Notes under the pieces: generated by a model
What the model saw: the letters and a program-made list of their open reading frames with translations, nothing else
The model's database searches: none
What the model was told of the DNA's origin: nothing
Position numbers and translations under genes: made by a program
NCBI GenBank assembly: GCA_965230295.1
Contig: OZ246001.1
Span: 2,944,001 to 3,008,000, forward strand
DNA: 64,000 nucleotides
Direction: 5' to 3'
From: Marinicella sp.
GTDB lineage: Bacteria; Pseudomonadota; Gammaproteobacteria; Xanthomonadales; Marinicellaceae
Shown here: one piece after another, positions 1 to 64,000 of the stretch
How positions within the stretch are numbered: the first letter of the stretch is position 1
How the letters are laid out: every line of letters starts with the position of its first letter

Positions 1-155
1 TGATGGTCGTTCAGTGGTACATGAGAAACAGAGATTTGTCGCAAGTCATTAACAGCATGCCGTTATTATTTCGATCTCTGATCATTGCAATGGCATTGAT
101 TTTGATATCATTGTCTCCAGGAAATTCAAATGCCTTCATCTATTTCCAATTCTGA
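1..155 (+). CDS. MBOAT family O-acyltransferase (AlgI/PatA/DltB-like), 3' fragment
   Basis: Frame from nt 3 reads MVVQWYMRNRDLSQVINSMPLLFRSLIIAMALILISLSPGNSNAFIYFQF*; terminal FIYFQF is typical of AlgI/PatA-type MBOATs. Truncated by the window edge and absent from the ORF track. Confidence 0.8.
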   Translation, partial: MVVQWYMRNRDLSQVINSMPLLFRSLIIAMALILISLSPGNSNAFIYFQF

Positions 156-1152
156 CAGAAATCACTGGCTGCTGACCTGGATGGTGGTGGCCATCTTGTT
201 GCTGTGTTTTTTTGCAGGCTATGAATATTATTTGAAAAAGCATGGTTTTGAACCAGCCGTAGAGTTCAATAAGGATTTGTGGAGTTGGCATCGCCGGGCT
301 GCTTCTGACCACCCTGAAGTCATCGCGTTGATAGGAACATCCCGCATGCAGTTGGGAATCAACACAGCAACCATGCGAGCACAATTCCCCAACAACAAAA
401 TCGTTCAGCTGGCCATCAATGGTCAATACCCAATGGCTTCAATGAAATCCTTGGCGGATGATGAATCGTTCACTGGCACTGTCATCATGTCATTCATGGC
501 ACAGATGCTGGAGCCAAGGTATGAAGACATGCAAGCAGAATACAATGATTATGCCCAATATGAATCCAGTTGGTATTTGGCACTGGACTCGTGGTTGACG
601 GCAAAATTCAAGTATCAGTTTCGTTTCTTGCATCCACTGTTAGGGCTTAAAGATCTGGTCAATCACTGGTCTAAGTACCACAGCATGCCAAAGCCCTTTT
701 ATGCGAGTGCTCATTATGACGGCAGTGCCTTTGGCGATTACACCAAAGTAAACACCATTCCTCTGAAAAAACATTTCATCTCAGAAAAGAGAAAAAACTA
801 TCAAGAGTACCCAATCATGAATACCCTGATTTGGCAGGAACAAGTCAAGAAGTTAGCTGACTACATCAAAAAGATTAAGCACAAAGGTGGGCAAGTGATA
901 CTGGTCCGTTTTCCAACCAGTGACGACCATTGGGTCTTGGATGAACAGTTTTATCCCAGGCATCAATTTTGGGACACCCTGGTGAATGCGATACCTGCTG
1001 CCCATTTCATTCATTTCAAAGACGATGAAATCCTGCGCTCATTTGAATTGCCTGATTCTTCACACTTGGATCAAAAAGATGCCATACCGTTCACTGTCAG
1101 AATCATTGAGATACTCAAAGACAAGCAGTACATACCAGATGCGAAAAACTGA
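130..1152 (+). CDS. SGNH-like periplasmic acyltransferase partner of the MBOAT (AlgJ/PatB/DltD-like)
   Basis: N-terminal TM anchor, IGTSR (Ser block) and DSSHL (DxxH); overlaps the MBOAT end by 26 nt. Confidence 0.65.
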   Translation: MPSSISNSDRNHWLLTWMVVAILLLCFFAGYEYYLKKHGFEPAVEFNKDLWSWHRRAASDHPEVIALIGTSRMQLGINTATMRAQFPNNKIVQLAINGQYPMASMKSLADDESFTGTVIMSFMAQMLEPRYEDMQAEYNDYAQYESSWYLALDSWLTAKFKYQFRFLHPLLGLKDLVNHWSKYHSMPKPFYASAHYDGSAFGDYTKVNTIPLKKHFISEKRKNYQEYPIMNTLIWQEQVKKLADYIKKIKHKGGQVILVRFPTSDDHWVLDEQFYPRHQFWDTLVNAIPAAHFIHFKDDEILRSFELPDSSHLDQKDAIPFTVRIIEILKDKQYIPDAKN

Positions 1153-1215
1153 TGAGTTCATCTGTCTGAACTAACCGGCAGAAGATGAGTCCAAAGCTAA
1201 AAACAGGACCAAGCT

Positions 1216-1902
1216 TTGATATTTAAAACATTACTTTTTTTGCTGTTAACCCAAGTGCAGATACCAACCAGCCAGCGGTCTGAAGCCGCCATTCAGAACA
1301 CCACCCCTCGCTTAAAAGCATCCTTTCAGCAAAAGCAGTTAAACTGGGGTTCACCTGTTTACATTCGGATCTTTAAAGCCAATAAAGAGCTGCAAGTGTG
1401 GATCAAAAGCAAGCAAGGATTTGTGTTGTTCAAATCTTATCCAGTCTGTACCTATTCAGGTCAATTAGGGCCCAAGTTGAAAGAAGGTGATTTTCAAAGT
1501 CCAGAAGGATTTTATTATGTCAAACCCAATCAATTGAATCCCTGGAGTCGATTCCATTTGTCTTTCAATTTGGGCTTTCCCAATGCTTATGATCGAGCAC
1601 AAGGGCGCACAGGCAGTGCATTGATGGTGCATGGATCTTGTGTTTCAATTGGCTGTTATGCGATGACAGATGCCCAAATCGAAGAAATATACACTTTGAT
1701 GGATGCTGCCTATCAAGCTGGACAACCGTTCATTCGGGTGCACATTTTTCCATTCGAGATGAACCAGGCCAACATGTCAGCTCATAAAAACTCACCTTGG
1801 ATTGATTTTTGGACCCATTTAAAAATCGGTCATGACTTCTTTGCCGATAACAACCGCCCACCCAATGTCGAAGTGGTGGACGGCATGTATGTTTTTGATT
1901 GA
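1216..1902 (+). CDS. L,D-transpeptidase catalytic-domain protein (YafK/DpaA-like)
   Basis: Signal peptide; GPK..EGD.QSPEGFY, LGFPNAYD and MVHGSCVSIGCYAM motifs. Confidence 0.85.
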   Translation: MIFKTLLFLLLTQVQIPTSQRSEAAIQNTTPRLKASFQQKQLNWGSPVYIRIFKANKELQVWIKSKQGFVLFKSYPVCTYSGQLGPKLKEGDFQSPEGFYYVKPNQLNPWSRFHLSFNLGFPNAYDRAQGRTGSALMVHGSCVSIGCYAMTDAQIEEIYTLMDAAYQAGQPFIRVHIFPFEMNQANMSAHKNSPWIDFWTHLKIGHDFFADNNRPPNVEVVDGMYVFD

Positions 1903-1905
1903 TTC

Positions 1906-3132
1906 TTAATTGCCGGTAATTTCTGTCGATTGATTCGACTTTGAATTTTTACCATACTGGGTTTTGAGTACCAAGTAACCGATCAAAGCTGAAATCAAAG
2001 AGCCGACAATGATACCCAGTCGTTCATCGAATACCATGTCGAATTGAGTTTCTTCATAGGCCAGGGAGCCAATGAATAAACTCATGGTGAAGCCAATGCC
2101 GCACAAAGCTGCAATCCCGTATAAGGAGACCCAATTACTTCGTTCTGGTAGAGTGGCCCACTTCATTTTGATGGCCAGCCAACACAATCCAAAGATACCC
2201 ACTTGCTTACCGACCACCAGTCCCAAAGCGATGCCTAGCGGGACAGGGTGCAACAGTTGCTCAACACCGATTCCGGATAAGTTAATACCTGAATTGGCAA
2301 AAGCGAATATGGGTAAAATAATGTATGCCACTGCCGAATGCAGGTTATGTTCTAATTCTTTCAAGGGCGAATAATCCGGTTTGATTTTTGACTTAATGGG
2401 TATGAACATGGCCAAGATCACTCCGGTTAATGTGGCATGAACGCCAGATTTCAGCATGGCTACCCACATCACAATGCCAATCATGATGTATGTACTGGTG
2501 GCTTCAATGCCTTTTTTGTTGATCAGCCACAGCAAAGGAATACAAATGGCCACCACAATCAATGCAGTCATGGAGATTTGTGAGGTGTAGAAAAAGGCAA
2601 TCACCAATATGGCTCCAATGTCATCAAAAATGGCGAGTGAGGTGAGGAAGATTTTCAAGCTGGTTGGGACTCTGGGACCCAATATTTTCAGAACACCTAA
2701 AGCAAAAGCGATGTCTGTGGCTGCCGGTATGGCCCATCCTTGTAAAGCCATCGGGTCGTCTTTATTGAACCAAAAGAACACCATGGCAGGAACCAACATA
2801 CCGCCCACAGCACCGATGCCAGGTAGAATGATGTTCTTCTTGTCAGACAGTTCACCTTCTATCAATTCTCTTTTTAACTCTAAACCGACCAAAAAGAAAA
2901 ACACAGCCATCAAACCATCATTGATCCACAGTAACAATGGTTTGGCAATATTCAATGCCCCGATCTGAATGGCCACTGGTGTATCCAAAAGCAAGTTGTA
3001 ATAACTGGTGAGCGGAGAGTTGGCAATCAGCATGGCCAACACGGCTGAGAAAAATAACAAGATACCAGCGGATGACTCCATTCTGAAAAAGTTTTTAATA
3101 AATGATACGGCTGCTTTTTGCATGGTTTTCAC
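1906..3132 (-). CDS. nhaA: Na+/H+ antiporter NhaA
   Basis: WINDGLMAVFF, GWAIPAATDIAFALG, LAIFDDIGA, GIGFTMSLFI; start may be the ATG at 3123. Confidence 0.96.
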   Translation of the reverse strand: MKTMQKAAVSFIKNFFRMESSAGILLFFSAVLAMLIANSPLTSYYNLLLDTPVAIQIGALNIAKPLLLWINDGLMAVFFFLVGLELKRELIEGELSDKKNIILPGIGAVGGMLVPAMVFFWFNKDDPMALQGWAIPAATDIAFALGVLKILGPRVPTSLKIFLTSLAIFDDIGAILVIAFFYTSQISMTALIVVAICIPLLWLINKKGIEATSTYIMIGIVMWVAMLKSGVHATLTGVILAMFIPIKSKIKPDYSPLKELEHNLHSAVAYIILPIFAFANSGINLSGIGVEQLLHPVPLGIALGLVVGKQVGIFGLCWLAIKMKWATLPERSNWVSLYGIAALCGIGFTMSLFIGSLAYEETQFDMVFDERLGIIVGSLISALIGYLVLKTQYGKNSKSNQSTEITGN

Positions 3133-3223
3133 ATAAATTTGATTGCTAGAAGATATAGTAGCAAATGTTTAACATTCAAGGTAAATCGTAATGATTTACA
3201 TTCTAATTTAGAGAGGTTTGTCA

Positions 3224-4579
3224 ATGAATTTGGTGTGGTTTCGAAATGACTTGCGATTGGCCGATAACCCGGCTTTGTTTCATGCACTTAATCACCACTC
3301 GAAAACACAGGCCCTATTCATATTAACGCCCAAACAACACCAAAATCATGGTGAAGCCCCTCAAAAATTCGAGTTTATCAAAGCCCATGTGAATGATTTG
3401 ACAAAACGCTTGGCCAAAATGGGTGTTTTTTCGCAGGTATTTGAAGTCAATGACTTTTCTGATGTTCCTGATGTGTTCGATCAACTGTGCTCAAAACACG
3501 AAATTTCCGGGGTTTTTTTCAACACCAATGACTGGGTCAATGAGATTTTGCGCGATCAGTCAGTCAAAGCGGTTTTGACCAGGCAGGCTGTGACTACCCA
3601 TGAATTCCACAGCAATTACCTGTTGCCACCTGGTACGGTGCGTAAAGCAGATGGCAGTATGTACCATGTGTTCACGCCTTATAAAAGGACATTCATCGAA
3701 GCACTGAAGATCAATTATCATTTACCTTTGAATGTCCCGGATGCCCAAGAAGAAGCCATTGATGAACCCAAACAGCTGGCGGTTAATTTCGAATTGAATG
3801 ACTGGCCCATAGGTGAACAGGCTGTTGCAGATCGAATCAAGGTGTTTACTGGACAAAACAACTACCATGAAGAACGCGATTACCCGGCAATAGCCGGTAC
3901 CAGTCAATTGTCTCCATATCTTGCCATAGGGGTGATCAGTGCTCAACAATGCTTGGCCCATGCATTAAAACAACAAGGAGAAGCGGCTTTCAACAGTACG
4001 TGGGTTTCTGAATTGATTTGGCGGGATTTTTATAATGACCTGATGTTTGAATACCCAAAATTGGCCAAAGGACAAACGTTTAAAAAAGAAGCCACTGATG
4101 ACTGGGTTGATGCACCCGATTTGTACCAGGCCTGGCAACAAGGGCAGACGGGTTTTCCTATTGTCGATGCCGGGATGCGTCAGTTGCTCAAAGAAGGCTG
4201 GATGCACAACCGCGTCCGCATGATTGTTGCTTCATTCCTGAGTAAATTGTGCTTGGTCGACTGGCGTTTGGGTGAAGCCCATTTTATGGCTCATTTACTC
4301 GATGGCGATTTGGCCTCTAACAATGGCGGTTGGCAGTGGTCTTCAGCCACCGGATGTGATGCAGCGCCTTACTTTCGAATCTTCAATCCCACCACACAGT
4401 CTAAGAAGTTTGATCCTGATGGCAGCTATATCAGGACCTATGTGCCAGAGTTGTCTCTGCTAGGCAGTAAAGAGATCCACGATCCAAGACCTGAAATCAG
4501 GGCAGCCAACAGTTACCCACAACCCGTCATTGATTATAAAAAAGCGCGTCAGCAAGCACTGGCTTGGTTTAAAAAATAA
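3224..4579 (+). CDS. phrB: Deoxyribodipyrimidine photolyase (class I CPD)
   Basis: WFRNDLRLADNPAL, TSQLSPYL, GWMHNRVRMIVASFL, NNGGWQW, YFRIFNP; AGAGG RBS before ATG 3224. Confidence 0.93.
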   Translation: MNLVWFRNDLRLADNPALFHALNHHSKTQALFILTPKQHQNHGEAPQKFEFIKAHVNDLTKRLAKMGVFSQVFEVNDFSDVPDVFDQLCSKHEISGVFFNTNDWVNEILRDQSVKAVLTRQAVTTHEFHSNYLLPPGTVRKADGSMYHVFTPYKRTFIEALKINYHLPLNVPDAQEEAIDEPKQLAVNFELNDWPIGEQAVADRIKVFTGQNNYHEERDYPAIAGTSQLSPYLAIGVISAQQCLAHALKQQGEAAFNSTWVSELIWRDFYNDLMFEYPKLAKGQTFKKEATDDWVDAPDLYQAWQQGQTGFPIVDAGMRQLLKEGWMHNRVRMIVASFLSKLCLVDWRLGEAHFMAHLLDGDLASNNGGWQWSSATGCDAAPYFRIFNPTTQSKKFDPDGSYIRTYVPELSLLGSKEIHDPRPEIRAANSYPQPVIDYKKARQQALAWFKK

Positions 4580-4737
4580 AAAAATCATAAACTCAATATG
4601 ACAACTCATTTGATGAGAAATAATACAAATAAGTATTCAACAAGGCTTCACGTCCAAGTATTAAAAACTTAATTTTTCATACCGAATTTAATACCATGGT
4701 TTTATACTGAAATAAGTTAGCTCAACGAGAGGAAAAC

Positions 4738-5070
4738 ATGACCGACCCAACAAGACTCATTTGTGAAAAAGCCATGACATATCCAGGTGTGGTAAAAGGG
4801 CAATCATGTAACCAAATGGCCTTTAAAACCGGAAAGAAAAATTTCTTGTTCATTGGTCCTGGTGCTAAAGGCATAGGCTACAAAGCCATGTTTAAATTGG
4901 ATGCATCTGCCAATCAAGCACGTGAACTGGCAGCCAAAGAACCAGAGCGTTATCAGATGGGAGCTTCAGCAGGATGGGCAACCGTCAGGTTTACTGCTGA
5001 AAAGCCAATCCCCCAAGCTATTTGGCAAAAATGGCTCAAGGAATCTTATGATTTGAGTCAAAAGTCTTGA
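4738..5070 (+). CDS. MmcQ/YjbR-like (DUF419-type) small protein
   Basis: 110 aa; AFKTGKKNFLF, GWATVRF and WLKESYDL pattern; GAGG RBS. Confidence 0.6.
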   Translation: MTDPTRLICEKAMTYPGVVKGQSCNQMAFKTGKKNFLFIGPGAKGIGYKAMFKLDASANQARELAAKEPERYQMGASAGWATVRFTAEKPIPQAIWQKWLKESYDLSQKS

Positions 5071-5127
5071 ATAAGTATTGAATAATTCATGCTTTGTTTT
5101 TACTTCACAATGATTTATATCATCTAG

Positions 5128-5680
5128 GGAAAGCTGCTGAACAGCTTGACCCGCCGAGCTGGTTAGGCCACGAATGCAATCATGGCGGTTTGACGAAGTC
5201 AATAAGCCTTGATGAAATGAGTGATAAGACGTGAGCTATTGATGTTGCGGCCGCTATCGCTCCTTGCTATCGCGGCAGACCTACATCCATGTAGGCCAAT
5301 CAGAAGCGAAGAGAATAGCCAATGAACATGTGGCGATTTGACGAAGTCAAGAAGCCTTATGTGAATGGCGTTATAGCACAGGCAATGAAAGTTGGGCGGT
5401 TTTATCGAAGATAAAGAAGCCCGATTTGAATGCCGTAGTGCGTGCGAGATAGCATGTCATGTTCGCAGGTTAGGCAATGAATTCGTTACGGTTTTGCCAA
5501 AGGCAAAGAAGTAACGAGTGAATGCCGTAAACCGTGGACGCTTTCACTTTTGTCTGGAACAGACATACAGTGCGAAGCAACTGCTCAGACAAATAGTCTG
5601 TAAAGGTCGGTTTATTTGCGCAGCAAATATGAAGACCTGTCAGACCATGAACCAGAATGAAGCCCAAAGAACATTCCTTA
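5128..5680 (+). repeat. Modular structured non-coding element, copy 1 (array of GNA-triloop hairpins)
   Basis: At least five related arms of form stem-G(G/A)T-stem-(GAA/AAA/GCA)-stem-(G/T)AA-stem with compensatory changes; 5385-5447 matches the reverse complement of 22932-22994 at 62/63 nt. Confidence 0.85.
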
Positions 5681-5765
5681 TAATGTAACAATTGTTTAAA
5701 AATCAAATATTTACTTTGGATTTGATGTGGTAGGATGGAATCAAATTATATTTTGAGGAGGACAT

Positions 5766-6047
5766 ATGGAATCACTTTTACCATTAATCATACAATTGGT
5801 CAGCGGTGCAGTAGGCGGTAATTTAGCTGGCGGTATTTTAAAGAAATTTTCATTGGGTACCCTGTGGAATTCAGTGGTCGGTATTTTGGGCGGAGGTATA
5901 GGCGGTCAATTACTGGGTATGCTGGGCATGGGTGTCAGTGGTGGCATGGATTTAACCGGCATTTTATCCTCTGTAGCAGCTGGTGGCGCTGGAGGTGGCG
6001 TCTTACTTGGCATTGTTGGCATGATCAAAAAAGCCATGGGTAAATAG
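5766..6047 (+). CDS. Small Gly-rich membrane protein
   Basis: 93 aa, glycine-zipper-like hydrophobic segments, GAGGAGG RBS, downstream terminator. Confidence 0.75.
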   Translation: MESLLPLIIQLVSGAVGGNLAGGILKKFSLGTLWNSVVGILGGGIGGQLLGMLGMGVSGGMDLTGILSSVAAGGAGGGVLLGIVGMIKKAMGK

Positions 6048-6071
6048 TTTCATCCACTCATCTCCAAGAAG

Positions 6072-6097
6072 AGGGACCAAAGGACGGTCCTTTTTTT
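6072..6097 (+). terminator. Intrinsic terminator
   Basis: AGGGACC/GGTCCTT hairpin followed by a T-run. Confidence 0.7.
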
Positions 6098-6201
6098 ATG
6101 CCCAAGTGCTTTAATTAAACACCCGGTCAATTTTTTCAGTACAATGGCTGCCTCATCGAGGGATCAAGAATCCTTGTTATTCAAATGAATGGATTGATTA
6201 A

Positions 6202-6930
6202 ATGCAAAAACTTATCTTAGGTATATGGATTTTAGGGTTTTCCGGACCCTCAATAACTGATGTGTTGGGATTTTCTGTGGGGGCACAATATTGGCATTAT
6301 GACATGGACGGTCAAGTGGAATCACCTTTGTCAGATAACAGCACGGCCAATATTGATTTTTCTGGCAACAGCGACTTGAACCCATATCTTCAATTTGAGC
6401 ACCCGGTACCTTTTGTGCCTAATTTCAAACTGCAACAGAATCAAATACAGGCTCAAGGTATGTTTCCTTTATCCGATCCAGACCTCATGAACGGTCAGGA
6501 AATTTTGGTACGCGGTGATCTGGACTTCAGCCACACGGATTTGATGTTGTATTATGAAGTATTGGACAATTGGCTGAACCTTGATTTGGGCTTCAGTTTC
6601 AAGTATTTCGATGGTCACCAAAGGTTTCAATACCAGAGCACCATTGATGATGAGTCTGACTTTGATGATTTAATCCCGATGGTTTATGCCAAGGGTCAAT
6701 TTGATTTGCCATTCACTGGATTCTCAGCTTTGGCCACTGTTGAAGCTTTGAGTTTTGACAGCAATCATGTGACCGACCTTGATCTGGCGGTGCGTTATGA
6801 AACCTCATTGGGACTGGCAGCAGATTTGGGTTACCGAAATTTTGATGTTGATTTGAAGAAAATCAACGATTACAAAAGCCACATCAAAGCTGATGGGTTT
6901 TATCTGGGCGTGAGTTTTAGGGCCTATTAA
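6202..6930 (+). CDS. Outer-membrane beta-barrel protein (TIGR04219-like)
   Basis: Signal peptide; FEHPVPFVPNFKL and LYYEVLDN motifs; C-terminus altered by the adjacent MITE. Confidence 0.8.
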   Translation: MQKLILGIWILGFSGPSITDVLGFSVGAQYWHYDMDGQVESPLSDNSTANIDFSGNSDLNPYLQFEHPVPFVPNFKLQQNQIQAQGMFPLSDPDLMNGQEILVRGDLDFSHTDLMLYYEVLDNWLNLDLGFSFKYFDGHQRFQYQSTIDDESDFDDLIPMVYAKGQFDLPFTGFSALATVEALSFDSNHVTDLDLAVRYETSLGLAADLGYRNFDVDLKKINDYKSHIKADGFYLGVSFRAY

Positions 6931-7184
6931 CACTATGCAAATAGTGACTGCTGAAGTTACTTTTTCAATCCAGCAAGGCAAAAGTCGTGATGTGTGGTTT
7001 TTCTACATGAACGACTGATAACGCCGTTGGATGGGAAAAGCAGCCCAGCCCTACGGGTTAGGACTGAAATTAACCCACTCTATGTTGCTCATCACTTGAT
7101 GGGGATCACCAACTGCGCTCTTCGCGCCTTGATTGGATTAATTTCAGTCAAAACAGTAACCATTTGCATAGTGTTAACAGGCCC
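6920..7184. mobile_element. MITE (~265 bp, non-autonomous)
   Basis: 31-bp imperfect TIRs: GGGCCTATTAACACTATGCAAATAGTGACTG (6920-6950) versus reverse complement of 7154-7184, GGGCCTGTTAACACTATGCAAATGGTTACTG; no transposase inside. Confidence 0.85.
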
Positions 7185-7223
7185 TGGTTTTTGATCGGCA
7201 TCAAGATTTCATCAGATACCATG

Positions 7224-7251
7224 AAAAGCGTCTCAAAAGAGGCGTTTTTTT
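7224..7251 (+). terminator. Intrinsic terminator (possibly bidirectional)
   Basis: AAAAGCGTCTC-AAAA-GAGGCGTTTTTTT. Confidence 0.7.
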
Positions 7252-7285
7252 GGTTACAATGAATTCAAATCAAAAGGATGTCATT

Positions 7286-9439
7286 ATGCCCATAATAACC
7301 AAAGACTTCGCAGAAGTGATCAACCTGTTGCATGATCAACTGGAACATACATGGGTGGTGGGCACACCTTTAGGTATCGGCAAACCCAACCCATTGGTGA
7401 ATGAGATTTACCAGCATGCTATTGATAACCCTGATCTGAAACTGGATATATTCACCGCATTGTCATTGGCCATTCCCAAAGGCAGTTCGATTCTGGAACA
7501 ACGCTTTCTGGATGCATTCACCCAGCGCTTCTTTGGTGACTACCCAGAATTGACCTACATAGAAGACGTGCAACACAACCGGGTCTCTAATCACATCCAT
7601 GTGCGTGAATTTTACATGCAATCAGGGAAAATGTTGCGCTCGGAAACGGCACAAAGAGCATATGTCAGCAGCAATTACACGCATGTGGCCAGAGACATGG
7701 TTGATCGTGACGTGAACATTGTGTTGCAGATGGTGGCTGTTGAACGTACTGAACAAGGCCCTCAGTACAGCTTAAGTTGCAACCCCGATCTGACCCTCGA
7801 TATCGTCAGAATCGCGGCAGAAAAAGGGAAGCCCAAGCCTTTGGTGATTGCCATGGTCAATGAAGACTTGCCCTACATGGGTGGTCAGGCTGAAGTACCC
7901 ACTGATTTTTTTGACTGTATCCTTGATAACCCTGACCTGTATTTCCCGCCATTTGCCACACCGGCCCAAGCCATCAACCCGACTGATTACAGCATCGGTT
8001 TGTTGGCCAGCACCTTGATTAAAGACGGTGGCACTTTGCAGATTGGTATTGGCTCCTTGGCTGATGCCCTGGTGTACAGTACCCAGCTGCGACACCAGAA
8101 CAATGACACCTATCATGAATTGTTACAACACGCTGGGATCAAAGAAAATTTTGCACCTTTGATTGAACAGGTTGGTGACACCGAACCTTTTGCACAAGGT
8201 TTGTACGCTGCCAGTGAAATGTTTGTTGAAGGTTTTGCCCACCTGTATGATTCAGACATCCTCAAACGAAAAGTGTATCCTGACGCAGAAATTCAACAGT
8301 TGATCAATGAGGGCACGATAACAGAACAGTTAAAACCCAATGTCATCAGTGAGTTGCTGCAGCATCAAGTGATTGATGAAGTGATCACTGAACGCCAGTT
8401 CAAGCGGTTACAATTCCTGGGAATATTAAAAAATGACCTGACTTTCAAGCCCGGCACCATCACCGACGCCGCGGGTCATCAATACGACACCTATTTACAC
8501 GACACCGCCAACCGGCATGCCATCGAACAAAACTGTGTGGGTCACAGATTGCAGCATGGTGCGGTGTTGCATGCGGCCTTTTTTATGGGTTCAAAGCGAT
8601 TTTATGCCTGGTTGCGGGGGCTTAAGCCGGACATTCGACCTTGGTTTCAGATGACCCCGGTCAGCCAAATCAATGAGTTGTATGGTGGAGAGGCCTTAGA
8701 TCGCGTACAACGCATCAAAGCCCGATTTGTGAACACCTGTATGAAAGTGGATGTGTTGGGTGCAGCAGCTTCAGATACCTTGGAAGACCATCAGGTGGTC
8801 AGTGGTGTGGGTGGTCAATACAATTTCGTTGCCATGGCCCATGCCCTGGCTGACAGTCGTTCGATTTTGATGTTGCGCAGCGTGCACAAGGGGAAAAACA
8901 GCATTGAATCTAATATCGTGTGGAAATATGGGTATTGCACGATTCCCAGACACCTCAGAGATGTCGTGATCACTGAATACGGTATGGCGGACTTACGCGG
9001 GCAATCTGATGAAGTGTGTATCCAACGGATGATTTGTATAGCCGACAGTCGCTTCCAGGAAGGCTTAAGGACACAAGCGGTGGCTTATAAAAAACTATCG
9101 GCAGATTGGCAAGTTCCTGAGGCATTCAAAAACAACACACCTGAACGAATCAAAGAGCAGTTTAAGTCATTACAAGGCCAGGGGTATTTTCCTACTCACC
9201 CATTTGGTGAAGATTTCACCGCTGATGAGAAAACCATCATTGCTTCGCTACAATGGTTGAAGAGCCAAACGGCCAATAAGTACGGTACCTTGATGACCCT
9301 GGCCAAAGCCATGTGGTCTAGACCGTCAACAGCCCATCAGCCTTATTTGTCGCTGATGAAATTAGACCGAACCGGCCATTTTAAGGAGAAGTTGGCAGCC
9401 AAGTTGTTGGTTTATGCCTTGCGCCACCATGGGATATAA
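7286..9439 (+). CDS. Acetyl-CoA hydrolase/transferase family protein (long form)
   Basis: PLGIGKPN, DGGTLQIGIG, VVSGVGGQYNFV and VVITEYGMADLRG motifs; AAGGA RBS before ATG 7286. Confidence 0.85.
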   Translation: MPIITKDFAEVINLLHDQLEHTWVVGTPLGIGKPNPLVNEIYQHAIDNPDLKLDIFTALSLAIPKGSSILEQRFLDAFTQRFFGDYPELTYIEDVQHNRVSNHIHVREFYMQSGKMLRSETAQRAYVSSNYTHVARDMVDRDVNIVLQMVAVERTEQGPQYSLSCNPDLTLDIVRIAAEKGKPKPLVIAMVNEDLPYMGGQAEVPTDFFDCILDNPDLYFPPFATPAQAINPTDYSIGLLASTLIKDGGTLQIGIGSLADALVYSTQLRHQNNDTYHELLQHAGIKENFAPLIEQVGDTEPFAQGLYAASEMFVEGFAHLYDSDILKRKVYPDAEIQQLINEGTITEQLKPNVISELLQHQVIDEVITERQFKRLQFLGILKNDLTFKPGTITDAAGHQYDTYLHDTANRHAIEQNCVGHRLQHGAVLHAAFFMGSKRFYAWLRGLKPDIRPWFQMTPVSQINELYGGEALDRVQRIKARFVNTCMKVDVLGAAASDTLEDHQVVSGVGGQYNFVAMAHALADSRSILMLRSVHKGKNSIESNIVWKYGYCTIPRHLRDVVITEYGMADLRGQSDEVCIQRMICIADSRFQEGLRTQAVAYKKLSADWQVPEAFKNNTPERIKEQFKSLQGQGYFPTHPFGEDFTADEKTIIASLQWLKSQTANKYGTLMTLAKAMWSRPSTAHQPYLSLMKLDRTGHFKEKLAAKLLVYALRHHGI

Positions 9440-9446
9440 AGCTGTC

Positions 9447-10205
9447 ATGATGCAAATATTGACTTTAACAGCCATGTCCTCAGTGGCCATTTCAGAGCTT
9501 GATCATCCATTGATGATTGCCCATGCGGGTGGCGGTCTGGTCACCAACAGTGGTGCATATAATTACACTAACTCGATTGAAGCCCTGAATGCTAACCATG
9601 CGGCTGGATTTCGGTATTTTGAAATTGACTTTTCTTGGACCAGTGATGGTCAAATGGTGTGCCTGCATGATTGGGACAAAACCTTTAAAAAGTTGTTTGG
9701 ATACAAGATCAAACAAGCCATCAGCTTTGCTGAATTTAAGCGGTTGATCGATGAGCACGATGAATTCCAGGTGTGTACTTTGGAAACACTGGCAAGTTGG
9801 TTACGTGACAAACCCGAGGTTAAAATCATCACCGACATCAAATACCACAACCTACAAGGCCTGCAAAACATCGCGAATCAGTTTCCAGAGCTGACCAAAC
9901 AATTCATTCCACAGATTTACCAACCTGAAGAATATGCGGTGGTCAAAGATCTGGGTTTTGATCAACTGATCTGGATTCTGTACCAATACAAAGGCTCCAA
10001 AAAGTCGGTGTTGGAACGTGCAGAAAAGATGGACCTGTTGGCTGTCAGCATGCGCGCCTCTCAAGCCAAAAACCGCACCTTGAAAAAACTGCTGAACAAG
10101 CACCGCATCTTTGTCTACACGGTGAACAAAGACCGGATCAAAAACAAACTGATTAACCAATACAGCGTCAGCGGCATCTACACCGACTTTTTGCCTTATG
10201 AGTGA
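9447..10205 (+). CDS. Glycerophosphodiester phosphodiesterase family protein
   Basis: IAHAGG, YTNSIEAL, FEID, HDW, YTVN and GIYTD motifs. Confidence 0.85.
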   Translation: MMQILTLTAMSSVAISELDHPLMIAHAGGGLVTNSGAYNYTNSIEALNANHAAGFRYFEIDFSWTSDGQMVCLHDWDKTFKKLFGYKIKQAISFAEFKRLIDEHDEFQVCTLETLASWLRDKPEVKIITDIKYHNLQGLQNIANQFPELTKQFIPQIYQPEEYAVVKDLGFDQLIWILYQYKGSKKSVLERAEKMDLLAVSMRASQAKNRTLKKLLNKHRIFVYTVNKDRIKNKLINQYSVSGIYTDFLPYE

Positions 10206-10247
10206 TGTTAAGAGTAAATACTTCCCAGCGGTATCATTCCGAATGCA

Positions 10248-10664
10248 GTCATCCTGCGGCTTGACCGCAGGATCCAGGTTGAAGGTGCTTTAGTGTTGTA
10301 AAAGCATTAATTAATTTGATGGTCCATGCAGCCTGGATCCCGGATCGGGGTCCGGGATGACGAAGCATTGGTTCAATCTAACTATTTCGTCATGCCGGCG
10401 TAGGTCGGTATCAAGCGTCTTCCAAATAGACCTTACAACAGTGGATATTATCATCCTCGGGCTTGACCCGGGGATCCAGGTTGGAGGCGCTTCAGTATTG
10501 AAAGGGCCTTAATTAATTTGATGGGCTATGCTGCCTGAATCCCGGATCGGGGTCCGGGCAGATGAAATTCCAAAATACATACTGCATTCACCACATCCAT
10601 GTGGTTCGATGACGAATTAAAGAATTAAATCGAACCCGTCATGCCGGCGCAGGTCGGCATCCAG
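10248..10664. repeat. Cluster of GTCAT-type REP/REPIN-like palindromes
   Basis: Two paired units (10248-10361 and 10450-10613) with similar spacers, plus single CGTCATGCCGGCG.AGGTCGG.ATC arms at 10388 and 10637; lies between convergent genes. Confidence 0.85.
10558..10607 (+). mobile_element. 50-nt micro-insertion within a REP arm
   Basis: Removing it restores GGTCCGGGATGAC as in the sister REP ending at 10361; a related 49-nt module lies at 22846-22894. Confidence 0.6.
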
Positions 10665-10694
10665 TCCTTAGACGTCTACGGCAGATTGACCCCC

Positions 10695-11537
10695 TTAACC
10701 CGCCAAAACCCCGGCCTGGTAATCCTTGAATGCTTGTTGAATTTCTTCGGTGGTGTTCATCACGAAGGGGCCGCCTCTGGCGATCGGTTCATTCAGGGGT
10801 TTGCCAGATACCACAATGAAGCGTGCATCTTCAGTGGCTTCAATCAACAATTGTTCAGCCGGGGTCAGGGTGGCCAAATGACCGGCATTGAGCTCTTGTT
10901 GATCTGCCAACTTGACTTGTCCTTGGAACAGGTAAATGAAGGCATTGTGCTCAGGGTCAATGCGATCGATCAATTGACTACCAGCAACCATGGTCACATC
11001 CCAATAGTTGGGTTTGACAAACGGGTTCTCAATCACACCTTGCGTACCCAGTTGTGTACTGCCGGCAATGACTTTGATTTGAACACCATCGGCATGCTGT
11101 TCGACTGGAATGTCTTGTGCCTCATATTCCTGGTATTGCGGTACATTCATTTTTTCCGCAGCCGGTAAATTGACCCACAATTGAAACCCTGACAGCAGGC
11201 CTTCGGTTTGTTCTGGCATTTCAGAATGAATGATGCCCTTACCTGCAGTCATCCATTGTACGCCGCCATCTTCGATCACACCGTTGTTACCGACACTGTC
11301 TTGATGGCGCATTTTGCCATTGAGCATATAAGTCACGGTTTCAAAACCACGGTGAGGGTGGGGGGGAAAGCCTGCCATGTAATCATCCGGCTGATCTGAA
11401 CCAAAATGATCCAGCAACAAGAATGGATCCAAATCCTGAACCTGGTGGTTGCCGATGATGCGGGTCAATTGCACCCCGGCCCCATCTGAGGCTGGCAATC
11501 CTCTGAAAATACGGTTGATGTGGTTGTGTTTGTTCAT
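10695..11537 (-). CDS. Pirin family protein
   Basis: DPFLLLDHF, HPHRGFETVTY, QWMTAGKGIIHSEMP, GPFVMNT. Confidence 0.95.
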   Translation of the reverse strand: MNKHNHINRIFRGLPASDGAGVQLTRIIGNHQVQDLDPFLLLDHFGSDQPDDYMAGFPPHPHRGFETVTYMLNGKMRHQDSVGNNGVIEDGGVQWMTAGKGIIHSEMPEQTEGLLSGFQLWVNLPAAEKMNVPQYQEYEAQDIPVEQHADGVQIKVIAGSTQLGTQGVIENPFVKPNYWDVTMVAGSQLIDRIDPEHNAFIYLFQGQVKLADQQELNAGHLATLTPAEQLLIEATEDARFIVVSGKPLNEPIARGGPFVMNTTEEIQQAFKDYQAGVLAG

Positions 11538-11538
11538 G

Positions 11539-12156
11539 TTATATCACTCCTGGTTCAAGCTGGGCTTGTTGGTTCATTGTAAACCCAGCCAATGGCTGTG
11601 CAACCGTCCAATCGGCTGCTTGATTGGCTTGATTGGCGTCGACGACAGTGATGTCATCAATACCAATAAAACGCATGATTTGTTGTAAATAGGGGGTGGC
11701 AAAATCCAGATCAGAACCGATGGGTACACCACCAGAAGCCATCACCAGAATGGCTCTTTTCCCTGTCATCAAACCAACAGGTCCTTGCTCGGTGTATTTA
11801 AAAGTCAGTTGGGCCCGGGCAATTTGATCAATCCAGGCCTTAAGCACAGCAGGTACACTGAAGTTGTAGATGGGCGATGCAATCACCATCACATCGGCTT
11901 GTTCAATTTCTTCAACCAAAGCATGAGAGTCAGACAAAAATTCATTTTGAACGGGCAGTCGCTCAGCTGCCGGGGTGAAATTGGCACCAATCCAATTTTC
12001 ATTGATGAAGGGTACGCCAGGCGCTAAATCGCGTTCAGTGAGGTTGATGTCATTCATTGTGGATGACAAATGTTCAATCACTTGGGTGCTGACATTTCTG
12101 GTGACCGAATCTTGTGAACGGCCGCTTGAGTTGATGTGTAATATATGGGTGGTCAT
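11539..12156 (-). CDS. azoR: FMN-dependent NADH-azoreductase
   Basis: INSSGR, PIYNFSVPAVLKAWID, TFKYTEQGPVGL. Confidence 0.85.
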   Translation of the reverse strand: MTTHILHINSSGRSQDSVTRNVSTQVIEHLSSTMNDINLTERDLAPGVPFINENWIGANFTPAAERLPVQNEFLSDSHALVEEIEQADVMVIASPIYNFSVPAVLKAWIDQIARAQLTFKYTEQGPVGLMTGKRAILVMASGGVPIGSDLDFATPYLQQIMRFIGIDDITVVDANQANQAADWTVAQPLAGFTMNQQAQLEPGVI

Positions 12157-12170
12157 GATGTACTCCTGGA

Positions 12171-12563
12171 TTATTGTTTGTTGCGAAACTTGTTATCCAA
12201 CGCCCATTTCCCAGGGCCATGAGCCACCAAGAACAGAAAACCACCTGCGATGGCAACGTTCTTCATGAACATGATGGATTGGGTTTGGTCAGCAAAGTCA
12301 AGATGAAAAAATAAGGCCGATAGCAGGCTGAATCCGGCCATGAGGAAGGCCACCAATCGTGTTTTGAATCCGACGATGATGGCCACAGCGCCAATGACTT
12401 CGGTGATGATCACCAAAGGCAACAGCAAGCTGGGCACACCCATGGCATCCATATATGCTGCGGTACCGCTGTAAGTTGAGATTTTGTTCAAACCTGCCAT
12501 AAGAAAAATAACGCTGATGAATATTCGTCCCACCAAAGCACTGTATTGTTGTATGTTTTGCAT
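12171..12563 (-). CDS. DoxX family membrane protein
   Basis: GRIFISVIF..GLNKI, GFKTR and FMKNVAIAGGFL. Confidence 0.9.
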   Translation of the reverse strand: MQNIQQYSALVGRIFISVIFLMAGLNKISTYSGTAAYMDAMGVPSLLLPLVIITEVIGAVAIIVGFKTRLVAFLMAGFSLLSALFFHLDFADQTQSIMFMKNVAIAGGFLFLVAHGPGKWALDNKFRNKQ

Positions 12564-12642
12564 GAAATGCTCCTGTTGAAAAATTAATTGATGCCATTAT
12601 GTGGGTTTTTGATGGGTGAATAAACAGTGTTAAATAGAATAT

Positions 12643-12665
12643 ATTGTTCTGTAATAATGAACAAT
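12643..12665. promoter_or_regulatory. Putative LysR operator
   Basis: ATTGTTC-N9-GAACAAT inverted repeat containing T-N11-A, between divergent doxX and LysR genes. Confidence 0.6.
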
Positions 12666-12718
12666 AGAGCATTAAAATAACCGCATACTGTGAAATCCAC
12701 ACATCAGGAAAAAATGAC

Positions 12719-13654
12719 ATGAACCATTTTGAAGACATGCAAACCTTTGTTCGGGTGGTTGAAGCTGGCAGCATCACCAAAGCGGCAGAACAACTGAATA
12801 CAGTTAAATCAGCTGTCAGTCAACGACTCAGCCGATTGGAAACAAAACTGGGTACTCAGTTACTCTCACGTACCACTCGATCACAAACACTGACGGACGT
12901 GGGCAGCCAATATTACCAAGCTTGCCTGAGGATACTGGATGATGTGGCGGAGACAGAGGCACAGATCAAGCACCAGGACCAAGCATTGGCAGGTCGAATT
13001 AAATTGGCCATCCCCCTGTCTTTTGGTTTGAATCACTTGAGTTGTGCCTTGCGCCGGTTTAATCAATTACACCCGGAAGTCGTTTTTGAACTTGACTTCA
13101 ACGACCGTCAAGTTGATTTGATCAATGAAGGTTTTGACTTGGCCATTCGCATTGCACGGCTGCAGGATTCAAGTTTAATCGCAAGAAAAATCACCCACAC
13201 CCAAATCATCCTCAGTGCCAGCCCCAGTTATCTAGAGCAATATGGCACCCCGAATCATCCTGATGATTTGAAGCATGGCCATGTGAAACTGCAGTACAGT
13301 TCCGCCCCTGGGCGCTGGCAATTTAAAGATGCCAACAACAAAACATATTCAGTCAAAGTGCCTACTGTATTGACCTGCAACAACGGTGATTTCATGCGCG
13401 ATGCTGCGATCGATGGTTTGGGTTTGGTACTGATCCCGGATTTTGTCTGCTCCCAAGCCATTAAAGATCAACAATTGATCCCTTTGTTGTGTGATTACAG
13501 GGCCGATAACCAGCTTAATGCCTATGCGGTCTATCCGCAGAACCGGCATGTGCCTGCCCGAATTAAGGCTTTGATCGAGTTTTTGTCAGATTATTTTGGT
13601 GATACGCCTGCTTGGCAAGTGTATGAGCCAATCAATCAAATGATCGGTAAGTAA
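12719..13654 (+). CDS. LysR family transcriptional regulator (CrgA-like)
   Basis: FVRVVEAGSITKAA HTH, RTTRS..LTD, VDLINEGFDLAIR. Confidence 0.95.
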   Translation: MNHFEDMQTFVRVVEAGSITKAAEQLNTVKSAVSQRLSRLETKLGTQLLSRTTRSQTLTDVGSQYYQACLRILDDVAETEAQIKHQDQALAGRIKLAIPLSFGLNHLSCALRRFNQLHPEVVFELDFNDRQVDLINEGFDLAIRIARLQDSSLIARKITHTQIILSASPSYLEQYGTPNHPDDLKHGHVKLQYSSAPGRWQFKDANNKTYSVKVPTVLTCNNGDFMRDAAIDGLGLVLIPDFVCSQAIKDQQLIPLLCDYRADNQLNAYAVYPQNRHVPARIKALIEFLSDYFGDTPAWQVYEPINQMIGK

Positions 13655-14514
13655 ATGTCGGTGATCAAATCATGTTCTGCCATTTGTGGGAACAAGTTTC
13701 GGTAGACGAAAAAACAAGGGAAATCACGCAACTCTTCATCGCTGTTCATCAACCATTGTTGGTACAGGTAGCGGATTTTATCTCCCATTAAATCATAAGA
13801 GCCATGGTGTGTTATTTTGGCACAACGGCCCCCTGGTATTTGTTTGGTCACAATGCCATAGTCATTGGGCCTTACATCGGTCAATACTGAGCTACAAACA
13901 TCGAACCGAAATTCGTCATTAGGGGTGGTTTCAGGGTCGTTGTAAGCCAAGCCCACCGTCAGGGTCGTTTCCAGTGGTGATTCTCCGCTTTGTTTGCGCC
14001 ATTGTATGAACTGGGCAATGGTTTGGTTGATGGCTTTTGGATTGCCGTGGTGTTCCAGAACCGCCAAAAGGGTGGTTGGGAATTCACAGGTGGTTACTTC
14101 CATATGGGTTTCCTGATGAGACATGTTGATTTGATGAAGTTCACTCCAGTCATCCCAATTGGGATTGGACCTGAAGCCTGAAGGCGTTTGGTCGTAGGTT
14201 TTCTTGAATGCCCTGGAAAAAGATTCATGGTTTTCAAATCCGGCATCCAGTGCAATGTCAATGATCTTGATTTCTGGCATAAAAGCCAATTGATATGAGG
14301 CACGTTTTAATTTAAGGCGTTGAATCAGTTGTGCCATGTTCAAGCCAAAATAAGCATTGAAAACCCGGTGAAAGTGGTATTTTGAAAAACAGGCCACTGT
14401 ACTGAGGTGATCCAGGCTTAATCCCCCCTCAGTGGGCTCTGACAATTCTTTATAGATATGCCGGATGACTCGATTCATCCTGTTGGCATACTTTATTTGT
14501 TTGTTTGGGCTCAT
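13636..14514 (-). CDS. AraC family regulator with GyrI-like effector domain
   Basis: FSKYHFHRVF, GFENHESFSRAFKK and HHGSY..LYQQWL; start reassigned to 14514 to avoid overlap with the upstream gene. Confidence 0.9.
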   Translation of the reverse strand: MSPNKQIKYANRMNRVIRHIYKELSEPTEGGLSLDHLSTVACFSKYHFHRVFNAYFGLNMAQLIQRLKLKRASYQLAFMPEIKIIDIALDAGFENHESFSRAFKKTYDQTPSGFRSNPNWDDWSELHQINMSHQETHMEVTTCEFPTTLLAVLEHHGNPKAINQTIAQFIQWRKQSGESPLETTLTVGLAYNDPETTPNDEFRFDVCSSVLTDVRPNDYGIVTKQIPGGRCAKITHHGSYDLMGDKIRYLYQQWLMNSDEELRDFPCFFVYRNLFPQMAEHDLITDIYLPII

Positions 14515-14527
14515 TGTTGAATCGTCT

Positions 14528-15001
14528 TTACTGAATTGTGGTGCGTTGTTTCCAGGGTTTGTAATATTTTGCCATGCCAATGATGCCCAGTATATATACC
14601 CCGGTACTGGCGATAATGACCATAGATAAAAAAGGCGAATTGGGAATCCGGGTAAACACTTCAGCTGCCAATGCCATATATAAGCCGATCACAGACCAAT
14701 ACATGAATTGAAAATGCCAGAAGCGGTATTTGTTAACCGGTTTTTTTATCCACAACGGTATCATGCCACCCATCAATGTTAATGTGGCTGCCACAGACAT
14801 GTAATGAAACAAGCCAAAATGTCCATACAATCTGTATGTCAGAAAAGATGTTCCTAACATGACCACCATAGAGCAAACATAAGCATACCCCAATATACGG
14901 TGTAATCGATTGCCTTTGCGTTTTGCCAGCACACAGGTACCAAAAATCAAGGCACTGATGGCAGAAATTAAATGAATGTTACCAAAAAACTGTTGGGTCA
15001 T
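14528..15001 (-). CDS. DUF2306-like membrane protein
   Basis: H..A..LIFG, KG..LHRILGYAY and H..FMYWSVIGL; start reassigned to 15001. Confidence 0.75.
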   Translation of the reverse strand: MTQQFFGNIHLISAISALIFGTCVLAKRKGNRLHRILGYAYVCSMVVMLGTSFLTYRLYGHFGLFHYMSVAATLTLMGGMIPLWIKKPVNKYRFWHFQFMYWSVIGLYMALAAEVFTRIPNSPFLSMVIIASTGVYILGIIGMAKYYKPWKQRTTIQ

Positions 15002-15169
15002 GAGCGGACAATAAATGATTGATTGGCTCCTATTGTAAGGATTGGTTTTGGTTTTACTTGACCGCAATTGCGGTTTATCCATGCTGTCCAGTGTAGGATT
15101 TGTGAAACATTGCTCAGCGCTTATTCGGAACTTGTGGTTTAATGTGAGTCATCACAGATTTGAGGCACA

Positions 15170-16609
15170 GTGATGTTATTAAGAACAAAAAGGATCCAAT
15201 GGGTGTTGTTGGTTTTGATTATAGGCCAGTCTTTCAATGCTTGGGCACAACTCAAAGCTTTTCCGGAAGCGACAGGTTTTGCTGCTTATGTAACTGGAGG
15301 ACGAGGTGGGGATGTCCACATTGTCACCAACCTCAATGCTTCAGGTGTGGGCAGTTTGCAATGGGCTGTTTCTCAGCCAGGCCCACGCATTGTGGTGTTT
15401 GAAGTTTCCGGGTTGATTGTTGGTGACTTACACATTCCACATGGTGATTTAACCCTGGCTGGACAAACAGCTCCCGGGGCAGGGATCACTCTGGTGGGGC
15501 ACATGTACACCACTTATAACTCGGACACGGGTAACATCATCATCAGGCACATGCGGATCAGGCCACCAGATCCTGATAGTGAATGGCCTGCTAATCAGCA
15601 TGATGCCATCCAATTTTCCACCGCCAACAACATCATGCTGGATCACATTGATGCTTCACATGGTGCGGATGAGACCATAGATTTTTGGGGAGGGGCAGCT
15701 CACATCACCATCCAGTATTCGCATTTATCATTTCCAATTTATGACACTGCCAATGGTTGGACCCACAACAAGGGTGTGATCAACCACCGTCCTTGTTTGG
15801 ATGGCGGAAGCTGTCAGCCCGGCGATCGAACAGGTGGTTACATCTCCATCATTAAAAATGTGTTTACGCATTCTCGAAACCGGACACCAGCCTTGTCTGT
15901 GGGCCCAGCCGAAGTGATCAACAACATCACTTATAACGGTCGTGAAGGCTTTGTTCACCATAATATTTCGGAAGGACAGTTCAACATCATGGGTAATCAG
16001 TACATAGAAGGACCCAGTGCCAGTTTGGCACCATTTTGGTTTGATCCAGAAAACCCTTCACCACCAGTACCCACTGAATATTGGCTGCAAGACAATTTGG
16101 TGGAAGACCCGGGCAGTTACAACGGCACAGTGCAAAACCCCTGGGATGATGTGGCATTCAGCAATGCCTATTCATTTGCTTGCTGTGGCATCAATTCATC
16201 CCAATTCAATCAATCAGCGGCTTTTGATTTCACTGTTGATCCAGGTTATGCCAGCAGCCAAATGATGGATCAAAATCAGTTGGAGACCAATTTGTTGTCA
16301 AGTATTGGCGCCTACCCGCATGACATTGTGGCCAGACAATCCATTCAAGAGTTGGAACAACGCAATGGCAGTTGGCGCAATTACCGACCCGCCAATCTAA
16401 TGGATGGTCTGACGCCAACGACACCACCCTTGGATTCAGATGATGATGGCATGCCCAATGACTGGGAAAACCTACATGGCTTAGACCCTCAAAATGGCAA
16501 TGACCACACCACCATCATGCCATCTGGTTACACAGCCATTGAACAATACATCAATGAACTGGCTTCCTGGTTGATTGGCGATGTTATTTTTGCCGATGAT
16601 TTTGAGTGA
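15170..16609 (+). CDS. Secreted pectate-lyase-like (PL1-type) beta-helix protein with C-terminal DVIFADDFE
   Basis: Signal peptide; AFPEATGF..TGGRGG..VTNLN, IVVFEVSG, GQTAPG.GITL, DSDDDGMPNDWE. Confidence 0.85.
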   Translation: MMLLRTKRIQWVLLVLIIGQSFNAWAQLKAFPEATGFAAYVTGGRGGDVHIVTNLNASGVGSLQWAVSQPGPRIVVFEVSGLIVGDLHIPHGDLTLAGQTAPGAGITLVGHMYTTYNSDTGNIIIRHMRIRPPDPDSEWPANQHDAIQFSTANNIMLDHIDASHGADETIDFWGGAAHITIQYSHLSFPIYDTANGWTHNKGVINHRPCLDGGSCQPGDRTGGYISIIKNVFTHSRNRTPALSVGPAEVINNITYNGREGFVHHNISEGQFNIMGNQYIEGPSASLAPFWFDPENPSPPVPTEYWLQDNLVEDPGSYNGTVQNPWDDVAFSNAYSFACCGINSSQFNQSAAFDFTVDPGYASSQMMDQNQLETNLLSSIGAYPHDIVARQSIQELEQRNGSWRNYRPANLMDGLTPTTPPLDSDDDGMPNDWENLHGLDPQNGNDHTTIMPSGYTAIEQYINELASWLIGDVIFADDFE

Positions 16610-16654
16610 AATCGTTTGTTACAGAATAGTCGTAATTTTTTCCAGGTGACATCC

Positions 16655-17575
16655 ATGAAAAAACAATTGTTGATATGGCCACTTATACTTACCTGCGGAT
16701 TATCTGGCTTCAATTCACATGCAACCAAACAAATAGCCATTTCCTTCGATGATGCACCACGATCTGACACCCATTTAAGCAGTGCGACCAGAACTGAAAA
16801 ATTGATGACGGGTTTAAAAAACAGTGGTGTTGAACATGCCATTTTTTTCATCACGACCAAGCATTTGAATGACAGCAGCCAATGGGTGTTGAAACAATAT
16901 GAACAAGCTGGGCACTACATCGCCAATCACAGCGATCAACATCTATGGCTCAATAAAACGGATGTGAGAATTTATCAACAAGATGTGCTCACAGCTCATG
17001 AACAATTGAAAGACTATGATCACTTTAAACCATTCTTTAGATACCCGTTTTTGGATGAAGGCAGGGATCATGAAAAAGTCAATGCCATGCAAACCTTCTT
17101 AACCAGGCTGGGTTATCAAAATGGTTACGTCACGGTGGATAATTATGACTGGTACCTAGATAAGCTTTATCAGGATGCCATCAAAGCCGGCAAAGCAGTT
17201 AACATGGCTCAAATGAGGCGGTTGTATGTCGATGTTTTGTATGCCGCCATCACCTTCTACGATGACACAGCCGTCAAGTACTTGGGGCATGCTCCCAAAC
17301 ATGTCTTGTTGCTGCATGAAAATGATTTGGCCGCTTATTTCATCGGTGATTTGGTGGCAAAACTCGAGTCAGAAGGCTGGGAAATCATATCACCTCTGGA
17401 AGCCTACCAAGACCCCATTGCACAACAAATTCCGAAAACTTTATTCACCGGCCAAGGCAGGGTGTCAGCCCTGGTGAGGGATACTGGCATTCTGGCCAAA
17501 GCGTTGATTCATGAAGCTGAAGATGAAGCCCATTTAGAACAAATGTTTCATGACTATCAAGTGGTTGCTGAATAG
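16655..17575 (+). CDS. Polysaccharide deacetylase family protein
   Basis: Signal peptide; ISFDD, IANHSDQH, FRYPFL and VLLLHEN motifs. Confidence 0.9.
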   Translation: MKKQLLIWPLILTCGLSGFNSHATKQIAISFDDAPRSDTHLSSATRTEKLMTGLKNSGVEHAIFFITTKHLNDSSQWVLKQYEQAGHYIANHSDQHLWLNKTDVRIYQQDVLTAHEQLKDYDHFKPFFRYPFLDEGRDHEKVNAMQTFLTRLGYQNGYVTVDNYDWYLDKLYQDAIKAGKAVNMAQMRRLYVDVLYAAITFYDDTAVKYLGHAPKHVLLLHENDLAAYFIGDLVAKLESEGWEIISPLEAYQDPIAQQIPKTLFTGQGRVSALVRDTGILAKALIHEAEDEAHLEQMFHDYQVVAE

Positions 17576-17704
17576 GTTTTGGTCGATAATTCATCGCACT
17601 GTACAAGCCAGAATCACTGCCAAATGACCATACAGAAAGACCAGAAACTTGTGTCTGCCTAAACAAGTGGTTAAACTGATTAAAACTTGACTGAAACCCA
17701 CAAC

Positions 17705-18319
17705 ATGCAACTAAACCAAACTGTTATCATCATCGCTGTCACTTGTCTGGTCTCTTATTTCGCCTGGCAGAACCGAACCTTGATGTCACGATTGATCTTC
17801 TGGTCTCCTGCCATCAAACAAGGACAGGTTGAACGTTTCATCACCCATGGCTTTATTCATGCTGATGGCATGCATTTGCTGTTCAACATGTTCACCTTTT
17901 ATTTCTTTGGTTCCATCATCGAAAGCTTTTACCGCCAATATTTGGGAGGTGCCGGTTTTGTGTTGTTTTACCTCTGTGCCATAGTGGTGGCCATGTTGCC
18001 TTCTTACATCAAGCACAAGGATGATCGCAATTACGCCAGCTTGGGAGCGTCAGGTGCCGTTTCAGCGGTGTTATTTGCCTACATTTTATTTGCGCCCTGG
18101 GAGTTTTTATACATCTTCGGAGCCATCCCCGTTCCGGCCATTGTGTTCGTGGTGGGGTATGTTTGGTACAGCATCAAAGCGCATCATGAGAACAATGACA
18201 ACATCAACCACAGCGCCCATTTATACGGTGGCTTATTTGGCGTGGTTGTCACTGCAGTGGTCGAACCCAGGATTGTCAGTCACTTTTTCAATCAATTATT
18301 CAATCCCGGTTGGTTCTGA
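17705..18319 (+). CDS. Rhomboid family intramembrane serine protease
   Basis: GFIHAD..HLLFNM, GASG and HSAHLYG motifs. Confidence 0.93.
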   Translation: MQLNQTVIIIAVTCLVSYFAWQNRTLMSRLIFWSPAIKQGQVERFITHGFIHADGMHLLFNMFTFYFFGSIIESFYRQYLGGAGFVLFYLCAIVVAMLPSYIKHKDDRNYASLGASGAVSAVLFAYILFAPWEFLYIFGAIPVPAIVFVVGYVWYSIKAHHENNDNINHSAHLYGGLFGVVVTAVVEPRIVSHFFNQLFNPGWF

Positions 18320-18365
18320 CAAGCCCAGCACATCAGAGGCATGACCCAATCCTGGATTGAGGCAA

Positions 18366-19589
18366 TCACAACAAATTAACAGCCACTCCATGGGGTAAGG
18401 CGGGCAGGGTAAAATGCTTGGCCAGGGTTTGGCCCATGTCTGCGAATGATTTTCTTGGCCCAATGTTCTGAGCTTGAATGTCTGGGCCAAAAAACAGCAC
18501 CGGTACATGTTCTCGGGTGTGGTCAGAACCAGGGAAGGTGGGGTCACAACCATGGTCAGCTGTGATCAAGGCCAAGTCACCAGGTTGCATCAATGCTTCT
18601 AATTCAGGTAAGCGCAAATCAAATTCTTCCAGCGCGTTGGCATAACCGGCCACATCTCTGCGGTGACCGAAATGGCTGTCAAAGTCGACAAAATTAACGA
18701 AAATCAGGGTGTTATCAGTTGCCTTTTTAAGCGAAGTCAACATGGCATCAAACAATGCCATGTTGTTTTCACCCTTGACCATTTGACTGATTCCACGATT
18801 GGCAAAAATATCAGCAATTTTCCCCACTGAGACCACTTCACCACCATTGGCCACCAAATGGTCCAATAAGGTTGATTGGATGGGTGGTGTAGTGAAATCT
18901 TTGCGGTTGGCCGTTCGTTGAAATGTGCTGGCGTCTTCACCGATAAATGGTCTGGCAATGACGCGGGTGATGTTGAGTTTATCAACCAGTTTCTTGGCCA
19001 CTTTTGAGATCTCTAACAATCGGTCCAAGCCAAAATGAGTTTCATGGGCGGCGATTTGAAACACGGAGTCTGCCGAGGTGTAACAAATGGGCTTGCCCGT
19101 TTGGATGTGATCTGTGCCCAATTGTTGAATGATTTCAGTTCCTGAAGCATGGCAATTACCCAAAATGCCTGGTAATTTCGCTTCCTTAACGAATTGGTCA
19201 ACCAACGATTTTGGAAAACAAGGAATTTTGTTTGGAAATGTGCCCCATTTAAATGGAACCGGAACGCCAGCCATTTCCCAGTGTCCACTGGGTGTGTCTT
19301 TGTCTTTACTTTGTTCTATGGCGTAGCCGAATGCCGCAGAAATGGTGTTGGTGTCATTGCCCGCCAGTGGTGAACCACTGCTGTCCTGTTGTGCTGCAGC
19401 CAATCCTAAGCGGGTTAAATTGGGGATTTTTAGTGAACCTGACCTGAGGCCTGCTACATCAGCATGACCTGCAGCACATTGAGCGGCGATGTGACCTAAA
19501 GTATTGGCCCCTTCATCGCCATAATTGGGTGCGTCTTCACTGGCACCTATACCCAATGAATCCATGACTAAAATGATGGCTCTGTGCAT
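18366..19589 (-). CDS. deoB: Phosphopentomutase
   Basis: VMDSLGIG, KDTPSGHWEMAG, YTSADSVFQIAAHE, TADHGCDP, DHTREHVP. Confidence 0.96.
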   Translation of the reverse strand: MHRAIILVMDSLGIGASEDAPNYGDEGANTLGHIAAQCAAGHADVAGLRSGSLKIPNLTRLGLAAAQQDSSGSPLAGNDTNTISAAFGYAIEQSKDKDTPSGHWEMAGVPVPFKWGTFPNKIPCFPKSLVDQFVKEAKLPGILGNCHASGTEIIQQLGTDHIQTGKPICYTSADSVFQIAAHETHFGLDRLLEISKVAKKLVDKLNITRVIARPFIGEDASTFQRTANRKDFTTPPIQSTLLDHLVANGGEVVSVGKIADIFANRGISQMVKGENNMALFDAMLTSLKKATDNTLIFVNFVDFDSHFGHRRDVAGYANALEEFDLRLPELEALMQPGDLALITADHGCDPTFPGSDHTREHVPVLFFGPDIQAQNIGPRKSFADMGQTLAKHFTLPALPHGVAVNLL

Positions 19590-19674
19590 AAATAATTGTG
19601 ATATAACTCAATGATAACCTATCATATTCTATCAGTGTACAGGGGTAATTAGAAAGTGAGGTCACATTAAACCG

Positions 19675-21084
19675 ATGAGACAGTTATTTAACAATCACCT
19701 TTTTCTGGGTTTCCTAGGCTTATTGTGTGCCCATGCAACGTTTGCCAAAGCGTTTGATGATTCAAAAATCATTGAAAAAATTGAAAACATCAGAGCCCAA
19801 CATGGTGTGGCTGCAGCCACTGTGATCCTGGTTCGTTCTGATCAGGTGTTGATCAAGCGAAATTTAGGGGTTGCTGATTGGGGCAGCAAAAAACCACTGT
19901 CTGAAGCTTCAATCTTTCGCATTGGTTCAATCAGTAAGGCATATGCAGGTATCCTGGCTTTGCGACTTGAAGCCCGGGGCATGATCAAACTCACCGATGA
20001 TGTGCGTGACTATGGCTTGTCACCCTATTTGAAAAACACCTTTCCCAAACAAGCCATCACGCTGGCGCAGTTGTTGGAGCATACGGCTGGATTGACTGAT
20101 CTGAGCAAGGCTGAATGGGATTATAATGAGGCCAGTGTCAGCAATTTAAAAAGTCGTTTTGAGTTAAAGTTGGGCAACCACCAAACAGTGTGGCCCCCAG
20201 GCATGCACAGTTCCTATAGCAATGTTGGGCCAGGCCTTTTTGGATTGGCCTTAGAAAATAAATTCGGAGTCAGCTATGAAACATTGATGCAACAACATGT
20301 TTTAGGCCCACTCCGAATGCAAAATACCAATCTATTGTTGACCGATGCAGTCAAGAAAAATTTGATGACCGGTTATGATCGTGATGGTAAAACCCAGATC
20401 CCTTATTGGCACAATGTTTATCGGCCCTTTGCAGCGATCAACACCAACAACCATGACATGGTGATTTGGTTACAAATGTTGCTTCATGATGGGCATCCAT
20501 TCCTTAGCAGCCTACAAAAGAAACGCTTGGGAACGCCCACCACCACTTTAGCGGCCAGTCATGGTTTAACTTATGGTTATGGTTTGGGCAGCTATCAGTG
20601 GCAAGTCAATGGACACAGTTTTTGGGGACATGGTGGCGATGCCGATGGCTATTTGAGCCGATATGGTGTCAACCCGGAATCGGGGATGGCTTATTTTGTG
20701 ATGATCAATGCTTTCAATCATCAACCTTTGAATGCCATGGTTGACTTGTTGGAAAACCACATTGTGAAAGATTTACCCAAACCCGATTATCCATTGCGCA
20801 TACAACTTCCATCGGCTGTGCTTGATTCATATGTGGGGTCCTACCAACCAGTAACCAAACGTTTCGGACGGCTACCTAAAAATCCATCACGTACACTGGA
20901 AATCACCCAAGCAGATAATCAACTTTATTATCGATACCAGTCAGGTTGTAAGCGTAACCTTTATGCGGTTAACCAGAATACGTTTAGATTCAGCCATCAC
21001 TCAACTGCCACTATGGGCTTTTTCCAGCATGGAGGAAAAATGTATTTCCAAGGTGATGCGGGTAATTTTATCCAGGTTGATTGA
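19675..21084 (+). CDS. Secreted serine hydrolase (beta-lactamase-related family)
   Basis: Signal peptide; FRIGSISK (SxxK), LLEHTAG, YSN and HGG motifs. Confidence 0.85.
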   Translation: MRQLFNNHLFLGFLGLLCAHATFAKAFDDSKIIEKIENIRAQHGVAAATVILVRSDQVLIKRNLGVADWGSKKPLSEASIFRIGSISKAYAGILALRLEARGMIKLTDDVRDYGLSPYLKNTFPKQAITLAQLLEHTAGLTDLSKAEWDYNEASVSNLKSRFELKLGNHQTVWPPGMHSSYSNVGPGLFGLALENKFGVSYETLMQQHVLGPLRMQNTNLLLTDAVKKNLMTGYDRDGKTQIPYWHNVYRPFAAINTNNHDMVIWLQMLLHDGHPFLSSLQKKRLGTPTTTLAASHGLTYGYGLGSYQWQVNGHSFWGHGGDADGYLSRYGVNPESGMAYFVMINAFNHQPLNAMVDLLENHIVKDLPKPDYPLRIQLPSAVLDSYVGSYQPVTKRFGRLPKNPSRTLEITQADNQLYYRYQSGCKRNLYAVNQNTFRFSHHSTATMGFFQHGGKMYFQGDAGNFIQVD

Positions 21085-21181
21085 AGCTGTTGTACAGATT
21101 CAGTTGGCTGGCATTCCATGAATGTAACCCCATAAGAACATGACTTTGTTAGAATGGTTGTTTTGGCACAAATTATTGAAG

Positions 21182-22750
21182 ATGAAACACCTTAAATTGT
21201 TTTGGACTGTATTGCTGTTGCCAGCCTGTTTGCATGCAGGTGGGTTGTCGACCTTAACCCTACCGACCCGGCCTGATTGTGAAGGCCTTTATTTTATAGA
21301 CATTCAAGCCAGTTACCCCGGGGTAGATTTTGCCAATTTGGACCGCTTGTACATACCCCAAGGACATTACAGTTTCATCAGGTTGGGTAATTTACCTGAC
21401 AAAACTGCCGTCAATCCATTGGTCATCACCAACACCGGTGGCCAGGTAAGGGTTGGGGGTTGTGCTCACCATTACAATTTTGTCGTCTCAGGAGGCAGTC
21501 ATTGGAAGTTGACAGGTGAATACCAACTGACTGAAGCGACTGGAGATGCCCAATTTGTTGGTCACGCCAACGGACAATATGCACACTCTTATGATCAATA
21601 TGGCATTTTGATTGATGCTGAATATGGGCCTGGTAATATTGGTTTAAGTGTTGCAGGTGGGTCAACAGATTTTGCAGTGAGCTTCCTTGAAGTGAGGAAG
21701 TTGGGTTTTGCAGGCATGATGTTTAAGACCGACAACGATGGCAATGCACACATGGATAATGTGAAAATTCATGATAACTATATTCATGACACCATCAGTG
21801 AAGGGGTTTATTTGGGCAGCACCCAAAGCCAACCACAACACAAATTTACCAACCTTGAATTTTATAACAACCGCTTGATCAGGACGGGCACAGAAATTGG
21901 CCAATTCGGCAACCTTGGTGACAACAGTCGCATTCACCACAATGTGTTTTTATTGGGTGCTCTGGAGTGGAAAAACCCATTCCAAAATTTTCAGGACAGC
22001 AGCATCCAATTAGGCCATCGGGAAGGCAGCATGTCATTTGACCACAACATCGTGATTGGCGGGGCCAGTAATAACTTAATCTTCTTCAATCCTGATGTGG
22101 CCGGCGATCAACACACGGTGAATGACTTGGTCAACATCCATGACAATTATTTCGGGTTTTCACGAAACATTGGTGTATATATCCATTCATCCAGTGACGG
22201 TGTCAAACAAATTGAATTCAACAACAATTATTTTACTGAAGTGGTGTTCAGTTACGATGAACTCAATCCGGGAAGCACCAATCACCAACGCATCATCAGG
22301 TCATTCAATGCCGACAATCCTATTGGTTTAAATAACAACATTTATGAACCTCAAGCCGGGCAAAGTTTTTATGCGGGTTTTTCTAACATCACAGACAATA
22401 ATAATCAGCCTTCAAGCATTGATGACATTCCGTTTTACCAATTGGGGTGGCCTGGTTCTGGCGATTATTTCACCATGGAAATTTGGACGGCCTTAGATAC
22501 ACATGGTGAAACGGTCACCTACCAAGCAGGCGACTTGGTGGTTCATCTAGGCAGTATTTATGAAGCACAAAGAACCATAGACTACCAAGTCGATAATCAA
22601 GTCTCACCGGATAACGCACTGGTTACAGATTGGCTACTGAAACCACCCATGGCTGATGACGTCAGGCAGTTGTTCAACTCTCCATTTGCACACATTGGGT
22701 TGTTGGACCAAGTCTTGAGTGATGTGATTTTTGCTGATGGGTTTGAATGA
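21182..22750 (+). CDS. Secreted right-handed beta-helix protein with small carbohydrate-binding-like module and C-terminal DVIFADGFE
   Basis: Signal peptide; repeated IHDNYIH/IHHNVF/FNNNYF stacks; TYQAGDLVVHLGSIYEA resembles ChtBD3/CBM5-12. Confidence 0.65.
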   Translation: MKHLKLFWTVLLLPACLHAGGLSTLTLPTRPDCEGLYFIDIQASYPGVDFANLDRLYIPQGHYSFIRLGNLPDKTAVNPLVITNTGGQVRVGGCAHHYNFVVSGGSHWKLTGEYQLTEATGDAQFVGHANGQYAHSYDQYGILIDAEYGPGNIGLSVAGGSTDFAVSFLEVRKLGFAGMMFKTDNDGNAHMDNVKIHDNYIHDTISEGVYLGSTQSQPQHKFTNLEFYNNRLIRTGTEIGQFGNLGDNSRIHHNVFLLGALEWKNPFQNFQDSSIQLGHREGSMSFDHNIVIGGASNNLIFFNPDVAGDQHTVNDLVNIHDNYFGFSRNIGVYIHSSSDGVKQIEFNNNYFTEVVFSYDELNPGSTNHQRIIRSFNADNPIGLNNNIYEPQAGQSFYAGFSNITDNNNQPSSIDDIPFYQLGWPGSGDYFTMEIWTALDTHGETVTYQAGDLVVHLGSIYEAQRTIDYQVDNQVSPDNALVTDWLLKPPMADDVRQLFNSPFAHIGLLDQVLSDVIFADGFE

Positions 22751-22756
22751 CCTGAT

Positions 22757-23045
22757 AAAGGAATGTTCTTGCGGTTTCACTGAAATTGTTCCAAACAAAA
22801 CAGAAAGCGAATGCTTACATGGATGTAAGTATGCAGCGATAGCAGGCAGGAATTGTTCCAAACAATTCTCTGCATTCACCCCGTCCTAGGGATCGATGCG
22901 GTAGCTGCCGAGGCGAACATAAGTGACTACATCGCACGCACTACGGCATTCAAATCGGACTTCTTTATCTTCGATAAAACCGCCCAACTTTCATCACCTA
23001 CGTTGCCTAATCGGCTTCATGAATCAAGCTGTTATGCAGCTTTTC
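22757..23045 (-). repeat. Modular structured non-coding element, copy 2
   Basis: Shares the 5' AAAGCTG..CAGCTTGA hairpin, the 63-nt arm, the GCTATCGC..TACATCCATGTA module and the 3' AAGAACATTCCTT end with copy 1. Confidence 0.85.
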
Positions 23046-23123
23046 AATGACTTGCTGGAGACGATATGGCGTCTTTGCTATTTTATACACAGCGAGTTCT
23101 TGAGGATGGATAAATAGCGAAGA

Positions 23124-23155
23124 GTTAAAAGACCAGAAATATCTGGTCTTTTAAC
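23124..23155. terminator. Bidirectional intrinsic terminator
   Basis: GTTAAAAGACCAGA-AATA-TCTGGTCTTTTAAC perfect inverted repeat just past the lipoprotein stop. Confidence 0.8.
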
Positions 23156-23168
23156 ACAAACTCTTCCT

Positions 23169-24149
23169 TCATTTACTGGGTGGTGTAATTTTCCCGCTGA
23201 TTTTGAAAGACTTATCGTCTTTTTTGGGTTTAGTTGTTCCAATTGGAGTTCTTACCACAGAGACACCATCTCCTGTAAGCTTAAGTGGCGTACAGGTAGA
23301 AGTATCGCATGGATGATATTCATGAGTTTTTGTTAATGTGTATTGAAAACCTTTTATTTCGGTTGAAAAAGTTAATTGATAGCTTCTATTGGCACCTCCA
23401 GCACCTCCTGCGTCTACAAGTGAAGCAAATGCACCTCCGTCATCAGTTGTGCTGGTACCAGTGTCATCGTCATCAGACGTGGCTTCAGCACCAATTTTAA
23501 GCTTGTCGGTTATAAACTCATTTAACGGAATCAGGTCAGCCAGTTTTGTTGTGTCCACATTATTGGTTGCGCTGGTTAATGTACCATTAGCAGCCATAGT
23601 TATGTTTGTGTTAGTGGTAGAAAATGGATAAACTTTAGAGTTGAAAAGAAATGTTTGGGTATAGTCAACAATGACTTCAGGAATATATACATTCGATACC
23701 ATATATTCTTGTAACAAAGTTAAACTTGTTAGATTCGGGTCAGCCTCTGCAAGTAATATATTTTCATCAATCAATAATGAACTTGAATTCAATTTTTCTC
23801 TGATATATTGAAAAGCATTGGCCGCTGGAACATCATTTTGTTTTATATCAACCTCAGCTTCATTAACCCATTTCTCAAGTAAGCTTGAGTCGTAATTTTT
23901 TAGACTGATTGGGAAACTGGTATTTAATCCCAAAGCTTTGTTTTCTTTGCTGTCATCAAATACTTGATATTTGATGTTTGCAACAAGCCAGTTTCTGTTG
24001 ATTACTGTTGTTTGCTTAATGATTTGCTTATGTGAATAAAACGGTATTCCTTCTATCGAGTCTTTTAAACCCTTTTGATGAATTTTAAAAGTTGAACACC
24101 CAGATAAAATAGTAAGGCTTGTCATCAGTGCGAATAATTTGAATCTCAT
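23169..24149 (-). CDS. Hypothetical lipoprotein
   Basis: MRFKLFALMTSLTILSGC lipobox from ATG 24149 with GAGG RBS; beta-rich body with a Asp/Thr/Gly-rich linker; AT-rich. Confidence 0.75.
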   Translation of the reverse strand: MRFKLFALMTSLTILSGCSTFKIHQKGLKDSIEGIPFYSHKQIIKQTTVINRNWLVANIKYQVFDDSKENKALGLNTSFPISLKNYDSSLLEKWVNEAEVDIKQNDVPAANAFQYIREKLNSSSLLIDENILLAEADPNLTSLTLLQEYMVSNVYIPEVIVDYTQTFLFNSKVYPFSTTNTNITMAANGTLTSATNNVDTTKLADLIPLNEFITDKLKIGAEATSDDDDTGTSTTDDGGAFASLVDAGGAGGANRSYQLTFSTEIKGFQYTLTKTHEYHPCDTSTCTPLKLTGDGVSVVRTPIGTTKPKKDDKSFKISGKITPPSK

Positions 24150-24179
24150 ATTTAAGTACCTCTGTTTAGATATCAATAT

Positions 24180-24206
24180 GTGTAATGATGGATTAACTCC
24201 TCTCAC
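24180..24206 (-). promoter_or_regulatory. Candidate ECF-type promoter GTGAGAG-N17-CAC
   Basis: Same motif and spacing at 26540-26566 (-) and 59917-59943 (+). Confidence 0.4.
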
Positions 24207-24296
24207 AACATTTAAATTAAAACTGCAGAAAAGCAATTACCCGTGGCCATTGTGAATAATATTTTTTTAACATCGTAAGTTGCTGGATATTCGTGA

Positions 24297-24713
24297 TTAA
24301 TTACCGTGGTACAAATATGGAACAATAAATGTCCAGCCTAATATCAATAAAGAAGCATACTCGGGTTTGAATGAAGTTCCCAAATATTCGGCTACTACTC
24401 CACCCAAGCTGATGACCCAAATAAAATATGAAATTAATGATATGAAAACAGCAGGCCATTGGACTTGATTGTTGGCCATGGTGTTTTTTGCCCTGACTAT
24501 GATCAAAGCAACAGCGCAAAAAATCAACCAAATTATATTGACTGCATCAATGTGCTTTTCTAAATCTTTAATAAATCCATATCCAATCAAATATAGGCCA
24601 ACAACCTCACTGGGAATTAGCTTCATTAATCTTTCTAAGTAACTATCAAAACCGTTATTGACATTATTGATGGTTTTGAAAGTTGTTTTTTTGTTTATTC
24701 TATAAATAGACAT
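24297..24713 (-). CDS. Small multi-TM (about 4) hypothetical membrane protein
   Basis: YLERLMKLIPSEVVGLY followed by hydrophobic segments; AGGAG RBS before ATG 24713. Confidence 0.7.
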   Translation of the reverse strand: MSIYRINKKTTFKTINNVNNGFDSYLERLMKLIPSEVVGLYLIGYGFIKDLEKHIDAVNIIWLIFCAVALIIVRAKNTMANNQVQWPAVFISLISYFIWVISLGGVVAEYLGTSFKPEYASLLILGWTFIVPYLYHGN

Positions 24714-24724
24714 TATTCTCACTC

Positions 24725-26467
24725 CTATACAATGCCAACAGATTTGTATGCTGCTCTGATGGCTTTTGTTTTGTTTTTGCTTTCATTGGGGTCGTTTGCG
24801 TAATACAAAGAAGCCACATTCAATATGGTTCTTCTACAATCAGTAAAAACTGACCTTCGATTTAATTTAGTCAACGTTAAATAATATAAGATGGCTACTT
24901 CTTCAGGGTTGAATAAGTAATTTGATGCTGTTTTTGTTGTGAGTACTTTGTATGCCGCTAAATTGTGAATTCCACTGTATATATGAACACCACCATGATC
25001 TTTGGTTATGGGTTTGTATTGGTTAAAGTGAGTAGGGTGGTTTGTTGCTGATGGGTCAGAAAAATCTCTCATCGGGCCTCCATTCGGGCCTAAACCATCT
25101 CCGATTTTCCAGTTCCAATAATCTATAGAATTTGGCGCACCTGGATACCAGTTATTGATAATGACACCAAAAATATCACTGAATGACTCATTCAAAGCTC
25201 CACTTAAACCTTTATATATTAGGTTTGCACTGGTTTGAGTGACCCCATGGGTTAATTCATGCCCGATTACATCAAGATAACGTGCCAAGCTTTTGGTGTT
25301 TCCTGCTTTATCTATGGTTTGTCCATACCACATTTTTTGTTTCCACCACACAGCATTAACCCACTCAGGATAGGGGTTAATGTTGTTTTTACTGTAATAG
25401 GAGTTGATTGCTGACTCAATCGCCATGCCTTGATCATCAATACCATTTCTTTTTAGTACGTCGTTGTAAAAATCAAATACTAAAGTTGCATTAGCATGTG
25501 CGGAAACAGCTGAATTATTAACGTTAGAAAAACTGGCTGAGCCATTCTTGATTGGATGATGCGGTAAATTTGGTGTAGGTATTTTATTTAGATCTTTGAA
25601 ATTATAATCGTAAGTTTTAATGTTTCTAATTGGGTCATACATGAGGTACTTACTTCCGTCGAAGAGAGTAGAAAAATCGCGGTTAATACCATGCTCATCC
25701 ATACCAGTACTTAGGGTGGGAATGTCTAACCTTGGAGTTGAGCTGAAATAATAAAATACTTCACCACTGTGTGCATCTACAAAATAGTCATATAAAAGCG
25801 AATCGTGACGGGGAGATTCACCAAGGCAGAAATCATATGAATCATTGCTGTTGTCATCAGTTTCTTCCTGTTTCGGAGCGATAGAAACTTGTTCAAAGTG
25901 AAAAGCCAATCTCCACTTGTCATTTTCTTCGTCAGCAAAAAAAACCAGATTTGGGGGTGAGGCGCTGAGGTGTTGTGAGGATTCACCTTCACTAAACTGT
26001 GTAATTTGGTTTAATGCATCGGATGCACTGATTTCTGCCAGTGGTGAAACATCAGGTCGACTTACCAAGTCGGCATCAATGCCTACTAGTGAATGTTCAA
26101 TAGAGTCAATTTCAACAGTGGCTTTGGCACCAAAAATTGGAATAGAGTGGCTGGTTTGAAGAAACTCAACTGTTCTGGTGCTAATTAATTTACTGGTATG
26201 AGTTTTTTTCATAATCAAATCAGGCATGATTTCAGGTCTATCTGGGGCTGTAAGTTCAGTTAAATCTTCTTGACCTAAAGATTCCAAGTAAGATTGTAAA
26301 AATAACCTTGAGGCATGTTCTTCATTGAGATTTTGTAAACTAGAGGCTAACTCGGGCGATCGTATGTTCACTGGGGTATTTAAATCTTTGCTCAGTGCTA
26401 ACAGCTTTGCTGGAGTTTTATCATCGGTTTCTGCAGCACTGAAATTAATTTTGAGAGTTTTCAGCAT
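24725..26467 (-). CDS. M4 (thermolysin-family) metallopeptidase without signal peptide
   Basis: NAVW, DVIGHELTHGV (HExxH), GALNESFSD, DHGGVHIYSGIHN; FTP/PepSY-like propeptide; hydrophilic N-terminus. Confidence 0.9.
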   Translation of the reverse strand: MLKTLKINFSAAETDDKTPAKLLALSKDLNTPVNIRSPELASSLQNLNEEHASRLFLQSYLESLGQEDLTELTAPDRPEIMPDLIMKKTHTSKLISTRTVEFLQTSHSIPIFGAKATVEIDSIEHSLVGIDADLVSRPDVSPLAEISASDALNQITQFSEGESSQHLSASPPNLVFFADEENDKWRLAFHFEQVSIAPKQEETDDNSNDSYDFCLGESPRHDSLLYDYFVDAHSGEVFYYFSSTPRLDIPTLSTGMDEHGINRDFSTLFDGSKYLMYDPIRNIKTYDYNFKDLNKIPTPNLPHHPIKNGSASFSNVNNSAVSAHANATLVFDFYNDVLKRNGIDDQGMAIESAINSYYSKNNINPYPEWVNAVWWKQKMWYGQTIDKAGNTKSLARYLDVIGHELTHGVTQTSANLIYKGLSGALNESFSDIFGVIINNWYPGAPNSIDYWNWKIGDGLGPNGGPMRDFSDPSATNHPTHFNQYKPITKDHGGVHIYSGIHNLAAYKVLTTKTASNYLFNPEEVAILYYLTLTKLNRRSVFTDCRRTILNVASLYYANDPNESKNKTKAIRAAYKSVGIV

Positions 26468-26539
26468 CCTGATTCTCCTGTGTTGTCATTTTTTAAGTTT
26501 TAAATAGAATCCATATACTGGAACTATTAATAATCAATA

Positions 26540-26566
26540 GTGATCTCATGTTCAGAGTTCTCTCAC
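26540..26566 (-). promoter_or_regulatory. Candidate ECF-type promoter GTGAGAG-N17-CAC
   Basis: GTGAGAGAACTCTGAACATGAGATCAC, 73 nt upstream of the M4 start. Confidence 0.4.
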
Positions 26567-26632
26567 ATAAATCAATTAAGTAGCTTGAATAACAGTAAGT
26601 TGCGGTGAGAGTTTTTATAGGACCTGTGTAGC

Positions 26633-26697
26633 ATTGTCGACAATAACTGATTTAAAAATTGCAAAACAGCTTCAATGTGCTTATATTGTCGACAATA
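26633..26697 (+). promoter_or_regulatory. Two ATTGTCGACAAT GntR operators with a sigma70 promoter
   Basis: Perfect palindromes at 26633-26644 and 26685-26696; TTGCAA (26659) -17 bp- TATATT (26682) overlaps the second. Confidence 0.8.
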
Positions 26698-26724
26698 CTG
26701 TTAAAAATAGACGAATTCATACCA

Positions 26725-27387
26725 ATGAATCATATTGTTGATCCAGCTGTAACTACAACTGATCGAACCTTTATTCAATTACGTAATGACATTGTTGAAG
26801 GTGTGATTGCCGCAGGGTCAAAACTCAGTGAAGCCGAACTGGCAAATAAGTATGTTGTCAGCCGAGCAGTGATCCGAGAAGCCATTAATAGATTGGTGGC
26901 TTGCAATTTGATTGAACGCAAAGCGAATGTAGGTGCACGAGTTGTGGCGCTGAATTCAGGGGATCTCATAGAGCTGTACCAAGTTAGAGAATCACTTGAA
27001 GGTATGGCTGCAAGGTTAGCTGCTCAGCACATGACTGATTTAGAGATACTAGAGTTACAAGAGCTGTTGTCCAGATATACACACACAGTGGAAAAAGCTG
27101 CAACCTATTATCAAGAAGCTGGAGATGATGATTTTCATTATCGCATTGTACTAGGCAGTAAAAACAAGTATCTAATTTCTATGCTAATGGAAGGTATCTA
27201 CCATCTGATACGAATGTACAGGGTACAGTTTGGGATGGAAGGGCCTCGTGTGACACAAGCGTTGATTGAACACAATCAAATTGTTCAGGCTATAAGTAAT
27301 CGAGATGCAGAATTAGCAGAAATATTGATGCGTAGGCACATTCAATATACCAGAAATGACGTGCATGAAAATAAAATTGAACACTGA
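26725..27387 (+). CDS. GntR/FCD regulator of the methylcitrate operon
   Basis: GSKLSEAELA..Y.VSRAVIREA wHTH, ELYQVRESLEGMAARLAA, EH..IV.AI; start reassigned to 26725. Confidence 0.9.
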   Translation: MNHIVDPAVTTTDRTFIQLRNDIVEGVIAAGSKLSEAELANKYVVSRAVIREAINRLVACNLIERKANVGARVVALNSGDLIELYQVRESLEGMAARLAAQHMTDLEILELQELLSRYTHTVEKAATYYQEAGDDDFHYRIVLGSKNKYLISMLMEGIYHLIRMYRVQFGMEGPRVTQALIEHNQIVQAISNRDAELAEILMRRHIQYTRNDVHENKIEH

Positions 27388-27437
27388 TTGGAATAATTGA
27401 AAGAACTTAAATTAGGTAATCCCATTGAGAAACTACC

Positions 27438-30026
27438 ATGAATGAATTATATCGAAAAAAACTACCGGGAACCCAACTTGATTACTTTGACACCCGTGAG
27501 GCAGTTGATGCCATTCAACCAGGTGCCTATGAACAATTGCCGTTCACCTCAAAAGTACTGGCAGAAAATTTGGTGCGACGTTGTCCGCCTGAACATTTAA
27601 CTGCTTCATTGCAGCAAATCATCGAACGCAAGCGAGACCTGGATTTTCCCTGGTTTCCAGCCCGGGTGGTTTGTCATGACATTTTGGGCCAGACTGCTTT
27701 TGTTGATTTGGCCGGTTTGCGTGATGCGATCGCTGAAAAAGGAGGTGATCCGGCACAAATCAATCCAGTGGTGCCGACGCAATTGATTGTGGACCATTCA
27801 TTGGCCGTAGAGCACGCTGGCTTTGAAGAAGATGCTTTCGAGAAAAACCGTGCCATTGAAGACCGTCGTAACAAAGACCGTTTTCGCTTCATCAATTGGT
27901 GTAAAACGGCCTTTAAAAACGTCAATGTGGTGCCACCAGGTAATGGCATCATGCATCAAATCAACCTAGAGCGCATGTCGCCGGTGATTCAAAGCAGGGA
28001 AGGGGTGGCCTTTCCAGACACTTTGGTGGGTACCGATAGCCACACCCCGATGGTGGATGCTTTGGGTGTCATTTCTGTTGGTGTGGGTGGATTGGAAGCC
28101 GAAAGTGTGATGTTGGGGCGCGCTTCATACATGCGCCTACCAGACATCATTGGAGTCGAATTAACGGGGCAAGCCAAACCTGGCATCACCAGTACTGACA
28201 TTGTGTTGGCTTTGACTGAGTTCTTGCGCCATGAAAAAGTGGTTTCCAGTTATTTGGAATTCTATGGTCCTGGTGCCGATGCCATGACATTGGGTGAACG
28301 GGCCACCATTTCTAACATGACGCCTGAATTCGGTGCCACTGCAGCCATGTTTTACATTGATCAACAGACCATTGATTATTTAAGACTCACAGGCCGTGAT
28401 GAAGAACGGGTCAAGTTGGTAGAGACCTATGCCAAGCACACGGGTTTATGGGCTGATGACATGACTGCAGCGAAATATGAACGGGTGTTGACTTTTGACA
28501 TGTCTACGGTGGAACGCAACATAGCCGGCCCGTCCAATCCGCATGCCCGGGTGGCTGTGAAAGATTTGGCGGCCAAAGGCATCACGGGCGATTACCACAG
28601 CGAAGATGGCCTGATGCCAGATGGCGCCTGTATCATTGCGGCCATCACCAGTTGTACCAACACCTCCAACCCGCGCAACATGATTGCCGCAGGTTTGATC
28701 GCCCGCAACGCCAATAAGTTGGGACTGAAACGCAAGCCTTGGGTGAAAACCTCTTTGGCGCCTGGTTCCAAAGCAGTCACCTTGTACCTTGAAGAGTCTG
28801 AATTGTTGCCTGAGTTGGAAGAACTGGGCTTTGGCGTGGTGGCTTATGCCTGTACGTCTTGTAATGGCATGAGTGGTGCCTTAGACCCGGCCATCAAACA
28901 AGAAATCCTGGACCGCAAGTTGTATGCCACAGCCGTGTTATCCGGTAACCGCAATTTTGATGGCCGGATACATCCGCATGCCAGCGAAGCCTTTCTGGCC
29001 TCACCGCCGTTGGTGGTGGCCTATGCGATTGCCGGTTCGATCCGTTTTGACATTGAAAAAGATGTCTTAGGCCTGGATCAGGACGGCAATGAAATCAGGC
29101 TGAAAGACATTTGGCCTTCAGATGAAGAAGTCAATGCTGTGATCGCACAAAGTGTTAAACCCGAACATTTCACCCAAGTGTATGAGCCGATGTTCAACAT
29201 CCAAGACATCATCGCCAAGCACACCCCACCTTTGTATGACTGGGACAGCCGTTCGACTTACATCCAACGCCCACCGTATTGGGAAGGTGCTTTGGCCGGT
29301 GAACGCACCATGCGAGGCATGCGACCGTTGGCGGTTTTGGGTGACAACATCACCACCGATCATTTGTCGCCCTCCAATGCGATTCAGCTGTCCAGTGCCG
29401 CAGGTGCTTACCTGGCCAAGATGGGTTTGCCGGAAGAAGATTTCAATTCTTATGCCACCCACCGTGGTGATCACTTGACTGCACAGCGCGCGACCTTTGC
29501 CAATCCCAAGTTACTCAATGAAATGGTGCGCAATGAAGATGGCAGTGTCCGCCAAGGGTCGTTGGCACGTTTGGAGCCAGAAGGCGAAGTGATGCGCATG
29601 TGGGAAACCATTGAAACTTATATGGAACGCAAACAGCCATTGATCATCATAGCTGGCGCTGATTACGGCCAGGGCTCATCCCGTGACTGGGCTGCCAAAG
29701 GCGTTCGTTTAGCCGGTGTAGAAGTGATTGTGGCCGAAGGCTTTGAGCGCATCCACCGCACCAATTTGATTGGCATGGGTGTGTTGCCACTGGAATTCAC
29801 CAACGGGGAAACCCGCAAAACCTATGCCATTGATGGCACCGAAACTTATGATGTCAAAGGCGACATCAGCCCGGGTTCTGACATGACTGTGGTGATGACC
29901 CGGAAAAACGGTGAACAAGTGCTGATTCCAGTCATATCCAGACTCGATACCGCCGAAGAAGTTTCCATTTACGAAGCCGGTGGTGTGTTACAACGGTTTG
30001 CCAATGATTTTTTGGCAGCCAGTTGA
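27438..30026 (+). CDS. acnD: Fe/S-dependent 2-methylisocitrate dehydratase AcnD
   Basis: YRKKLPGTQLDYFD, RVVCHDILGQTA, AITSCTNTSNPRN, YATHRGDHLTAQRATF. Confidence 0.96.
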   Translation: MNELYRKKLPGTQLDYFDTREAVDAIQPGAYEQLPFTSKVLAENLVRRCPPEHLTASLQQIIERKRDLDFPWFPARVVCHDILGQTAFVDLAGLRDAIAEKGGDPAQINPVVPTQLIVDHSLAVEHAGFEEDAFEKNRAIEDRRNKDRFRFINWCKTAFKNVNVVPPGNGIMHQINLERMSPVIQSREGVAFPDTLVGTDSHTPMVDALGVISVGVGGLEAESVMLGRASYMRLPDIIGVELTGQAKPGITSTDIVLALTEFLRHEKVVSSYLEFYGPGADAMTLGERATISNMTPEFGATAAMFYIDQQTIDYLRLTGRDEERVKLVETYAKHTGLWADDMTAAKYERVLTFDMSTVERNIAGPSNPHARVAVKDLAAKGITGDYHSEDGLMPDGACIIAAITSCTNTSNPRNMIAAGLIARNANKLGLKRKPWVKTSLAPGSKAVTLYLEESELLPELEELGFGVVAYACTSCNGMSGALDPAIKQEILDRKLYATAVLSGNRNFDGRIHPHASEAFLASPPLVVAYAIAGSIRFDIEKDVLGLDQDGNEIRLKDIWPSDEEVNAVIAQSVKPEHFTQVYEPMFNIQDIIAKHTPPLYDWDSRSTYIQRPPYWEGALAGERTMRGMRPLAVLGDNITTDHLSPSNAIQLSSAAGAYLAKMGLPEEDFNSYATHRGDHLTAQRATFANPKLLNEMVRNEDGSVRQGSLARLEPEGEVMRMWETIETYMERKQPLIIIAGADYGQGSSRDWAAKGVRLAGVEVIVAEGFERIHRTNLIGMGVLPLEFTNGETRKTYAIDGTETYDVKGDISPGSDMTVVMTRKNGEQVLIPVISRLDTAEEVSIYEAGGVLQRFANDFLAAS

Positions 30027-30033
30027 TCAATAA

Positions 30034-30492
30034 ATGAAAGAGAAAAATAACTCAGTTTCAATACGATGTCTGTGGTTTTTTGTTTTAATTTTTGGCTTAA
30101 TTGGATGTTCTCAAGTGTATCTTGGGGCTAATCAGTCGATCATTGAAAATTTTGAAATCAATCCAGAGACGGTTCTGTTGGTTGTTCGTATCAAGGATTC
30201 AAGACCAACCGATTATTTTCCATCTGATGTAACAAAAGTCTGTTACGGTGATGACGCTTGTATACCTTGGTCATATTGGTATGTTCACAGTGCTGAAGTT
30301 TTGGAGGTGGTTTATGGTGACTACGCTGGTGAATCAGTCAATTTTGCTATTCTACAACATGCTGATTTCAGTGAAATTGTGAAAGAGGAGTTTTATGTGG
30401 TGTTGAAAGAATTCGCAACTGATGAGGTCAAAAGAAAATTATCAACTGAGTACTTTGTTGAAAACTACAGTTACAACACCACATTTCAATGA
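30034..30492 (+). CDS. Hypothetical lipoprotein
   Basis: FFVLIFGLIGC lipobox; AT-rich; lies between acnD and prpF. Confidence 0.6.
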   Translation: MKEKNNSVSIRCLWFFVLIFGLIGCSQVYLGANQSIIENFEINPETVLLVVRIKDSRPTDYFPSDVTKVCYGDDACIPWSYWYVHSAEVLEVVYGDYAGESVNFAILQHADFSEIVKEEFYVVLKEFATDEVKRKLSTEYFVENYSYNTTFQ

Positions 30493-30524
30493 TTCATTGA
30501 AATGATTTATTAATTGAGAAATTC

Positions 30525-31709
30525 ATGACACACAAACCACAAATTCAAGTCCCTGCCACTTACATGCGGGGTGGTACCTCCAAAGGGGTGTTTTTTAACC
30601 TGACCGATTTACCATCAGCGGCACAAGTGTCTGGAGAGGCCCGTGACCGATTGTTGCTCAGGGTGATTGGCAGTCCGGACCCCTATGGCAAACAAACCGA
30701 TGGCATGGGTGGTGCCACTTCCAGCACCAGCAAGGCGGTGATCCTGTCGAAAAGCGCTGAGCCAGGTCATGATGTGGATTATTTGTTTGGTCAAGTGGCG
30801 ATTGACAAAGCTTTTGTCGACTGGAGTGGTAACTGCGGTAACCTGACCGCGGCCGTTGGTGCTTTCGCCATCAGCAGTGGCCTGGTGGACCCGGCCAAAG
30901 TCCCGGACAATGGCATCGCCGAAATTCAGATTTGGCAGGCCAACATCAATAAAACCATTGTGGCCCATGTGCCGATGACCGATGGACAGGTACAGGAAAC
31001 CGGTGATTTTGAATTAGACGGGGTGACCTTTCCGGCTGCTGAAGTCAAAATCGATTTCATCGATCCGGTCGGTGATGCTGCCATGTTCCCTACGGGTAAT
31101 TTGGTAGACGAGCTGGAAGTCCCAGGCATTGGAACTTTCAAAGCCACCATGATTGCAGCGGGCATCCCAACCATTTTCTTGAATGCCGCCGACATAGGTT
31201 TCAGTGGTAAAGAGCTGCAAGGTGACATCAATGGCGATGAAAAAATTCTGACTATGTTTGAAACCATCCGTGCCCATGGCGCCATAAAAATGGGTCTGAT
31301 CAATACTGTGGCTGAAGCGGCCAGTCGCCAACACACCCCCAAAGTGGCCTTTGTGGCCCCACCTGAAGATTACACTGCATCCAGTGGCAAAGCCATCGCT
31401 ACCAGTGACATCGACTTGAATGTCCGCGCTTTGTCCATGGGTTTGTTGCACCATGCCATGATGGGCACCGCAGCAGTGGCGATTGCCACAGCCGCTGCCA
31501 TACCAGGTACTTTAGTCAACCTGGCAGCTGGTGGCGGTGATCGCGATTCTGTGCGATTTGGTCATCCATCTGGTACTTTGAAAGTGGGGGCATCTGTGAC
31601 ACAAACTGATGGCCAATGGAAAGCCCAAAAAGTCAGCATGAGCCGTTCTGCTCGGGTGTTGATGAAGGGTGAGGTATACGTGCCTGGTGATGTATTGATG
31701 GATGACTGA
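30525..31709 (+). CDS. prpF: 2-methylaconitate cis-trans isomerase PrpF
   Basis: PATYMRGGTSKGVFF, DWSGNCGNL, HHAMMGT, FGHPSGTL. Confidence 0.97.
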   Translation: MTHKPQIQVPATYMRGGTSKGVFFNLTDLPSAAQVSGEARDRLLLRVIGSPDPYGKQTDGMGGATSSTSKAVILSKSAEPGHDVDYLFGQVAIDKAFVDWSGNCGNLTAAVGAFAISSGLVDPAKVPDNGIAEIQIWQANINKTIVAHVPMTDGQVQETGDFELDGVTFPAAEVKIDFIDPVGDAAMFPTGNLVDELEVPGIGTFKATMIAAGIPTIFLNAADIGFSGKELQGDINGDEKILTMFETIRAHGAIKMGLINTVAEAASRQHTPKVAFVAPPEDYTASSGKAIATSDIDLNVRALSMGLLHHAMMGTAAVAIATAAAIPGTLVNLAAGGGDRDSVRFGHPSGTLKVGASVTQTDGQWKAQKVSMSRSARVLMKGEVYVPGDVLMDD

Positions 31710-32193
31710 TTTGCGTAAACTCATAGATGCATACAATGCTGGCCTCAAACAGCCCCAACTATGGGGAGGTGTGCCTATTTGCAAACCCAGGGCCAAGAGT
31801 ATACGTAAAATCAATGAATCACTGAGTGTACAGATTCCAGAATCTATGATTGAATTCGTTGCTAAAAGTAAGCGCAATGACTGGTTGGCCAGTTTAGGTG
31901 ATGATTATGATTCACCTTTTCACATCCTGAAAATCAATCGGTATTGTCGCTCTATTCGACGACGGGTCATCAAAGGTAAGGGCCAGTGGGAGTACGTCTT
32001 TCCCAAACATTTCGTGGCCATCACATTGGGTCATGATGAAGACTATATTTGTCTGGATTTATCTAAATACAACCCCAGCACAGGTGAATATGCGATTCAG
32101 TATTGGGCACCACCGAGGATTTTTGGGGACAAAGTTTATCCAGATTTTCCGGCTTATATGACATCGTGTTTAAAATTTTGGAACAAACTATGA
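31702..32193 (+). CDS. SMI1/KNR4 (SUKH) family protein
   Basis: IRKINESLSVQIPESMIEF, FVAI..GHDEDYICLD, GEYAIQYW and YPDFPAYM pattern. Confidence 0.7.
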   Translation: MTDLRKLIDAYNAGLKQPQLWGGVPICKPRAKSIRKINESLSVQIPESMIEFVAKSKRNDWLASLGDDYDSPFHILKINRYCRSIRRRVIKGKGQWEYVFPKHFVAITLGHDEDYICLDLSKYNPSTGEYAIQYWAPPRIFGDKVYPDFPAYMTSCLKFWNKL

Positions 32194-32268
32194 ATGCTTT
32201 AGATTGCTGGCAAAAGAGCTCGGTGATATTGACCTCTGCGCCAACCAACTCATCATCAAGGCATTGTC

Positions 32269-33045
32269 ATGGTTGAGTTAGTAGTCATTTCACTGGTCGC
32301 CTTGTTGGCCTCACTGCTCACCCTGTTTTCAGGCTTTGGCTTAGGGACTTTGTTGATGCCGGTGGTGGCCTTGTTCTTTCCATTGGAAGTGGCCATTGGT
32401 ATCACTGCCATAGTCCATTTGGCCAACAACCTGTTCAAAGTCGCTTTGTTGGGCAAACACGCGGTGCGTTCGGTGTTGCTGCGGTTTGGCCTGGTGGCTG
32501 TGTTGGCCGCTTTTCTGGGTGCTTGGGTGCTGGGACGGTTGGCGGATTCCAGCCAGGTGTTCACCTTCAATCTGCTCAGTTTTGAGTTTCAAACCACGGG
32601 ATTGAAACTGGTGGTGGGTGGTTTGATCTTGATCTTTGTGTTGTTGGAATTTTCTAAATGGTTTGCCCGCATCAAACTGGGTCCTAAGTTCTTGCCATTG
32701 GGCGGTATGATCAGTGGCTTCTTTGGTGGTTTGTCTGGTCATCAAGGGGCCTTTCGCAGCATGTTTCTACTCAAAGCCGGTTTGACCAAAGAACAGTTTG
32801 TGGCAACCGGTGTGATGGTGGCGGTGATGGTCGATGTCACCAGGATACTGGTCTATGGCAGAGATTTGGCCATTGATTACCAGACCATTGAGTGGGGTTT
32901 GGTGATTACAGCCACACTGTCTGCCTTTGTTGGTGCGTATTTGGGTAAAAAACTGTTGGAGAAAATCACCATCAAAGCGGTTCATGTGGCCGTATCCTTG
33001 TTATTGGTGATCGTGGCAATAGGTTTGATCACGGGTCTGATCTAG
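32269..33045 (+). CDS. TSUP/TauE-SafE family permease
   Basis: LTLFSGFGLGTLLMP and SGFFGGLSGHQGA; multiple TM segments. Confidence 0.85.
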   Translation: MVELVVISLVALLASLLTLFSGFGLGTLLMPVVALFFPLEVAIGITAIVHLANNLFKVALLGKHAVRSVLLRFGLVAVLAAFLGAWVLGRLADSSQVFTFNLLSFEFQTTGLKLVVGGLILIFVLLEFSKWFARIKLGPKFLPLGGMISGFFGGLSGHQGAFRSMFLLKAGLTKEQFVATGVMVAVMVDVTRILVYGRDLAIDYQTIEWGLVITATLSAFVGAYLGKKLLEKITIKAVHVAVSLLLVIVAIGLITGLI

Positions 33046-33950
33046 CTGCTGTAAAGTTCAGCCGCTGCCTGAAATACCAATGAATGCCTTTCGGCCAGGG
33101 CTTTTTTGTCTTGATCGTAACCTCCACCAATGACGGTGGCCACCGGGATGTTGTGTTGTTGGATGGTTTCAAGCACCAGACGTTCCCTTGCTTTGATGCC
33201 AGCAAAACTGACATTGATCAGACCCAAATCATCTTCGGTATAGACATCTACTCCGGCGTCATAAAAGACCAAATCCGGTTGGGCCAGATCCAACACTTTG
33301 AGCAAGGTGTCGTGAACCACTTGTAAATAGGCTTGATCCTCAATGCCTTTCGACAAACCCACATCCAAATCACTGTTTTGTTTGTGGTGAGGGAAATTTT
33401 TTTCGCAATGAATCGAACAAGTGAAAATAGATGGTTCTTGGGCCAAGATTGCGGCGGTACCATCGCCTTGGTGTACATCACAATCAAAAATCAATATGCG
33501 TTCAGCCTTACCTTGTGCAATCAATGCCTTGGCGGCCACTGCCAGGTCGTTAAATACACAATACCCACGGCCGTGGTCATAGAAGGCATGGTGGGTACCG
33601 CCAGCCAGATGACAGGCAATCCCGTGGTTCAAGGCTATGGCCCCGGTCATCAAGGTTCCATTGGGCGATATTTTTGATCTTTTGACCAAGGCTTCACTCC
33701 AAGGTAGGCCCATCTTGCGCATGGCTTTGTCATTGAGTTGGTTGTTGGTGAAGCGATCGATGTAATCACTGTCATGCGCCAATTGCAACACTTCTGGTTT
33801 GATTTGGCCAGGTCGAAACACATTGTGTCCGGTCAACATGCCCATGGCCGTTAAACAAGCATGCAGTTCGTGAAACTTGCTCATGGGAAAGCGGTGATTG
33901 GCAGGAAATCGGTAGGAATAATACGGGCTGTAAATCAGTGGGATGTTCAT
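33042..33950 (-). CDS. Histone deacetylase family protein
   Basis: HRFPMSKF, LAGGTHHA, DCDVHQGDGT, YDAGVD, GGGY. Confidence 0.93.
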   Translation of the reverse strand: MNIPLIYSPYYSYRFPANHRFPMSKFHELHACLTAMGMLTGHNVFRPGQIKPEVLQLAHDSDYIDRFTNNQLNDKAMRKMGLPWSEALVKRSKISPNGTLMTGAIALNHGIACHLAGGTHHAFYDHGRGYCVFNDLAVAAKALIAQGKAERILIFDCDVHQGDGTAAILAQEPSIFTCSIHCEKNFPHHKQNSDLDVGLSKGIEDQAYLQVVHDTLLKVLDLAQPDLVFYDAGVDVYTEDDLGLINVSFAGIKARERLVLETIQQHNIPVATVIGGGYDQDKKALAERHSLVFQAAAELYSS

Positions 33951-33966
33951 GTCGAGTGAGCTGGTC

Positions 33967-34182
33967 TTATGCCATCAGCACAATGCTGTACTGCTCACCA
34001 TTGAACTCAATCACGTCGCCAGACTTGATTTTATTGCGCCGCCGCAATTCCACTTGGCCATTGACCTTGACCATGCCTTCATCAATCACTATTTTGGCCT
34101 CGCCACCGGTACCCACCAAACCCTCGAATTTGAGGATCTTATACAGTTCAACGGGTTCGCGATTGATTTCTATGGTTTGCAT
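33967..34182 (-). CDS. S4-domain RNA-binding protein (YbcJ/YaaA-like)
   Basis: VELYKILKFEG...GGEAK..I.EG.VKVNG..E.RR.NKI..GD; start reassigned to 34182. Confidence 0.88.
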   Translation of the reverse strand: MQTIEINREPVELYKILKFEGLVGTGGEAKIVIDEGMVKVNGQVELRRRNKIKSGDVIEFNGEQYSIVLMA

Positions 34183-34280
34183 GGTAAAGGTGTGGCAGTC
34201 AATAAAGATTCGATTATATGTCTGCTGTTCTGCCGGGGCAACAGTTCTCCACTTTGTCATTCTTTGGCTTTGTGAGTTAA

Positions 34281-35132
34281 CTAAAGCTGATTAATCGGAA
34301 TCCGGATGTACTGTATGCCATTGTCTGCTGCTGGGCCAAAGTCACCCAGACGCATGTTGGTTTGGATCGAAGGCAAAATCAATTTCGGTACCGCCAACAT
34401 TTGATCGCGCTGCTCTCTGATTTCTTGAAATTGAGACAAGCTGGTATTGGCCTGGATCATTTTGTTGTATTGCATTTGTTCGCCCACCGTGATGCAGCTG
34501 GTGGCTTTGCGATTATCCGGGTAGTCATGACACAGGTATAGGATGGTGTCTTCAGGATATTGATACAGCCGCTGAATCGAATTGAACAACTCAGCCGCAC
34601 TGCCGCCAGGAAAATCCACTCGGGCTGTGCCTGTATCCGGGTGGAAGAGGGTGTCACCAACGAACAATGACCCGCCTATCTCATAGGTGGCACAGGCAGG
34701 GGTGTGTCCCGGGGTGTGGATCACTGTGGCGGTTAATTCGCCGATTTTAAATTGTGCACCATCATCGAAAACACAATCAAATTGCGAACCGTCAATGGGG
34801 GTGTCACTGCCGGTATCAAACAAAGGCACCCATTTCCTGAGCACTGATCTGATGCCTGAGCCGATTGCTGTTTGTCCGCCCATGTGCTGTTTGAGGTAAT
34901 GAGCTGCTGAAATGTGGTCTGCATGGATGTGGGTTTCCAATAACCACTGGTTGTTCAAGTCATTATCGCGGATGTATCGGATCACTGCATCAGCACTGTC
35001 GGTTGTGATTTTGGCGGCATCTTGATCATAATCCATAACCGAGTCAATGACTGCACAACAGGACGTATTCGTGTCAACCACCACATGGGTAAAGGTTGAA
35101 GTTAGGTCGTCGTAGAAAGATTGAACGTGCAT
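34281..35132 (-). CDS. MBL-fold persulfide dioxygenase-like protein (Blh/ETHE1 type)
   Basis: LETHIHADH, TPGHTPAC, GDTLF..GTARVDFPGG, CHDY, LILPSIQTN. Confidence 0.88.
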   Translation of the reverse strand: MHVQSFYDDLTSTFTHVVVDTNTSCCAVIDSVMDYDQDAAKITTDSADAVIRYIRDNDLNNQWLLETHIHADHISAAHYLKQHMGGQTAIGSGIRSVLRKWVPLFDTGSDTPIDGSQFDCVFDDGAQFKIGELTATVIHTPGHTPACATYEIGGSLFVGDTLFHPDTGTARVDFPGGSAAELFNSIQRLYQYPEDTILYLCHDYPDNRKATSCITVGEQMQYNKMIQANTSLSQFQEIREQRDQMLAVPKLILPSIQTNMRLGDFGPAADNGIQYIRIPINQL

Positions 35133-35142
35133 GTCTTGGATT

Positions 35143-35718
35143 TTATTCTTGACTGAAATCGTACTGTTTTAATAACTCGTAATCTATGATGATGTCTTCT
35201 TCCTTGATGGAAAATTCACCACTTGGCATCTCTTTGATGTAGCGTTTCAAGGCAGTGATGCCAACCGGAAATGCAATGCGATCCCAGGGTATGTCTTCAG
35301 GTGCAAACAACCTGGCATCGGAGGTTTCAGCACCCGCACCAAAATGATTATGGGCCAATTCTGCGCGGAAATAAACATGGACTTGATTGCGTTGGATGAT
35401 GTTATAAACACCGAATAGAGTGATGTTCTTTAAATCTGCCAGCACCTCTTCTTTGACTTCACGGATCGCACCAGAACGGGTGGCTTCGCCATTTTCCATA
35501 AAGCCGGCAGGTATGTTCCAAAACCCTGATCTGGGTTGAATGGTGCGTTTCCCCAACAAGATTTTGCCTTCATGTTCGACGATACAGGCATTGACCACTT
35601 TGGGGTTCTCATATTGAATGTTGAAACAATGGGTACAGACGGCCCTGGGTTTATCGTCGCCTTCAGGAATCCGGTATTCGGCTTCATGCCCACATAAATT
35701 ACAGAATTTAATGCTCAT
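35143..35718 (-). CDS. Nudix hydrolase with N-terminal zinc ribbon
   Basis: FCNLCG..C..C..YENPK and PAGFMENGE....GAIREVKEE. Confidence 0.9.
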   Translation of the reverse strand: MSIKFCNLCGHEAEYRIPEGDDKPRAVCTHCFNIQYENPKVVNACIVEHEGKILLGKRTIQPRSGFWNIPAGFMENGEATRSGAIREVKEEVLADLKNITLFGVYNIIQRNQVHVYFRAELAHNHFGAGAETSDARLFAPEDIPWDRIAFPVGITALKRYIKEMPSGEFSIKEEDIIIDYELLKQYDFSQE

Positions 35719-35846
35719 CCCGACATTGTACCATTTTAGTGATAATCAGCTTGCTGGTAATTTAATCGGGTGGATGAATAACTTGAGTAATATCAATGTG
35801 ATCTTCTCCATCTTTTAATGTAGAGCGTTAATATTTGCGCTAAAAC

Positions 35847-35875
35847 TTGACAATTGTGGCAAAAATGAATATTTT
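35847..35875 (+). promoter_or_regulatory. Possible sigma70 promoter of the pyrimidine cluster
   Basis: TTGACA -17 bp- TATTTT in an AT-rich intergenic region; weak -10 match. Confidence 0.35.
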
Positions 35876-36059
35876 TATTACCTAGGATTTATTGATTCAT
35901 TGTGCATTTTTTTAAATTCAGGTGCTCAATTTATGACCTAAATCTCATTTTGGAGACAACAGCTTCGAAATCAAATCATTACCAAAAGATTGAATCGTAA
36001 GGTTCAAAACTCTCAATCAATGGTCCTGGCATAACAAACAATAAAAAGAGGACTGAGTT

Positions 36060-37430
36060 ATGGCATTAAAGCCGTGTTTTTCAGCCGATGGAACTCCGCT
36101 TTCTTCGGCTTCTATAGACATCAATTTTTCTGACTTGCACGAACCTTTAGGCAAGCAACAAGCCTTGGCCGAAGCCAACCGGTGTATTTATTGTTACGAC
36201 GCACCCTGCATTCAAGCCTGTCCGACTGGCATTGATATTCCAACATTCATTCACCAAATTCGCAGCCACAATGTCAATGGCTCAGCGGAGACCATTTTGA
36301 GTGCCAACATCCTGGGTGGCACCTGTGCTCGTGTTTGTCCCACCGAAGTTTTGTGTCAGGAAGCCTGTGTTTTGAACAATGAACATGATCACGCCGTAGA
36401 AATCGGCCATTTGCAACGTTATGCGGTTGATCATTTGATGAACACGACCGATCAGCATCCGTTTAAGCGCAACCCTGAAACGGGCAAGTCAATTGCTGTG
36501 GTCGGCGCCGGACCTGCTGGTTTGGCCTGTGCCCATCGGGCCGCTATCCTAGGTCACCAAGTCACCATTTATGAGGCCAAAGCAAGACCTGGTGGCTTGA
36601 ATGAGTATGGATTGGCAGCCTACAAGATGGTCGATGAATTTGCCCAAAGGGAAGTCGAATTTTTACTGGACATCGGTGGCATAGAAATCAAGCACAATCA
36701 GGCATTAGGCAAAGATGTTTCTTTGGCCGAACTCAAACAAAAACATGATGCGGTTTTCATCGGTGTGGGATTGGGTTCGACCCATTCATTGGGTCTGGCC
36801 AATGAGGGAATAACCGGGGTGAGTGATGCGGTCGATTTCATTGCCCAAATCAGACAAGCCAGCAATAAATCATCCGTACAAGTGGGTCAAGATGTGGTGG
36901 TCATTGGTGCTGGGAATACCGCCATTGATGCTGCGGTTCAGGCCAAACGATTGGGCGCTGCCAATGTCACTTTGGTGTATCGTCGTGGTGAAGAGCACAT
37001 GAGTGCCACTGCTTGGGAAGTTAATCTGGCCCGCACCAATGGCGTGAACATCCACTTGTGGGCCGCTCCCAATGCCATCAAGGCCCAATCGATTGATGAT
37101 GTTGATTTTGTCAAAGCGATTGAATTCAACAAAACCAAAATTAAAAATAAAAAACTGGTGAATTCAGGCCAGTCGTACCAATTGAAGGCTGACATGGTTT
37201 TAAAAGCCATTGGGCAGAAACTGAACAATGATGATCTGGTTGGGTTATCCATTGAACGCGGAAAAATAGTGATCAATGAGCAGTACGAAACATCCATAAA
37301 TGGCGTTTACGCAGGCGGTGATGCCATCGCCTCTGGGGAGGATCTAACCGTGCAGGCTGTGGAAGATGGCAAGCTGGCAGCCCATGCCATCGACGCTGCA
37401 TTGAATACCGAGGAGGTGAATCATGGCTGA
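36060..37430 (+). CDS. preT: Dihydropyrimidine dehydrogenase subunit PreT
   Basis: RCIYCYDAPCIQACPT, CARVCP, GAGPAG, GAGNTAIDAA; overlaps preA. Confidence 0.9.
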   Translation: MALKPCFSADGTPLSSASIDINFSDLHEPLGKQQALAEANRCIYCYDAPCIQACPTGIDIPTFIHQIRSHNVNGSAETILSANILGGTCARVCPTEVLCQEACVLNNEHDHAVEIGHLQRYAVDHLMNTTDQHPFKRNPETGKSIAVVGAGPAGLACAHRAAILGHQVTIYEAKARPGGLNEYGLAAYKMVDEFAQREVEFLLDIGGIEIKHNQALGKDVSLAELKQKHDAVFIGVGLGSTHSLGLANEGITGVSDAVDFIAQIRQASNKSSVQVGQDVVVIGAGNTAIDAAVQAKRLGAANVTLVYRRGEEHMSATAWEVNLARTNGVNIHLWAAPNAIKAQSIDDVDFVKAIEFNKTKIKNKKLVNSGQSYQLKADMVLKAIGQKLNNDDLVGLSIERGKIVINEQYETSINGVYAGGDAIASGEDLTVQAVEDGKLAAHAIDAALNTEEVNHG

Positions 37431-38688
37431 CCTGAGTTGTACCATAGCCGGCATTAACAGCATCAATCCATTTTGGCTGGCATCAGCACCACCAACAGAC
37501 AAATACATCAATGTGGTCAGGGCCTTCAAAGCAGGATGGGGGGGTGTGGTTTGGAAAACCTTGGGCGAAGATCCACCCGTGATCAATGTGTCCAGTCGCT
37601 ATGGAGTGCACAAGAACAACAACCACATCGTTGGTATCAATAACATTGAACTGATTTCTGACCGACCTTTACAGGTCAACTTGGATGAGATTAAACAGGT
37701 CAGGAAAGAGTGGCCTGATCGGGTGATCATTGGTTCCATGATGGCTGTCATTGAGGAGCGAGCCTGGAAAGAATTGGCGGTAAAAATTGCCGATGCAGGC
37801 GTACATGGCATTGAACTGAATTTGGGCTGTCCGCATGGCATGTGTGAACGTGGCATGGGCTCGGCCATTGGTCAAGTGCCAGAAATGATTGAACAAGTCA
37901 CCAGGTGGGTCAAAGAAGTGGTTGATATTCCGGTGTTGGTTAAGCTCACACCCAACATCACCAACATCCTGTGGGCTGCCGAAGCGGCGCAGGCTGGTGG
38001 CGCGGATGCGGTGGCTTTGATCAACACGGTGAATTCTATTGTGTCAGTGGACCTGGATGCCATGTCACCCACACCCGTGGTTGGCGGCCAAGGTACTCAT
38101 GGTGGCTATTGTGGCACTGCGGTGAAACCAATCGCCTTGAACATGGTGGCTGAAATCGCCCGCAACCCTGACACGAAAAATCTACAAATTTCTGCCATTG
38201 GTGGTATAGAAAACTGGCGTGATGCTGCAGAATTCATTGCATTGGGAGCCAATGGCTTGCAAGTGTGTACTGCAGCCATGCTGTATGGCTTCCGCATTGT
38301 TGATGACATGATTGCTGGCTTGCAGCAGTGGATGGATGACAAGGGTTATCAGACGCTCGATGATTTTCGCGGGCAAGCCGTGGCAAACACCGTCGATTGG
38401 AATGTGTTGAACATGAATTTCGACACCAAAGCGCTGATTGATGCGGAGTCTTGCATTGAATGTGGTCGCTGTCACATTGCTTGTGAGGACACCAGTCACC
38501 AAGCCATCACTTTTGATGTGGCAGAGGATGGCAAACGTACCTTTACAGTGGTTGATGAGGAGTGTGTCGGTTGTAATTTATGCCAACATGTTTGTCCGGT
38601 GCCTGAGTGTATCAGTATGGTTCCGGTTGAAAACGGTTTGCCCAATTTAACCTGGCCAGATCATCCGTTGAATCCAATGAACTCATAA
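37423..38688 (+). CDS. preA: Dihydropyrimidine dehydrogenase subunit PreA
   Basis: NPFWLASAPPT, NNIELISDR, LNLGCPHGMCERGMG and C-terminal 2x[4Fe-4S] motifs. Confidence 0.95.
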   Translation: MADLSCTIAGINSINPFWLASAPPTDKYINVVRAFKAGWGGVVWKTLGEDPPVINVSSRYGVHKNNNHIVGINNIELISDRPLQVNLDEIKQVRKEWPDRVIIGSMMAVIEERAWKELAVKIADAGVHGIELNLGCPHGMCERGMGSAIGQVPEMIEQVTRWVKEVVDIPVLVKLTPNITNILWAAEAAQAGGADAVALINTVNSIVSVDLDAMSPTPVVGGQGTHGGYCGTAVKPIALNMVAEIARNPDTKNLQISAIGGIENWRDAAEFIALGANGLQVCTAAMLYGFRIVDDMIAGLQQWMDDKGYQTLDDFRGQAVANTVDWNVLNMNFDTKALIDAESCIECGRCHIACEDTSHQAITFDVAEDGKRTFTVVDEECVGCNLCQHVCPVPECISMVPVENGLPNLTWPDHPLNPMNS

Positions 38689-38733
38689 AATTTTTCTATG
38701 AAGGGCATGAAGAAGTGTAAATATAAAAAACAA

Positions 38734-38855
38734 TGTCATCCTGAGTGGAGCGCAGCGAAACCGAAGGATCTCGCAATGCTGGGCTGTGGTTCAGAAACAG
38801 AAATTTCGTGTTCATTGGGAGATTCCTCCACTCGCTTCGCTCGGTCGGAATGACA
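38734..38855. repeat. GTCAT-type REP doublet
   Basis: TGTCATCCTGAG...GAAGGATCTC paired with GAGATTCCTCC...GGAATGACA; an inverted relative is at 44246-44340. Confidence 0.85.
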
Positions 38856-38888
38856 TGTCTTTCATTTGATATAAAAAACTAAAACAAT

Positions 38889-40199
38889 ATGACAAAGCAA
38901 AACTTAGAAAACTACTGGATGCCCTTTACGGCCAACCGTCAATTCAAAGCCAAACCGCGGTTGGTGGTGGGTGCCGATGGCATGTATTTTAAACTGGATG
39001 ATGGTCGCCAATTACTCGATGGCATAGCTGGGCTGTGGTGCTGCAATGCAGGGCACAATCGGCCTCGCATCGTGGAAGCCGTTCGGAAACAAGCCGGCGA
39101 ATTGGATTATGCACCCTCATTCCAAATGGGCCATCCCAAACAATTTGAATTGGCAGAACGTCTGGCCAATCACATGCCAGGTGATTTGAACAAAGTGTTT
39201 TTCACCAACTCGGGTTCTGAGTCGGTCGAAACTGCCTTGAAAATGGCGATTGCCTACCATCGGGTCCGTGGAGAAGGTCACCGCACCCGATTGATCGGGC
39301 GGGAAAAGGGCTATCATGGCGTGAACTTTGGTGGCATGTCAGTGGGCGGCATGCCAGCCAATCGCAAGATGTTTGGCTCGCTGGTGGCTGGTGTGGATCA
39401 TTTGCGCCATACCCATGGTGTTGCAGGTAATGAATTTTCAAAAGGCCAACCTGATTATGGCGAAGAATTGGCCGATGATTTGTTGCGTATGGTGGATTTG
39501 CATGATGCATCGACCATTGCGGCTGTGATAGTAGAGCCGTTGGCTGGCTCAGCAGGGGTGATTTTACCGCCAAAGGGCTATCTGCAAAGACTGAGAAAAA
39601 TTTGTAATGCCCATGGCATCTTGCTTATTTTTGATGAAGTGATCACTGGCTTTGGCCGCTTGGGTGCACCTTTTGCAGTGAATTACTTTGGGGTAGAGCC
39701 TGATTTGGTCACCACGGCCAAGGGTTTGACCAATGGGGTGGTGCCCATGGGTGCCGTGTTTGCTCAGGATTATATTTATGATGCTTTCATGCATGGTCCA
39801 GACAATGCCATCGAGTTTTTCCATGGTTACACCTATTCAGGCAACCCCATGGCCTGTGCCACGGCTTTGGGTGTGCTTGACACCTATGAAGAAGACGGAC
39901 TGTTGACTCGTGCCAGCAGCTTGGCCGAATACTGGCAAGAAAAAGTGCACTCGCTGAAAGACCTGGAACATGTCATTGATTTAAGAAATTTGGGCTTGAT
40001 CGCAGGTATTGAGCTGAGGCCCAGGGAAGGCGCACCAACAGCGCGGGCCTTTGATGCCTTTTTGCAAGCCTATGATGCAGGTTTATTGATCCGCACCACA
40101 GGTGACACCATCGCTTTGTCACCCCCTTTGATCATAGAAAAAGAGCACATTGATTTTGCCTTTGAAACCTTGCGCAACATCATACATAACTTAGATTGA
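38889..40199 (+). CDS. Beta-alanine/omega-amino acid-pyruvate aminotransferase (class III)
   Basis: YWMPFTANRQFK, AGLWCCNAGH, IFDEVITGFGR, TAKGLTNG, HGYTYSG. Confidence 0.92.
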   Translation: MTKQNLENYWMPFTANRQFKAKPRLVVGADGMYFKLDDGRQLLDGIAGLWCCNAGHNRPRIVEAVRKQAGELDYAPSFQMGHPKQFELAERLANHMPGDLNKVFFTNSGSESVETALKMAIAYHRVRGEGHRTRLIGREKGYHGVNFGGMSVGGMPANRKMFGSLVAGVDHLRHTHGVAGNEFSKGQPDYGEELADDLLRMVDLHDASTIAAVIVEPLAGSAGVILPPKGYLQRLRKICNAHGILLIFDEVITGFGRLGAPFAVNYFGVEPDLVTTAKGLTNGVVPMGAVFAQDYIYDAFMHGPDNAIEFFHGYTYSGNPMACATALGVLDTYEEDGLLTRASSLAEYWQEKVHSLKDLEHVIDLRNLGLIAGIELRPREGAPTARAFDAFLQAYDAGLLIRTTGDTIALSPPLIIEKEHIDFAFETLRNIIHNLD

Positions 40200-40211
40200 C
40201 AGAGAATAATT

Positions 40212-41708
40212 ATGGCATTGATACAACACATCATTAACGGTCAAAGGACTTCAGGTTCAACTGGAAAAACCCAGGCAGTGTTTAACCCAGCCAGCGGAGC
40301 GCAAACCGGAGAACTGGTATTGGGTGGCGCACAAGACGTTAACCAGGCCGTAGAATCATCCAATGCTGCTTTCAAGACTTGGTCGCAAACACCACCGGCC
40401 AAAAGGGCTGCAGTGATGTTCAACCTGCGACAGTTGTTGATGGATCGAGCCGATGAAGTGGCCCAAACCATCAGCAAAGAACATGGCAAAACGCATGATG
40501 ATGCGCTGGGTGAAGTGACCCGTGCCCTGGAAGTGATTGAATATGCTTGTGGCATTTCAGAAAAACTCAAAGGCGATTTCAATGCCAATGTAGGTCCCAA
40601 TATTGATACCCATTCAGAACGACAACCACTGGGCGTTGTGGCAGGGATCACACCTTTTAACTTTCCTGCGATGGTGCCTTTGTGGATGATCCCCATGGCC
40701 TTAGCCACGGGCAACACCTTCATCTTAAAACCCTCTGAAAGAGACCCATCCAGTGCCAATTTGGTACACGATTTATTTGCTGAAGCAGGGTTGCCAGCCG
40801 GCGTGTTGAATGTGGTTCACGGTGGTAAGGAAGCAGTGGATGCCATTTTAGACCACCCAGAGATAAAAGCCGTCAGCTTCGTAGGCTCGACCCCCATAGC
40901 AGAATATGTCTATACCCGTGGCTGTGCGGCGGGTAAAAGGGTTCAGGCCTTGGGCGGTGCCAAAAATCACATGATCATCATGCCGGATGCCGATTTAGAT
41001 CAAGCGGCAGATGCCTTGTTAGGTGCTGGCTTTGGCTCTGCTGGTGAACGCTGCATGGCCATCAGTATGGCTGTGCCTGTGGGTGAAGAAACAGCCGATC
41101 GTTTGATCGCAAAACTCAAACCACAAGTCGAAGCATTGAACATCGGTCCCCATGATCAGGAAGGTGCTGAAATGGGTCCTGTGATCACCAAAGAAGCCCA
41201 AACCCGCATTGAGGGGATGATCACCGATGGCGAACATGAAGGCGCACAGGTGGTGGTGGACGGCAGGAATTACCAAGTGCCTGGATATGAACAAGGATTT
41301 TGGGTGGGTGCCACCCTGTTGGATCACGTTCAACCCGATATGTCGGTTTATAAGCAAGAAATATTTGGCCCGGTGCTCTCAGTGTTGCGGGCCAAGGATT
41401 ATGATCAGGCTGTTGATCTGATCAATGCCCATGAATACGGCAATGGCACCGCGATTTTCACGCGGGACGGTGATGCAGCCAGAAACTTCGCATCCAAGAT
41501 TCAAGTGGGGATGGTGGGCATCAATGTGCCCATTCCAGTGCCAGTGGCGTATCACAGTTTTGGCGGCTGGAAACGTTCAATCTTTGGTGCCCATGGTATT
41601 TATGGACCAGAAGCGGTGCATTTTTACACCAAATTAAAAACCGTGACATCCAGGTGGCCAACAGGCATCAGATCAGGTGCACAGTTTACCTTTCCGAGTA
41701 TGAATTGA
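40212..41708 (+). CDS. mmsA: CoA-acylating (methyl)malonate-semialdehyde dehydrogenase
   Basis: ITPFNFPAMVP, LKPSERDP, GGAKNH, AGERCMA, GMVGINVPIPVP. Confidence 0.93.
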   Translation: MALIQHIINGQRTSGSTGKTQAVFNPASGAQTGELVLGGAQDVNQAVESSNAAFKTWSQTPPAKRAAVMFNLRQLLMDRADEVAQTISKEHGKTHDDALGEVTRALEVIEYACGISEKLKGDFNANVGPNIDTHSERQPLGVVAGITPFNFPAMVPLWMIPMALATGNTFILKPSERDPSSANLVHDLFAEAGLPAGVLNVVHGGKEAVDAILDHPEIKAVSFVGSTPIAEYVYTRGCAAGKRVQALGGAKNHMIIMPDADLDQAADALLGAGFGSAGERCMAISMAVPVGEETADRLIAKLKPQVEALNIGPHDQEGAEMGPVITKEAQTRIEGMITDGEHEGAQVVVDGRNYQVPGYEQGFWVGATLLDHVQPDMSVYKQEIFGPVLSVLRAKDYDQAVDLINAHEYGNGTAIFTRDGDAARNFASKIQVGMVGINVPIPVPVAYHSFGGWKRSIFGAHGIYGPEAVHFYTKLKTVTSRWPTGIRSGAQFTFPSMN

Positions 41709-41807
41709 GAATTTGATTTAATCATGAAAAAAATTAAACCACTAGGTAAATGAAAGTAATGAAGGAAATAACTAATAAATTAAAGAATAATATTTCTAAC
41801 ATAATTT

Positions 41808-43256
41808 ATGAATGATACTGAACAAAAAACAGACTTTATAGATGATTTAATTAAATATATTGTGGATTATATTTTCGAAAATAATTTACAGAGGCATGAA
41901 ATTCGTACGAGAGAACTGGCTAAAAAACACCTAAAGACTCGAGGGATTGTTGGTGGTCATATTTCTACATCATTAAAGGTTCCAGTAAAATTTATAGGTT
42001 TTAGTTTTCCAGAATTTCGTAAAATCGGGGAAGATGATTTTCAATATATTTTAACTAAGCTAAAGTTCCTTGAATTTGAGAATTGTGATTTTGACTGTAC
42101 TTCTCTGGTAAAGGTAAAAATTCCATGCTCCTTTAGAAGCTGTAAATTTACGAATGAATATGAACTATATAACCATGAGCCAGTGGAAAAAAATGGACTT
42201 CTTTATGATAAGTGTACTTTTGAAAAACCAGTTAATGTTCAAACAAGTAAATTAGGAGACTATAAATTTGTGATTTTTAAAGACTGCAAATTTAAATCAG
42301 ACCTAAAACTAACAAAAATAGTATCAGATTCACTAATTTTTGACTTATCCAGTAGTGATATTCAAATAAAGAGTCTATCAATTAGTGGCTCTGAATTTTC
42401 AAATAAATTTTATCTCAACAATGTTGAAAATAATTTAATAAAGAATGTTGATATTTCAAACTCAGTATTTAAGTCTAAATTTGAGTTTAAAAATAATGAT
42501 GTTGGGTCACTAGTTGTAATTGACACAAACTTTGAAAGTATTGCTGATTTTTTTGATACCAATTTTGAAAAGGCATATTTTGAAAAATGTATCATTGAAG
42601 ATTTTATTGGTTTTGAGAAATGTGAATTTGGTAAAAAAGAAAGTAGTGCTGGTGGTGAGAAGTCGCAATTTATTTATACTACTTTTAAAAATATACCAAA
42701 TTTTCGGAGCACAAAATTCTATTGTGGATTAGACATAGAAACTGCTAATTTTTTAGGAATGCCCAATTTTTTAAATTCTGAGGTGAGCCAACTAAATACA
42801 AATAGAGAGACTTTTAGAATCATTAAAAATTCTTTTGACAAAGTAGGAAATCATATTGAAGCAAATAAATTTTTTGTTTTGGAAATGAAAAAAAGGCGTG
42901 CTGAGTTAGAAAAAACAAAAGATTGGCAAGAAAAGTTTGTTTTTAAGTGGAATGATAGGCTCTCAGGGTTTGGTCAAAGCTATCTAAAGCCTTTTCTATG
43001 GTTAGTTTTAGCTATTGTTTTATTATGGATTTTGGATGTTGGTAAAACGCAAAATTGGATTTATATATTTGATGATAATACAAATAGTAATATTTCATTT
43101 GTTATAGAGAATATCAACAACATCGCAAAGTTGTTTTTACCATTTCAGAAATTTTTAATTGTGGGAATGGAAATGATAAGTTTAATTTTTTATGTAGCTT
43201 ATTTAGTACTCATTTGGCAAATAATAGTTGCAGTTAAAAGGCATACTAAAAGGTAG
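41808..43256 (+). CDS. AT-rich pentapeptide-repeat-like protein with C-terminal TM segments
   Basis: Repeated F..C.F / F....F spacing, RETFRIIK..F...GN.IEA, then GFGQSYLKPFLWL and hydrophobic helices. Confidence 0.65.
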   Translation: MNDTEQKTDFIDDLIKYIVDYIFENNLQRHEIRTRELAKKHLKTRGIVGGHISTSLKVPVKFIGFSFPEFRKIGEDDFQYILTKLKFLEFENCDFDCTSLVKVKIPCSFRSCKFTNEYELYNHEPVEKNGLLYDKCTFEKPVNVQTSKLGDYKFVIFKDCKFKSDLKLTKIVSDSLIFDLSSSDIQIKSLSISGSEFSNKFYLNNVENNLIKNVDISNSVFKSKFEFKNNDVGSLVVIDTNFESIADFFDTNFEKAYFEKCIIEDFIGFEKCEFGKKESSAGGEKSQFIYTTFKNIPNFRSTKFYCGLDIETANFLGMPNFLNSEVSQLNTNRETFRIIKNSFDKVGNHIEANKFFVLEMKKRRAELEKTKDWQEKFVFKWNDRLSGFGQSYLKPFLWLVLAIVLLWILDVGKTQNWIYIFDDNTNSNISFVIENINNIAKLFLPFQKFLIVGMEMISLIFYVAYLVLIWQIIVAVKRHTKR

Positions 43257-43350
43257 ACAATTTGATTAAATTAATAACTTATACTTCATTAACTTCATAA
43301 CCTTCAAGGTGAAAAAAATACTACATACAAAATAAAAAGAGGACAACAAT

Positions 43351-44220
43351 ATGGCAACACTGAAAGCAGGATTGATTCAAATGGCACTGAAGTCATCGAC
43401 CGACAATGACCCGGAAACCATCCGCAAGGCGATGATTGACGCCCACATTCCGTACATCGAACAAGCGGGGGAACAAGGTGTTCAGGTGTTGAGTTTTCAG
43501 GAGGTGTTCACCCAACCTTATTTTTGCCCCAGTCAGGACAATAAATGGTATGGCAGTGCTGAATCCATTCCTGATGGACCAACCACTCAGTTAATGATGG
43601 AATATGCAGCCAAATACAAAATGGTGATCGTGGTGCCCATTTATGAAAAAGACGCAGTCAGTGGGATTTATTACAACACCGCAGCAGTGATTGATGCAGA
43701 TGGCAGTTATCTGGGTAAATACCGCAAAACTCACATCCCACAAGTGGCTGGTTTCTGGGAAAAATTCTTTTTTAAGCCAGGTGCCTCTAATTGGCCAGTA
43801 TTTCAGACCCAATATTGTAAGTTAGGCGTATATATTTGTTATGACCGACACTTTCCCGAGGGGTGGCGTGCTTTGGCTTTGAATGGTGCTGAATACATCG
43901 TCAACCCATCTGCCACTGTCGCCGGCTTGTCTGAATACTTGTGGAAATTAGAGCAGCCGGCTGCAGCCGCTGCCAATGGCTGTTGGATTGGTGCCATTAA
44001 TCGTGTAGGAACCGAAGCGCCTTGGAACATCGGTGAGTTTTATGGACAAACCTATTTTGTCAACCCCAGGGGGCAGATTGAAAAAGAAGCCAGCCGCGAT
44101 CAGGATGAATTGATCACCCATGATTTGGACATGGACATGATTCAAGAAGTCAGGAACACCTGGCAGTTCTTCCGTGACAGGCGACCCAGCACTTATGGCA
44201 AATTAACCGATGGCGAGTAA
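43351..44220 (+). CDS. Beta-ureidopropionase, nitrilase (C-N hydrolase) family
   Basis: FQE, KYRKTHIP and ICYDRHFPE triad motifs; NPSATV, FFRDRRP; pyrimidine cluster context. Confidence 0.88.
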   Translation: MATLKAGLIQMALKSSTDNDPETIRKAMIDAHIPYIEQAGEQGVQVLSFQEVFTQPYFCPSQDNKWYGSAESIPDGPTTQLMMEYAAKYKMVIVVPIYEKDAVSGIYYNTAAVIDADGSYLGKYRKTHIPQVAGFWEKFFFKPGASNWPVFQTQYCKLGVYICYDRHFPEGWRALALNGAEYIVNPSATVAGLSEYLWKLEQPAAAAANGCWIGAINRVGTEAPWNIGEFYGQTYFVNPRGQIEKEASRDQDELITHDLDMDMIQEVRNTWQFFRDRRPSTYGKLTDGE

Positions 44221-44245
44221 TGCTTATTAAAAGACTCAATAGTGT

Positions 44246-44340
44246 TGTCATTCCGACTAAGCGAAGCGCATGGAGGAATCTCCTGAAGATAAATACCATC
44301 TTAGCTTTTAAGAGATCCTTCGACTGCGCTCAGGATGACA
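44246..44340. repeat. GTCAT-type REP doublet
   Basis: TGTCATTCCGAC...GGAGGAATCTCC paired with GAGATCCTTCGACTGCGCTCAGGATGACA. Confidence 0.85.
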
Positions 44341-44379
44341 TTAATACTGACTTCGTGGGAATTCAAAACAGGTAAAAAT

Positions 44380-45822
44380 ATGAACAACGACACAATAAAC
44401 AGTAGAGCAGCTGACGATTTATACAACGAGGACTTGGCGCCTACGGATACAGCTTCAAGAACTTGGGACTGGAAGTCATATGCCGCACTGTGGGTAGCCA
44501 TGGTGGTCTGTGTACCGACTTATATGTTGGCTGGCGGTCTGGTGTCTGAAGGCATGTCCTGGTGGCAAGCGGTGATGACAGTTTTATTGGGCAATGTGAT
44601 CGTTTTGGTGCCAATGATGCTGATCGGCCATGCCGGTGCCAAGCATGGCATACCATTTCCTGTTTTACTGCGATCATCGTTTGGCACCAAGGGTGCTCGA
44701 ATTCCTGCTGTAGCTCGTGGTTTGGTGGCCTGCGGTTGGTTTGGGATCAATACCTGGGTGGGCGGATCAGCCATCTATGTCATCATCAACGCGTTAACCG
44801 GTGGCGCCATTACCGGTTCACCCTTGCCATTGCTGGGGATCGATGTGGGCCAGTTTGTTTCATTCATTGGCTTTTGGGCCATGCATTTGTATTTCATTAA
44901 GCACGGTACCGAAAGCATCCGCTGGTTAGAAACCTATGCTGCACCGTTCTTGATCCTTATGGGCTTGGTGTTGTTGGGTTGGGCTTATTACACCGCAGGT
45001 GGCTTTGGCGAAATGTTGTCTGCGCCCTCTCAGTTTGCCGCTGGTGGTGAGCGAGAAGGGCAGTTTTTTGGTGTGTTTGTCGCCAGCTTGACAGCGATGG
45101 TGGGATTTTGGGCGACCATGGCATTGAACATCCCTGATTTCACCCGCTTTGCCAAATCACAAAAAGATCAAATCATTGGACAAGCCATTGGCTTACCGCT
45201 ACCGATGGCTTTATTTGCCTTTATCAGCGTAGCGGTGACATCGGCTACTGTGACCATATACGGAGAGGCCATCTGGGATCCAGTGACTTTGGCCGGTAAA
45301 ATGGGGGGCATCGGCGTGATTGTGGCCCTGGCTGCTCTGGTGGTGGCGACTTTAACCACCAACTTGGCCGCCAACGTGGTGGCACCTGCCTATGGGTTTT
45401 CTAATCTGAATCCCAAGAAAATCAGTTTTAAAATGGGTGGCTACATCACAGCCGCCATTGGCATTGCCATTTTTCCATGGAAGCTGTTGGAGACGGCCGG
45501 CGGGTACTTGTTTGTGTGGCTGGTGGGCTATTCAGCCTTGTTGGGTCCTATTGCTGGTATTTTAATAGTGGATTATTTTTTGGTCAGAAAAAGCGAGCTT
45601 GATGCCGATGCTTTGTTCAGCCATGAAGGCCAGTATGGGGCCTGGAATTGGGCGGGTATGGTGGCATTGATACTTGGAATTTTGCCCAATTTACCTGGAT
45701 TTTTACATGCGGCAGGTGCCTTAGACAGTGTGCCAGCTGTGTTTGATACACTGTACAGTTATGCCTGGTTTGTGGGTTTATTGATTGCAGGTGTAGTGTA
45801 TATGGTGTTGAATAAGAAATGA
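44380..45822 (+). CDS. NCS1 nucleobase:cation symporter
   Basis: LYNEDLAP...RTW, GIPFPVLLRSSFG, NIPDFTRF, NLAANVVAP; start reassigned because the longer ORF begins inside a REP. Confidence 0.93.
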   Translation: MNNDTINSRAADDLYNEDLAPTDTASRTWDWKSYAALWVAMVVCVPTYMLAGGLVSEGMSWWQAVMTVLLGNVIVLVPMMLIGHAGAKHGIPFPVLLRSSFGTKGARIPAVARGLVACGWFGINTWVGGSAIYVIINALTGGAITGSPLPLLGIDVGQFVSFIGFWAMHLYFIKHGTESIRWLETYAAPFLILMGLVLLGWAYYTAGGFGEMLSAPSQFAAGGEREGQFFGVFVASLTAMVGFWATMALNIPDFTRFAKSQKDQIIGQAIGLPLPMALFAFISVAVTSATVTIYGEAIWDPVTLAGKMGGIGVIVALAALVVATLTTNLAANVVAPAYGFSNLNPKKISFKMGGYITAAIGIAIFPWKLLETAGGYLFVWLVGYSALLGPIAGILIVDYFLVRKSELDADALFSHEGQYGAWNWAGMVALILGILPNLPGFLHAAGALDSVPAVFDTLYSYAWFVGLLIAGVVYMVLNKK

Positions 45823-45826
45823 ATGA

Positions 45827-47317
<1,491 letters not shown>

Positions 47318-47328
47318 GGTATAGTCAG

Positions 47329-47781
47329 GTGACAGACATGCATAAAGACGAGTTTCTCCAAGCAGCCATTGATGAAGCCAAGAAGGGTTTAGCGGCAGGC
47401 GGCATACCCATTGGGTCGGTGTTGGTCATAGATGGCAAAATCGTTGGAAGGGGGCACAACCAAAGGGTACAAAAAGGCAGTGCAGTGCTACATGCTGAGA
47501 TGGACTGTTTAGAGAATGCCGGTCGCATCAAAGCCGCTGACTACAAAAGAGCCGTCCTTTACTCCACCTTATCGCCTTGTGACATGTGCAGTGGCACCGT
47601 ATTGTTGTATGGCATTCCTAAAGTGATTGTGGGTGAAAATATAACCTTTCAGGGACCAGAAGCCTATGTCCGCTCAAGAGGTGTCGAAGTCAATGTAGTG
47701 AATGATGCTGAATGCATCGCCATGATGGAAAACTTCATCGAAGATCGACCTGAACTCTGGAATGAAGACATCGGCGAATAG
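47329..47781 (+). CDS. Cytosine deaminase, CDA-fold (yeast Fcy1-like)
   Basis: GGIPIGS, GHNQRVQ, HAE, TLSPCDMC and C-terminal WNEDIGE. Confidence 0.85.
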   Translation: MTDMHKDEFLQAAIDEAKKGLAAGGIPIGSVLVIDGKIVGRGHNQRVQKGSAVLHAEMDCLENAGRIKAADYKRAVLYSTLSPCDMCSGTVLLYGIPKVIVGENITFQGPEAYVRSRGVEVNVVNDAECIAMMENFIEDRPELWNEDIGE

Positions 47782-47795
47782 TGAGGATTTCTTGG

Positions 47796-48674
47796 TTAAC
47801 CCCAATATTTCATCGAGTCAACGATCCGTAAATACGATTGATAACGACTTTCTCTGATTTCATTTTTTTTAACGGCCCCCATGATGGCACACTGAGGTTC
47901 ATGGATGTGGGTACAGTTACTGAATTTACATTGCCCCAGATAGGTTTGGAATTCACGGAAGCCGCCGGCAATTTCATGCGGTGTCATGATCCACAAGCCA
48001 TATTCCCATACGCCAGGAGAGTCAATGATCATGGCATTCAAGGGATCATCATGGTACATCTGGGTGACACTGGTGGTGTGAGCACCTTTACCTGTCTTGT
48101 CAGATAATTTACCTGTTTTGAGTTCAACTGAGGGCATCATGACACGGGTTATGGATGATTTACCGACCCCGGATTGACCAACGATCACAGTGGTTTTGTC
48201 TTTCAGTAAGGGTTTAATGGCCGCAATCGATGGTTCATCTTTTTTTGATGTTTTGAAGACCTGATAGCCCAGTTGCTCATATTGGTTGATGATGCTGATG
48301 AATACTCTGGAATCAATGTCCGATTTATTGAAGACCAAAATAGGTTCTATATTTTCCAGTTCGGCAGTCACTAAATAGCGATTTAAAATGTCACGGGTCG
48401 GTGAAGGCTTGACTGCCATGACAATCATGATTTGGTCAATGTTGGCTGCAATGTGTTGTTTGCGTCCGCGATTGTCAGCTCGACAAAAACTGTTGAATCG
48501 TTTTTCAATTTTCTTGATTTTATAGCCTGATTTTGAAGATTCAACGGTCACCACATCACCACAAATGGGTTTCAGCTTGCGTGCAAAGAAGGCATTGATG
48601 GTGCTGAAATCATCCAGATTCATCAAACTGGCTGTGGTTTTTTGGGTCGAGGTGACTCGATAAACATCTGTCAT
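47796..48674 (-). CDS. rsgA: Ribosome small subunit-dependent GTPase A
   Basis: NKSD, GQSGVGKSS, G.HTT, DSPG and CKFSNCTHIHEPQC. Confidence 0.95.
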   Translation of the reverse strand: MTDVYRVTSTQKTTASLMNLDDFSTINAFFARKLKPICGDVVTVESSKSGYKIKKIEKRFNSFCRADNRGRKQHIAANIDQIMIVMAVKPSPTRDILNRYLVTAELENIEPILVFNKSDIDSRVFISIINQYEQLGYQVFKTSKKDEPSIAAIKPLLKDKTTVIVGQSGVGKSSITRVMMPSVELKTGKLSDKTGKGAHTTSVTQMYHDDPLNAMIIDSPGVWEYGLWIMTPHEIAGGFREFQTYLGQCKFSNCTHIHEPQCAIMGAVKKNEIRESRYQSYLRIVDSMKYWG

Positions 48675-48774
48675 GGCGACATGGTAACTGAATTACCGGA
48701 TTATTCCAACATGCAGGCTTTCCTTACGTTAAAATAAGCCTCATCAAAAATCGCAGCTATAAAAGGAATGTTCA

Positions 48775-49368
48775 ATGAGCAATAAGACTAATTTAATCTG
48801 GATTGACCTGGAAATGACCGGCTTGGATCCATTCAAAGACCGGGTTATTGAAATCGCCACCATTGTGACCAACCAGGAATTGGAGACCATCGCTGAAGGG
48901 CCTTGTATAGCCATCCACCAAGATGAAAAAGTTTTACATGCCATGGATGAATGGAATACGGAGCATCACAGCAATTCTGGCTTGTGGGATCGGGTGGTGA
49001 ATTCTGATGTTTCTGCCCGAGAAGCCGAACAACTGACCATTGAATTTTTACAAGAGCATGTTGACATCCATTCATCACCCATGTGTGGCAACAGTATTTG
49101 TCAGGATCGAAGGTTTTTGGCCAAATGGATGCCAAAACTGGAAAATTATTTTCATTACCGACAAATTGATGTCAGTTCAATCAAAGAGTTGATCAGACGC
49201 TGGAACCCACAGTTGTTGAACGGTTTCAGTAAAACAGGGCAGCATTTGGCTTTGGCAGACATTCAGGAATCAATCAAAGAGTTGCAATACTACCGTCAAT
49301 TCATGGGAGAAATTGGTGGTCAGGGGGGCGGACAAAAAAAACCACCAGGATTTACTGGTGGTCTATAA
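48775..49368 (+). CDS. orn: Oligoribonuclease
   Basis: [37 protein letters not shown]. Confidence 0.97.
49334..49362 (-). terminator. Intrinsic terminator of pilH, overlapping the orn 3' end
   Basis: ACCACCAG/CTGGTGGT hairpin preceded by an A-run on the + strand. Confidence 0.7.
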
Positions 49369-49387
49369 ATCAGTTGTTATTTTTGGT

Positions 49388-49750
49388 TTATGACAGGTGA
49401 TTGTTAAGTACGTCTTTCAATGCTTTTTCAGTCACCGGCTTAACCAAGTATTCCTTGGCGCCTTGTCTCAGTCCCCACACGCGATCAGTTTCTAACTTTT
49501 TGGTGGTGACAATAATGATGGGAATGTGAGCTGTTCTTTCATCTTTGCTGATTTTTCTGGTGGCTTGGAAACCATTCAGATCTGGCATCACCACATCCAT
49601 TAAAATCAAGTCAGGCAGTTGCTCTCTTGCAATTTGTATCCCCTCTTTACCATCTTCTGTCAAAATGGTTTCATGACCCAGCTTCTCTACTATTTTTTGC
49701 ATGCCGTAGAGTTGCGAAGGTGAATCATCAATGATTAATATTCTTGCCAT
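49388..49750 (-). CDS. pilH: Twitching motility response regulator PilH
   Basis: MARILIIDDSPS, MDVVMP.LNGFQATR, TTK..ETDRVWGLRQGA. Confidence 0.9.
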   Translation of the reverse strand: MARILIIDDSPSQLYGMQKIVEKLGHETILTEDGKEGIQIAREQLPDLILMDVVMPDLNGFQATRKISKDERTAHIPIIIVTTKKLETDRVWGLRQGAKEYLVKPVTEKALKDVLNNHLS

Positions 49751-49969
49751 AAATTTTTCTTAGTTTTGACCTACGATTATCATAATGAATATTCTTGCTA
49801 AATGCAAAAAAATGTGAGCAATGAATGTACAGATTCATGTGATAAGAGTGTTTTGTTCACATAATTTGTAGTTACACCAAAAATTGTCACCGATTTTCCT
49901 GAGGCAATTTATACATCCATTCACAATGATGGTTTGGAGGCAGGATGAAAACTGTTTTTTATGCCTGGA

Positions 49970-50929
49970 TTACTGGCTTAATCCAATTTCCTTGAGCCGT
50001 TGATTCAAGAAATCCCTGGCTGTGATGTCAGGGTATTTGGCACCCGTTCCTTCGCATGAAGGGATGCAGCTAAGAACGGCATCCGGATGCGGGTGGCAGA
50101 AAAATGGCATCGAGTACCGGTCAGATACATCGTCTGTTGGGTTCACAACGCGGTGGGTGGTGGCAGGAATCACTTCATTGGCAATGCGAGATAACATGTC
50201 ACCTGAGTCCACCACAATTTGGCCAGGTGTACTTTCCACAGCCAGCCATTGGCCATCACGATCCAATAATTCTAAACCGCTGTCTGTGGCACCCACCAAA
50301 AGTGTGATCAGATTGATGTCTTCATGGGCGGCTGCACGTACGGAACCGGGTAATTCAAATTCAGTCATTGGCGGGTAGTGAATGGCCCTCAAAATGGAGT
50401 TGCCATCATGGGTCATTTTCTCAAAGTAATCTTTTGGGACGTCCAAGGCTGTTGCCAAGGACCTGAACATGGTCAGAGCGGTCCGATCTAGCTGTTCATA
50501 CAAAGCATATGTCTTGGACTGAAAATCAGCAATTTCTTCAGGCCACAAATTCTTGGGGTACTCTTTGGCCAAATGGTGGTCTGCCGAGATCTCTCTGCCC
50601 ACATGCCAAAATTCTTTCAAATCAGGGTTGGTGCTGTTTTTCGCATGTTCTTGCAGCCGTGGCACATAACCCCGTTTACCACCATCGTGGATGTTGTATT
50701 GTTGTTTGGTATCCAGAGGCAGTTTGAAAAATGATTTGAACACCTGATAACAATCGTCAACCAGGGAAAAGTCAAATTCATAAGGGTTTAATATGATGAA
50801 ACCATATTCAACCAAGCCGCCATAAAATTCATCGACAAATCGTTGTTTTTCTAATTCGGTTCCCGCCACATAATCTTGCAAATTGAGTTCTGGTACTTGC
50901 CTTTTGTCCTGGTTGTTGTTGGTGTTCAT
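49970..50929 (-). CDS. Isopenicillin N synthase-like 2OG-Fe(II) dioxygenase
   Basis: DLKEFWH, LRAIHYP, HEDINLITLL, HRV and RYS motifs. Confidence 0.9.
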   Translation of the reverse strand: MNTNNNQDKRQVPELNLQDYVAGTELEKQRFVDEFYGGLVEYGFIILNPYEFDFSLVDDCYQVFKSFFKLPLDTKQQYNIHDGGKRGYVPRLQEHAKNSTNPDLKEFWHVGREISADHHLAKEYPKNLWPEEIADFQSKTYALYEQLDRTALTMFRSLATALDVPKDYFEKMTHDGNSILRAIHYPPMTEFELPGSVRAAAHEDINLITLLVGATDSGLELLDRDGQWLAVESTPGQIVVDSGDMLSRIANEVIPATTHRVVNPTDDVSDRYSMPFFCHPHPDAVLSCIPSCEGTGAKYPDITARDFLNQRLKEIGLSQ

Positions 50930-50943
50930 GGTTGTTAATCAGT

Positions 50944-52065
50944 TTAATTATTTAATGTTAGTTGAATGCTTTGTTGGTTGTTATCGGCCACCACTGAGGC
51001 GCTCTTGATGTCATTTTCAGCAGGGGTGGCGTTGCCTGTTAGGCTTAATTTGGCGGAAAACTTGACTTCGGAGAAGTCACTGAGTTTGCGGTTCGGGTTC
51101 AGGCTGTTTTGATCGCTGATGGTCACCGACATGGGCCATGAGAAAGGTGCTTGGATAGGAACCGCAGCAATCGGCATGGGTGGGCCATCGACTTCTTCAG
51201 CAAACACAAACAAACGGGCACTGACACCCAAATCAAGCTCTTTAACAGCCTCACTGGCATCGATCACAACAAAATACGCTGTACTCGCATCAACTTGACT
51301 GTCAGCCTCGGCTAAGGGTGGTTTATTGAGTCCTGCTCGGGCTTGGTTGATTTGTTTGTTGATGGTTGCACGGATGTTTGGGTTGTCAACCTGGATCAGT
51401 AACTCAGACCAAATATCTTCTGCTGCTTGGAACTGCTGTTTCTCATAATAAACAATGCCTTGAAGCCACATCCCTTTTTGGTTTTTGGGATCGATCTCTA
51501 ATGCTAGGACTAAATATTGTTCTGGTTCTCCCAAAAAACTACCGGTGTTGTTTTTGAATGCAATGGCTTCGGCCAGATCCGCCAGGATGTTGGCATTGGC
51601 TGGATCAAGGCTGCTGGCTTTGCGGTAGGCACCCACAGCGTATTCATATTGTTGTGTTGACATCATGGCCCTGGCATACAACAGTTGACCTTGCAGGTCA
51701 TCAGGATTGGTAGTCAACTTCTGTTCTAATTGACGGATGGCTGTGGCCAAATCGGGTACTTGTGCATCAGCTTCAGCCACTGAGACCCGTTGTTCGATGG
51801 GGATTTCATGGAACCAGACATAGTCAATCACAAAGGCTGTTGGTACAATCAATATGGCGACCCATAGGGTGGTGGTGAAATTGGGTTTGTGTTGGGTTAA
51901 TTGGCCCAAGACATCAGCATATTGTTGTTGTTCCTCTCCACTGCTGGAAGCAATTTTTTGCGTGAGCCATTGTTTTTCAGTCGCTTTGCCTTGACGTCGA
52001 TACCACAGGTAAAAAAGCAAAAGACTGAATATGGAAATGCCCGCATAAATCAGAAATTCATTCAT
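50944..52065 (-). CDS. ccmI: Cytochrome c biogenesis TPR protein CcmI/CycH
   Basis: TM segments, TPRs and C-terminal LFVFA..GPPMPIAA domain; start 52065 overlaps the ccmH stop. Confidence 0.85.
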   Translation of the reverse strand: MNEFLIYAGISIFSLLLFYLWYRRQGKATEKQWLTQKIASSSGEEQQQYADVLGQLTQHKPNFTTTLWVAILIVPTAFVIDYVWFHEIPIEQRVSVAEADAQVPDLATAIRQLEQKLTTNPDDLQGQLLYARAMMSTQQYEYAVGAYRKASSLDPANANILADLAEAIAFKNNTGSFLGEPEQYLVLALEIDPKNQKGMWLQGIVYYEKQQFQAAEDIWSELLIQVDNPNIRATINKQINQARAGLNKPPLAEADSQVDASTAYFVVIDASEAVKELDLGVSARLFVFAEEVDGPPMPIAAVPIQAPFSWPMSVTISDQNSLNPNRKLSDFSEVKFSAKLSLTGNATPAENDIKSASVVADNNQQSIQLTLNN

Positions 52066-52445
52066 GATTCTTTTTTCCTGATGTTGACATACAAAATAAC
52101 CCCACCCAATAAAAACACCACCAGAGGGGAAAACCACAAGAATATAGTGCTGGCGTTCAATGGAGGATCGTAATCAACAAAATCACCATAGCGCTCAATC
52201 ATATACTGTTTGATGGTTTCAGCGTCTTGTCCGGCTTTAACAAATTCGGCCACCTGGTCTTTTAAGTCAGTGGCCAAGCCGGCATCAGAATCAGCCAGGT
52301 TCTGATTTTGGCAGACCAAACAACGCAGCTCTTTGGTCAGTTGTTGAAACAAAGCTTCTTGTTCTGGGTTGTCAAATTCATAGACTTCGATCGCTGTTGC
52401 CAGTGATGTCATTAAAACCAAAGTCAGTCCAAGCAAATTTTTCAT
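52062..52445 (-). CDS. ccmH: Cytochrome c biogenesis protein CcmH
   Basis: LRCLVCQNQNLADS and ERYGDFV.Y.PP. Confidence 0.95.
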   Translation of the reverse strand: MKNLLGLTLVLMTSLATAIEVYEFDNPEQEALFQQLTKELRCLVCQNQNLADSDAGLATDLKDQVAEFVKAGQDAETIKQYMIERYGDFVDYDPPLNASTIFLWFSPLVVFLLGGVILYVNIRKKES

Positions 52446-52972
52446 AAGCGCATCTTATCAATCATGGGTAACAATTCCAGACGAATGTTATCTTCTGTCA
52501 AAACACCCGTAATTTTGTGTACGATGATACCATTGGCATCAATCAAAAAACTTTCAGGTGCACCATAAACACCTAAATTAATGGCAGTGTCTCCTTCGTA
52601 ATCCACCAAAATTTCATGGTATGGGTTGCCCCAGCGTTTGAGCCAGGCATCGGCATTTTGGGGTTCATCCTTCCAATTCAATCCCACCACTTTGATCTTG
52701 CCAGATTGGGCCAGGGCATTGACCAGTGGATGTTCGACTTGACAACTGGGGCACCAACTGCCAAATACATTGAGTAACCAAGGCTGCCCCTTAAAATCTT
52801 CTTGATTGAGGGTTCGGTTACTGTACAAGGTTTGATGTTCAAAAGCAGGAACCGGCTTCCCAATCAATGGTGAAGGCAGTATTTCGGTATGGGTTTGCAT
52901 GTTGATAGACAGCAAGACAATCAAGCCAATAAAGACAGACAGGGGTAACAGTGCAATCAGTACTTTTTTCAT
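52442..52972 (-). CDS. ccmG: Thiol:disulfide interchange protein CcmG/DsbE
   Basis: LPSPLIGKP, SWCPSC..EH, GVYGAPESF. Confidence 0.95.
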   Translation of the reverse strand: MKKVLIALLPLSVFIGLIVLLSINMQTHTEILPSPLIGKPVPAFEHQTLYSNRTLNQEDFKGQPWLLNVFGSWCPSCQVEHPLVNALAQSGKIKVVGLNWKDEPQNADAWLKRWGNPYHEILVDYEGDTAINLGVYGAPESFLIDANGIIVHKITGVLTEDNIRLELLPMIDKMRL

Positions 52973-54912
52973 GACAGTTTCAATCGTTTTTGCATGACCT
53001 GGTCGACTTGTTTTTGTTCCAAGCGCTGACTGCGTTTACTGAACAAAGCAATGACTGCGCCAGCCATCATCATCAAGCCACCAAACCACATCCAGCGGAT
53101 AAAGGGTTTGATGTAAATCCTCACAGCCCAGTCGCCTTGTTCATTGATTTGCTCACCCAAAGAAACATAAATGTCTTTGGTGAAGCCTGGGTATATATCG
53201 GCTTCGGTCATGGGCATTTGTTGTTTGGGGTAAAAGCGTTTTTGTGGGTTCAATTCAACAATTTGCTTGCCTTTGTGACTGACCACGATGGCTCCTTGTT
53301 GGGCTTGGTAATTTTCAATGGCCACTTGTTTAACGCCGTTAAAGGTAAAATCATAACCTGCCACCTGAGTGGTTTGTCCTGGTTTAAGTAAAATGTCTTT
53401 TTCCACATCTTTGTGTTCGGTCATGGACATGCCAAATAAAAACACTGCAACCCCAAGGTGAGCGACACTCATACCGACAAATCCGGCATGGGGTCTTCCA
53501 GGATAATTGATGATTTGCATGACTGAAGTGGAAGCGATCCAAAAGCCACCGAACACACCGGCAGTCGCTCTTAAATTCAGGCCGTCAAACAACAAGTAAG
53601 CACCAATGGTCAGGGCAACAGCCACAAAAAAGTGTGGCATGAGTGCCTTGATGGCTTGACCCATTTGGTCTTTGTGCCACTTGAGTTGGGCCCCGAGTGG
53701 TAACAAAACTGCCATGGGTATCATCAACAAGAAGAACATCAAGCCAAAGTAGGGCGAGCCCACCGATATTTTTTTACCCATTGCCTCAAATATCATTGGG
53801 AACAGGGTACCTAACAAGATGGTGAAAGTGGATGTGATGAAAATCAGAGAATTGGCCAACAGCAGGGTTTCACGGGATTCGAGGTTGATCGCATCTCTTG
53901 AGCGCAATTGATTCACCCTCAAGGCATACAAGGTCAAAGCGCCACCGGCATAGATGCCCAACAACACTAAGATAAAGATGCCACGAAAAGGGTCGGCAGC
54001 AAAAGAATGCACCGAGGTAATGCTGCCAGAACGCACCAGGAATGTACCCAATACACACAAACTGAAGGCAATGATGGCCAGCAAAACGGTCCAACCCCTG
54101 AAAGCATTTTTGCGTTCACTCACGGCTTGCACATGAATCAATGCGATTCCTGCCAACCAGGGCAAGAAAGACGCATTTTCAACTGGATCCCAGAACCACC
54201 AGCCACCCCAGCCTAATTCATAGTAAGCCCACCAGCTGCCCAAAATGATGCCAACGGTCAGAAAGGCCCAGGCCAGATTGGTCCAGCGGCGTGACCAGCG
54301 AATCCATTTTTCATCAATTTGTCCACCGATCAAAGCCGCTACAGCCAATGCAAATGCCACAGACAAGCCAACGTAGCCAAAATACAACAAGGGCGGGTGG
54401 ATGATCATGCCGAAATCTTGTAACAGCGGATTCAAGTCACGGCCATCCAGTGGTGCAGGGTTGGTGATCTCAAATGGGTTTGAGGCAAACAAGACAAATG
54501 CCAAAAAGCCGGTTGCAATGACTCCCAGAACTGACAGCACACGGGATATTTGACTCAAGCTGAGTGATTGGCTGTATCTGGCTACGGCTGCAATCCATAA
54601 GGCTTGTACAGCCACCCACATCAACACAGAACCCTCGTGAGCTCCCCATGTGGCAGTGATGCGGTACCTTAAAGGCAAGGCCAGGCTGGAGTTTTGCCAG
54701 ACATAAGTGACCGAAAAATCTTGCATCACAAATAAGCTGACCAAGATTAAAAATGTGGTCAGTACCAATAAGAACAACAAATAGGATAAGGGCCGTCCAC
54801 TTTGCATCAGCGCTTGGTGATTTCTGAAGTAACCGATCATGGGCAGCAGCATCAATGCCACAGCGGTGGTGAGTGATAAAATCAATAAAAATTGACCAAC
54901 AGATGCAAGCAT
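52969..54912 (-). CDS. ccmF: Heme lyase CcmF
   Basis: WGAHEGS, HPPLLY.GYVG, WAYYELGWGGWWFWDPVENAS, SVHSFA. Confidence 0.97.
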   Translation of the reverse strand: MLASVGQFLLILSLTTAVALMLLPMIGYFRNHQALMQSGRPLSYLLFLLVLTTFLILVSLFVMQDFSVTYVWQNSSLALPLRYRITATWGAHEGSVLMWVAVQALWIAAVARYSQSLSLSQISRVLSVLGVIATGFLAFVLFASNPFEITNPAPLDGRDLNPLLQDFGMIIHPPLLYFGYVGLSVAFALAVAALIGGQIDEKWIRWSRRWTNLAWAFLTVGIILGSWWAYYELGWGGWWFWDPVENASFLPWLAGIALIHVQAVSERKNAFRGWTVLLAIIAFSLCVLGTFLVRSGSITSVHSFAADPFRGIFILVLLGIYAGGALTLYALRVNQLRSRDAINLESRETLLLANSLIFITSTFTILLGTLFPMIFEAMGKKISVGSPYFGLMFFLLMIPMAVLLPLGAQLKWHKDQMGQAIKALMPHFFVAVALTIGAYLLFDGLNLRATAGVFGGFWIASTSVMQIINYPGRPHAGFVGMSVAHLGVAVFLFGMSMTEHKDVEKDILLKPGQTTQVAGYDFTFNGVKQVAIENYQAQQGAIVVSHKGKQIVELNPQKRFYPKQQMPMTEADIYPGFTKDIYVSLGEQINEQGDWAVRIYIKPFIRWMWFGGLMMMAGAVIALFSKRSQRLEQKQVDQVMQKRLKLS

Positions 54913-54914
54913 GG

Positions 54915-55361
54915 TTATTCAGACTCCGGAGATTCAGGTTTGGCGGCTTCTAAGGCATCAGCCACTTCAGGTGGCATGTAGTTTTCATCGTGTTTGGCGA
55001 GCACTTCCTCGGCGACAAACAAATCACCTTCGGTCATCTTGCCTATGGTCACCACACCTTGGCCTTCACGAAATAAATCTGGCAGAATGCCTTCATATTC
55101 AACCCGGACATCTTTGGCAAAATCTGTCACAGTGAATTGAATTTTCAGGCTGTCAGGAACCCGATCCATGCTGCCGTCTTTAACCATGCCGCCCAAACGG
55201 AAACTGCGATTAACTGGATAGTCTTTGGCTGCCACTTCTGTTGGACTTTTGAAGAACATGATGTTTTCTTTGAAAGCCGTGAGAAATATGGCTGTTGCCA
55301 CAGCCACACCCAAGGCCACCATGGATATCAATATCAATCTTTTTTTGCGGGTGGGGGTCAT
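54915..55361 (-). CDS. ccmE: Heme chaperone CcmE
   Basis: YEGILPDLFREGQG and VLAKHDENYMPPE. Confidence 0.97.
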   Translation of the reverse strand: MTPTRKKRLILISMVALGVAVATAIFLTAFKENIMFFKSPTEVAAKDYPVNRSFRLGGMVKDGSMDRVPDSLKIQFTVTDFAKDVRVEYEGILPDLFREGQGVVTIGKMTEGDLFVAEEVLAKHDENYMPPEVADALEAAKPESPESE

Positions 55362-55561
55362 GTGAGATTACTCCGGTTATGTGCGGTTTGATTCTGTGCT
55401 TGGCGATTTTGTGCCTTTTTGGCTTTGGCCTGAATCAAACGCTTGAGTTGTTTTTGTTTGCTGTTGATGCTGATGAAGTCAATCAAGATGGCCAGAATGA
55501 ACACACCGATTGAGCCCCACACGTAGAAATCATATTTTCCCATGTCAAACAATTCCATCAT
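55358..55561 (-). CDS. ccmD: Heme exporter protein CcmD
   Basis: FDMGKYDFYVWGS plus TM and basic tail; between ccmC and ccmE. Confidence 0.88.
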   Translation of the reverse strand: MMELFDMGKYDFYVWGSIGVFILAILIDFISINSKQKQLKRLIQAKAKKAQNRQAQNQTAHNRSNLT

Positions 55562-56334
55562 GCGACACCTCCCTTGCTGTGCTCTTTATGGATGGCTTGT
55601 TGCACCCATTTTTTGTTCTGTTCTGTTTTCAGTAAATAACTTTGAGCACGGCTTAACATGGAATAAATGAAATAGAATTTAGTGGCCAGGGCCATCACCA
55701 ACAAAGGCCTGAGCATGTCCCAATCCTTGATGCCATTAGAACCACCCATCAAAGAAACCGATGAACCTTGATGGATACTGGTCCACCAATAGACTGAATA
55801 CCTGATGATGGGCAGGTTAACCAGGCCAATGATGGCCACCAAAGCGGCCAGACGAGCCGCCTTACGCGGGTCCTCATCATAGGCGGTGTAGATACCCAAC
55901 ACCCCAATGTATAAGAACAACAAGATCAATTCTGAGGTCATGCGGGCATCCCAATCCCAATAAGTTCCCCACATGGGTTTACCCCACAACATACCAGTCA
56001 GTAACGTAACGGCAGTGAACAAAGCGCCGATAGGGACACTGGCCATCATCACAGCCTCAGCCACTTTCATGCGCCAGACAAAAGTCATGATGCCGGCAAT
56101 ACCGACAATGGCATAGATGAACATACTCATCCAAGCAGCAGGCACATGAACAAAAATGATGCGGTATGAATCTCCCTGTTGGTAATCCTCGGGGGCAAAG
56201 AACAAACCATCGACCAAGCCATAAATGGTTAATATGATGGCCAACCACAACATCGGCTTAAGCCAATGAGAGGTGATTCTATAGAAGCTGGGTGGTGATC
56301 CGCATTCATGGTAAAACTTGACGATTCGATTCAT
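55558..56334 (-). CDS. ccmC: Heme exporter protein CcmC
   Basis: DYQQGDSYRIIFVHVP and WGKPMWGTYWDWDARMTS. Confidence 0.97.
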   Translation of the reverse strand: MNRIVKFYHECGSPPSFYRITSHWLKPMLWLAIILTIYGLVDGLFFAPEDYQQGDSYRIIFVHVPAAWMSMFIYAIVGIAGIMTFVWRMKVAEAVMMASVPIGALFTAVTLLTGMLWGKPMWGTYWDWDARMTSELILLFLYIGVLGIYTAYDEDPRKAARLAALVAIIGLVNLPIIRYSVYWWTSIHQGSSVSLMGGSNGIKDWDMLRPLLVMALATKFYFIYSMLSRAQSYLLKTEQNKKWVQQAIHKEHSKGGVA

Positions 56335-56343
56335 ATCAATACG

Positions 56344-57006
56344 TTATTCTAAATTAATTTTTACGGCTGCTGCAGCTGCCAAGGGTGCCAAAGTCAGGCT
56401 CAGTACCATGCAACCCAGTAACAACATCATATGGCCAAAGGCTGAATTACCCAATGTGGTTTCAAGCACAGCGCCGGCACCAAAAATCAACACTGGAGCC
56501 AACAATGGCATCACCAAGACACTCAGAAGCATGCCACCATTTTTGATGTTCATGATCAGTGCCGATCCCACTGTACCCAGTAGGCTGAATATGGGGGTTG
56601 CCAACAACAAAGACAACATCAAAATGCCATTAGAATGGCCCGGCAAGTGCATCAAGACACCAATGACCGGGGCAAACAAGATCACCGGGATGCCGGTGGT
56701 GAACCAATGTGCAGATGCTTTGCTCAAACAAGCCAGTGGTAAACTCATGCCAGACAGCACATAAACATCCAAACTGCCATCCTCGTAATCATCTTTAAAG
56801 ATGTTTTCTAAGGTGATCAAAGTGCTCAGTAAGGCCAATATCCAAACCACAGCCGGAGCGATCTTTGCTAAAGTTTGGGCTCCGGCACCTAATCCCAGAG
56901 GGAACATGGTCACAATCAGCAACTGAAAAACCAGTGGTTGGTAGATGTTGGATTTCTTGCGCCAAGAAACCATGACATCGCGTTTGAACAGTGACCAGAA
57001 TCTCAT
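56344..57006 (-). CDS. ccmB: Heme exporter protein CcmB
   Basis: MFPLGLG, F.DDYEDGSLD, PL..PVLIFG. Confidence 0.95.
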   Translation of the reverse strand: MRFWSLFKRDVMVSWRKKSNIYQPLVFQLLIVTMFPLGLGAGAQTLAKIAPAVVWILALLSTLITLENIFKDDYEDGSLDVYVLSGMSLPLACLSKASAHWFTTGIPVILFAPVIGVLMHLPGHSNGILMLSLLLATPIFSLLGTVGSALIMNIKNGGMLLSVLVMPLLAPVLIFGAGAVLETTLGNSAFGHMMLLLGCMVLSLTLAPLAAAAAVKINLE

Positions 57007-57019
57007 GCCAGCTCCAGGC

Positions 57020-57643
57020 TCATGTCATTTCCAGAGTGATGTGGTGGTCGGCCAGGTCATGTATTTTTTTCTGGTCATGGGCACTCAGTATCACTGCGCC
57101 ACATTGTTGGATGTGATCTTCGATGAGTCGATACAACCAATCACAACCTGCATGGTCTAAATTAACAAAGGGTTCGTCCAACAACCAAAATGTTTTATTC
57201 AGTAACAACAAACGACTCAAAGCCAAGCGTTTTTTTTGTCCTGCCGACAAGTCACTGGCATGTTGGAATTCATAGCCAGCCAATCCGGCTCGGTTCAACA
57301 CATGTTCAATTTGCTCATGGGTGGTGGTGATTTGATTGACATGGGCCACAAATTGTAGGTTTTCTGCACAGGTTAAATTGCCTTTGTTGCCTAACTTGTG
57401 TCCCAGGTAATGGCTTTGATTCAGCCATGGCTCCAAGGCTGTGCTTTGTTCAAAAAGACGCTCACCTTGGGCCAACATACTCAAACCAGCTAAGGCTTCT
57501 AACAAGGTGGTTTTTCCTGAACCATTGGGACCAGCAATGACCGCCATTTCTCCAGGTTGCAGGGAAAATGTAACAGGGGTAAATAATAACTCGCCAGCTC
57601 TTTGGCATTGGGCCTGATCAATTTGTAACAAAGCAGTGGTCAA
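57020..57643 (-). CDS. ccmA: Heme ABC exporter ATP-binding protein CcmA
   Basis: GPNGSGKTT, LSAGQKKR, WLLDEPF. Confidence 0.95.
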   Translation of the reverse strand: MTTALLQIDQAQCQRAGELLFTPVTFSLQPGEMAVIAGPNGSGKTTLLEALAGLSMLAQGERLFEQSTALEPWLNQSHYLGHKLGNKGNLTCAENLQFVAHVNQITTTHEQIEHVLNRAGLAGYEFQHASDLSAGQKKRLALSRLLLLNKTFWLLDEPFVNLDHAGCDWLYRLIEDHIQQCGAVILSAHDQKKIHDLADHHITLEMT

Positions 57644-57976
57644 AGGTATGAAAGCTGGGCAGTTTTTGGAGCTGTAATTTTAGTTTCACAGGTGTGAAAA
57701 GTAAAGCAAACTCAAGCTTTGGAGCTGATTTAATGGCCTTGTTTTGATTTGCATCAAGCTTCATTGATGCTGTTGAGCCGTCAGAGTAGCCGCATGTATT
57801 TCTTGAACTTCATGTACTGAAAAATACAAAAAAGCCAAATGGTTTACCATTCATCAAGATTATCCACCCGTTTGTCAGAATGTGCGAATAAAGTTGGTTT
57901 TTCGCTCAACATTCAGATCTTTATGAATTATATTGTTGCCCCATAATAATAATGAAAAATAAACTCAGAGGGTAAC

Positions 57977-58192
57977 ATGAAAAATACAGTGCTAACACCG
58001 GTGGCTGAACAACCGAGCATCCAACAACAGAAGCAACAAATCAGAGCAGAAATCAAATCGCTGCAACGTGATTTGATCAAGGCATCATTCAAACAGTCCA
58101 GCGAACCTGGTGCCTATGCAGAACTGTTACAAGCCATCAATGACCAAAGAGAAAAGCTGAAAACATTGAATCAACAAGGTTTGATCAACTGA
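57977..58192 (+). CDS. Small coiled-coil hypothetical protein
   Basis: 71 aa, GAGGG RBS, helical Q/K/E-rich sequence. Confidence 0.55.
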   Translation: MKNTVLTPVAEQPSIQQQKQQIRAEIKSLQRDLIKASFKQSSEPGAYAELLQAINDQREKLKTLNQQGLIN

Positions 58193-58413
58193 TTTCCGTT
58201 CTGGAAAATTTCCAGTGTCATTGAATGGTATCCAGTCCTGGCTGATTGATCAGCCAATGGCGTCATTTGCCTCTGAAAAAAACCAGACGCCATTTTAAGA
58301 AATTACCATTATTTTCTCCTTTGCTATGAAGTTTTTATTGTTTATGATGAGTTGTTGAAGGCCATCCGAAGTTTTTCAGGTGGTGTAGATTGATCAAAAT
58401 AATGGAAATTTGA

Positions 58414-58986
58414 ATGAGTGCATTGAGTTTTAGATATTGTGTAGTTGTCAGTTTACTTTTTTTTCCTTTGATCGCCCTGGCTCAAGTTGACAGTCGAGAA
58501 ATTGCCCGTTATGCCGCAGTTGTTCCTGTCATCGTGATTGTGATTTGGTTGATAAAAAGTATCTTTTTTAAGGGCAAAACAATGGGTATGGGTGTTCCAG
58601 TTGCAGTGATTGTCTTGTTTGGAGCCGGTGTGGGTGCTGCTGTTTTTTACAGTAAAAAGGACCCCATGCATGCCAAAATGAAATCGGTGGTGGCTGAAAT
58701 CAATGCCATGTCACCCTCTTTGGTTGACGAAGAAACCCGCTTAGATGGTGGTATGTACAAAGCACCGGTGTTGACCATCAGATACACCTTGGTCAACATA
58801 GAGCCCAATGAAGTCACGGCACAAGACTTGGTCGATCAATTGTATTTGGTGGTCAAAGAACAAACCTGCAGCAAGAATGACCTGGTTTATGCCTTGGACA
58901 ATGGCATTGAAATCAATTATTCATACGCCGATAAACATGGTAACCACATCACAGTGATTGATTTCAATAAATTGTCTTGTGGTTGA
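58414..58986 (+). CDS. Hypothetical membrane protein
   Basis: Three hydrophobic segments then P..VDEETRLD...Y.Y soluble domain with two Cys. Confidence 0.6.
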   Translation: MSALSFRYCVVVSLLFFPLIALAQVDSREIARYAAVVPVIVIVIWLIKSIFFKGKTMGMGVPVAVIVLFGAGVGAAVFYSKKDPMHAKMKSVVAEINAMSPSLVDEETRLDGGMYKAPVLTIRYTLVNIEPNEVTAQDLVDQLYLVVKEQTCSKNDLVYALDNGIEINYSYADKHGNHITVIDFNKLSCG

Positions 58987-59033
58987 GTGTATCAAGTGAA
59001 ATTTCAGTTTTGGTTTTTTTCTAAGGCGATCTA

Positions 59034-59726
59034 ATGAGTAGCTATCGAAATGTGGTCGTTCTAACAGGTGCGGGTATTTCAGCAGAATCAGGCTTGTCCA
59101 CCTTCAGAGACAACAATGGATTGTGGGATAACCACCGGGTCGAAGATGTGGCCACTCCTGAGGCTTTTGATCGAGATCCAGCCTTGGTGCATCGGTTTTA
59201 CAATGCTCGTCGAGCAGCACTGAACACAGTGCTGCCCAATGCCGCCCATCATGCTTTAGCAATTGCGGAACAACAGTTTGAGTCATTCTTGTTGGTGACC
59301 CAGAATGTGGATGACCTGCATGAAAGAGGGGGCAGTAAAAACTTGCTGCACATGCATGGGGAACTGTTGAAAATTCGCTGTGTACAGTGTCATCAAATTT
59401 CTAGTCATGACCAAGACCTCACAACTGCTTCTGTTTGTCAACATTGTAATCGCTCTGGTACAGTCAGGCCGCACATTGTGTGGTTTGGAGAAATGCCTTT
59501 GTATATGGATGACATCATGCGGGCCTTGATGCAATGTGATTTGTTTGTGTCCATTGGCACGTCTGGTACGGTCTACCCAGCAGCAGGTTTTGTTGAAATT
59601 GCCAACCAGTCCGGGGCTCACACAGTTGAACTGAATTTAGAGCCCAGTGATCAACATTCACAATTCAAAGAATCGAGGCAAGGCCCCGCCGGTGAATTGG
59701 TGCCACAGTTCTTCAGTCAAACATAA
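59034..59726 (+). CDS. cobB: NAD-dependent protein deacylase (class III sirtuin)
   Basis: [51 protein letters not shown]. Confidence 0.93.
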
Positions 59727-59778
59727 CTTCACTGCTCAGGTGTTGAGTTGATTTTCATCTTACGAACCTAATGCTTAC

Positions 59779-59809
59779 CGTCATTACCCGGCTTGACCGG
59801 GTAATCCAC
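59779..59809. repeat. Single GTCAT-type REP
   Basis: CGTCATTACCCGGCTTGACCGGGTAATCCAC, same GCTTGACC loop family as 10248 and 10450. Confidence 0.8.
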
Positions 59810-59916
59810 AGTGAAACAGTTTCAAACAAAGTTTGAAAATTCGCAGGGTCATGATATTTGCCCATTACTTTGTTCCTCTTGCAATAAGTAGAAACCTACA
59901 GCTATTTAATAATTCA

Positions 59917-59943
59917 GTGAGAGAACTGAGCACTTCACTACAC
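59917..59943 (+). promoter_or_regulatory. Candidate autoregulatory ECF promoter GTGAGAG-N17-CAC
   Basis: GTGAGAGAACTGAGCACTTCACTACAC, 150 nt upstream of the ECF gene. Confidence 0.4.
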
Positions 59944-60092
59944 CCAAATAACTTAGCCGTGAAATATTTCGAGCAGACAAAAAGTTGAAAATGTTATATT
60001 ATGTTAAAACACGGCTGTAGTTATTTGTAGAAAGGAATTGTTAATTCAATATAATTTTATGGTTAATAATCAAATAAAAATGATCGGGGTGT

Positions 60093-60827
60093 GTGTTGTC
60101 AAATACAGAAAATGAATTTGAAAGCTTAACAAAAAAAGCCGGCAATTTAGCCCGTGGCATCATATCAGGAGATAAATTTTCAGGTGAAGAATTTGTCAAT
60201 TTACATTACCGCTGGTTGTTGTTTATTGTCAGGAAAAAATTCTCGCGCGTTTCCAGCCACGAAGACATTGTCCAGGATTCTTTTATGGTCGTAATTTCAA
60301 AATTACAACAAGGGCAGGTCAACAACCCTGACACCATCAGGGCTTTCCTCAGAACCACCGCCATCAATATAGGATATGAGTACCTGCGCAAAGACAAAAA
60401 GTACATCTCAGCGGTCGACCAGGAAAGTCTGGACATTTTCGAAGATGCCAAATCAGATGTGTTGTCCAATCTGGAATGGCATGATGGCATCAAGTTTGTG
60501 AAAAAAATCATGGAAGAATTGCCCACAGATCGTGACCGCAGTATCCTCACCCAATTCTACTTTGAGGACAAAGACAAAACCGAAATTTGTGATGACCTGG
60601 ATCTTTCGAGTGCACATTTCGATCGCGTACTTTACCGCGCCAAACACCGGCTGAAGGATTTGATCAGCAGACACAATGACCATGACAACCGGCAAGGACC
60701 TAAAGCCATCGAATCAGAGCAGGACAAGAACACCTCAACCAAACACAAAACACAAAAATGGGTCTCAAAACTCATCCACCCATTGATGTCTTTGTTCACC
60801 AATCGCTGGAGGGCTTTGGCTGTATGA
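60093..60827 (+). CDS. ECF-type RNA polymerase sigma-70 factor
   Basis: Region 2 (EDIVQDSF, AFLRTTAIN) and region 4 (RDRSIL..FY....TEIC..L.LS..HFDRVLYRAKHRL); C-terminal tail. Confidence 0.9.
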   Translation: MLSNTENEFESLTKKAGNLARGIISGDKFSGEEFVNLHYRWLLFIVRKKFSRVSSHEDIVQDSFMVVISKLQQGQVNNPDTIRAFLRTTAINIGYEYLRKDKKYISAVDQESLDIFEDAKSDVLSNLEWHDGIKFVKKIMEELPTDRDRSILTQFYFEDKDKTEICDDLDLSSAHFDRVLYRAKHRLKDLISRHNDHDNRQGPKAIESEQDKNTSTKHKTQKWVSKLIHPLMSLFTNRWRALAV

Positions 60828-61462
60828 ATACATTCAAACCAGACGACACCATGCTCCACAACTACCTCCAAAACAAACTCACCCCCACCGAAGAAGAACA
60901 ACTCGAACTGTGGCTCGCCGACCATCCGGAGGTCCTCGAAGATTTGGAGTTGGATTTGGTGATGAAGGAGGGGGTTAAATCAAAGGAAAGAAAAAAACTA
61001 TCCAATAATCGACAGCATAGAACAACGGGGTATGACTCAAGTTTCTCAAAGCTAAATTATTTTGTTGTTGGCGGTTTGTTCGCATTTTCATTAATGTTGT
61101 TTGTTTTTGGTGTTGGTCAATCTGATCATGGGGAAGGAAACTTTCAAATATTATCACTAAGCCCTTTACGTGGGGGTGATTCAAAAGAGTTTAGTCCTAT
61201 TAAAACGATTAAGCTTAACCGAGAATCAAACCAGCTAATACTGGTAGTACAACTGAACTTTCCAGATAAGGGGCCTTTTCAAATCGAGTTGAAAAACCAT
61301 AAATCCAATAAAATTCATTTTAAAATGGATGCTTTAATTCCTCAAGGTCTGGGTGATTTAAACATCAGTGTTCCCACCAAAAGCTTAGCTGAAGGAAATT
61401 TTTGGTTGATTGTGAAACACAATGAAAGACAAATAGAAAAGCTGCCATTCTCAGTTCAATAA
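60824..61462 (+). CDS. Putative membrane-anchored anti-sigma factor
   Basis: ATGA overlap with sigma stop; LHNYLQNKLTPTEEEQLE ASD-like N-terminus, one TM, LSPLRG then beta-rich domain. Confidence 0.7.
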   Translation: MNTFKPDDTMLHNYLQNKLTPTEEEQLELWLADHPEVLEDLELDLVMKEGVKSKERKKLSNNRQHRTTGYDSSFSKLNYFVVGGLFAFSLMLFVFGVGQSDHGEGNFQILSLSPLRGGDSKEFSPIKTIKLNRESNQLILVVQLNFPDKGPFQIELKNHKSNKIHFKMDALIPQGLGDLNISVPTKSLAEGNFWLIVKHNERQIEKLPFSVQ

Positions 61463-64000
61463 TGAATACCAGAGCGGTTATACTGATACTATTCATTTTC
61501 ATGAATTCAGGTTATGGTTCAACTGAGTTTGAATGGAGAACAATTGCTCAATCTTCAATAAACATCCAAAGTGGTCATACACATTTAGCTCACAATATGA
61601 GGTTAGTGCCGGGTGTCTATGTTTTTACTGCGCATCAAAATAATCTAGATATCATTTTAACTCTAGAAAAACCTAGTTCTGCTATGGTCAGTGTGAATAG
61701 TTTTATTGAAAGGAATATGCCTGAAGAACTCTTTTTTGAAGTAAAAAACAATGGCCACTTCAGTTTTTATATTGGAGCTTATAACCAAAGCAATTTATCT
61801 AGTGATGTATCTTTTTCTATTAAACAGTCAGTAAGTAATCAAAATCTGCAAAAATATACGCAAGCATTGTTACTCCAAACCAAAGGAAGTCTTTCAGATA
61901 TTCGTGGAGATTTATTTTCGCTAGACAAAGCATTCGAATATTTATCACAAGCCAATGGTATATGGGAGTTGTTAGATGACAGAGAACAAATGGCTAAACT
62001 TAATTATATGATAGGTTTAGTTGCATATGAATCATTCATGTGGGATGCATCAGAAAATTTTTTAAAGGGAGCTATTCGGTACTACCAAAGAACAAATCAA
62101 CAAGTATATGGCTCGGTGGCCAATCATTTAGGGGCTGCATTGTTAGAAAAAAAAGCATACAGTGAAGCTCTGGATTATCTTAATAAAGCAATAGAATTAC
62201 AAAGGGGCAATAATTATCAATATGATCTTGGTGTGAGTTTAAATAACAAAGGTTTGTATTACCTATATCAGGGTAAGAATAATGAATCAGGCAAACTGTT
62301 CATGCAAGCAGCCCAAATCTTTGAAAATAATAACGTGTTATATAAACAAGCCATGAGTATTGGTAATTATGCAGTTACAGAGTTGTATCAAGGCAGATAC
62401 TTCAACGCAATCGAGTTAACAAAACAGTGTCTTACTTTGTTGGATCAAGATTTACCCAAGATTCGTGCAGCTTATTTAACTAATTTAGCACTGGCACAAG
62501 AAAAAATAGGAGATATACAGAATGCATTATTAAGTCTTAACCAAGCAAAAGAACTTCAAGAGGCGCATGCTGACACATCAGGATTGGTATGGACTTTAAC
62601 TGGTATGGCGGACTTAGCAAGAAAGATTCTTCAGTTTGATATTGCTATTAACTATCAGAATAAAGCCGTGGAATTGGCAAGGGTTCAAAATGAACATGGT
62701 TCGCTGATAGGCGGGTTATTAAACTTAGCTCAAGATCATATCCAATTAAGTACACTTCAAAAGAATCCCAAGTTAGTTGATACAGCCATTCTTATCTTTG
62801 ATGAGGCCATGTCAATTGCAAAAAGTGATGTCCATAAGGCCAAAAGCCACCTTGGTTTAGCTCGGGCAAAATATGCAAATAAAGACTTTATTGGTGCTGA
62901 AAAATCTATTGATATGGCGTTGTCTGCAATCAATAATCTCGATAATCCCGATGTTGCATTGTTGGCTTCAATGTATTTAGAAAAAGTGAATATACTACCT
63001 GATAGAGAGTTATTCAAAAAGATTGATCTCCTCAATCAAGCCAAACTGATATTGAAGGAAACTGGTAATAACAAACTTTTGTTCATGACCTATTTTAGTT
63101 TGGCCAAAGCATATCTTCAGTCTGTAGAGTTAGAAAAAGCAAATAGTAACAGCATCAAATCTCTTGAATTGTTTTTATCACATAGAGACAGGGTCGGTAA
63201 CCCGTGGTTGCGTAACAATTTATCTAAATGGTACCATCAGTTGGTTGAAATCAGATTGTTGATTCTTGAAGGCTTGGGTGATAAAGGTGCTGTTGAAGAA
63301 AGCCTTGCCTTAGTTGATTCGTTAAAAGCTATTTCATTACGAGAGCAAATTGCAGAGTCAAAGGTGAATTTGTTTAAAAATCTCAATGACGATGAAACTG
63401 ATTTATGGCAAGAGACACAAGAAAATTTAATGGCTTCATTAAAGAAAGCGGATGATCTAAAACAACAAAAAGCGAATATTACTGATATCAACAGTGCATA
63501 TGTAGATATTCATAAAGCACGATTTGAACTTGAAACTGCTAGAGCACAACTCAGTATAGAAAACCCAATATTGGCTGAATTTATTTACCCCCAAGGGGTT
63601 AATTTATCAGATTATCAACGTTGGCTCAAACATCAAAATGACCAATATCAAACGACTTCAGTCATAATAAATTACTTCATTGGAGATGAGAAAAGTTTTG
63701 CTTGGGTGATAAGTGCAGAAGGGGTTGTACAATGGTCACTTCCATCCAGGAAGTCTCTCAATGAAATTCTGTCGTCATTTAAAGATTCCATGGTCTCCGG
63801 TTCTACTACCCTAACAGAGTCATTGTACAAGCTAAGTTCATTACTACTCCCAGAAGACCTCCCTGTGAATGGTCATGTTTATATCGTTCCAGATGGTCAG
63901 TTAAATACCTTCCCGTTTTCATTATTGGTTGTAGAAGAAGGGGAGGGGAAACAATTCTTAGTCGAACAAAATCAACTAATTATGGCCCCTTCATCATCTT
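61462..64000 (+). CDS. TPR-CHAT (caspase-like) domain protein, truncated by the window edge
   Basis: Starts MNTRAVILILFIF at a TAATG overlap; TPR-like repeats (ANHLGAALL, SLNNKGLYY); the same frame at the edge reads HVYIVPDGQLNTFPFSLL..FLVEQ..APS, the start of a CHAT domain. Absent from the ORF track because it has no stop in the window. Confidence 0.85.
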   Translation, partial: MNTRAVILILFIFMNSGYGSTEFEWRTIAQSSINIQSGHTHLAHNMRLVPGVYVFTAHQNNLDIILTLEKPSSAMVSVNSFIERNMPEELFFEVKNNGHFSFYIGAYNQSNLSSDVSFSIKQSVSNQNLQKYTQALLLQTKGSLSDIRGDLFSLDKAFEYLSQANGIWELLDDREQMAKLNYMIGLVAYESFMWDASENFLKGAIRYYQRTNQQVYGSVANHLGAALLEKKAYSEALDYLNKAIELQRGNNYQYDLGVSLNNKGLYYLYQGKNNESGKLFMQAAQIFENNNVLYKQAMSIGNYAVTELYQGRYFNAIELTKQCLTLLDQDLPKIRAAYLTNLALAQEKIGDIQNALLSLNQAKELQEAHADTSGLVWTLTGMADLARKILQFDIAINYQNKAVELARVQNEHGSLIGGLLNLAQDHIQLSTLQKNPKLVDTAILIFDEAMSIAKSDVHKAKSHLGLARAKYANKDFIGAEKSIDMALSAINNLDNPDVALLASMYLEKVNILPDRELFKKIDLLNQAKLILKETGNNKLLFMTYFSLAKAYLQSVELEKANSNSIKSLELFLSHRDRVGNPWLRNNLSKWYHQLVEIRLLILEGLGDKGAVEESLALVDSLKAISLREQIAESKVNLFKNLNDDETDLWQETQENLMASLKKADDLKQQKANITDINSAYVDIHKARFELETARAQLSIENPILAEFIYPQGVNLSDYQRWLKHQNDQYQTTSVIINYFIGDEKSFAWVISAEGVVQWSLPSRKSLNEILSSFKDSMVSGSTTLTESLYKLSSLLLPEDLPVNGHVYIVPDGQLNTFPFSLLVVEEGEGKQFLVEQNQLIMAPSSS

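Follow-up and report, generated by a model that had tools for sequence, protein, structure and literature searches.

The segment at 5128-5679 on the forward strand of the window, by which we mean the whole 64,000-nt stretch of Marinicella DNA analysed, is a single copy, 552 nt long and composite in form, of a repeat that is dispersed and intergenic. This repeat occupies about 119 loci in the 4.0-Mb genome to which the window belongs (G000; 98 places were found with BLAST, and 119 after nhmmer matches were added). A sequence-only reading of the window had described a free-standing local array of hairpins, which turned out instead to be a single copy of the repeat with fixed ends. The family is apparently undescribed so far, and outside Marinicella it is limited to a small number of related lineages within the order. 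We are inclined to regard the window copy as a non-autonomous, interspersed and modular repeat in a composite form.

Copy Number and Forms of the Repeat

Left and right ends could be paired for 68 copies in G000. The pairs fell into length classes of 149 nt (n = 14), 236 nt (n = 7), 356 nt (n = 4), 420 nt (n = 3), and 633 nt (n = 7), among others. These classes have their left and right ends in common and differ in the arms inserted between them, which are therefore variable internal modules. The 149-nt form is the core of the repeat, with the helices H1 and P2-P6, and in the longer forms of 236-633 nt, helix tips and junctions bear additional "rod" arms. The five hairpin arms that had been noticed in the window were all recovered at their places (Table 1), and they are repeats of the P5-P6 rod motif of the core itself. 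The window copy ends where its similarity to the 68 other pairs of left and right ends stops, and its nearest paralogue (G000:C1:248789-249338) shows 93% identity. Conservation within the family is highest at the right end, which has 117 matches in G000 at no more than 3 mismatches and exact matches in other Marinicella records as well.

All of the repeat loci in G000 are intergenic, and their spacing along the chromosome is irregular. The copies are either single and dispersed or arranged in ORF-less 120-nt tandems. A 122-nt tandem array was present in G000, and arrays of about 120 nt were found in G024, G043, and G015. No promoter-like or terminator-like sites were found within the window copy. 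The open frame of the 633-nt form was considered as a gene and rejected, since its start is not conserved and the frame continues into the flank.

In four contig-type sequencing runs compared with the window, contigs break at the repeat, and the X1 pieces stop at 5164 and resume at 5650. No joint bridging an empty site was found in these runs. Among the Marinicella papers listed, none dealt with genomic repeats by its title or abstract, and PMC7691419 contained nothing relevant on repeats, palindromes or transposition.

Table 1. Features of the repeat copy in the window.
Feature	Position	Strand	Remark
Whole repeat copy, GGAAAG... to ...GAACATTCCTT	5128..5679	+	552 nt, composite long form of the 149-nt core
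Left flank CTAG	5124..5127	+	Conserved flank base C at -4, then three mostly A/T bases
H1, left-end hairpin AAGCTG-CTGAA-CAGCTT	5131..5147	+	Helix 2 of the model
P2 5' strand (X), long-range helix	5155..5159	+	Placed on this copy by eye
Expanded P3 domain AGGCC...GGCCAA	5165..5299	+	From comparison with the 149-nt core and from the fold; takes the place of the core's small P3 hairpin; contains arm a and two more hairpins
Arm a, GGC-GGT-TTGAC-GAA-GTCAA-TAA-GCC	5176..5221	+	Inside the expanded P3 domain
TCAGAAG junction and P2 3' strand (Y, 5306-5310)	5300..5310	+	Junction conservation, P2 covariation
Rod arm 2 (arm b), GCCAATGAA...GTGAATGGC	5318..5369	+	Inserted between P2 and P4; 26 genome matches of this type in 9 sequence variants
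Rod arm 1 (arm c), GGCAATGAA...TTGAATGCC	5381..5434	+	17 identical genome copies
P4 5' strand ATGTTC, closing helix	5459..5464	+	P4 pairs covary
Rod arm 3 (arm d), GGCAATGAATTCGTTAC...GTAACGAGTGAATGCC	5473..5526	+	Insert between P4 and P5; found three times in the genome, as two identical copies and a single variant
P5 5' strand GGAC and remodelled P6 hairpin CACT-TTT-GTCTG-GAA-CAGAC-ATAC-AGTG	5536..5572	+	Common to the 236-nt class
Rod arm e, AGGTC-GG-TTTATTTGC-GCA-GCAAATATG-AA-GACCT	5604..5638	+	Within the 87-nt insert at the P6 tip
Right end AATGAAGCCCAAAGAACATTCCTT	5656..5679	+	P5 3' strand, CAA junction, P4 3' strand GAACAT (5669-5674)

Fold and Covariation of the Core

The core (about 125-150 nt) consists of H1, of P2 around a small P3 hairpin with tandem G.A pairs, and of P4 around the rod (P5-loop-P6). 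The unpaired joints GGTTGG, TCAGAR, GCCGTGG, (T)GAA, and CAAG are conserved, and within the TCAGAR junction alignment A1 shows no variation at C58, A59, G60, and A61 and almost none at T57. The pairing of the core is kept because additional rod copies are grafted on helix tips and junctions.

The proposal that structure is under constraint was borne out, as compensatory change is real and covariation was found in alignments A1, A2, and A5. In A1, 81.5% of the cells were paired, compared to 37-43% when the partners were slid. Double changes were found in 34 of 41 pairs in A2 (47 copies from many species), with a score of 0.326 vs. 0.06-0.085, and in 38 of 41 pairs in A5 (four genera), with a score of 0.502 vs. 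0.06-0.08. A5 replaced A4, which had 8 weak opposite-strand rows, and a MAFFT alignment of four genera (A3), misaligned in its 3' half, was left out. Strong covariation was seen among the copies of the genome itself, in 22 of 24 congeners, and also in three further genera. For H1, all 7 pairs had double changes in A2 and 91.7% of the cells were paired. P2 was paired in 85%, and its 5 pairs all covary across lineages, while P4 was paired in 95%, in versions such as ATGTTC/GAACAT, ATGTCC/GGACAT, ATGCTC/GAGCAT, CCGT(C)TC/GAACGG, and ATCTTG/CAAGAT.

The arms behave in the same way. Their stems differ in sequence with complementarity kept (AAGTTGGGC/GCCCGATTT, ACATGTGGC/GCCTTATGT, and ATTCGTTAC/GTAACGAGT), the window arms retain their internal loops, GG(T)/(G)AA, and the outer closure G(G/C)CA-ATG...GAA-TG(C/G)C is present in three arms, b, c, and d (as ATGA). 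The triloops persist within the window (GAA three times, AAA once and GCA once), but loop sequence is freely variable elsewhere, both in the core and in other genera, so that this part of the reading does not extend to the family. A loose pattern of the rod motif had 127 matches in the genome. Of these, 91 were inside element loci, all 91 on the strand of the element, and they included at least 7 stem versions in one frame.

Folded as RNA, the + strand of the window copy reached -206.3 kcal/mol (z = -7.3 vs. shuffles) and the - strand had a z of -6.0; folded as DNA, the z values were -4.2 and -3.9, respectively. P2 and P4 span about 150 and 210 nt in this copy, which indicates that a single strand is needed, not a cruciform. 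The stem mismatches (51 G.T vs. 47 A.C) carry no strand information. A pseudoknot of ACCN with NGGT around strand X was tried and rejected, since it was paired in 65.0% compared to 65.1% in shuffles and showed no covariation.

The expectation that no described Rfam family would account for the element also held for the window, the basic copies and other loci. With Rfam 15 at the gathering threshold the window had 0 matches (hammerhead, twister, HEARO/omega RNA, and retron msr included). At E ≤ 1, window positions 4000-7000 gave only a chance miRNA match outside the element, and the basic copies and the G045, G024, and G043 loci gave 0 matches.

Ends, Flanks and Probable Insertion Sites

The base at -4 was C in 51 of 68 G000 copies (background 0.188, p = 1e-23). 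The same C was found in 19 of 28 rows of the cross-lineage alignment and, among 10 G045 copies read, before all seven that start with (G/A)GAGGC. As positions -3 to -1 were A/T in 49-52 of 68 copies each, the left flank is a degenerate CWWW, and the right flank is TTWWT. Beyond this one C, no conserved upstream sequence was found in the 68 copies. No target duplication was detected over all offsets (the best were 12 observed vs. 5.1 expected for 2 nt, and 5 vs. 1.5 for 3 nt). Long inverted ends are absent, the terminal inverted match being only 6 nt (GGAAWG at both termini), and hairpins adjoin both ends of the element.

In a relative from a metagenome, the element lies between two genes that adjoin each other in G000. 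No empty site for the window locus was found among the relatives, which are too diverged and have broken synteny there, and a comparison of rRNA-operon flanks was uninformative on empty sites. Because no same-species pair of empty and filled sites was obtained, the exact junctions and the act of insertion are inferences.

Replication Polarity and Gene Orientation

The dnaA gene is located at the GC-skew minimum. In G000, the top strand of the element had lagging polarity at 82 of 119 loci (p = 4.5e-5), so that this purine-rich strand belongs mostly to the leading-strand template. For the 68 end pairs the ratio was 50:18, with 14 of 14 in the 149-nt class and 8 of 8 in the 620-633-nt class; the heterogeneous length classes had a weaker polarity (28:18). 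The same polarity was seen at 9 of 10 loci in genus g2 (G024), with the terminus assumed opposite dnaA. The orientation relative to the neighbouring genes was random in G000 (34/32/28/25), and the tandem contexts comprised 34 sense vs. 28 antisense copies.

This strand bias relative to replication favors a DNA-level, single-strand, replication-linked reading. The sequence-only reading had also favored single-stranded DNA, and the bias speaks for that conclusion; its own argument from GNA triloops is weak, because the loops are not conserved in the family. If the top strand is the folded active strand, its placement on the leading-strand template would be opposite to that of IS608. Under an IS200/IS605-like mechanism, the position of the purine-rich folded strand on the leading-strand template would make the complement the active strand. 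This leaves two possibilities, an active complement or a polarity that reflects retention.

These data bear on a different explanation, that the repeat is a multicopy structured non-coding RNA. In that case transcription would cover each copy or tandem unit, the core would fold to bind protein or to act as a catalyst, and the arms would be expansions at the periphery, as in large structured RNAs. Such an RNA would agree with the covariation of long-range helices and the conserved unpaired joints across four genera, and insertions only at helix tips and junctions with the core preserved are what a functional RNA would show. The tandem arrays of about 120 nt are reminiscent of tandem sRNA arrays, and the five G024 loci that were read (by ORF reading) all point in the direction of the downstream gene. 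The U-GA-GC...GC-GA-A tandem G.A arrangement of P3 may resemble the hammerhead core beside stem II. However, the lack of a gene-orientation bias in G000, where 25 of 119 loci lie between divergent genes, is against this explanation, as is the lack of promoter- or terminator-like sites and of conserved upstream sequence beyond the single C. A transcript in the top sense would run head-on to replication at the 82 loci given above and at 22 of 22 young-class copies. Moreover, G.U is not in excess over A.C, no Rfam match was found even to ribozymes, and the copy number is down to 0-1 in some congeners. We consider the RNA explanation unlikely.

Distribution Among Relatives

The copy number in 24 congeners ranged from 0 to at least 82 (82, 76, 71, 41, 19, 19, 15, 11, 10 ... 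1, 0, 0); with 125 candidates scored per genome, these counts are lower bounds. At least 76 copies were found in G021, whose genome is 99% complete, at least 71 in G019, at least 15 in G024, and at least 16 in G045. The element was not found in 2 of the 24 congeners, nor in 136 of 151 genomes of the order. The sequence motifs of the core are conserved across three families. When two copies per genome were compared in seven genomes, they were 94-97.5% alike in five and 75-77% alike in two, vs. 71-84% between genomes. A near-identical subfamily in each genome is a sign of recent bursts.

No neighbor gene was shared among the low-copy genomes. In G013, the single partial copy was found 70 nt downstream from the gene of an integron integrase, a placement that we took as a coincidence. 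Four pattern matches in viral contigs were taken as chance, since none fits the element model. The metagenome matches came from other species, on contigs that were long and Marinicella-like, and none of these showed an autonomous form with genes of its own.

The distribution also weighs on the possibility that the repeat is a DNA structure serving the host, namely a strand-specific fork, recombination or repair signal with a polarity fixed as in Chi or KOPS. Such a structure might serve as a site of priming or of a primosome-assembly-like kind, as a hot spot of recombination, or as a BIME-like nucleoid- or gyrase-binding mosaic. The replication polarity in two genera and the core motifs shared by three families would suit such a role, as would the intergenic position of every copy and the failure to identify a transposase. 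Sedentary integrons provide a precedent, since PMC5371416 reports that their folding strand is retained on the template of the leading strand for 25 of 30 cases. But the element is dispensable, as it was not found or is single-copy in some congeners and was not found in most genomes of the order. The near-identical subfamily of each genome, the irregular spacing, and the composite, truncated and tandem forms, which resemble uncontrolled proliferation, do not suit a host signal either. A host-serving structure is quite unlikely in our judgement.

Search for a Mobilizing Enzyme

A single Y1/RAYT gene is present in G000 (C1:1669261-1669824), with HVH and Y motifs. It is flanked by another palindrome, GGAGCG-NN-GACTTCAGTC-NN-CG (14 strict copies), and the RAYT-type palindrome closest to any element is 60 nt away. 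RAYT orthologues were found in only 3 of 23 congeners, and Pfam Y1_Tnp was not found in G021, G019, G024, or G045.

The search of G000 for other enzymes found no TnpB Zn-ribbon or IS110 DEDD genes and 0 matches to RVT_1 (control positive in 3 of 14 genomes). The Y2_Tnp (IS91) search had no match, and its control was silent everywhere too. There was no multicopy IS in G000, and no transposase-like ORF lay between paired copies. Of eight ORFs scanned for an integron integrase in G000 (seven tyrosine recombinases), none reached the cut-off. The element is thus not explained by any Y1, TnpB, IS110 or reverse-transcriptase gene.

The sequence-only reading had linked the hairpins to HUH/RAYT/IS200-IS605 enzymes, and in that case the repeat would be a REP/REPIN-like or IS200/IS605-derived miniature element (PATE) moved by a Y1 HUH transposase (RAYT or TnpA). 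The missing target duplication and long inverted ends, the hairpins adjoining both ends, the conserved A/T-rich flanks (CWWW and TTWWT), the strict replication-strand bias of the young classes, and the Y1 gene of G000 with its HVH and Y motifs are all in line with this explanation. Nevertheless, the link found no support. The lone Y1 gene goes with different REPs, its orthologues are rare among the congeners, and Y1_Tnp is missing from the four element-rich relatives named above. The conserved unit is a multi-helix fold of 125-150 nt and not a palindrome of 20-40 nt, and the left flank appears degenerate, unlike a fixed tetranucleotide. Movement by a Y1 enzyme is very improbable.

Proposed Explanation

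The explanation toward which we lean, with some reserve, is a non-autonomous, fold-dependent element that is inserted as single-stranded DNA at the fork. The element would multiply at the DNA level within each lineage, and its folded single strand would be recognized by a candidate trans-acting enzyme other than the RAYT of G000. Insertion would occur without target duplication at A/T-rich sites, with C four bases before the left end, and probably in one orientation relative to the replication fork.

A more far-reaching proposal is possible but doubtful. The repeat could be the substrate of an undescribed ssDNA mobilization system, with a three-domain fold of about 130 nt that several families conserve and that bears repeated rod modules, strand-specific insertion at the fork, and an enzyme that is not Y1/RAYT, TnpB, IS110 or RT; or it could be a self-propagating structured RNA. 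If true, it would offer a tractable entry to a new mobilization mechanism, since the natural substrates number over 100, the copy number per species runs from 0 to more than 80, and tandem forms exist beside dispersed ones. Failing that, the repeat would be a new protein-binding nucleic-acid module. REP, BOX, ERIC, and Correia repeats are usually short palindromes whose fold is conserved only locally. Here covariation across genera extends to the multi-helix architecture as a whole, which also accommodates modular growth, the youngest classes have a single orientation relative to replication, and no enzyme of the kinds known to mobilize folded single strands was found for the element. In practice, the repeats break short-read assemblies of Marinicella, and masking or annotation is advisable.

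Comparison With Known Systems

ERIC/IRU and Correia (CREE) repeats are, like the element, structured intergenic repeats of about 125-150 nt with longer variants from internal insertions. Their terminal inverted repeats are long, and TA duplications accompany Correia, whereas the element has no duplication and only the 6-nt terminal match. Without duplication or multicopy IS, it also differs from MITEs of DDE transposases (Correia, ERIC-like, IS630/IS5-derived). The lack of RVT_1 matches in G000 separates it from retroelements (group II intron, retron, SINE-like).

The attC sites of integrons are likewise recombination or mobility sites that depend on how one strand folds and not on sequence, and they too combine unpaired bases that are conserved with a terminal structure that varies. 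No cassette arrays, no R/L boxes (GTTRRRY) conserved across lineages, and no integron integrase in G000 were found, as attC or CALIN would require, and the sequence of the closing helix is not conserved between lineages.

REP/BIME and REPIN-RAYT sequences resemble the element in being intergenic, palindromic and present in many copies, with a presumed action as hairpins of single strands, and mosaics of REPs (BIMEs) exist (PMC6006769). A single-copy Y1 gene is found in G000 too. REPs are single hairpins of 20-40 nt with a conserved 5' tetranucleotide that flank their own RAYT, while the element has 125-150 nt and long-range helices. Its unit is the multi-helix core with P2 and P4 rather than a short palindrome. 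As a REPtron the element would accompany its RAYT; the RAYT of G000 is neither flanked by the element nor co-occurring with it across genomes.

With IS200/IS605 the element shares the absence of target duplication and of terminal inverted repeats, the subterminal hairpins, and apparently a short flank motif, and PMC5027513 describes an insertion orientation of IS200/IS605 set by the lagging-strand template. The differences are that no Y1 TnpA or TnpB partner was found for the element, that its whole length is structurally constrained, and that its flank is a degenerate CWWW. As in PATEs, there are no duplications or inverted repeats and the orientation is biased relative to replication; no cognate Y1 TnpA was found.

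BOX of Streptococcus pneumoniae (boxA-boxB(n)-boxC) is interspersed and intergenic like the element, with fixed end modules, variable internal modules and extensive secondary structure. Both occur in one species group with no cognate transposase known, and both have large forms with fortuitous open frames, according to PMC3049150 for BOX; that paper also describes BOX elements as co-transcribed and likely to affect expression. The likeness, in which the terminal modules stay constant and the internal ones differ in number, is one of kind and not of homology. The sequences are unrelated, and BOX is a linear A-B-C string, whereas the modules of the element are hairpin arms on a multi-helix core that covaries across families, in an orientation tied to replication.

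The Window Copy Belongs to a Dispersed Repeat Family

The five hairpin arms (a-e) proposed by the sequence-only reading were all present in the window spacer, and the outer closure it described, G(G/C)CA-ATGA...GAA-TG(C/G)C, was common to three of them. The separate modular array that it saw in these arms did not stand, because all five belong to a single copy within a family scattered over the 4.008-Mb source genome (G000), where the copy's 552 nt (+ strand, 5128-5679, GGAAAG to CATTCCTT) recur. A whole-genome search with this window copy gave at least 78 matches (40 of 136 candidates scored), BLAST found 98 places, and BLAST plus nhmmer, with a profile built from the shortest form, found 119 loci. 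The left-end motif occurred 70 times, with the right end following within 650 nt in 68 cases; left ends lacking a right end were rare (2/70). Length clusters among these 68 end pairs lay at 149 (14 copies), 236 (7), 356 (4), 420 (3), and 633 nt (7). The right-end motif, with up to three mismatches, occurred 117 times. No multicopy insertion sequence was found in this genome, and its commonest repeat of at least 500 nt was the 633-nt form of the element.

About eight solo fragments held only the last ~25-30 nt of the element, and a few other 5'-truncated copies were seen. The solo GAATGAAGYCCCAAGAACATTCC fragments may be remnants of deletions, insertions truncated at the 5' end, or minimal sites. 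The left halves were diverged in sister subfamilies, and several apparent truncations of 114-125 nt were artefacts of this divergence. All but one of the eight long copies (620-633 nt; e.g., C1:524325-524957) had an open frame of 111-117 codons on the top strand (GGAAAG to CATTCC). This frame had no conserved start and continued into the flank, and is probably a consequence of the purine-rich sequence.

The head-to-tail array of the source genome has two REP palindromes immediately upstream. Contig depth piled up over the other repeat family of the window (70.8 in run X1), so that family is also multicopy.

Features of the element, its surroundings and related arrays (C1, contig of G000 unless prefixed otherwise; G024, another genus of the same family; G043, a third family; inserts of the window copy were placed on the core by eye)
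Feature	Location	Strand
Small ORF upstream of spacer	window 4738-5070	+
Intergenic spacer between small ORF and glycine-rich membrane ORF	window 5071-5765	
93-codon glycine-rich membrane ORF downstream of spacer	window 5766-6047	+
135-nt branched insert carrying arm a	window copy, in place of P3 tip	
Two arms	window copy, between P2 and P4	
One arm	window copy, between P4 and P5	
87-nt insert with arm e	window copy, P6 tip	
Second, degenerate composite copy, ~289 nt: GAAAAGCTGC left end, rod arm 1, decayed right end GAAACCGCAAGAACATTCC	window 22750-23038	-
Different repeat family, two tandem units ~215 nt apart, GC-rich hairpins GGATCCCGGATCGGGGTCCGGG and CGTCATGCCGGCG(T/C)AGGTCGG	window 10240-10660	
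Solo end fragments, only last 21-30 nt (GAATGAAGYCCCAAGAACATTCC, a small hairpin in its own right), immediately following gene ends	C1 near 205231, 918517, 2122443, 3144766	+
More solo fragments (GAATGAAGYCCCAAGAACATTCC type)	C1 near 1195500, 2100564 (from reverse-strand offsets 2812553, 1907492)	
Head-to-tail array, four to five 122-nt units, diverged subfamily without H1	C1:1313017-1313525	
ORF-less ~120-nt tandem arrays in intergenic spacers	L179 (G024:C1:3942800-3946000), L180, L183 (G043)	

Core Structure, Arms, and Covariation

The core of the family is the 149-nt form. Its 5' part runs GGAAAG, hairpin H1, GACC, strand X, an invariant GGTTGG, hairpin P3, TCAGAR, strand Y and a variable stretch, with X and Y pairing as P2; P3 is usually U-GA-GC / GC-GA-A, with tandem G.A pairs. 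Its 3' part runs P4 5' strand, GCCGT, P5, G-YTTT, hairpin P6, AATGAA, P5', CAA, P4 3' strand, and TCCTT. The arms are no invention apart from the core: GGC-G(G/A)-TTT-stem-loop-stem-AA(G)AA-GCC, which makes up their inner part, is also the motif of the core's P5-P6 rod, as another genus shows most plainly (GCC-GG-TTTTCGCC...GGCGAAA-GAA-GGC). A loose rod pattern gave 127 matches in the source genome; 91 fell within element loci, all 91 on the element's strand and in at least seven stem versions. Among arms with the outer closure, the three principal types had 17, 26, and 3 copies.

The earlier suggestion that stems change compensatorily under selection for structure was borne out in three alignments. 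With 20 own-genome cores from different subfamilies, aligned by plain MAFFT, the proposed structure was 81.5% paired, compared to 37-43% with partners slid, and double changes occurred in 23 of 45 pairs. The other two alignments were fitted to the covariance model, hence biased in its favour, and contained kin that are not independent: 47 hits from genomes of the genus showed double changes in 34/41 pairs (score 0.326 vs. 0.06-0.085 for slid partners), and 28 hits from four genera in 38/41 pairs (0.502 vs. 0.06-0.08), with pairing of 85% in P2, 95% in P4, and 94% in P6. A suspected pseudoknot was without support.

Distribution and Mobility

A DNA query recovered the element from 21 of 23 congeners and from none of 37 genomes of other genera. 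With the covariance model R1, 22 of 24 genomes in the genus had the core; over 121 genomes of the order, R1 also gave matches in G045 (another family, 16 hits), G024, and G043. Model R2, built on all four lineages, hit 15 of 151 genomes and 4 of 61 genera in a run from which the completeness filter excluded G045. Copy number across the genus in the R1 scan ranged from 0 (G003, G010) to at least 82, these being lower bounds with 125 candidates scored per genome. Two sampled copies per genome were 94-97.5% alike in five of seven genomes and 75-77% in G019 and G011, compared to 71-84% for copies from different genomes, which indicates that each lineage amplified its own variant.

The units of G024 and G043 were without H1 and repeated head to tail, 2-6 per array, at a period of about 120 nt, the terminal P6 hairpin being present only at the end of the last unit. 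By translation reading, infA and uvrA lie downstream of arrays in G024, and cvpA is flanked in G043. The sole copy in G013 was 91 nt long and internally deleted (L117 1501-1591); it lies 70 nt downstream of a gene scoring as an integron integrase (TIGR02249, 389 bits).

An orthologous gene pair adjacent in the source genome was split by the element in a metagenome relative, with the exact junction blurred by divergence; no empty site from the same species was seen. A contig from a biofilm metagenome (run X3, record 17; 275 nt, seven differences, one gap) matches window 4932-5205, which takes in the end of the upstream gene and the element's first ~78 nt; the insertion is thus present at this site in a related strain.

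Orientation and Strand

Relative to the element, the flanking genes of the 119 loci, from crude gene calls, were arranged (+,+) in 34, (+,-) in 32, (-,-) in 28, and (-,+) in 25. There is no sense bias in the source genome and no avoidance of divergent promoter regions. The orientation to replication was uneven. The origin lies at the GC-skew minimum (1.71 Mb; dnaA at 1.721 Mb) and the terminus at 3.82 Mb, and 60% of genes are co-directional with replication. The top strand had lagging-strand polarity in 82 of 119 loci (p=4.5e-5) and in 50 of the 68 end-defined copies. This polarity was strict in the two classes with near-identical copies, 149 nt (14/14) and 620-633 nt (8/8), while the remaining classes split 28:18; the window copy belongs to the minority. 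In G024 (dnaA at 2.64 Mb), hits were + at 1.18-2.37 Mb and - at 3.79-4.02 Mb, giving the same polarity in 9/10 loci with the terminus assumed opposite the origin.

A single strand is needed for the helices of the window copy, which pair across 150-210 nt, and for its one-sided loops rich in purines (tandem G.A). In the computational DNA-RNA folding comparison that had been proposed, both strands of the window copy far outdid shuffled sequence, as RNA (z -7.3 on +, -6.0 on -) and as DNA (z -4.2 and -3.9). Polarity relative to replication, which the young classes follow strictly, independence of gene direction, and the lack of detectable promoter or terminator signals in the window copy favour DNA; a structured RNA is unlikely. 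Work on IS200/IS605 (PMC5027513) describes such polarity as a product of single-strand transposition, and work on sedentary integrons (PMC5371416) indicates that a folding strand can be kept on the leading-strand template as well. With these precedents and the DNA-side observations, we lean modestly toward a mobile element that would be fold-dependent, replication-coupled, and non-autonomous, its enzyme not being found in the partner search. A DNA signal that serves the host is, in our estimation, quite improbable.

Ends, Flanks, and the Search for a Partner

The terminal match was limited to GGAAAG/CATTCC, and no target duplication was found at any offset scanned. The base at -4 from the left end was C in 51/68 copies against a background of 0.188 (p=1e-23), and C also stood there before the seven G045 copies having a left end. 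Each of the three bases between this C and the left end was A or T in 49-52 of the 68 copies. After CATTCC, the right flank read T (66/68), T (64/68), then W-W-T. The variable left flank and inherited right end point to the top strand as the putative active strand; analogy with IS608-type polarity points to the bottom strand.

The source genome has a single RAYT-like Y1 gene (187 aa, HVH and Y motifs; C1:1669261-1669824, L055 1300-1863), flanked by the REP GGAGCG-NN-GACTTCAGTC-NN-CG, with 14 strict copies genome-wide. Gene and REP are a small REPtron of their own, unrelated to the element. Orthologues occurred only in G023, G003, and G012, and Pfam Y1_Tnp was not found in G021, G019, G024, and G045. 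The HUH/RAYT link once suggested for the arms gained no support from these data, and mobilisation by a Y1-dependent system is very improbable. No TnpB zinc ribbon, IS110 DEDD or RVT_1 genes were found in the source genome; a Y2 search gave no match, and its control was likewise silent. Its tyrosine recombinases comprise XerC, XerD, an invertase-like protein, two P4-type integrases, and a trio, with no integron integrase among them. Moreover, there was no transposase-like ORF between paired copies and no neighbour gene common to the low-copy genomes.

Comparison With Known Systems

No prior description of the element was found in Rfam or in a narrow word-based literature search. It has a real, if less than even, chance of representing a mobilisation system or an RNA class that is new. 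By their defining tests, the element falls outside REP-RAYT systems, DDE-type MITEs, attC sites, and every Rfam family. As a modular interspersed repeat, it is closest in kind to pneumococcal BOX, as portrayed in PMC3049150, and in likely mechanism it is closest to the miniature elements of IS200/IS605 type.
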